Positions 1-29,199 of a stretch of 29,199 nucleotides of DNA are shown here, piece by piece. A model generated the notes under the pieces. It saw only the letters and a list, made by a program, of their open reading frames with translations, was not told the DNA's origin and made no database searches. Each line of letters starts with the position of its first letter. Within the stretch, counting starts at the first letter, position 1. This stretch comes from an uncultured Planctomycetaceae bacterium (GTDB taxonomy: Bacteria > Planctomycetota > Phycisphaerae > SM23-33): assembly GCA_964439555.1 (NCBI GenBank), contig CAYTQL010000002.1:1-29199 (forward strand). Reading direction: 5' to 3'. A program made the position numbers and the translations under genes.

Positions 1-775
1 CCACGCGGGTAAGCCGGTCATAGTCCCACGCCGGATCGTTCCCGCGGAGCTTGACCTTGAGGCACGTCAGCCCGTCGCGGCGGATCCAGTCCCGCAGGAG
101 CACCGGGTATCCGTCGTCCGGCTCGGCGCCGGTCAGCTCGGACGGGTCGATCAGGTCCTTCCCGCCGACCAGATGCCAGGCGGGCAGCTTCGCCGGCGGC
201 TCGGAGACGAGGAAGTCCGCGGGATAGACCCCTTCGAAGCTCACGTCGGACCCCTCGGCCGGGACGAGGAACGCCGAGAGGTCGCGGCTCATCCAGTCGC
301 CGTTGTAGGTCCGGTAAATGTCCACGCCGTGGAGCCGCCCGTAGGCGTCGTGCAGGGCGATGTCGAACAACGAGCAACAGACCAGCGCCGCGAGGTAGGG
401 CATCGGCTCCTCCCGCCCGGCGTTGAATTCTTCCAGCAGCGTCCCGAGCTTCTGGAGCTGGAAGTCGTAGCCGATTTCCATCGGGTGCCCGCTCTCCTCG
501 AACCCGGCCCACGCTTCGGCCAGGATCAGCGAGAAGTTCTTCAGCGCCTCGCAGCGCTCTTCGTAGCCCAGTGCGCTCGGCCAGACCCACTGCACGCTCA
601 ACGGCGTCTCGCCCCAGCCGACCGCCCGCGCGCCCTCGGCGTCCGCGACGGTCATCTTCACGCGCCCGCAGGTCACGTGCGTCAATGTTTCCGGTCCGAA
701 CTTCAACGGCACGCGGGTCTCGACGGGGAGGAAGGACAGCTCGGCGGCGACGGGCGTTACGTTGCGTGGGTTCAT
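1..775 (-). CDS. Enolase-superfamily (mandelate racemase/muconate lactonizing-like) enzyme; start at 775, 3' end runs off the window
   Basis: Absent from the ORF track because there is no stop in the window. Hand translation from ATG 775: MNPRNVTPVAAELSFLPVETRVPLKFGPETLTHVTCGRV...GWGETPLSVQWVWPS...CCSLFDIALHDAYG...WHLVGG...LKVKLRGNDPAWDYDRLTRV. Has the N-terminal GWGE, the DIALHD motif and the catalytic KxK motif. SD AGGAG at 785-781. Confidence 0.8.
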   Translation of the reverse strand, partial: MNPRNVTPVAAELSFLPVETRVPLKFGPETLTHVTCGRVKMTVADAEGARAVGWGETPLSVQWVWPSALGYEERCEALKNFSLILAEAWAGFEESGHPMEIGYDFQLQKLGTLLEEFNAGREEPMPYLAALVCCSLFDIALHDAYGRLHGVDIYRTYNGDWMSRDLSAFLVPAEGSDVSFEGVYPADFLVSEPPAKLPAWHLVGGKDLIDPSELTGAEPDDGYPVLLRDWIRRDGLTCLKVKLRGNDPAWDYDRLTRV

Positions 776-792
776 GGGAACTCCTGTCATGG

Positions 793-820
793 CTCTCTGC
801 TCTCAGCTTTCAGCTACGGC
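793..820. repeat. Degenerate heptamer tandem repeat (CTCTCTG CTCTCAG CTTTCAG CTACGGC)
   Basis: Read directly from the sequence. This repeat type commonly flanks four-helix-bundle genes. Confidence 0.65.
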
Positions 821-840
821 CGGACGCGGCTGCTCGCGGT

Positions 841-968
841 TCAGAAGGTTTCGGCGGGGCTGAGCCGGCGGATCATCGCGGCCAGCATCCGCTTGATCTC
901 TCTTGCCTCTTGCTGGAGGCCGGTGTGCTCGGTCTGGCTCAAGAACCCGAGGTCCACAGAGCGGAGAG
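841..968 (-). pseudogene. C-terminal remnant of a four-helix-bundle protein (TIGR02436 / 23S rRNA-IVP-like)
   Basis: The frame reads LRSVDLGFLSQTEHTGLQQEAREIKRMLAAMIRRLSPAETF*, matching the family's last helices (LxxDLGYL...EIxRMLxxLIxxL). There is no start codon or N-terminal half, and the fragment abuts the stop of the upstream gene. Confidence 0.7.
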
Positions 969-2147
969 CTACGTCCCTTCGCGCAACAGCTTCCGCAGTT
1001 CGCTCTGCGCCCGCTTGCGGAGCCCGCCGCCTTCGCCGGTGGAGCGTTCGCGTTCGAGTCGGGCCATCAGGCGGTCGACGGCGCGGGCGTTGACGGGGAG
1101 GTCCACGACCTTCCCGCCGTAGCCGCTCAGCAGGATGGCGTTGGAAATTTCCAGTTCGTTGATCGCCTCGCGTCCGGCGACGATCATCGGCTTGCCGCGT
1201 TGGAGGTGGGCGACGAAGGCCTTGAGCACCTTCATGTGCTCGTGTCGGCTCGAGGGTTTGCACTCGACCTCGCGCCAGGCGACCTCGATCTCCGCGTCGT
1301 CCGGCGAGGCGATGGGGCAACGGGCCAGGTGCTTGCTGAGGGGCGTTTCCAGCTTGCCGAACTTCAGCGTCCCGTCGAAGACCAGCGTGCCCTTGTCCCC
1401 GGAGAACCTTAAAACCTCCTGCCCCGGCGCGTGGGCGGTGGAGAGGTAGATCGCCCCGGTCCGCCCGGGCCCGTACCAGCAGCTCACGGCGGCGGTGTTC
1501 TCGGCTTCGATATCGTGGTAGCGCGTCTCGGCGAACCCTGCGACCTTCCGGGGCATCCCGGCGATCCACTGGAAGAGGTCCAGCGAATGCGACGCCTGGT
1601 TGATCAGCACGCCGCCGCCCTCGCCGTCCCAGGTGCCGCGCCAGGGGGACGCCTCGTAGTACGCCTGCGTGCGGTACCAGTCGGAGCAGAGCAGCGAGGC
1701 GTGGTAGATCTCCCCGAGTTGCCCGCGTTCGACCATTCGCTTCATCTTGATCATCGCGTCGCGGCTGCGCTGCTGGAAGACCACGCCCAGCGCCACGCCC
1801 GCCTTCTCGCAGGCCTCGACGGCCGTCCGCGCGGCGCCGACGGTCGCGGCGAGCGGCTTCTCGCTGAGCACGTGGAGCCCGGCCTGGGCGGCGCGGACGA
1901 TCAGCGGGGGGTGGAGGTAGTGGGGCGTGGCGATTACGACCGCGTCGATGAGCCCGGAGTCGAACATCTCGCCCGCGTCGTCGAAGCCGGGCACGTCCAA
2001 CTCGCGTGAGATCGTTTCGATGTTCTCGGGAGCGGCGCAGGTGACGGCGCCCAGGGCGATCTCCCGCCCCGACGCCTCGGCGATCAGCCGCGCGTGCTTG
2101 GCCCCCATGAACCCCAACCCGACGACGCCGAATCGAATCTTCGCCAC
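969..2147 (-). CDS. Gfo/Idh/MocA family NAD(P)-dependent oxidoreductase
   Basis: N-terminal GVVGLGFMG Rossmann motif, VIATPHYLH, EKP motif, GGGVLINQASHSLD. GTG start with GGAGG SD at 2158-2154. Confidence 0.92.
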   Translation of the reverse strand: MAKIRFGVVGLGFMGAKHARLIAEASGREIALGAVTCAAPENIETISRELDVPGFDDAGEMFDSGLIDAVVIATPHYLHPPLIVRAAQAGLHVLSEKPLAATVGAARTAVEACEKAGVALGVVFQQRSRDAMIKMKRMVERGQLGEIYHASLLCSDWYRTQAYYEASPWRGTWDGEGGGVLINQASHSLDLFQWIAGMPRKVAGFAETRYHDIEAENTAAVSCWYGPGRTGAIYLSTAHAPGQEVLRFSGDKGTLVFDGTLKFGKLETPLSKHLARCPIASPDDAEIEVAWREVECKPSSRHEHMKVLKAFVAHLQRGKPMIVAGREAINELEISNAILLSGYGGKVVDLPVNARAVDRLMARLERERSTGEGGGLRKRAQSELRKLLREGT

Positions 2148-2185
2148 GATGCACCTCCCGGTTGCTTGCCCGTGCAGGGGCAGAG

Positions 2186-2237
2186 ACTCTACGCCCGTCC
2201 CCCCGCGGTTGCAACCCTGCGGACGCCCCGCTAGACT
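2186..2237. promoter_or_regulatory. Divergent sigma70-type promoter pair sharing one palindromic -35 hexamer
   Basis: + strand: TTGCAA(2209-2214)-N17-TAGACT(2232-2237). - strand: TTGCAA(2214-2209)-N17-TAGAGT(2191-2186). Confidence 0.55.
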
Positions 2238-2281
2238 CGCCTGCCCTACTCAATCCCCGAATTCGAGACCACGGAGTTGTA

Positions 2282-3778
2282 ATGGCAGCGAAGCGTCCGC
2301 ATATCGTTATCTTCAACCCGGACCAGTGGCGCGGGGACGTGCTGGGGCATATGGGGAACCCGGGTGCGGTGACGCCGAACCTCGACCGCATGGCCGCCAC
2401 CGACGGCGTGAGCTTCCGCAACGCGTTCTGTCAGAACACCGTCTGCACTCCGAGCCGATGCAGTTTCATGACCGGCTGGTACCCCCACACAAGGGGGCAC
2501 CGCACCATGTACCACATGCTGCGGGAGCATGAGCCTGTCCTGCTGCGGAAGCTGATGGACGCGGGCTACTTCGTCTGGTGGGGCGGCAAGAACGACCTGG
2601 TCCCCGGACAGAACGACCCGCAGGAGTACTGTCACGTCTACAACCGCCCGTCCCGCCCTTTGCGGAAGGACGGACACGAGGTGCACGACTGGCGCGGCGA
2701 CCCCGACGGCGACAACTACTACAGCTTCTACCGCGGCAAACTGGAAAAGGCCGAGGGCGAGGAGATGTATTACGACTGGAACTGGGCCCACGTCCTCGAC
2801 GCCTGCGAGCAGATCCGCAGCGGGGCGGGCGCCGGCGACCGGCCGATGTGCATCGACGTACCCATCGGCTTCCCGCACCCGCCGTATTGCGTGGAGGACC
2901 CCTGGTACAGCATGATCGACCGGGAGAAGGTTCCCGATCGCACGCCCGCCCCGGAGAACTGGGACGCCGCGAAGAAGCCGAGCATCGAGAAGGGCATCCA
3001 CCGCAACCAGCGCCTCGAAGGTTGGGCCGAACAGAGGTGGCGCGAACTGCGGGCGACGTACTACGGCATGTGCGCCCGGACCGATCATCAGTACGGATTG
3101 ATCGTCGAGGCACTCAAAGACGCGGGCATCTACGACGAGACGGCGCTGTTCATGTTCTCCGACCACGGGGACTTCACCGGCGATTACGGGCTGGTCGAGA
3201 AGACCCAGAACACCTTCGAGGACTGCCTCTCCCGCGTGCCCTTCGTCCTCAAGCCGCCGAAGGACTGGCACTGCCGGCCGCGGGTCTCCGACGCGCTGGT
3301 CGAGCTGATCGACTTCACCGCGACGGTCTACGACCTGGCCGGCATCGAACCCGGCTACGACCACTTCGGCCGCTCGCTGCGGGAGGTGCTCGCCGGGGGG
3401 ACCGACGCCCACCGCGACGCGGTCTTCTGCGAGGGCGGACGCCGCCGCGGCGAGGAGCAGTGCATGGAAAAGCAGAGCACCTCCAACCAGAACCCGGAGG
3501 GGCTCTACTACCCGCGGCTGGTGCTCCAGATCCAGGACGAGGGTCCGGAGCACACCAAGGCGACGATGTGCCGCACCCCGACGCACAAGTACACCCGGCG
3601 CCTGTATGAGTCCGACGAGCTTTACGACCTGACCGCCGACCCGATGGAGACGACCAACCTGATCGACGAGCCCGCCTGCGCCGGCGTCCTCGCCGAGTTG
3701 ACCGACCGCATGCTCACCTGGTTCCAGGAGACGGCCGACGTGGTTCCCCGCGACCCGGACGAACGCAACTTCGGTTAG
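2282..3778 (+). CDS. Formylglycine-dependent sulfatase (S1 family), no obvious signal peptide
   Basis: MAAKRPHIVIFNPDQWRGD, catalytic CTPSR motif (CQNTVCTPSRCSFMTG), PHPP, SDHG, ELYDLTADPME. Start ATG 2282 follows a GGAG SD. Confidence 0.93.
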   Translation: MAAKRPHIVIFNPDQWRGDVLGHMGNPGAVTPNLDRMAATDGVSFRNAFCQNTVCTPSRCSFMTGWYPHTRGHRTMYHMLREHEPVLLRKLMDAGYFVWWGGKNDLVPGQNDPQEYCHVYNRPSRPLRKDGHEVHDWRGDPDGDNYYSFYRGKLEKAEGEEMYYDWNWAHVLDACEQIRSGAGAGDRPMCIDVPIGFPHPPYCVEDPWYSMIDREKVPDRTPAPENWDAAKKPSIEKGIHRNQRLEGWAEQRWRELRATYYGMCARTDHQYGLIVEALKDAGIYDETALFMFSDHGDFTGDYGLVEKTQNTFEDCLSRVPFVLKPPKDWHCRPRVSDALVELIDFTATVYDLAGIEPGYDHFGRSLREVLAGGTDAHRDAVFCEGGRRRGEEQCMEKQSTSNQNPEGLYYPRLVLQIQDEGPEHTKATMCRTPTHKYTRRLYESDELYDLTADPMETTNLIDEPACAGVLAELTDRMLTWFQETADVVPRDPDERNFG

Positions 3779-3890
3779 CCCGAGGCGACGGGCGCCCGCC
3801 GCGCCCCGGCCGCAGAGGGGAACGCCACCGGCTTTGCCGTTCGCGGCGTGCGCTGCGGCGAAACGTGGTTTCACTGAAAGGATGCAGTCC

Positions 3891-5093
3891 ATGCCGCATG
3901 GAGACTGGTTCGGCGAAGCCCGCTACGGGATGTTCATTCATTGGGGCCCGTACTCGGTCGCCGGACGGGGCGAGTGGGTGATGAACCGCGAGCGGATTTC
4001 GCCTGCGGACTATCGCCGCTACGCCGAGGCCTTCACCGCCGCCGACTACGACCCCGCGCGCTGGGCGGACCTGGCCGTCGCGGCGGGGATGAAGTACGTG
4101 ATCCTCACCACCCGCCACCACGACGGGTTCGCCTTGTGGGACACGCGGACGACGGACTTCTGCGCTACCAGGTTGGGCCCGAAGCGCGACCTGCTCGTTC
4201 CGTACGTCGAGGCGGTCCGGGCGGCGGGGCTGAAGGTGGGTTTCTACTTTTCCGCAGCCGACTGGTCTCACCCGGACTACCCGGGCCCGCACCGCCGCGA
4301 CTGGCCGAGCGAGTGGGAGGACGACGCCGCCCGCCGACGCTTCATCGCCTACTACCACGCCCAGCTCGAGGAGCTGATTAGCCATTACGGGGACATCGAC
4401 ATCCTCTGGTACGACGGGTGCATCCCCCAGCCGCTCGACGGGGCGCGGATCAACGAACGCGTCAAGGAACTCCAGCCCCGGGTTCTCATCAACGAGCGCA
4501 ACGGCGAGCCCTTCGACTTCCGCTGCCAGGAGCAGTCCACCAAGGCCAAGGAAGGGCGCTGGGAAGCCTGCCTGACGCTCAACGGCAACTGGGGCTACCA
4601 TGCGGGCGATTCCGACTGGAAGTCGCCGCGCGACGTGATCCGCACGCTGATCACCACCGCCGCGGCCGGGGGAAACCTGCTGCTGAACGTCGGTCCGCGG
4701 GCGGACGGGCGAATTCCCGAGGAGTCCGGGCGCATTCTCAGGTCGGCCGGTCAGTGGCTGGCGCGGAACCGCGAGTTCCTCCCGAACTCCGGGCGCAGCC
4801 CCTTCACCTGGAACAACTGCTCGATGCCCACCGTTAAAGACGATCGCCTGTACCTGCACCTCCTCTACTGGCCGGGGACGGAGTACTGCTTTACCGACCT
4901 GGCCAATGAGGTCCGCGACGCCCGGTGGCTCGAAAGCGGAAAGCCGATCGCCTTCGAGCAGGACGGGCCGCGGCTGATCCTCAAGGGCCTGCCCGAGACC
5001 CCGCCGGACGCGATCGCCAGCACGGTCGTCCTCGACCTCGACGGGCCGGCGAAAACCGTAGCCGCCCAGGAGACGTTCTGGATCCCGGAGTAA
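3891..5093 (+). CDS. Alpha-L-fucosidase (GH29), no signal peptide
   Basis: WFGEARYGMFIHWG, AGMKYVILTTRHHDGFALW, nucleophile motif LWYDG, WGY, GGNLLLNVGP. AAAGGA SD before ATG 3891. Confidence 0.92.
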   Translation: MPHGDWFGEARYGMFIHWGPYSVAGRGEWVMNRERISPADYRRYAEAFTAADYDPARWADLAVAAGMKYVILTTRHHDGFALWDTRTTDFCATRLGPKRDLLVPYVEAVRAAGLKVGFYFSAADWSHPDYPGPHRRDWPSEWEDDAARRRFIAYYHAQLEELISHYGDIDILWYDGCIPQPLDGARINERVKELQPRVLINERNGEPFDFRCQEQSTKAKEGRWEACLTLNGNWGYHAGDSDWKSPRDVIRTLITTAAAGGNLLLNVGPRADGRIPEESGRILRSAGQWLARNREFLPNSGRSPFTWNNCSMPTVKDDRLYLHLLYWPGTEYCFTDLANEVRDARWLESGKPIAFEQDGPRLILKGLPETPPDAIASTVVLDLDGPAKTVAAQETFWIPE

Positions 5094-5238
5094 CGGCGGA
5101 ACGACGGTTCCCCGCAGAGCTCGGGGAGGTCGCCGACGAACACAACGGCCGCGGCATGAAGGGCCCGAGCCCCTTTGCGCAGCGAGAGCGGACGGCGGGG
5201 CGAATCTGCGGGTGTCCCCCGCGCTGTCGAGACAGGCA

Positions 5239-7068
5239 ATGGCTGAACCCGGTGATGACAAAGCGCAGTCTGCGGACGGCGGGCCCCCTCCGCTCCCGAA
5301 GGGGCCCGCGCCGCCTCCGCCCCCGCCGCTGCGCCCGAAGCGTCCGGCCGGGCGCTTCCGGCGGCGCCGGGAGAAGGACTGGGCAGCGGGCATTCGCATC
5401 TGCGCGTCGCGCGAGTTGCGGGCGTCGAGCCGGCGTCGGCGGACCTACCTGCTTCGCCTGCTCTACGTCGGGGCGCTGCTGCTGTACGTGGCGGTCGTCT
5501 GGTTGGCGGTCGCCGAGTACGCCGGAAGCGGGGCCGACGCCTACACCCTCTCCCGCATGGCCGAGGCGGGCAAGGAGGTCATCACCTCGCTGGTCTGGTT
5601 CCAGTTCCTCGCCCTGCCGCTGGCGGCGGTGTTCCTGACGAGCACGGCCTTTACGGACGAGTTCCAGGGCCGCTCCCTGCCAACGCTGCTGACGACGCCG
5701 CTGAGCTTCTGGCAGATCGTCGCCGGGCGGTACGCCGGGCGAATGGTGCAGTTGGTCGTGTTGATGCTCGCCTCGCTTCCGGTGCTGATGCTCGCGCGGG
5801 TCTTCGGCGGCGTCCCCTGGGGGTTCGTGATCGCCGGGGTCGGGCTGACGGCGGGGCTGACCCTCCTGGCTGGGGCGGTGGGGTTGACCATCGCGCTGGG
5901 GCACCGACGACTGATCGTGACGATTCTCCTGGCCGGGGCGGTGAGCCTGTTCTGGGCGTTGGTGCCCGGGGCGTACCTGGCGCAGCTTTCGAGGGCGATG
6001 CTCCAGGGCGAGCCCGGGGGCGTCGTCTGGCCGCTGCTGGTCGTCGGGTTGCTGGCGGTCGCCTACGGGTACCTTCAGAAGGCGGTGCCCCTGCTGGAGA
6101 ATACCGCCCTGGAAGGACACCCCGGGGGCAAGTTCGCCGCGTGGCGCGCCCAGCGGGCGACCGAAGCGACCGACCCGCACTTCGGCTGGGTGACGGGCGC
6201 GAACCCCGCGCGGGTGGAACTTTCGCCCGAGGGACGCCGACTTGCCGGCGAGGCCCGGGCCCGCGGCCGGCATCGGTCCGCCGAACCGGAACGCCGCGTG
6301 CAGATCGCCGGGTCCCCGATCGTGTGGCGCGACATGCGCCGCGGGCTGCTGGTCAACCGCGGCGACAAACTCGTCGCCCTGGCCGTCGTCGCCATCGCGC
6401 TGGGGTACCTCTACGCCTTCGCCGCCACCGGCGACATCCTGGACTCGGGCGGCTTCCAACTCGTCTGCTTCGGAATTGCGTTTCTCGCGGCCGTGGCGAT
6501 GGTCGGGCTTTCCGCGGCCACGTCGATCACCGCCGAACGCGAGTGCGGCTGCTGGGACCTGTTGCGCTGCTCCGCCCTGACCGACGGACAGATTCTGCGG
6601 GATAAGTTCCTCGTCGCCCTCCGCCGGGCGGAGGTCCCGGTGATCGTGCTGACGGCGAACCTGGCGTTTTTCCTGCTTTCCGGGGGCATCGCGCCGGATG
6701 CCGCGCTGGTGATTCTGCTGTGTGCGGTGACGGGAGTCCTCTCGGCCGCGGCGCTGGGGACGTTGTTCAGCGCCCGCAGCCGTCGCAGTCACGTGGCGCT
6801 GATGGGCCTGAGCATCACGCTCGGGCTGCTGTGGGTGGTGCTGCCCGGGCTGCTGGGCCTGTTCCGGGCGCTGCTGGGCGCCGGCGCCGAGTCGGTCGAG
6901 CGCCTCATCTACGCCATGCCGACGGTGCAGATGGTCGCGGTGCTGGACGCCGGGTTCGGCGGGCGTCGGCTCGCAATGGGCTTCATTGTCGCCACCCACG
7001 GCATACAGTGGTTAATCATCCTGGCGCTGCTCTGGCTGACGCGGCGTACCTTCCGCCGTTCGAAATAG
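5239..7068 (+). CDS. ABC-2-type transporter permease with two membrane domains (Planctomycete-type)
   Basis: Two clusters of transmembrane helices, each with a permease-like motif (TDEFQGRSLPTLLTTPL; TAERECGCWDLLRCSALT). Start taken at ATG 5239. Confidence 0.75.
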   Translation: MAEPGDDKAQSADGGPPPLPKGPAPPPPPPLRPKRPAGRFRRRREKDWAAGIRICASRELRASSRRRRTYLLRLLYVGALLLYVAVVWLAVAEYAGSGADAYTLSRMAEAGKEVITSLVWFQFLALPLAAVFLTSTAFTDEFQGRSLPTLLTTPLSFWQIVAGRYAGRMVQLVVLMLASLPVLMLARVFGGVPWGFVIAGVGLTAGLTLLAGAVGLTIALGHRRLIVTILLAGAVSLFWALVPGAYLAQLSRAMLQGEPGGVVWPLLVVGLLAVAYGYLQKAVPLLENTALEGHPGGKFAAWRAQRATEATDPHFGWVTGANPARVELSPEGRRLAGEARARGRHRSAEPERRVQIAGSPIVWRDMRRGLLVNRGDKLVALAVVAIALGYLYAFAATGDILDSGGFQLVCFGIAFLAAVAMVGLSAATSITAERECGCWDLLRCSALTDGQILRDKFLVALRRAEVPVIVLTANLAFFLLSGGIAPDAALVILLCAVTGVLSAAALGTLFSARSRRSHVALMGLSITLGLLWVVLPGLLGLFRALLGAGAESVERLIYAMPTVQMVAVLDAGFGGRRLAMGFIVATHGIQWLIILALLWLTRRTFRRSK

Positions 7069-7103
7069 CGCCTCCGCCGAGACTTCAAGCCAAGAGAGCC
7101 TGC

Positions 7104-8348
7104 GTGCACTGCCTGATCTACGATCCCCACCCGGCCGGATACGTCGCCTGCCGGCTGCTGAGCGGCGCCTGGGACGGGTGCCGCACGACCCGCCTGGGCG
7201 GGCTGCGCCTCGAGGACCGCGACCCGCCGCCGCTGCCCGGGGGCGACTGGGTCCGCGTGCGGACGCTGCTGGGCGGCGTCTGTGGAACCGACACGAGCAT
7301 CCTCGGCCAGGCGCCCCCGCCGGACAGCATCCTGGAACCGTTCGGCTCCCGCCCGATGATGCTCGGGCACGAGAACGTCGCCGTCGTCGAGCAGACCGGG
7401 CCCGAGGTGGACCCCTCGTGGGAGGGGACGCGCGTCTGCGTCGAGCCCACCCTCGGGTGCACCGCCCGCGGGATCGACCCGCCCTGCCGCCCGTGCAGCG
7501 ACGGACAGTTCGGCGCGTGCGAGAACTTCGGCGCGGCGGGGGAGGGGCGCTACGCCCTGCCCGCGGGGACGAGCATCGGCTACAACGCGGTCACCGGCGG
7601 CTCGTGGGGCGAGCAGTTCGTCGCCCACGTCTCCCAGCTCGTGCCCGTTCCGGACCAACTGCTCGACGAGCTGGCCGTGCTGACCGATCCGCTGGCGTGC
7701 AGCCTGCACGCGGCGTTGCGGGCGAACCTCGACGGCGCCTCGCAGGTGCTCGTGATCGGGCCCGGCATGCTCGGGCTCGGGCTCATCGCCTGCCTCCGGT
7801 CGATCGGTTACGCCGGACGCCTCGACGCCGTCGGCGTCGCCGGGTACACGCTGGGTTTCGCCAAGCAGTTGGGCGCCGACGAGGCCTTCCGCCTGCCCCG
7901 CGGACCCGCCCGCCACGACCGGATCGCCCGCCGCACCGGCGCGACCGTCCACCGGGCCCGCTTCGGCAACCGGATGCTCTCGGGCGGCTACGACGTGATC
8001 TTCGACTGCGCCGGCACGGCGCGGACCTTCTCGGACGCCCTGAAGTGGACCGCCGCCCGCGGACAGGTGGTGCTCGTGGCCACCGGGAGCGGGGGTAAGA
8101 TGGACCTGACGCCCGTGTGGTTCCGGGAGCTGGACGTTCGGGGCATCTACGGCCGGGCGATGGAACAGTGGAACGGCGAGCGGGTGGGCACGTACGAGCT
8201 CGTCCACCGCTTCATGTGTTCCGGCAAGCTCGACGCCGGACGGCTCTTGACGCACACCTTCCCCTTGAGCGACTATCGCCGGGCCCTGGACGCGGCGATG
8301 CACAAGGAACAGCACGAGGCGATCAAGGTCGCTTTCGACTTCCGGTAG
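7104..8348 (+). CDS. Zinc-binding alcohol dehydrogenase (MDR superfamily)
   Basis: GVCGTD, GHE, four structural-Zn cysteines (CTARGIDPPCRPCSDGQFGAC), GPGMLG nucleotide-binding motif, FDCAG. GTG start at 7104 is inferred; the track's longer ORF overlaps the upstream gene. Confidence 0.88.
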   Translation: MHCLIYDPHPAGYVACRLLSGAWDGCRTTRLGGLRLEDRDPPPLPGGDWVRVRTLLGGVCGTDTSILGQAPPPDSILEPFGSRPMMLGHENVAVVEQTGPEVDPSWEGTRVCVEPTLGCTARGIDPPCRPCSDGQFGACENFGAAGEGRYALPAGTSIGYNAVTGGSWGEQFVAHVSQLVPVPDQLLDELAVLTDPLACSLHAALRANLDGASQVLVIGPGMLGLGLIACLRSIGYAGRLDAVGVAGYTLGFAKQLGADEAFRLPRGPARHDRIARRTGATVHRARFGNRMLSGGYDVIFDCAGTARTFSDALKWTAARGQVVLVATGSGGKMDLTPVWFRELDVRGIYGRAMEQWNGERVGTYELVHRFMCSGKLDAGRLLTHTFPLSDYRRALDAAMHKEQHEAIKVAFDFR

Positions 8349-8393
8349 AGACGATCACGGGGCAGAAAGCCTCTTTCGAAGGAGCGAGACGGA

Positions 8394-8900
8394 ATGAGTG
8401 ATGCACCGCTGGTTGGAATCGTGATGGGCAGCGACAGCGACCTGGACGTGATGAGCAAGTGCGCTGCGCAGCTCGACGAACTGGGCATTTCCTGGGAGAT
8501 GCGGGTGATCTCCGCACACCGGACTCCGGATATCGCCCACGAGTACGCGGCGACGGCGCGGGATCGCGGGCTGAAGGTCATCGTCGCCGGGGCGGGCATG
8601 TCCGCGGCGCTGGGCGGGGTGCTGGCGGCCGGGTGCACGCTTCCGGTCATCGGCGTGCCGATCGCCTCGGGCCCGCTGGTCGGGTTCGACGCGGCGCTGT
8701 CGACTATGCAGATGCCCCCGGGCGTCCCGGTCGCCTGCATGGCCATCGGCGGGGCGAAGAACGCCGCCGTCCTGGCCGCGGAAATCCTCTCGGTCGCCGA
8801 CGACGCCCTGGCCTCGAAGCTCGACGAGTTCAAGACCGCCCAGGCCGAGAAGGTCAAGCAGAAGGACGCCGCGCTGGGCAAACGTCCCCCGGGCGCATGA
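8394..8900 (+). CDS. purE: Phosphoribosylaminoimidazole carboxylase / N5-CAIR mutase PurE
   Basis: VGIVMGSDSDL, SAHRTP, PVIGVP, STMQMPPGVPVA, KNAAVLA. Confidence 0.95.
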   Translation: MSDAPLVGIVMGSDSDLDVMSKCAAQLDELGISWEMRVISAHRTPDIAHEYAATARDRGLKVIVAGAGMSAALGGVLAAGCTLPVIGVPIASGPLVGFDAALSTMQMPPGVPVACMAIGGAKNAAVLAAEILSVADDALASKLDEFKTAQAEKVKQKDAALGKRPPGA

Positions 8901-8905
8901 AAAAA

Positions 8906-8977
8906 AGCCGACCCAGGGATTCGAACCCTGAACCTCAGCTTTACGAAAGCTGTGCTCTGCCGTTGAGCTAGGTCGGC
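8906..8977 (-). tRNA. tRNA-Thr(CGT)
   Basis: GCCGACCTAGCTCAACGGCAGAGCACAGCTTTCGTAAAGCTGAGGTTCAGGGTTCGAATCCCTGGGTCGGCT. Cloverleaf with anticodon loop TTCGTAA and a TTCGAAT T-loop. CCA is not encoded. Confidence 0.96.
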
Positions 8978-8990
8978 GTGCGAAGTACGT

Positions 8991-9020
8991 ATGGTAGCGG
9001 GGGCCCGGACGCCCGGGCAA
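8991..9020 (-). promoter_or_regulatory. Putative sigma70 promoter of tRNA-Thr
   Basis: TTGCCC(9020-9015)-N18-TACCAT(8996-8991) just upstream of the tRNA 5' end. Confidence 0.5.
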
Positions 9021-9036
9021 GAGGGATTCGCGCGAA

Positions 9037-9834
9037 TCACCCGCCGTCGATGATGTCGCCCCGGTCGGACGCCGCCGCGGTCGCGCCGCGCCCCGCCGGC
9101 CAGGCGCCGGAAAGCACCCACGGGGCGACGCAGCGCATGACGAACCCGCTCTGCGTCGCCGCTGAGTGGGCGCCGCTGCGCCCGATGGCGGCGCTGAAGT
9201 CGATCTGGTAGAGCCTCGAGTAGCTGCGCTCGAACCCGGCGGCCCCGGCGGCCGGTCCGCGGACCCCGTCGACGTTCCCGGCGAGGGTGGTCCCGATCAC
9301 CAGCAACCCCACGTCCCGGCTGGTGTAGAAGTTCACGATCCCGCTGCGCGTGTGGCGCAGGGCGTCGGAGAGGTCATAGCCTTCGGAGATGCTCGCCGAG
9401 AGCAGCACCAGCCCGTCCACCTTCCGACCGGCGGGCAGCGCCTCGGCCGCGAAGACGGCCACTCCGCCCCCGCCGCTGTGCCCGACCAGGTGCACCGGGC
9501 GTCCGGGATGGGCGTCCTGGTACTCGACGATCATCCGGGCGATGCGCTGCCCGGCAAGGCGGTTGCCCACCACGTCCATCTGGTTGATCAGCGGACCGGC
9601 GAGGGGGATCGGGCGTCCCCACCGGTAGATGGGCACCGCGCGGTAGACCCCGGCGTCGATGAGCCCCTGCCGGATGCTGTGGTTCATCGGGCTCTCGCCC
9701 TCGATGCCCGGCAGGACGATCACCAGCCCGTTCTCCAGGCGCTCGGGGTTGACGTAGTCGAGGTTCGCGCTCCCTCCGCAGCCGGGCAGAAGCAGCAGCG
9801 TCGAGATTGTCAGAAGGAGAATCCCTCGAGTCAT
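9037..9834 (-). CDS. Lipoprotein with alpha/beta-hydrolase fold
   Basis: Signal peptide with lipobox LLPGC, PGIEG oxyanion-like motif, GHSGGG nucleophile elbow, candidate Asp (SRD) and His (GAHSAA). Confidence 0.75.
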   Translation of the reverse strand: MTRGILLLTISTLLLLPGCGGSANLDYVNPERLENGLVIVLPGIEGESPMNHSIRQGLIDAGVYRAVPIYRWGRPIPLAGPLINQMDVVGNRLAGQRIARMIVEYQDAHPGRPVHLVGHSGGGGVAVFAAEALPAGRKVDGLVLLSASISEGYDLSDALRHTRSGIVNFYTSRDVGLLVIGTTLAGNVDGVRGPAAGAAGFERSYSRLYQIDFSAAIGRSGAHSAATQSGFVMRCVAPWVLSGAWPAGRGATAAASDRGDIIDGG

Positions 9835-10026
9835 GTGCCGGTTCCCGAAGTGGTGTGAACGTGGATTCTATCGGCGGGATCGTCCCGGGACAAAAGAAGT
9901 TCCGCCCGAGTGTCTCGCCGGGGCGGACCGCCGATTTTTGTTGCATTCGATCGGGCGGGAAGTCGAATATCATTTCTGGAGCGACACACGGTTTTTTCGC
10001 GTCCCATCTGCGCGAGGTGAGCCATC

Positions 10027-10476
10027 ATGCCGATCGACGATGACCCCTTCGAGCCCGACCAGGACGAGTACTCGGACTACGTCACCGCCGTGGTCGCGAG
10101 GAATGACGATGCGGCCGAGCGGTTCCGCGAACTTCTGGCCGACCACGATATTCCCTCCACCGTGGGCGAGGAGGACGACGACGGCGCTGCGACGATGACC
10201 CGCGGGATGCCCGTGATGGTCCCCGAGCCCCTGCTCGACGAGGCCAGCGAGATCATCGCCGAATACGAGGACACCGAGCAGTTCGAGACCGACGAGGAAG
10301 AGTTCGAGGACGAAGAGGAGGAGGACGAGGACCTCTTCACCGAGAAGGAGGGCTTCGAGGAGTTCGAGGAGGAAGAAGACCTCTTCGACGATGACGAGGA
10401 AGACGATGAGGACCTCTTCGGCGTGGACGAGGAAGAGGACGAAGACCTTCTCGACGACGAGGACGAGCCGTTCTGA
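10027..10476 (+). CDS. Hypothetical protein, DUF2007-like N-terminal domain plus long Asp/Glu-rich tail
   Basis: AERFRELLADHDIPS...VMVPEPLLDEASEII resembles DUF2007. The C-terminal ~70 aa are mostly D/E with periodic F/L. Confidence 0.7.
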   Translation: MPIDDDPFEPDQDEYSDYVTAVVARNDDAAERFRELLADHDIPSTVGEEDDDGAATMTRGMPVMVPEPLLDEASEIIAEYEDTEQFETDEEEFEDEEEEDEDLFTEKEGFEEFEEEEDLFDDDEEDDEDLFGVDEEEDEDLLDDEDEPF

Positions 10477-10506
10477 CCGCGGCCGTCCAGGCGACATGGG
10501 AGCGCA

Positions 10507-10827
10507 ATGAGCAAGTCCAGCGAGCAGCCTGACGAGAAAACCGACCAGAACTGCGACGGGCCCGACCGCCGCGGAAGCGACCGGCGACGCGGCGTGGTGG
10601 ACCGCCGCAGCGGGCTCGACCGACGCCGCGGGCCCGGACGCCGGCGCAGCGAGCAGCGCCGCAGCGCCGAAGAAGGGGAGATGACCCCCGAGCAGTTCGA
10701 CTTCATCATGGCGGTCAACGAGTACAAGCGCGTCAACAACCGTCCCTTCCCGAGCTGGACCGAGGTGCTCGACATCATCAAGGCGATCGGCTACCGCAAA
10801 GTTGCCGAACCGGAAGAGATCGAGTAA
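10507..10827 (+). CDS. Hypothetical protein with DRR repeats and a small helical C-terminal domain
   Basis: PDRRGSDRRRGVVDRRSGLDRRRGPGRRRSEQRR followed by EQFDFIMAVNEYKRVNNRPFPSWTEVLDIIKAIGYRK. Codon pattern looks coding. Confidence 0.75.
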   Translation: MSKSSEQPDEKTDQNCDGPDRRGSDRRRGVVDRRSGLDRRRGPGRRRSEQRRSAEEGEMTPEQFDFIMAVNEYKRVNNRPFPSWTEVLDIIKAIGYRKVAEPEEIE

Positions 10828-10856
10828 GATGTCGGTGTAGCGCCCGGAGGCGCGGC

Positions 10857-11495
10857 ATGATCCTCGGAAGCGAATATATCGGGATGACGTTCCGCATCAC
10901 CACGGTCGTGGCGCCCGTGGCGGTCTATTTCCTGATTCTGGGGCTTCTCAACACTCGACGCCGCCCCCAGTTGCTCACCGGGCGGACCGACTTTTTCCTG
11001 CTGGTGGTGGCCCTGAGCCCGCTGCTGATGATTCCCGCCGTCGGCGTGCTCGGGCTCTCCACGCTCGGGACGCTCCTGGCGGCCGCCGCCGTCGGGGCCG
11101 TGGTCTACTTCCTGGCGCCCCGCGGGCGGACTTGGGTGATCTACAACCTTCCCCCGCGCCGCGCTCGCCAGGCCGTCCTGGCGGCGCTGCGGCGGATCGG
11201 CATGGACGCCGACGAGCAGGGCGGGCGTATCCGTCTGCCCGCCGGGGGGAGCCTGGAACTCGGCGGCTTCGCCCTGCTGCGGAACGTCTCGATCCGCATG
11301 GACCGGGCCGACGCCGGCGTGAGCCGCGAATTCGAGGCCGCCCTCGCCCGGGAGTTGGGCGGCGTCGACGTCGAGCCGAGCCCCGCGGCGGTCGCGCTGC
11401 TGCTGGTCGCCACGGCCATGCTGGTCGCCCCGATGGCGCTGGTGGCGCACGAGGCGCCGGAAATCGTCCGCTTCCTCGGCGATCTGCTGCAATAA
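10857..11495 (+). CDS. Hypothetical integral membrane protein
   Basis: Three N-terminal hydrophobic helices, a soluble middle region and a C-terminal helix. GGAGG SD upstream. Confidence 0.7.
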   Translation: MILGSEYIGMTFRITTVVAPVAVYFLILGLLNTRRRPQLLTGRTDFFLLVVALSPLLMIPAVGVLGLSTLGTLLAAAAVGAVVYFLAPRGRTWVIYNLPPRRARQAVLAALRRIGMDADEQGGRIRLPAGGSLELGGFALLRNVSIRMDRADAGVSREFEAALARELGGVDVEPSPAAVALLLVATAMLVAPMALVAHEAPEIVRFLGDLLQ

Positions 11496-11630
11496 TTTCA
11501 CCTTCGCCTTTTCGGCCTGGCGCCGACGGGGGCGACGGGTTGTTGGGTCAGTAAGTCTCTTCTGTGCAGTCGTTTACGTTTCAGGCTCCGCGACGGGGCT
11601 TCTGTGTGCGCCGACGGGGAGGTCCCGGGG

Positions 11631-11672
11631 CGGCAACTTGCCGTTTGCCCCGTGGCCGATTTTGGCTACCAT
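11631..11672 (+). promoter_or_regulatory. Putative sigma70 promoter with adjacent palindrome upstream of the first prepilin gene
   Basis: TTGCCC(11645-11650)-N16-TACCAT(11667-11672). Palindrome CGGCAA-C-TTGCCG at 11631-11643. Confidence 0.45.
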
Positions 11673-11697
11673 ATAAGCGCCACGAAAGGAGTCGGCC

Positions 11698-12723
11698 ATG
11701 TCCGAGAGACTCGCCCGTTCACGCGGTACCGGCTTCACGCTGACCGAGGTGCTTGTCGTCATCTCGATTCTGATTCTGCTGACCGCGGTGTTGATGCCGA
11801 CGCTCAGCGAAGTCCGCGAGGCCGCCTACGACGCGATCTGTCGATCGAATCTGCACAATCTCTCCACCGGTCTGACCACCCAGGGCGCCGACCGGGGCGG
11901 AAAGGTGCCGGGCTCTACGCAGTGGGTATCGAGCGTCTCGGAGCTCGGGCTCACCGACTCGTTGATCTGCCCGAAGGACCAGTTCGACCCACACCAGACC
12001 GCCGCCTCGCTGGACGAGGTGTACGTCCTCCAGTTCCATACCGGCCAGAAGGAGAACTACGACATCTCCTACGTCAACAGCCTGCTCGAAGGTGGCGGTC
12101 CGGTCGTGGACGATCCGCAGATCTGGTGCCGCTACCCCGGCGGGGGAGTCAACGACGACCCGAAGGGCGAGAACTGGCCGCCCGGGAGCATCCCCGACCT
12201 CGACGACAACCAGGCCTTCATCGGCATCGACAACGACGCTTGCTGCCTGATCACCCTCGGCGACCGGGTGGAGATCGAGTCGCTCCCGCCCCCGGACCCC
12301 GGGCACTCCCGCCACTGGGTGATGAAGGGCGACGGGGACATCAAGACCCCCCTCGAAGGCGGGGAGGACCCGGCCAACGAGGACAACGAGAACATCCTCC
12401 ACCTCTACGGGTGGGACTACACGGAGGTGGACCCGCGTTCACCGGCGTCGCCTTCGAGTATCCGGTCGGTCAGCTACGGCATGAACGGCCTGATCGGGGG
12501 GCGGGAGTGGAACCCCTCGCAGATCGTGCTCATCGACGCGCTGGAGGCCAGCATCGAGATCGACGCCGAGGGCAACTTCATCACGCCCCTCCGCGAAGTC
12601 CTGGCGCCGCGGCACTGGGAGGATTCGATGAACATGGTGGACATGAGCGGCGCGGCGCTGCCGATCGATTTTGCCGACTTCGAGCAGCGATTGGAGGAGC
12701 CCGGGTTCCGCTGGTTCCCGTAA
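11698..12723 (+). CDS. Prepilin-type N-terminal cleavage/methylation protein (DUF1559-like pseudopilin)
   Basis: G|FTLTEVLVVISILILLTAVLMPTLSEVRE...CRSNL, SYGMNG, C-terminal RH motif. AAGGAG SD. Confidence 0.9.
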   Translation: MSERLARSRGTGFTLTEVLVVISILILLTAVLMPTLSEVREAAYDAICRSNLHNLSTGLTTQGADRGGKVPGSTQWVSSVSELGLTDSLICPKDQFDPHQTAASLDEVYVLQFHTGQKENYDISYVNSLLEGGGPVVDDPQIWCRYPGGGVNDDPKGENWPPGSIPDLDDNQAFIGIDNDACCLITLGDRVEIESLPPPDPGHSRHWVMKGDGDIKTPLEGGEDPANEDNENILHLYGWDYTEVDPRSPASPSSIRSVSYGMNGLIGGREWNPSQIVLIDALEASIEIDAEGNFITPLREVLAPRHWEDSMNMVDMSGAALPIDFADFEQRLEEPGFRWFP

Positions 12724-12744
12724 CCGGTGCGGAGCCCCCAACGC

Positions 12745-13374
12745 ATGGCATCCGGGAAGATGTTCTCCATCGGGAAGTTGCTGCTCGGCCTGCTCGCCCT
12801 GGTCGCGGTGAGCGCTGCGCTTTACGTGAGCCGCAGCGACCCGCGCGACCTCGCCAACTCCGACGACCCGGGCGACCGGAAACGGGCCGCCCGGGCGCTG
12901 GCCGAGAGCGGCTCGGAGGCGGATCGCGAAAAGCTCGAGCAACTCGTCTCCGACCCCGATCCGTGGGTGGGACGCTACGCCGTCCGCGGCCTGGAGGACC
13001 CGACCAAGCTCCGCCGCATCCTCTCGGACAAGTCGCTGCACGGCGCGGTCCGCGGGGAAGCGGCCGCTCAGCTCGGCAAGAAGGGCGGCGATGCGGAGGC
13101 CCTGACGCGCGTGCTTGACCCCGGCGGCGAGCCCGAGGCGAAGGTCCGCGCCGGGGCCGCCAAGGGCCTCGGCTTCGCACGCGACCCGGAGGCGATCCCC
13201 CAACTCGTCGAGGCGCTGGAGGACCCGGACCGGGAGGTCCGCATCTGGGCGATCACGGCCATCCACCGGATGATCGCGCGACGCTTCCCCTTCGACGCCT
13301 CCAAGCCCCCGGGCACGCAGCGGGCGGAAATCCGCCGCATCGAGGAGTACCTCCGCAAGGCCGGGGCGCTGTAG
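12745..13374 (+). CDS. Membrane-anchored HEAT-repeat protein
   Basis: N-terminal TM helix, then repeats RKRAARAL / VRGEAAAQLG / VRAGAAKGLG / LEDPDREVRIWAITAI. Confidence 0.85.
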   Translation: MASGKMFSIGKLLLGLLALVAVSAALYVSRSDPRDLANSDDPGDRKRAARALAESGSEADREKLEQLVSDPDPWVGRYAVRGLEDPTKLRRILSDKSLHGAVRGEAAAQLGKKGGDAEALTRVLDPGGEPEAKVRAGAAKGLGFARDPEAIPQLVEALEDPDREVRIWAITAIHRMIARRFPFDASKPPGTQRAEIRRIEEYLRKAGAL

Positions 13375-13521
13375 CGGGCGCCGCGGCCGCTGCGCGGCAT
13401 GGTCGTGGTCGCGACGCCCCCGGGGCGCCCCGCTGACGGGGCGTCGGCTCCGCTGTTTGCCCCGCCCGGTCTCTGCGGTACACTCGCCCGCCCAGGATTC
13501 CTCTGCCGAAGGAGCTCAAAC

Positions 13522-14502
13522 GTGGCGAACAAGATCGGTTGGATTGTCTCGGGCGTGCTGGTGCTGGCGCTGGCGGGGTTCGTGGTCTGGCGGGTCGCTT
13601 TCCCGCCGCAGACCGAGCCGACCATCACCGCCGAGCCGGGCATGCTGGAAGTGCAGAAGCCCTCGGCCTCGCCGGCGGCGTTTGCCGGCGGCGACCCGGG
13701 CGGCGCCGGCAACGCCGGGGACGACTACGCCCAGGCCGCTGCGCTGGTCGAAGAGAACATGGCGAAGCTCGCCGAGGCGGACGCGGCCGTCCGCGAGCAG
13801 AAGACCCCCGGCCCCGAGGCGCTGGGATTGCTCAAGCGGGTCCACGGGCTCGTGACGGCGGGGGCCGAGAAGCGCGAGATGGACTACGTCTTCGCCCACA
13901 CGCCCGAGAAGCTCCAGCTTTCGCGCGAGTATCCCCCGGCCTCGGACCTCCAGAACGTCGCCGGCGCGCTGACCACGCTTGCCCTGTACTACTTCTACCA
14001 AGGCGAGTACGACAAGGCCGAGGAGGTCTGGCTGGACCAGTTCCAGCTCGGGCGGCACATGATGCAGGAACGCGACCTCGTGGCGATGACCCAGCGAGGC
14101 TACGGCGTGCAGTCGCTCGCCCTCAACGACCTCCGCGTGCTTTACAAGGAGACGAACCAGCCGGACAAGCGCGCCGCCGTGGACAACTACGCCCAGGCGC
14201 TTCAGGAAGTCAGCGACTGGCACCGGCGGAAGGTCAACGAGGCCGTCTGGCAGGCCGATCCGCTCATCGGCGACCTGATCAACATCGTCGAGAATGACGC
14301 CGACCCCGCCTGGCGGAACGAGGCGCTGCTGTACATGGGCATCGCCCGGCACACCGCCAAGAAGAAGTCCGACCGCGCGAAAATCAAGGAGCTGCTCGAC
14401 CAGTACGCCTCGGGCGCCGAGCCGGTCTCCGCCGCGGCCGCCCGGTGGGCGAAGCAGACCCCGCCGGACATCCTCCACACCTTCGGCTCGCGGCAGTTCT
14501 GA
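13522..14502 (+). CDS. Hypothetical membrane-anchored alpha-helical protein
   Basis: GTG start after an AAGGAG SD. Single N-terminal TM helix (IGWIVSGVLVLALAGFVVW), TPR/HEAT-like helical body. Confidence 0.75.
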   Translation: MANKIGWIVSGVLVLALAGFVVWRVAFPPQTEPTITAEPGMLEVQKPSASPAAFAGGDPGGAGNAGDDYAQAAALVEENMAKLAEADAAVREQKTPGPEALGLLKRVHGLVTAGAEKREMDYVFAHTPEKLQLSREYPPASDLQNVAGALTTLALYYFYQGEYDKAEEVWLDQFQLGRHMMQERDLVAMTQRGYGVQSLALNDLRVLYKETNQPDKRAAVDNYAQALQEVSDWHRRKVNEAVWQADPLIGDLINIVENDADPAWRNEALLYMGIARHTAKKKSDRAKIKELLDQYASGAEPVSAAAARWAKQTPPDILHTFGSRQF

Positions 14503-14537
14503 GCCCGAGCTGAGGGGCTCAGCCCGCAGCGCATGAA

Positions 14538-14569
14538 AACGGGGCGGTCGATCGCTCGGCCGCCCCGTT
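14538..14569. terminator. Probable bidirectional intrinsic terminator
   Basis: AACGGGGCGGTCGA-TCGC-TCGGCCGCCCCGTT is a 14-bp stem with one G-T pair, an A-run on the left and TTATT on the right. It lies between a + gene and the convergent tRNA-Ala. Confidence 0.7.
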
Positions 14570-14600
14570 ATTCAGTCTCTCGGCGGGTCGTTCCCGCCCC

Positions 14601-14673
14601 TGGAGCCGCGGGGATTCGAACCCCGGACCTTCTGCATGCCATGCAGACGCGCTCCCAGCTGCGCCACGGCCCC
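14601..14673 (-). tRNA. tRNA-Ala(GGC)
   Basis: GGGGCCGTGGCGCAGCTGGGAGCGCGTCTGCATGGCATGCAGAAGGTCCGGGGTTCGAATCCCCGCGGCTCCA. Anticodon GGC, G3-U70 identity pair, discriminator A. Confidence 0.96.
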
Positions 14674-14685
14674 GCAACAATCTCC

Positions 14686-14714
14686 ATTGTGCCGGTTGGG
14701 CCCGCGACGGTCAA
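14686..14714 (-). promoter_or_regulatory. Putative sigma70 promoter of tRNA-Ala
   Basis: TTGACC(14714-14709)-N17-CACAAT(14691-14686). Confidence 0.6.
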
Positions 14715-15100
14715 CCCCTGCGGCGGGGAATCTTCGGGAAAATCCCTCCGCCCCGCGCCGGGGCGGTGATGCGCGCTTCTTCGGGGCCTCGCCCGGGCCC
14801 GAAACGGCCTCTCGTCCCGCTCCGAATGCGGACCGGCGGGGAGGGGTTTTCGCGGGCAGGGGCGTTCCGGAGGTCAACCCTTCGCGATGGGGCGGCGTTA
14901 TCCGCCGCTTATCCAAGCCTGCGCCCATCTGAACAGAACTTGAATCCCGAATTCGGGCTTCCGTAATCCGAGCTTAATACGCCGGGGCTACACTCTCGCC
15001 TGTTCTGAGAAGTTGAGGACACTCGCCACGCTCGCACGGCTCGGAAAACAGGGCAGATCGGCGGGGCGGAGTCCATACGTGAGGGTCACCAGAGAAAGGA

Positions 15101-15943
15101 ATGGCGCGAATGCACGGGACGGGAACGGCGAGACGGAACGCATTTACACTGGTGGAGCTGCTGGTGGTCATCGCGATCATCGCGCTGCTGGTCTCTATTC
15201 TCCTGCCGAGCCTCAGCCGCGCGACGGAGCTGGCCAACCGCTCCGCCTGCGGGATGCACCTCAACGGCATCGGCAAGGCGATGAAGACGTACGAAACCGA
15301 GTTCAAACGTTCCCCCGGTCTCCGGACCAGCGGCGGGACCTGGGCGACCGAGTACAACGCCGACGCCAAGAGCTTCGAGGACTTCTCCGAGCTCGGGGAG
15401 AACGCCGAGTGCAACCTCTCGCAGTGGTACGTCCTGGTCAAGGTCGGGACCATCAGCGAGTCGACCTTCGAGTGCCCCTCGGACGACATCTACGAAGAGG
15501 CCGTCCGCAACGATGACAACAAGGTCGGCTTCTCCTCCTGGCGGAACTGCTCCTTCGGGCTCCAGCCCGCCACGCAGCACATCAGCAACCCCGCCTACCC
15601 CGGGGCGACCGGTCAGTCGGCCGGGATGATCATCGCCGGGGACAAGATGAGCCAGGGCGTCCCCGAGAATCAGCCCGAGAAGAAGGTCTCCGACAACCAC
15701 GAGGGCGGGAACTACCTCACCATGACCTGCTCGGTCCAGTGGGTCGAGGGCTCCGCCGAGGGCGCCGACAGTCGCATCGGCATCGAGGAAAACGACGTCT
15801 ACGCCATCGACATGAACGAGGACGGCGAGATCGATACCGGCGTCCCCCCCGGCGACGACGTCGGTCTCCACCATCCCAACGACAGCTACCTGTACTGGAA
15901 AGACCAGGACATGCCGCAGAGCTCGGGTACGAGCGACGGCTGA
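15101..15943 (+). CDS. Prepilin-type N-terminal cleavage/methylation protein (DUF1559-like)
   Basis: A|[27 protein letters not shown]...C, FECPSD, degenerate NHEGGNYL C-terminal motif. AAAGGA SD. Confidence 0.9.
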
Positions 15944-16291
15944 ACGACGATACCGGCCGCGGCGGGCTCTACGCTCCCCGTCGCCCGGTCTCGTGTAAGG
16001 ACGAGGCCCGGACGCGGCCCGGACGGCCGCGATTCAGAACCGGGCAAAACGGCAGCACTGCAACCGGCGCAGGCTCCGCGCGCAGAGATCGGCGGATCGT
16101 CGCGCGACGTTCACGGAAGCTGAGCGCAGTTTTGCGGCGCGGTTCATCGGGACTTAATCGCCGGCGGGCATAATAGCCTCCCGACGGTCGCAGGGGCGAT
16201 TCCCTGCGGGCTTCTTCCGGATGGCCCGCCGACGGAAATGGCACGAAACGGAACCGGCAAGCCTCAACGGCGCGAGATCAAGGACAGGGAG

Positions 16292-17335
16292 ATGATGCGA
16301 GACAAGCGACGCCGCACCCACGGTTTTACCCTCGTCGAGCTGCTGGTGGTCATTGCGATCATCGCACTGCTCGTGAGCATTCTGCTGCCCAGCTTCCAGC
16401 GGGCCCTGGAGATCGCCCGGGCGACCCGCTGCGGGATGAACCTCAATTCCCTGGGCAAGCAGCTCAAGACCTACGCCACCGAGTACGGACGCTACCCGAC
16501 CTCTTACCTGTACCCGAAGGATGAGCACGGCAACTGGGACCTCTCCCAGAACGGCGGGAACAAGCCCCACGGGTACGTCCACTGGTCCTACTTCCTGCTG
16601 GGCAAGGGCAAGCTCGCCGACGACGCCTTCACCTGCGGCTCCGTCCGCAACGGCGGCGCGCCGCGGACCAATCCCGGCGACGACCCGGAGGACTGGGAGT
16701 CCGGGCAGGGCAACCAGAACGGGCAGACCTACCCCGGGGGAACGGGCATCGAGGATCGCCAGGCCCGACGCATGGCGTACACCGCCAACGCCGCGATCAT
16801 CCCGCGGAACAAGTTCAACAAGAGCCTCTCCGGCGGCGTGCGGTACAACCGCTTCGTCGCGCCGTCCGAGGTCAAGCAGGGCGCCAAGACGGTCCTGGTC
16901 ACCGAGTTCTTCGAGGACTGGCGGGCCACCGCCGTCGCCAACCAGGGCGACGCGCTGCTGTGCAAGTCCCACCGCCCGATCAACCCCTTCTGCCACATCT
17001 CACGCGGGACCAACGAGTACAAGGCGGACCTGATGTTCCCGGGACTCCGCTACGGGCCCAACGACCAGACGCCCAGCTACGGGATCCGCACGGAAAAGGC
17101 TGTCCGTCAGAACCCCGTCGGGCTCATCGACTCCGGCGACACCGAGCTGAACGCCGTGGGACGCCATCACTACGGAACCTACGGCGAGGACGGAGAGTTC
17201 GGCGGAAACGTCAACTTCCTCTACTGCGACGGGCACGTCGAACTCAAGAACGTCCTGGAGACCGTGGAACGCCGGGAATGGGGCGAAAAGTACTACAGCC
17301 TCTCCGGACCCAATACGGAAATCATCAACTACTAG
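16292..17335 (+). CDS. Prepilin-type protein with H-X9-DG-like processing-associated motif
   Basis: G|[27 protein letters not shown]...CGMNL, C-terminal RHH...GNVNFLYCDGHV. Start ATG 16292 follows an AAGGA SD. Confidence 0.92.
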   Translation: MMRDKRRRTHGFTLVELLVVIAIIALLVSILLPSFQRALEIARATRCGMNLNSLGKQLKTYATEYGRYPTSYLYPKDEHGNWDLSQNGGNKPHGYVHWSYFLLGKGKLADDAFTCGSVRNGGAPRTNPGDDPEDWESGQGNQNGQTYPGGTGIEDRQARRMAYTANAAIIPRNKFNKSLSGGVRYNRFVAPSEVKQGAKTVLVTEFFEDWRATAVANQGDALLCKSHRPINPFCHISRGTNEYKADLMFPGLRYGPNDQTPSYGIRTEKAVRQNPVGLIDSGDTELNAVGRHHYGTYGEDGEFGGNVNFLYCDGHVELKNVLETVERREWGEKYYSLSGPNTEIINY

Positions 17336-17350
17336 ACCAGATAACCCCCG

Positions 17351-17382
17351 GGCTCGCGGCGACCGGCGCGTCGCGGCGAGCC
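17351..17382. other. GC-rich stem-loop after the third prepilin gene
   Basis: GGCTCGC-G-GCGAC / GTCGC-G-GCGAGCC gives 12 bp with one mismatch. No U-tract. Confidence 0.45.
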
Positions 17383-17533
17383 GCCCAATGGCCGAGGCGG
17401 ACGCAAAGCACAGATCAGCAACCGAAAGGAGGTGGATGCACCTGGCGAAGCGGACTGCAACGGTCAGAAGTACGAAGTGAGGCACGGCGTGAGGGTTTAT
17501 CCAGTTTTTCTATCAGAGCAAAAGGAGCGAAAC

Positions 17534-20179
17534 ATGCACAAGCGCCTGATGAGCATTGCAGGCATTGCGGCCCTGCTGGCGGTCGTTGGCACGGCCGGCG
17601 CCCAGGGCTACGAAGTCAGCGTCAGCGGCGCGACCCTGTTCGAGGCGTTCTTCCAGACGCAGGGCTCGACCAACGATTTCATCGACGCCAACAACAATGG
17701 CGTCTCGGGATTCAACAACGGCAGCCCCGATCAGCTCGCCCCCGACCACACCGTCCAGGGCTCGAACCCGTGGTGGCATGTGTACTACCGCGGCGTCGGC
17801 TCGGGCAACGGGCTCAAGGAAATGGTCCGCTCGAACCTCGAGCGCATCAACGGCACGGTCCCGCACCCGGTCGGCATCTACACCGGCGAGGGCGACCCGG
17901 CCATCCACAATCGCGTGGATGTCACGGACCTCAACGGCAACGGCGTCGCCGGCGACGGCCCGGACATGCTGCTCGACGGGCAGACCCACATCGACATCGG
18001 CGTGATGGACGTGCCGACGAAGTGGTTCAACACCGCCTCGGGCGTTCCGACCGCCGCCAAGGGCCCGGTCTTCGCCGCCAAGCCGACCCAGACCGGCTAC
18101 GGCGACAACCCGATGACCTCCACCCACGGGCAGGCGAATACGCTCAAGAACCTGGAGTGGAACGGCGACTCGCTGAACACCAACACCGACGACCCGGACA
18201 ACAGGACCGTCTTCGACACCGAAATCGCCGCCGTCCCGATCGCCTACATCGTCAACCAGGGCACCGGGCTGGGCACGAACGACTCGAAGGGCTACGGGCA
18301 GAACAACGGGAACGTCAAGGTCACCGAGCTTCAGGCCCTCTTCACCACCGGGCGCATGCCCAACGGTGAGAACCTCGTCGCCTGCACCCGCGACAGCGGC
18401 TCGGGCACCCGCAACGGCGCGATGAACACCATCGGCGTCGATCCCTCCTGGGGTCGCGGGGACAACATGTTCGAGAAGACCAAGCACACCCCGTACACCG
18501 CCGTCGGTCCGGACCACCAGAACACCAACTGGGGCTCCTCGACCCGCATGGAGAAGACCACGAAGAACACCCGCCTGGCCGTCGGCTACACCGGCCTGAT
18601 GGGCAACTCCAAGGCGATCCACGAGCACGAAAAGGGCTGGTACGAGATCGCCAACATCATGAACGACCACCTCGGCGGCGACACCTACGTCCGCCCGACC
18701 CGCGACGCCGTCCTCCAGCGGTCGACTGACGAGGATGAGTGGTACCGCATCATGGGTCTCGAGACGATGGCCACCGTCGGCGATCCGTTCGACGACTCGA
18801 AGGCCGCCATGTCCAACCCGCACGCCGCGGACTACATCCGCAACATCGTCGAGAGCATCGCGAATTTCGAGGCCTTCCAGGGCACCGACGTCAACAACTT
18901 CGGCATGCCCGGCCAGGTCCTCGCGACCGAGTTCGTCCTCCCGGCCGCGCTGCAGGCCAAGCCGAACCAGGCGGACCCGACGGATTTCCAGGCCCTCGCC
19001 CAGAACACCGATCTGCGCGACTGGCTCTTCCGGTGGAACTCGTGGCTGGCCGAGAACCCGGGCACTGACACCTGGAACAGCCCCGACTCGAGCAACGACC
19101 GCCTCAAGGGCTGGGGCGAAGGCGGCTCCGCCCACGGCGTCAAGGGCCCGTGGTACGGGCTCGTCCCGGTTCGTGACGACGGGCACGAGTTCATCGACGT
19201 CGACGGGAACATCCTTACCCAGGACACCCCGATCAAGAAGCGCAACGCGCTGGCCGGCGACTTCAACTACGACGGCATCCGCAACTCGGACGACATCGCC
19301 GAGATGCTCAATGCCGAGGCGCAGGGCGCCGCGTGGGCCGATTCGGCCAACACCAACCCGGGCACGGACGGGTACGCCTGTCTCGAGCTGCTCGGCGACT
19401 TCGACACCGACGGCGACTTCGACGCCGAAGACGTCCGCTACTTCGCCGACGGGCTGGCGATCGACCCGAGCACCGGCATGCTGGACCGCGCCGGCGCCTT
19501 CACGGCGATCGACAACGCGGCCAAGGGCAACTACTTCGGCACTGCCCTGGCGACCGGCAAGACGTACGAAGCCGGCGACGCCCGCGGCGACATCGCCGGC
19601 GACGCGCCGATCGGCGCGAACCCGGACAAGGCCGACGCCCAGGACGCCCACCAGAAGTGGGGCGTCGCGCCGGGCGCCGCGCCCTACGGGGCCGATAACG
19701 TGGTCGACGCCGATGACATCGACTACCTCAACTACGTCCGCAACGGCGGGTACGTCCCGGCCGGGTACGACGGCTTCGTGACCCTCAATGACGGGCTGGA
19801 CTTCGCCGACGACAGCGAGGCCGTCTTCACCGACCTCTCCTGCGACATGAACGGCGACTTCGTCGTGGACAAGACCGACGCGGACATCCTCGTCGGCGAC
19901 ATCCTCGGCACCGGCTACGGTGACGCCGACCTCAACCGCAAGGTCGAGCTGGCCGACTTCACCGCCCTGATCAACGGGTGGGGAAGCGACGCCGGCTGGG
20001 TCGCGGGCGACTTCAACGGTGACGGCGATGTGAACCTCACCGACTTCACCGCCCTGATCAACGGGTGGGGCGACCACAGCAAGTCCGCGCCGAAGATGTC
20101 CCCGGTCCCCGAGCCGGCGACCCTGTCGCTGCTCGGCCTCGGCGGGCTGGCGCTGATCCGTCGCCGTCGTTGCAAGTAG
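17534..20179 (+). CDS. Secreted protein: PstS-like (PBP2) substrate-binding domain, dockerin/EF-hand-like repeats and PEP-CTERM sorting tail
   Basis: Signal peptide MHKRLMSIAGIAALLAVVGTAGA. PstS-like motifs SGATLF, YRGVGSGNG, DIGVMDVP, RDSGSGTR, AVGYTG. DxNxDG-type repeats (GDFNYDG, GDFDTDG, CDMNGD, GDFNGDG). Tail VPEPATLSLLGLGGLALIRRRR. AAAGGAG SD before ATG 17534. Confidence 0.85.
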   Translation: MHKRLMSIAGIAALLAVVGTAGAQGYEVSVSGATLFEAFFQTQGSTNDFIDANNNGVSGFNNGSPDQLAPDHTVQGSNPWWHVYYRGVGSGNGLKEMVRSNLERINGTVPHPVGIYTGEGDPAIHNRVDVTDLNGNGVAGDGPDMLLDGQTHIDIGVMDVPTKWFNTASGVPTAAKGPVFAAKPTQTGYGDNPMTSTHGQANTLKNLEWNGDSLNTNTDDPDNRTVFDTEIAAVPIAYIVNQGTGLGTNDSKGYGQNNGNVKVTELQALFTTGRMPNGENLVACTRDSGSGTRNGAMNTIGVDPSWGRGDNMFEKTKHTPYTAVGPDHQNTNWGSSTRMEKTTKNTRLAVGYTGLMGNSKAIHEHEKGWYEIANIMNDHLGGDTYVRPTRDAVLQRSTDEDEWYRIMGLETMATVGDPFDDSKAAMSNPHAADYIRNIVESIANFEAFQGTDVNNFGMPGQVLATEFVLPAALQAKPNQADPTDFQALAQNTDLRDWLFRWNSWLAENPGTDTWNSPDSSNDRLKGWGEGGSAHGVKGPWYGLVPVRDDGHEFIDVDGNILTQDTPIKKRNALAGDFNYDGIRNSDDIAEMLNAEAQGAAWADSANTNPGTDGYACLELLGDFDTDGDFDAEDVRYFADGLAIDPSTGMLDRAGAFTAIDNAAKGNYFGTALATGKTYEAGDARGDIAGDAPIGANPDKADAQDAHQKWGVAPGAAPYGADNVVDADDIDYLNYVRNGGYVPAGYDGFVTLNDGLDFADDSEAVFTDLSCDMNGDFVVDKTDADILVGDILGTGYGDADLNRKVELADFTALINGWGSDAGWVAGDFNGDGDVNLTDFTALINGWGDHSKSAPKMSPVPEPATLSLLGLGGLALIRRRRCK
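19953..20070 (+). repeat. 31-bp perfect direct repeat inside the dockerin-like region
   Basis: CCGACTTCACCGCCCTGATCAACGGGTGGGG at 19953-19983 and 20040-20070, encoding DFTALINGWG twice. Confidence 0.9.
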
Positions 20180-20232
20180 TTCCGACGTTCGACGCAAAGC
20201 CGCACCCCGGAAGCAAGAGAAAAGGAGTTCGG

Positions 20233-20265
20233 CGGTCCCGCCCGCTGCGTGAGCGGGCGGGACCG
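20233..20265. other. Perfect 14-bp stem-loop between the two PEP-CTERM genes
   Basis: CGGTCCCGCCCGCT-GCGTG-AGCGGGCGGGACCG. No U-tract on either side. Confidence 0.7.
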
Positions 20266-20333
20266 ACCGGGCGGCTCGAGACGGGATTGGAAAGAAGACC
20301 AATCTCGGTACCAATGGAGAAGGGAGAACCCCA

Positions 20334-20828
20334 ATGAAGAAGCTTGCCATCCTCGCAGTGATCGGCCTGATGGCCGCCGGCGCCCAGGCCGGTCTGAACC
20401 TGGAAGTGAATGTCGAGAGCGGCGAAGTCACGATGATCAACGACGCGAACGAAGTCGTCCCGCTGTTTGGCTACTCGATCCTCTCCGAGTCGGGTTCACT
20501 GGACCCGGACGGGTGGGAGCCCACCGACAGCAACATGGACGCGTTCGTGTACTTCGGCAGCGTTCTGGGCGTCGTGAGCGAGACTTCGTACGACCTGACC
20601 GAGTTGGCCGTAAGCCCGATCGATTTCCCCGGGCTCGGGTCCTTCAGCCTCGGCATGGCGTACGACCCGGCCGTCAAGGCCGAGGACCTGGACTTCCAGT
20701 ACACCTTCGGTGAGCTGGGCGACGCCGAGCAGCTCGCCGGCGCCGTGGGTTACGTTCCCGAGCCGATGACGATGAGCGTGCTGGGCCTCGGCGGTCTGGC
20801 GCTGCTGCGTCGTCGTCGTAACCGCTAA
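20334..20828 (+). CDS. Small PEP-CTERM sorting domain protein
   Basis: Signal peptide MKKLAILAVIGLMAAGAQA. C-terminal VPEPMTMSVLGLGGLALLRRRR. Confidence 0.92.
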   Translation: MKKLAILAVIGLMAAGAQAGLNLEVNVESGEVTMINDANEVVPLFGYSILSESGSLDPDGWEPTDSNMDAFVYFGSVLGVVSETSYDLTELAVSPIDFPGLGSFSLGMAYDPAVKAEDLDFQYTFGELGDAEQLAGAVGYVPEPMTMSVLGLGGLALLRRRRNR

Positions 20829-20973
20829 GTTGCAACAGCGCGGCCGCCCGCACGGGGCTGCAATGGCAGTACATTTTGATCAGCCGTCTCGCGCCTGCCG
20901 TAGGTCAGCTTCGTTCTTGGCCTGCGGCAGGCGTCTGAACGGCCTGACTGCATTCCGCACGGAGCAGCCCGCC

Positions 20974-21324
20974 ATGCCTGAGCTCAACGGCCGGACCGGC
21001 CAGGGGGAACGCAGACGCAGCCCGCGTGAGCCCGTCGTCTGCCCCTGCCGCCTGATGGATCCCGCCGACGCCGAACCCACCTGCGCCGAGGTGATCAACC
21101 TCTGCCCCGACGGCGCCTTGGTCTGCGTCCCCGCCGGGAGCGTCCCGCGACTGCGTCGTCGCCTGCGCGTGGCGATGACGCTGCCCTCGGGCGCGCTCGG
21201 CGTCCCGGCCGAGCGACCCCTGACCTGCGAGGCGGAGGTCGTCCGGCACGAGATGCTCCGGGACAACCGTTATGTCGGCGTGGCCGTCACCTTCGAAGGG
21301 GGGCTGGACCTGCCCGCCTCCTGA
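20974..21324 (+). CDS. PilZ domain protein
   Basis: ERRRSPR (RxxxR), then INLCPDGAL (N-x-S/C-x-x-G), CEAEVVRH and YVGVAVTF beta-strands. GGAG SD before ATG 20974. Confidence 0.8.
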   Translation: MPELNGRTGQGERRRSPREPVVCPCRLMDPADAEPTCAEVINLCPDGALVCVPAGSVPRLRRRLRVAMTLPSGALGVPAERPLTCEAEVVRHEMLRDNRYVGVAVTFEGGLDLPAS

Positions 21325-21370
21325 GCCTTTTTGGGGGTCCGCGTCAAGGAAGTGTTGCCGCCCGATGCCG

Positions 21371-21410
21371 GGCCTGCCGGTTGCAGGCCGCGCGGCGGGG
21401 GTTCTATAAT
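21371..21410 (+). promoter_or_regulatory. Putative sigma70 promoter of the TolC-family gene with a palindrome over -35
   Basis: TTGCAG(21381-21386)-N18-TATAAT(21405-21410). GGCCTGC-N5-GCAGGCC at 21371-21389. Confidence 0.55.
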
Positions 21411-21437
21411 CCGTGGCGTCACGGAAAGGGAACGCCT

Positions 21438-23459
21438 ATGAACTGCGGTTCGCGTCTCGCCGGCCGAGGGTGGCTGCTCGTCGCCGGGTTCCTCCTCTGC
21501 GGGTGCGTACAGCCCGACGCCATCGACCAGGGCGTCGTGGCGGCGTATCAGCGAGCGATGGTCGCCCGTGGCCCGGGCGCTCGCGCCGGGTACGGCGAGC
21601 TGGACATGCTCCGTCCGCTCGAAGACGGGGTGACGGGCGAGTTGCCCGTCGAACCCATCGAGAAGCAGGCGGTCATCGAGACGATCCGGCGCTACGAGGC
21701 GCGCGAGACCGACGAGGACCGCAAGCCGGTCAAGGTCATCACCACCGTCAAGACCACCACCTTCACGCGGACCGACGACGGCGAGCTCACCTCCCGCACC
21801 GAGACGGAGACCTCGGACGTGATCATTCCCATGACCGAGGTGCCCGAGCCCTCGCGAACCGTCCGGGTGGTCCGCGTCGGCGCCGCCAGCGAGACCCGCT
21901 CGCTGCTGCCCGGCGCGCGGACGATGGTTCACCTGTCCCTGCGCGACGCGATCCTCCGCGCGGTGTCCAACAGCCTCGACATCCGCGTGGTCAGCTTCGA
22001 CCCGGCGATCTCCTACGAGGACATGATCCAGGCGGCCGCCGAATTCGACACCGTCGTCTTCGGCGAATTCAACTACGCCAAGAGTGACCGGCAGAGCAAC
22101 ACCACCTTCCAGCCGACCGTCACGAAGAACAAGACGTGGGGTGCGGGGTTGCGCGGCAAGACCCTCACCGGCGCTACCTGGGAGACCGGATGGTCCGCCA
22201 CCCGCACCTGGGAGGAGCCCGGGTCCGTCTTCAACGCCTTCAACAAGTGGTGGGAGCCCGAGCTGACCTTCGAGCTGACCCAGCCCCTGCTGCGGGACGC
22301 CTGGACGGAGGTCAACCTTGCCCAACTGCGGATCGCGCGGATCGACCACGGCGTGAGCCTCTCGGAGTTCCGGGGACGCGTCGAGGAGGTCGTCACGCAG
22401 GCCATCTCCAGCTACTGGGCCCTCTGGCGCGCCCGGCGGGACTGGCGAATCCAGCGGACGCTGCTGGACAACACCGTCGAAACCCGCAACCGCGTGATGA
22501 GCCGGATGCGCATCGACGCCAGCGAGGTCGAGCTCAAGCAGGCCGAGGCGTCCGTGGCCACGCGCCGCGCGGCGCTGATCCGCGCCCGCAAAACGATCCT
22601 GGACGTCCAGGACGCCCTCGCCCGCCTGCTCGGCGACGACCAGGTGAACCTGCTCGAGCCCTACGAGCTGGTCCTGGACACGCCGCCCTCGACCGCGCCG
22701 GTGGACCTCGACGCGACGGATCAACTGCTTTCCGCCCTGACCCACAGCCCGCTGCTCGAGCAGGCCCGCCTGGGCATCGCCGGGGCGGGCATCAGCGTCA
22801 CCGTGGCGGAGAACCAGCTTCTCCCGCGGCTGGATTTGCAGCTCTCCGGCGGACTCCAGGGGCTCGACCGAGCCAAGCACGAGGCCTACGAGAACCTCGG
22901 AACCGGTAACTACGCCAGTTACTTCTTCGGGCTGCTCTTCGAGTATCCGCTTGGCAACCGCGCGGCGCGGTCCGCGTTGCGGCAGGCGAAGACCCGCCGG
23001 CTCCAGGCGATCACGGCGTTGCAGAACACCGCCGACCAGATCGCCGTGGCCGTCAAGGAGCGGTTGCGGCAGATCGCGACCACCTGGGAGGAGATCGAGG
23101 CGAACCGCCAGGCCGTCGCGGCCGCGGCGAGACAGCTCGAGGCGCTGAACGTGGAGGAGCGGCGGGTGAAGCTTTCGCCGGAGTTCCTCAACACGAAGCT
23201 GCGGGCTCAGGAAACCCTCGCCGGCGCGCAGCGCGCGGCGCTCCAGGCCGTCATGGACTACAACACGGCCCAGATCGAGCTGGCCGAAACCACCGGGACC
23301 GTCCTGCGGCAGCAGGAGGTGGAGGTGGTACTCCCCCGTGTCATCGGCGGGCCGGTCGGCGTGCGCCCCGTCCCGCGAGCCCCGGCGTCCCGCCGTCCGA
23401 GCGCCGCGCCCGCGACCCGCCCGACGGAGCGGGAGATGGAGACGATCAGCCCGGAGTAA
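21438..23459 (+). CDS. TolC-family outer membrane efflux protein (lipoprotein)
   Basis: Lipobox LLCGC, LSLRDAILRAVSNSLDI, LTQPLLR, YW...L, NQLLPRLDL, YPLGNRAAR, long amphipathic helices. Confidence 0.87.
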   Translation: MNCGSRLAGRGWLLVAGFLLCGCVQPDAIDQGVVAAYQRAMVARGPGARAGYGELDMLRPLEDGVTGELPVEPIEKQAVIETIRRYEARETDEDRKPVKVITTVKTTTFTRTDDGELTSRTETETSDVIIPMTEVPEPSRTVRVVRVGAASETRSLLPGARTMVHLSLRDAILRAVSNSLDIRVVSFDPAISYEDMIQAAAEFDTVVFGEFNYAKSDRQSNTTFQPTVTKNKTWGAGLRGKTLTGATWETGWSATRTWEEPGSVFNAFNKWWEPELTFELTQPLLRDAWTEVNLAQLRIARIDHGVSLSEFRGRVEEVVTQAISSYWALWRARRDWRIQRTLLDNTVETRNRVMSRMRIDASEVELKQAEASVATRRAALIRARKTILDVQDALARLLGDDQVNLLEPYELVLDTPPSTAPVDLDATDQLLSALTHSPLLEQARLGIAGAGISVTVAENQLLPRLDLQLSGGLQGLDRAKHEAYENLGTGNYASYFFGLLFEYPLGNRAARSALRQAKTRRLQAITALQNTADQIAVAVKERLRQIATTWEEIEANRQAVAAAARQLEALNVEERRVKLSPEFLNTKLRAQETLAGAQRAALQAVMDYNTAQIELAETTGTVLRQQEVEVVLPRVIGGPVGVRPVPRAPASRRPSAAPATRPTEREMETISPE

Positions 23460-23514
23460 CCCAGCGGAGGACCTCAACGCGTGAGACGGGATTTTTTTCG
23501 ATTTTCTGCGGGCG

Positions 23515-23549
23515 GTGACACAAGGCTGTCACGGCCCGCATGTCATAAA
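23515..23549 (+). promoter_or_regulatory. Palindromic operator and extended -10 upstream of the WYL gene
   Basis: GTGACA-N6-TGTCAC at 23515-23532. TG-T-CATAAA at 23541-23549. No SD before ATG 23561, so the mRNA is near-leaderless. Confidence 0.55.
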
Positions 23550-23560
23550 GGGCCCGGACG

Positions 23561-24544
23561 ATGAGCGTCAGCCGCGTCTACCGCCTGCTTCGGCTGATCG
23601 CGCTGCTTCAGAGCGGTCGGTCGTACAACGCGGACCAGCTCGCTGAGGAGCTGGAGGTCTCGCGGCGGACGGTGTTCCGGGACCTGAACATGCTCGAGAT
23701 GGCCCGGGTGCCGTACTACTACGACCCGGACGAGGGCAGCTATCGCATCTCGGCGCACTACTTTCTTCCGCCGATCAACCTGACGATTCCCGAGGCGTTG
23801 AGCCTGCTGGTGCTCACCTCGCGCCTGCGGAGCGGGAAGCTTCCGCTGCTTCAGCACGCCTCCCGCGCGGGAATGAAGGTCCAACAGGTCCTCCCGGCCG
23901 CGGTGCGGGAGCACGTGGGCGACCTGATGGAGCGGCTGACCTTCCGGCTTCCGCCCGTCTCGCGGCACCGCGGGGTGGACGCGGTTTTCGCGGACCTCGC
24001 CTCGGCGATTGCGGACCACAAGGTCTGCCGGCTCCTTTACATCAGTTTTCACGAACGCAAGCAGATCCGCACCGAGCTGAGCCCCCTGCGCCTGAGCTTC
24101 ATCGGGCGGGCGTGGTACGTCATCGGGCATTCCTCGCTGCACGAGCAGCGGCGGACCTTCAAGCTCGGGCGCATCCGCGACCTGGAACTCACCGACCGGA
24201 CCTTCGAACCCCCGGAGGATTTCAACGCCGAGGAGCACTTCGGTCGGGCGTGGCAGATGATCCCTGAAGGCAGGCTCTACGACGTGCACCTGCACTTCGA
24301 CGCGAAGGTCGCCGGGAACGTCGCCGAGGTCGGCTGGCACCCGTCGCAGCAGATCGAGTGGAACGATGACGGGTCGATCGAATTCCGCGTGACCGTCGAC
24401 GGCATCGGCGAGATCTCCTGGTGGGTCCTCGGGTACGGTCGGTGCGTGGAGGTCGTCTCCCCGCCCGAGCTGCGTCGTTGGGTCCGCGAGACCGCCGAAG
24501 CGACGGCAGAGCGACACCAGGAGGATGCGCCATGCGAGCGCTGA
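23561..24544 (+). CDS. WYL-domain transcriptional regulator (HTH-WYL-WCX; YafY/PafC/DriD-like)
   Basis: HTH LAEELEVSRRTVFRDL, WYL region RAWYVIG...RTFKLGRI, C-terminal WWVLGYGRCVEVVSPPELR. Confidence 0.93.
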   Translation: MSVSRVYRLLRLIALLQSGRSYNADQLAEELEVSRRTVFRDLNMLEMARVPYYYDPDEGSYRISAHYFLPPINLTIPEALSLLVLTSRLRSGKLPLLQHASRAGMKVQQVLPAAVREHVGDLMERLTFRLPPVSRHRGVDAVFADLASAIADHKVCRLLYISFHERKQIRTELSPLRLSFIGRAWYVIGHSSLHEQRRTFKLGRIRDLELTDRTFEPPEDFNAEEHFGRAWQMIPEGRLYDVHLHFDAKVAGNVAEVGWHPSQQIEWNDDGSIEFRVTVDGIGEISWWVLGYGRCVEVVSPPELRRWVRETAEATAERHQEDAPCER

Positions 24545-24975
24545 TCCAACGCGTCCTCTCGGCGGAAGTCTCGGTCGGCGGCGAGCCCGTCGGGCGGATC
24601 GACCACGGGCTGCTGGTCTACGTGGGCGTCGGCGTCGACGACACCGCCGCGGACGCCGCGAAGCTCGCCGGGAAGGTCGCCCACGTGCGGATCTTCGAGG
24701 ACGCCGACGAGAAGATGAACCTCTCGGTCTCCGACGTCGGCGGGGCACTGCTGGTGGTTCCGAACTTTACCCTCATGGCCGACGCCCGGAAGGGCCGACG
24801 CCCGGCTTTCGTCGCCGCGGCCCGGGGCGCCGAGGCCGAAGCGCTCTTCGATGCATTCGTGGACCAGTTACGTCGCCTCGGCTGCACCGTCGCCACCGGC
24901 TCGTTCGGCGACGACATGCTCATCCGCAGCGACGCCGACGGTCCGGTGAACGTCCTCATCGACATTCCCGGCTGA
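24532..24975 (+). CDS. dtd: D-aminoacyl-tRNA deacylase
   Basis: MRALIQRV, GLLVYVGV, RIFED, KMNLSV, NFTL...KGRRPAF, DGPV. GGAGG SD. Overlaps the WYL gene by 13 nt. Confidence 0.94.
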   Translation: MRALIQRVLSAEVSVGGEPVGRIDHGLLVYVGVGVDDTAADAAKLAGKVAHVRIFEDADEKMNLSVSDVGGALLVVPNFTLMADARKGRRPAFVAAARGAEAEALFDAFVDQLRRLGCTVATGSFGDDMLIRSDADGPVNVLIDIPG

Positions 24976-25221
24976 CGACGCCGTTGGGGGGGGGATTGCC
25001 GAGGGGGACCCCGCGCGGGCGCAACGCCCGCTGGACGAGCCCGACCGCAGGTTTGCGCCGAGATCGCACGGGGGCGGGGCCTGCGGTCGGGGGCAATTTC
25101 GCAGCGGACCGCGGCATTGCCCGGAACGCGAAGTCCGGCGGTCGGGGTCGCCCGCTCCGGCGTCCTTGCCCGGAACGCCCGGGACCGCTCCCGGGCCGCG
25201 AAGCGACAGGTCGGGCACAGT

Positions 25222-26166
25222 CTAGGAGACCAGTTCGGCTTCTTTCCTCGCGGCGTCCGAGCGGCGGAGTGTGGCGTCGCGGAGCTCGAAGAGGGTGATC
25301 TCCGGACGGTGATGCATGTGACTGCGGCGGGAGTGACCGACGCCGCGATTGACGTACAGGCGGCGGTCGCCGGGCAGGACGTACTCGCCGGCGATGAACT
25401 GCCGATGGTTCACCGGAAACAGCAGGTTGTTCAGGACGCTGTCCGGCGTGGGCTTTCCGTGGGTGTGCCCGGCCAGGACGTAATGGGCGCCCAGCGCCGC
25501 GAGGTCGAAGGCGGCGTCGGGGTTGTGCACCAGGGAGATGATCGGCTCGCCGCGGCGTCGCCCGCGGAAGGCGACGGTGGGGCGGTAGCTCGGCGTCCAC
25601 AGGTCGCCGACGCCCACGAAGCGGATGCTGCTTGCGCCGCGCTTGTAGATCACCGGTCGGTTGATGAGCACCTCCACCCCGGCCGCGTCGAGCTGCTCGG
25701 CGACGTATCCGCTCAGCCCGCTGACCGGCGAGTGCATCCGCGGATGCCAGACCCCGTAATCATGGTTCCCGAGCACCGCCAGCGTCGCCATGCGAGGCGA
25801 GAGATCCCGAAGGACGTTCCGTATCGTCCGGGCGTAGGAACGGCTGGTGGCGGTGATGAAATCGCCCGTGAGGACCACGAAATCCGGTTCGAGGCGGTTG
25901 GCCAGTTCGACGTAACGCCGAAGGTGCGCCTCGCGTATCAGCGGGGAGGAGTGCAGGTCGCTGAGGTGCACCAGCGTCGCGCCCTCGAAGTCGCCGAGCG
26001 TGGGCAGGGGCATCTCGTGGCGCTCGACGAGGACCCAGTCGGTCTGGAATTCCCACGTGCACAGCCCGTGCAGCGCCACGCGCGTCGCGGCGTTCCAGAG
26101 GAAGTTCTTCAACGACCACCCGAGTGATTCGAACGCGGACGCCGGTTTGGGCACCAGACCGCTCAT
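25222..26166 (-). CDS. Calcineurin-like metallophosphoesterase (YkuE-like)
   Basis: HLSDLH, LTGDF, LGNHD, HNPD, LAGHTHG, YVNRGVG. AAAGGAG SD. Confidence 0.92.
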   Translation of the reverse strand: MSGLVPKPASAFESLGWSLKNFLWNAATRVALHGLCTWEFQTDWVLVERHEMPLPTLGDFEGATLVHLSDLHSSPLIREAHLRRYVELANRLEPDFVVLTGDFITATSRSYARTIRNVLRDLSPRMATLAVLGNHDYGVWHPRMHSPVSGLSGYVAEQLDAAGVEVLINRPVIYKRGASSIRFVGVGDLWTPSYRPTVAFRGRRRGEPIISLVHNPDAAFDLAALGAHYVLAGHTHGKPTPDSVLNNLLFPVNHRQFIAGEYVLPGDRRLYVNRGVGHSRRSHMHHRPEITLFELRDATLRRSDAARKEAELVS

Positions 26167-26342
26167 CTCCGCTCCTTTCGGGCGACCAGGCTGTTGGTAA
26201 TTATCGGAGACCGGTGCAAAGGACGGGTCTGCAGGGACTTAAGGCTGTGTTAAGTTCCGTGGATAACCTGTGGGTTCTTTGGGGGATCCCGGAGGACTCG
26301 CCGGGCGGCTCTTCTTTCGGCCCCGCGCCGGACCGGAGGGAC

Positions 26343-26394
26343 GACACAGCGGGTGACACAGCGGGTTGACGGTGGGGCCGAAGTGCGCTAAACT
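26343..26394 (+). promoter_or_regulatory. Strong sigma70-type promoter with a tandem direct repeat abutting -35
   Basis: GACACAGCGGGT twice (26343-26354, 26355-26366), then TTGACG(26366-26371)-N17-TAAACT(26389-26394). Confidence 0.65.
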
Positions 26395-26451
26395 GTTGTC
26401 AGGCAAGGAGGTGCGGACCAACCGGCCCAGGGACGGGCGACGGAGGACGCC

Positions 26452-26580
26452 GTGGAACCTGCCGTGATCCGATTTTGCCGCGGGGTGGTGATGGGGGCCC
26501 TTCTGGGCGTGCTTTTCCTGACTCTCGTCGGCTCGGCCAACCTCGCGCTGGACATGATCCGCGGCGCTTTCGGCGGATAA
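26452..26580 (+). CDS. Small 42-aa single-pass membrane protein (not in the ORF track)
   Basis: GGAGG SD (26442-26446), GTG start, MEPAVIRFCRGVVMGALLGVLFLTLVGSANLALDMIRGAFGG*. G/C-ending codons, directly downstream of a good promoter. Confidence 0.6.
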   Translation: MEPAVIRFCRGVVMGALLGVLFLTLVGSANLALDMIRGAFGG

Positions 26581-26604
26581 GACGCGCCTCGGCCGTGCTG
26601 CCCC

Positions 26605-26660
26605 GGGCTCTGTTTGTCGCCATTCGGTTCGGACCTTGAAAAAGTCGTCCAACAGAGCCC
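26605..26660. repeat. 10-bp perfect inverted repeat around a 36-nt spacer
   Basis: GGGCTCTGTT (26605-26614) ... AACAGAGCCC (26651-26660). Confidence 0.7.
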
Positions 26661-26683
26661 CAAATGCCTCCGAAAGGCTTCCT

Positions 26684-27580
26684 ATGCACGTTCTGATCTC
26701 AGGGGCGGATGGATTCATCGGCCGGGCCGTTCGGCGGCGGCTGGTCGCGCGGGCCGACGAGGTGACCGGTCTGAGTCGCTCCGGTTCGTCCGGACGCGTC
26801 GTGCGCTGGGACCCCGCAGCCGGGGAGTTGGACGCGGGGAGTCTGCGCGGGTTCGACGCGATCATCCACCTTGCCGGCGAGCCGCTTGTCGGGCGATGGA
26901 CGCCAGAAAAGCGCCGCCGGATTCGCGCCTCCCGCGTGGAGGGGACGGGTCTGCTCGCCCGCCGGCTCGGGGACCTGGACCGCGGACCGCGGGTCCTGCT
27001 CTCGGCGTCGGCGGTCGGGTACTACGGGGACCGGGACGAGGAGCCCCTCAGCGAGGACTCCCCGCCGGGCGACACATTCCTTGCAGAGGTCTGCGAGGCG
27101 TGGGAAGCTGCTGCTGCCCCGGCCGCCGAAGCGGGCATCCGCGTGGTGCTGCTGCGGTTCGGCATCGTCCTGGACCCGGCGGGCGGGGCGCTGGTCGAGA
27201 TGGCGCGGCTCTTTCGCATGCATCTCGGCGGACGGCTCGGCGACGGCAGGCAGTTCTGGAGCTGGATCACGCGCGAGGACGCCGCCTCGGCGCTGCTGCT
27301 GGCGCTCGAGAGGGAAACGCTGGCCGGGCCGGTCAACGTGACGGCTCCCGAGCCGGTTCGCAATCGCCGCTTCACCGCCGCGTTGGGCGAGGCCCTGGAC
27401 CGCCGCGCCCTGCTGCCCGCCCCTGCGCCGCTGCTCCGTCTGGCGATGGGGCGCATGGCCGATGAGATGCTCCTGTGCAGTGCCCGGGTCCTGCCCGGGC
27501 GCCTCAGCGCTGCGGGCTTCGAATGGCGCGACCCGCACTTGTCTCCCGCCCTCTGGCAGATGTATCGGAGTTGCCGATGA
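26684..27580 (+). CDS. TIGR01777 family NAD-dependent epimerase/oxidoreductase
   Basis: SGADGFIG, IIHLAGEP...RWT, SASAVGYYG, VCEAWE, LRFGIVL, QFWSWI, GPVNVTAP. Confidence 0.93.
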   Translation: MHVLISGADGFIGRAVRRRLVARADEVTGLSRSGSSGRVVRWDPAAGELDAGSLRGFDAIIHLAGEPLVGRWTPEKRRRIRASRVEGTGLLARRLGDLDRGPRVLLSASAVGYYGDRDEEPLSEDSPPGDTFLAEVCEAWEAAAAPAAEAGIRVVLLRFGIVLDPAGGALVEMARLFRMHLGGRLGDGRQFWSWITREDAASALLLALERETLAGPVNVTAPEPVRNRRFTAALGEALDRRALLPAPAPLLRLAMGRMADEMLLCSARVLPGRLSAAGFEWRDPHLSPALWQMYRSCR

Positions 27581-28932
27581 TCCACGAGACGCGAATCGCC
27601 GATCTCAACGAAGCGCCCGTTGCCGAAGGACGCTACGTGCTCTACTGGATGCAGGCGTCGCAGCGGAGCCGCTGGAACTACGCCCTGGAGCACGCGATCG
27701 AGCGGGCCAACGAACGGAAGCTCCCGCTGACCTGCGTCTTCGGGCTCACGGATGGGTATCCCGAGGCGAACCTGCGTCACTACGCCTTCCTGCTCCAGGG
27801 GCTCGGCGCGGCCGCTGAGGGGCTGGCGGACCGCGGCGTGACCTTCGTGGTCCTGCGGGACCGCCCCGACGCCGCGGCCCTTCGCCTGGCCGACGCCGCA
27901 GCCCTGATCGTCTGCGACGCCGGCTACCTGCGGCACCAGCGGAGATGGCGGGACCGCGTCGCCGACGAGGCGCCCTGCCCGGTCGTGGAGGTCGAGGCGG
28001 ACGTGGTCGTGCCCGTCGAGACGGTCATGCAGAAGGAAGCGTATTCCGCGGCGGTGCTGCGCAGGCGGATCGCGCCGCTACTGGAGGACTACCTCGTGGA
28101 ACTCGAGCCGCGGAAGCTCAAGCGCTCGCCGGCCGAGCTGGACGTCGAGGGCGAGGACCTCGACGACCTCGACGGGCTGCTCGATCGCCTGGAGGTGGAC
28201 CGTTCCGTGACGCCGAGCGAGCGGTTCCGGGGCGGTCAGGACTCGGCCGGGGCGCTGCTGGACGCCTTCGTCCGCGAGCGGCTGAAGGACTACCACCAGT
28301 GCCGCAACGCTCCGGGGGAGGACTGCGTATCGCACATGAGCCCGTACCTGCACTTCGGGCAGATCAGCCCGGTGGAGATTGCCCTGGCGGTCCGGTCCTG
28401 GCCGCACCGGCCCACCGAGGCGCGCGACGCGTACCTCGAGGAGTTGATCGTCCGCCGCGAGTTGAGCATGAACTTCGTGCACTTCAACCCGGAGTACGAC
28501 AAGCTCGCCTGCCTGCCCGACTGGGCCCGCAAGACGCTGGAAGCCCACGCCGGCGACGACCGCGAGGCGACCTATACCGAATCGCAGCTCGACGCCGCGC
28601 AGACGCACGATCCGTACTGGAACGCCGCCCAGCGGGAGATGGTCGCCACCGGAAAGATGCACAACTACATGCGCATGTACTGGGGCAAGAAGATCCTCCA
28701 GTGGATCCGCGACCCCGCCCGGGCTTTCCAGATCGCCCTCCGCCTCAACAACCGCTACGAGCTGGACGGGCGGGACCCCAACAGCTACGCCGGCATCGCT
28801 TGGTGCTTCGGCAAGCACGACCGCCCGTGGGTCGAGCGGGAGGTTTTCGGGAAGGTCCGCTACATGAGTGACTCGGGCCTGGAGCGGAAATTCGACATGT
28901 CCGCCTACCTCGACCGCGTCGGGCGAGGGTAG
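27577..28932 (+). CDS. phrB: Class II CPD DNA photolyase
   Basis: YVLYWMQASQR, SHMSPYLHFGQIS, EELIVRRELS, MHNYMRMYWGKKI, ELDGRDPNSYAGIAWCFGKHDRPW. ATGA overlap with the upstream gene. Confidence 0.94.
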   Translation: MIHETRIADLNEAPVAEGRYVLYWMQASQRSRWNYALEHAIERANERKLPLTCVFGLTDGYPEANLRHYAFLLQGLGAAAEGLADRGVTFVVLRDRPDAAALRLADAAALIVCDAGYLRHQRRWRDRVADEAPCPVVEVEADVVVPVETVMQKEAYSAAVLRRRIAPLLEDYLVELEPRKLKRSPAELDVEGEDLDDLDGLLDRLEVDRSVTPSERFRGGQDSAGALLDAFVRERLKDYHQCRNAPGEDCVSHMSPYLHFGQISPVEIALAVRSWPHRPTEARDAYLEELIVRRELSMNFVHFNPEYDKLACLPDWARKTLEAHAGDDREATYTESQLDAAQTHDPYWNAAQREMVATGKMHNYMRMYWGKKILQWIRDPARAFQIALRLNNRYELDGRDPNSYAGIAWCFGKHDRPWVEREVFGKVRYMSDSGLERKFDMSAYLDRVGRG

Positions 28933-28938
28933 GGCGGC

Positions 28939-29199
28939 TCAGCGGCGTCCGTACCGGCGACCGAAGCGGTTGGCGCACTGGATCACGCCGGGGGCGTTGA
29001 GTTCGTCCGTCGTCACGGCCCGGCCGAGGTCGAGCTCGAAGGTGTGCGACTCGCCGGGCAGCAGCGTGATGAGCTGGTCATCCACCCGCCCGTCGGGTTC
29101 GAGCCGGTCGGGGAAGATCGCCGCGTCCCGCAGGAAGCGCTTCGCCCGAAGCGTCACCGTCGTCTCCCGCACGTCCACGTCGCCTACTCGAACTCCTCC
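28939..29199 (-). CDS. C-terminal Ig-like domain of a GH2 beta-mannosidase-like protein; start lies beyond the right edge
   Basis: The frame is open to the window edge: GGVRVGDVDVRETTVTLRAKRFLRDAAIFPDRLEPDGRVDDQLITLLPGESHTF...CAN resembles the GH2 mannosidase C-terminus. Confidence 0.7.
   Translation of the reverse strand, partial: GGVRVGDVDVRETTVTLRAKRFLRDAAIFPDRLEPDGRVDDQLITLLPGESHTFELDLGRAVTTDELNAPGVIQCANRFGRRYGRR

Follow-up and report, generated by a model that had tools for sequence, protein, structure and literature searches.

Introduction

Microbial life in the sea and in sediments is shaped by the scarcity of phosphate, and PstS is the textbook protein of phosphate capture, normally free in the periplasm within an ABC transporter system. 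A locus of an uncultured Planctomycetaceae bacterium, assigned to the Phycisphaerae, raises the question of what a PstS-like domain does when it forms part of a large, multi-module protein with an export signal and a C-terminal sorting signal. The locus lies in the window, by which we mean the whole stretch of DNA that was analysed, 29,199 nucleotides of contig CAYTQL010000002.1. An initial annotation, made from the sequence alone, had proposed a surface-anchored protein for the capture or sensing of phosphate, or for mineral nucleation, rather than a component of an ABC transporter. Here we reexamine that proposal using family alignments, structural models and a survey of related loci.

Layout of the PstS-like Protein

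The open reading frame at 17534-20179 (+ strand) encodes a protein of 881 aa and has an ATG start with AAAGGAG ahead of it. The features of the protein and of the gene that follows it are listed below; the signal peptide was read directly from the sequence.

17534..17605, + strand: Sec signal peptide, residues 1-24, with a basic N-terminus, a hydrophobic core and AGAQ/G (...TAGAQ/G)
17606..19048, + strand: predicted PstS-like phosphate-binding domain, residues 25-505
17624-17641, + strand: SGATLF motif
from 17783, + strand: YYRGVGSGNGLKEM motif
from 17990, + strand: IDIGVMDVP motif
18221-18256, + strand: EIAAVPIAYIVN motif
from 18386, + strand: TRDSGSGTRN motif
from 18578, + strand: AVGYTG motif
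19157..20068, + strand: conserved dockerin/EF-hand-like Ca-loop repeat module, residues about 542-845
20102..20170, + strand: PEP-CTERM sorting signal (PVPEP, hydrophobic stretch, RRRR; PF07589, TIGR02595)
20334..20828, + strand: small PEP-CTERM protein of 164 aa, directly downstream (TIGR02595, 21.3 bits)

The signal peptide lacks a lipobox Cys, and all of the motifs lie where the initial annotation had placed them. The PstS-like domain consists of a core fold of about 250 residues and about 230 residues of family-specific insertions which are additional to PstS. Annotation pipelines label the relatives of the protein dockerin, PEP-CTERM or hypothetical, much as had been anticipated. A promoter and terminator scan of positions 15900-20900 yielded nothing exceeding shuffled expectation, and an Rfam search of the whole window detected two tRNAs and no other match. 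Sulfatase and fucosidase genes are also present in the window.

A Divergent PstS-Type Fold

The AF2 model of the PstS-like domain (pLDDT 85.4, pTM 0.89) shows the two-lobed class II binding-protein fold of PstS type, and Foldseek matches in PDB and Swiss-Prot are essentially all PstS, SphX, DING or LapA (P35482) proteins. Because the N-terminal half has this fold, as had been claimed for it, the proposal survives the structural test that had been set for it. The structurally closest proteins are short PstS proteins of the PBP_like_2 type, for example PstS1 of Streptococcus pneumoniae (4lat, 4exl) and 4ecf of Lactobacillus brevis, and a family profile searched against PDB retrieved PstS chains only.

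This relation is visible only through the family profile and the fold, and not through searches with the single sequence, since Pfam (E up to 1), NCBIfam and phmmer against PDB revealed no relation to PstS. The match to PBP_like_2 or PstS models that had been suggested as a check did not appear even at E = 1, nor did one to TIGR00975 or TIGR02136, whereas the canonical PstS of the same genome attains 149 bits. The protein thus scores below all of the Pfam and NCBIfam PstS models and is filed as a divergent relative rather than as a member of a curated family. When the family profile was compared by hhalign with the genome's own canonical PstS the result was insignificant (E 0.1, probability 0.6%), though the right motifs were aligned, and among 1.84 billion proteins the profile reached only 519 cluster representatives and does not, therefore, extend to canonical PstS. 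The protein also differs from the DING proteins, which are defined by an N-terminal DINGGGATL and a single domain of about 40 kDa; it has no DINGGG N-terminus and its domain is nearer to true PstS than to DING. Moreover, neither the DING proteins nor LapA have the dockerin or PEP-CTERM parts.

Predicted Phosphate Ligands

The motifs listed above are not chance resemblances: in a family alignment of 42 sequences no other columns are better conserved. HMMER aligns yRGvGSgnGL with YQGIGSSGGV, and RdsGSGT with RADGSGT, of E. coli PstS, our residue reference for the ligand positions, and it puts the same motif blocks on the PstS chains of PDB, in agreement with the correspondence proposed earlier. 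Residues S90, D159, R286, S290, G291 and T292 are invariant in 120/120 homologues and the position of T34 is T or S in all 120, such that equivalents of E. coli T10, S38, D56, R135, S139, G140 and T141 are all present. Judged from these alignments, the predicted phosphate-ligand residue set of the domain is complete. The position of E. coli D137, where a difference had been recorded, is S, A or V in the family and, unlike in PstS, is not conserved. In the AF2 model the ligand-equivalent residues follow strands or sit at helix N-termini, as in PstS; the cleft geometry, and its relation to the interface predicted below, were judged from residue lists and secondary structure.

The Asp at the D56 position of PstS is a known discriminator against fully ionised sulfate, and its invariance in the family points to phosphate or arsenate, as protonated oxyanions, in preference to sulfate. 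There are, in addition, three extra invariant residues, R86, R293 and N294, which could shift ligand specificity, while the large insertions could alter access to the cleft. It is conceivable, if rather improbable, that the PstS fold serves a different ligand here, such as the terminal phosphate carried by a polymer or an organic ester, a pyro- or polyphosphate, arsenate, or else a sulfated glycan, with the domain acting as a targeting unit on a dockerin scaffold in the manner of a carbohydrate-binding module. The insertions and the basic R86 and R293, which E. coli PstS lacks, would accord with such a role, as would the sulfatase and fucosidase genes of the window and the usual association of dockerin modules with polymer-degrading proteins. 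However, the invariant Asp speaks against sulfate, no sulfate- or sugar-binding structure ranks above PstS among the matches, and the genomic and promoter links of the gene, described below, are to pstSCAB, phoU and phoBR and not to glycan loci.

The C-Terminal Module and Sorting Signal

Calcium-binding repeats had been reported for the C-terminal part, and three DxDxDG-type loops are present there (residues 576, 622 and 826) together with a Dockerin_1 match (PF00404, residues 795-843) of 31.4 bits against a cut-off of 22.9. In contrast to PstS, the binding domain is fused to a dockerin-like module of about 300 aa, with or without a PEP-CTERM signal, and the module is retained in 119/120 homologues. 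Its AF2 model has a pLDDT of 78. Foldseek found nothing in PDB at E 1e-3 or better, and the weak local structural matches, the best with an E of 0.38, are all but the last to dockerin-bearing entries of cohesin-dockerin complexes. The module shares the Dockerin_1 match and paired Ca-loop/helix repeats with the Type I dockerins of cellulosomes; it differs from them in being larger, conserved and composed of several repeats, and in having a binding protein, not an enzyme, as its fusion partner. Nor was a cohesin (PF00963) detected in this genome, which is 86% complete.

The C-terminal tail exceeds the cut-off for PF07589 (26.2 bits against 20.7) and for TIGR02595 (24.9 bits), and it carries the PEP motif, hydrophobic transmembrane stretch and basic Arg cluster of PEP-CTERM/exosortase substrates. 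The genome encodes an exosortase, detected as Exosortase_EpsH fragments that lie at two contig ends and score 113 and 60 bits. Nevertheless, the surface anchor that had been proposed does not extend to the family, because PEP-CTERM occurs in only about 30% of the 120 homologues and is absent from about 70%. The predicted anchoring therefore applies to this copy only, and the signal is best viewed as accessory to a conserved core and not as its defining anchor. The small 164-aa PEP-CTERM protein may be associated with the locus, and a 194-aa PEP-CTERM gene occupies the same position in Poriferisphaera corsica, a cultured carrier whose PstS-like gene is KS4_32210. It was rejected as a general conserved feature, being confined to the window and P. 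corsica and absent at five other loci inspected.

An Obligate Pseudopilin-Like Partner

Directly upstream of the PstS-like gene, and passed over in the initial annotation, lies a second gene:

16238..17335, + strand: pseudopilin-like partner gene, with a prepilin-type N-terminal motif, a DUF1559-like globular domain and a C-terminal NFLYCDGHV motif

The gene may in reality begin at a pair of internal Met codons, 16292/16295. The product matches N_methyl (PF07963) with 33.9 bits and TIGR02532 with 27.7 bits, and has the G/FTLxE cleavage-methylation motif and hydrophobic helix of a prepilin, the motif being present in 47/47 orthologues. Its match to SBP_bac_10/DUF1559 (22.6 bits) falls slightly below the 23.3 cut-off. 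Family members are about 340 aa in length and 38-50% identical across the Phycisphaerae, as estimated from the family alignment. The partner profile gave no match in PDB, and a search of the ESM Atlas with the partner yielded only N_methyl/DUF1559 clusters.

An orthologue of the partner lies directly upstream and on the same strand at all 47 loci surveyed and, unlike canonical pstS, the PstS-like gene is always paired in this way. The two families co-occur in 59/59 genomes, with a full-length partner match at E 1e-46 or better. Among the 192 genomes without the PstS-like family, two have a partner match at 1e-60 or better and four at 1e-39 to 1e-31, and for the remaining genomes among the matches listed the match is 1e-10 or weaker. 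The partner shares its prepilin motif, weak DUF1559 match and DGHV-type C-terminal motif with the DUF1559 (Pfam SBP_bac_10)/H-X9-DG prepilin-type proteins of the Planctomycetota, but it constitutes a distinct orthologous subfamily, one-to-one with the PstS-like gene, and generic DUF1559 paralogues match it solely via the N-terminal helix. The literature searched mentions DUF1559 proteins but assigns them no function, and the searches on DUF1559 yielded nothing specific.

A structural model of the complex of the two proteins gave an ipSAE of 0.75, as against 0.00 for the best control, a value that expresses the model's own confidence; 58 of 80 solved complexes and 2 of 110 mismatched pairs attain it, counts which are only rough for the alignments used here. 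Contacts agree to at least 93% between runs, and the partner is modelled with a pLDDT of at least 88. The model supports binding of the partner by the PstS-like protein through a family-specific insertion.

A contact of this kind would also be expected if the PstS-like protein were a cargo of a T2SS or pseudopilus, comparable to the export of Pseudomonas aeruginosa DING/LapA proteins via Hxc, the partner being a dedicated secretion or recognition factor and not a lasting associate, and the released or surface protein acting mainly as an adhesin or a phosphatase-like scavenger. In P. aeruginosa, PstS and DING-type proteins are found on appendages of the cell surface, and PA0688 belongs to a cluster with Hxc, a system induced at low phosphate and equipped with pseudopilins of its own (PMC2242829). 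PilM or T2SS-E genes are found near the gene pair in some relatives, and LapA is among the structural matches. The locus differs from the Hxc case in that a single DUF1559-type pilin-like partner takes the place of the full Hxc cluster, and in the predicted direct contact between PstS-like protein and pseudopilin, of which PMC2242829 gives no description for Hxc. We regard this secretion role as unlikely.

Possible Links to Phosphate Starvation

The PstS-like family occurs as a single copy in 59/251 Phycisphaerae genomes, about a quarter, and was not found among 284 other Planctomycetota genomes. In none of its hosts is it the sole PstS, a canonical copy also being there. A gene survey confirmed that the window lacks pstCAB and phoU; the genome carries a separate canonical pstS-pstC-pstA-pstB-phoU on another contig. 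Given this operon with its own pstS, the PstS-like protein is not the binding protein of the ABC transporter, as had been concluded earlier on other grounds. The absence of nearby pst genes, true of the window, does not hold for the family. In four lineages (4/47 loci) the gene pair abuts pstSCAB, always beside a separate canonical pstS: at three of these loci (L052, L058 and L092) it directly precedes pstS-pstC-pstA-pstB-phoU, with a phoB/phoR-like pair upstream and, in L092, an OprB-type porin between the pair and the pst operon, and in L057 it is divergent from pstSCAB. Another phoBR-like pair lies upstream of the gene pair in L082. A Metallophos gene of the window was tested for orthology with the Metallophos gene that neighbours phoBR in L052, and orthology was rejected, the match being local only (E 2e-4).

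This adjacency, and a set of Pho-box-like repeats, had escaped the initial annotation. In the window the relevant features are:

16142..16160, + strand: Pho-box-like repeat GTTCATCG-GGA-CTTAATCG, a tandem of two 8-bp units separated by a 3-bp linker
16169-16174, + strand: -10-like CATAAT, 8 nt after the repeat

Direct repeats of the TTA[AG][CT] type, spaced exactly 11 nt apart, were counted under a strict and a relaxed definition. The repeat of the window satisfies the relaxed definition only, and is the sole relaxed TTAAC-type pair with 11-nt spacing on the + strand of the whole window, while the genome's own pstS promoter carries two strict CTTAAC-type pairs. Upstream of the partner gene, strict pairs occur at 7/47 loci, as against 0-1 at any other spacing from 6 to 17, and relaxed pairs at 20/47 loci, as against 0-3 at other spacings. 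Strict pairs are 117-fold enriched upstream of the gene pair relative to the rest of the 1.84 Mb, and those found elsewhere lie before pstS, beside a phoB-like gene, just downstream of the gene pair, or at or next to the counted upstream sites on the other strand. As the half-site was defined after the data had been viewed, the spacing comparison is the only independent control. The motif matches the cyanobacterial Pho box CTTAACCT, which likewise consists of 8-bp repeats with a 3-bp linker (PMC1906773). The tandem CTTAAC-type repeats found here, upstream of the gene pair and of the genome's own pstS, have an 11-bp period. Literature searches on planctomycete phosphate limitation yielded nothing specific, and no relevant paper was found that links PstS with dockerin or the Phycisphaerae with PEP-CTERM.

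The PhoB/PhoR-like genes that immediately precede the pair at four loci, together with the membrane helix of the partner, could be taken to indicate an extracytoplasmic sensor which reports the phosphate status of the envelope to the Pho two-component system through its membrane-anchored partner. This we consider highly improbable, since most loci have no regulator gene nearby, neither protein carries a signalling domain, and the canonical PstSCAB-PhoU, the usual holder of the sensing function, is present.

A Putative Envelope Phosphate Trap

The intact PstS domain, the constant pilin-like neighbour and the signs in the DNA of phosphate-starvation control together make the pair look like a previously undescribed envelope device for phosphate capture. 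We consider it reasonably probable that the two genes form a conserved phosphate-starvation module in part of the Phycisphaerae, encoding an envelope-tethered phosphate trap; nothing in the analysis speaks for the mineral-nucleating or sensing roles first suggested. A PhoB-type regulator would induce the module via the CTTAAC-type Pho box, as the motif and its enrichment suggest, and the 881-aa protein, to judge from its signal peptide, would be exported by Sec. Orthophosphate would then be bound in the PstS-type cleft via T34, S90, D159, R286, S290, G291 and T292, a role consistent with the fold and the conservation of these residues. In the complex model the partner's globular domain, at about residues 54-365, docks onto late helices and onto the conserved TND.ID.DGDG...DQLA insertion, whose DQLA lies at about residues 66-69. 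The N-terminal helix of the partner may anchor the complex, either in the membrane or in a pseudopilus/pilus-like fibre. The Ca-loop/dockerin module, aided in this species by the PEP-CTERM/exosortase signal, may fix the protein in the envelope or display it there. Phosphate would thereby be concentrated outside the inner membrane and fed to a separate porin and PstSCAB route.

A more elaborate form of this scheme has the partner assembled into, or capping, a pseudopilus/pilus-like fibre with the PstS-like protein as its payload, a phosphate "fishing" device that would hand phosphate to the porin and PstSCAB. A "fishing rod" mode of uptake has been proposed for the Planctomycetota (mentioned in PMC12078418). 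We treat this fibre-borne version as a speculative extension, with a modest chance of being correct.

Significance

A deeply diverged PstS domain, missed by current annotation, is thus found inside a large, multi-module protein predicted to reside in the envelope and is genetically locked to a pilin-like gene. If the fibre-borne device proves to be real, it would provide the first assigned function in the huge DUF1559 pseudopilin-like expansion of the Planctomycetota and a concrete case of "fishing rod" uptake. The envelope trap itself, if confirmed, would represent a new architecture in bacterial phosphate acquisition and would give one subfamily of DUF1559 pseudopilin-like proteins a testable function. 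It would also provide a candidate Pho-box motif for the Phycisphaerae and, for metatranscriptomes of planctomycetes, a gene that marks phosphate stress.

Gene call and annotation

The reading frame that opens at the 17534 ATG and extends to 20179 on the + strand encodes 881 residues. The ATG is preceded by AAAGGAG, a good ribosome-binding site, and a third-codon-position G+C of 0.92, within a window of 68% G+C, marks the frame as real. Sequence inspection located the six N-terminal motifs, and the PEP-CTERM tail, exactly where the initial annotation had placed them. Its expectation that a pipeline would recognise only a PEP-CTERM or dockerin protein was also correct, since Pfam yields only Dockerin_1 (residues 795-843, 31.4 bits) and PEP-CTERM (857-879, 26.2 bits), NCBIfam yields PEP-CTERM models only, and a single-sequence PDB search with the 881-aa protein produced no match. 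Relatives carry the public names 'dockerin type I domain-containing', 'PEP-CTERM sorting domain-containing' or 'hypothetical'.

A PstS-type fold and a predicted phosphate site

A word-indexed search yielded 390 relatives, all of them long (nearly all ~750-1060 residues) and from Phycisphaerae-type planctomycetes, and the PstS Pfam domain was detected in none of the 390. When 42 N-terminal domains of the family were aligned, the most conserved columns were those same motifs. The alignment profile, run against all PDB sequences, matched five chains, each of them from a phosphate-binding protein (top match 1twy, E 2.1e-4), with the GvGSgnGL and RdsGSGTRN blocks landing on the matching PstS blocks. 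An AlphaFold2 model of the binding domain (residues 25-505) obtained with this alignment was confident (pLDDT 85.4, pTM 0.89), and Foldseek retrieved 42 PDB matches at E <=1e-3, the first 47 rows all being PstS or DING proteins, while 30/30 rows against Swiss-Prot models were PstS, SphX or the PstS-like LapA. The PstS-like fold originally proposed is borne out by the model and its matches. Taken together, the profile, AlphaFold2 and Foldseek results indicate that the N-terminal half comprises a complete PstS core of ~250 residues with ~230 residues inserted.

HMMER aligned yRGvGSgnGL to YQGIGSSGGV of E. coli PstS, and RdsGSGT to RADGSGT. Residue equivalents were counted along the fetched E. 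coli sequence.

Table. Ligand-equivalent residues of the PstS-like protein and their counterparts in E. coli PstS
T34, T10
S90, S38
D159, D56
R286, R135
S290, S139
G291, G140
T292, T141

These positions are identical in 120/120 homologues, with T or S at the T34 position, and the D137 equivalent is S, A or V; the earlier matching of the motifs to E. coli ligand residues is thus upheld both by HMMER and by this invariance. In the AlphaFold2 model (domain numbering), T10 follows strand 2-8, S66 starts helix 66-81, D135 follows strand 131-134 and S266-T268 lie at the start of helix 267-275. The modelled ligand-equivalent residues therefore stand directly after strands or in the first turn of helices, the arrangement known for PstS, in which the Asp at the E. 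coli D56 position selects protonated phosphate over sulfate. Judged from sequence, the binding site appears intact and, by homology, its residues would converge on one cleft. A PstS-type fold with a phosphate site in the N-terminal half is well supported and, in our view, very probable.

The C-terminal module

Residues ~542-845 are also conserved (119/120 homologues) and are modelled as helix-loop repeats with pLDDT 78. Structural matches to the module were weak and local only, and each except the last was to a cohesin-dockerin entry. The calcium-binding repeats attributed to the C-terminal third are present as DxDxDG-type loops at residues 576, 622 and 826; the PEP-CTERM tail attributed to it occurs here but in only ~30% of homologues. 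The extreme C-terminus is thus variable, and the other homologues close with a further dockerin-like repeat. No cohesin was detectable in the source genome (86% complete). An exosortase is present there, split across two contig ends; the EpsH pieces, encoding the N-terminal two thirds (C185:5814-6344) and the C-terminal third (C85:9864-10097), are probably a single gene broken by assembly.

Distribution of the family

The source genome carries one copy of the PstS-like gene and, on another contig, a canonical pstS-pstC-pstA-pstB-phoU operon with a porin. Among the Phycisphaerae the family was found in 59/251 sampled genomes, mostly single-copy, and among Planctomycetota outside this class in 0/284. 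Its presence is patchy by GTDB family (e.g. 11/12, 9/12 and 7/10), with only 2/35 in the source genome's own family. Searched exhaustively against 1.84 billion cluster representatives, the family profile gave only 519 proteins at E <=1e-3, indicating that the family is discrete and that the profile falls short of ordinary PstS. A literature search found no paper describing it.

A pilin-like partner gene

The gene directly upstream encodes a protein whose N-terminus bears a prepilin-type motif and which matches DUF1559 weakly. Other features of the window are listed with it.

2162-5093, +, adjoining sulfatase and alpha-L-fucosidase genes
8906-8977, -, tRNA gene (Rfam RF00005, 67.5 bits)
11698-12723, +, prepilin-type gene (N_methyl/TIGR02532 match)
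12727-13374, HEAT-repeat protein
13399-14502, 367-aa protein without a family match
14601-14673, -, tRNA gene (Rfam RF00005, 63.2 bits)
15101-15943, +, prepilin-type gene (N_methyl/TIGR02532 match)
16238-17335, +, pilin-like partner
17534-20179, +, PstS-like protein

The same gene order recurs in Poriferisphaera corsica and on other long contigs. The partner lies directly upstream in 33/33 of the loci first examined, once flanks were lengthened, and in 47/47 of the final set. The upstream proteins, orthologues at 38-50% identity, have motifs including GYxHWS, PRTNPG, PRNKF, SKSHRP, GRHHPGG, NFLYxDGHV and EWGxxYYSLTG in common. A full-length partner match (E <=1e-46) occurs in 59/59 genomes with the PstS-like family, the divergent subfamily included, and the two genes are adjacent wherever coordinates of both are listed. 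Among the 192 genomes lacking the family, two gave a partner match at <=1e-60 and four more at 1e-39 to 1e-31; matches in the other listed genomes were 1e-10 or weaker, those shown being mainly over the first 40-100 profile positions.

Two sampled genomes from the divergent subfamily's GTDB family, G306 and G378, gave partner matches at E 1e-69 and 1e-72, but nothing PstS-like reached E 1e-10 in either. The PstS-like gene may have diverged too far to be matched or be missing from the assembly; alternatively, the partner may occur without it.

The gap between the genes (17336-17533 in the window) measures ~100-210 nt in 7/7 loci with called genes, and so they are not translationally coupled; neither a terminator nor a known RNA family was detected in the window's gap. 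Conservation of the wider gene set beside the pair, both the prepilin/HEAT genes and those for PilZ and TolC proteins, was not found in the relatives inspected. The sulfatase and fucosidase genes are class-typical polysaccharide-degradation content, unrelated to the pair. In the P. corsica locus (L001, 11367-14262) the pair is followed by a second, similarly built cassette, a prepilin-type gene (323 aa) and then directly a 623-aa dockerin/PEP-CTERM protein. Cassettes that combine a pseudopilin-like gene with one for a secreted dockerin protein may therefore be general in Phycisphaerae.

Links to phosphate regulation

In one related locus, L052, a single strand carries genes for a PhoB-like regulator (best NCBIfam match PhoB, 251 bits, under the equivalog cut-off), a PhoR/PnpS-like kinase and a metallophosphoesterase, then three genes of which the last is the partner, the PstS-like gene, and canonical pstS (TIGR02136, 258 bits), pstC, pstA, two pstB and phoU. 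Loci L058 and L092 share this design, with an OprB-family porin between the pair and pstS in L092. In L057, from the source genome's own GTDB family, pstSCAB diverges from the partner gene, and in L082 a regulator pair lies upstream of the pair. Overall, the pair adjoins the genome's pst operon in 4/47 loci, from different families.

A motif-free search for direct repeats upstream of the partner gene gave 109 at 11-nt spacing vs 35-55 at other spacings, and the repeats are CTTAAC/CTTAGC-like. TTA[AG][CT] pairs spaced by exactly 11 nt are present in 7/47 promoters, vs 0-1 at each other spacing from 6 to 17, and with a relaxed second half-site in 20/47 vs 0-3; the half-site was picked after data inspection, so that the spacing and background controls alone are independent. 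Strict pairs are 117-fold denser upstream of the partner than in the other 1.84 Mb of the loci, where they are located ahead of pstS, next to the phoB-like gene or just after the PstS-like gene (two loci), the remainder being opposite-strand readings at or next to the sites that make up the upstream count. The source genome's own pstS promoter carries two strict pairs, and the window one relaxed pair (16142-16160) with CATAAT 8 nt further on. The published Pho box is built of tandem 8-bp repeats separated by a 3-bp linker (Synechocystis consensus CTTAACCT) and in E. coli precedes the -10 element by ~10 bp (PMC1906773); on sequence grounds, the architecture upstream of the partner appears equal to it. 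The pair probably belongs to the phosphate-starvation response.

Elsewhere in the window, a near-perfect Pho-box-like repeat, CTTAACAC-AGC-CTTAAGTC (26236-26258, -), lies ~70-90 nt upstream of a calcineurin-like phosphoesterase (Metallophos) gene (25222-26166, -), which may consequently also be a Pho-regulon member. Comparison ruled this gene out as an orthologue of the one beside phoBR in L052.

A predicted complex and the family's nearest precedent

Complex prediction with the globular parts of both proteins scored 0.75 vs 0.00 for the best control, a level reached by 58/80 solved complexes and 2/110 mismatched pairs, although these counts are only rough, own alignments having been used. Runs share >=93% of contacts, with partner pLDDT >=88. 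On the PstS-like side the confident interface comprises domain residues 17-55, a family-specific insertion containing a near-invariant DQLA, and helices around 429-442; none of the ligand-equivalent residues is among the listed interface residues. From these models a physical complex of the two proteins is plausible, and somewhat favoured. The PstS-like protein may be displayed on the cell surface or on fibres.

The nearest precedent is in P. aeruginosa, where PstS and DING-type proteins occur on surface appendages under low phosphate. There, the phosphate-regulated Hxc type II system, equipped with pseudopilins of its own, secretes the PstS-like PA0688, with which it is clustered (PMC2242829). 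Common to both cases, on the Phycisphaerae side by prediction, are a PstS-family protein beyond the periplasm, phosphate control and a pseudopilin linkage. Unlike the precedent, the Phycisphaerae protein is a diverged PstS proper rather than DING, carries a fused dockerin-like module (PEP-CTERM being optional), is paired with just one DUF1559-type protein, in a predicted direct complex, and belongs to a family restricted to Phycisphaerae.
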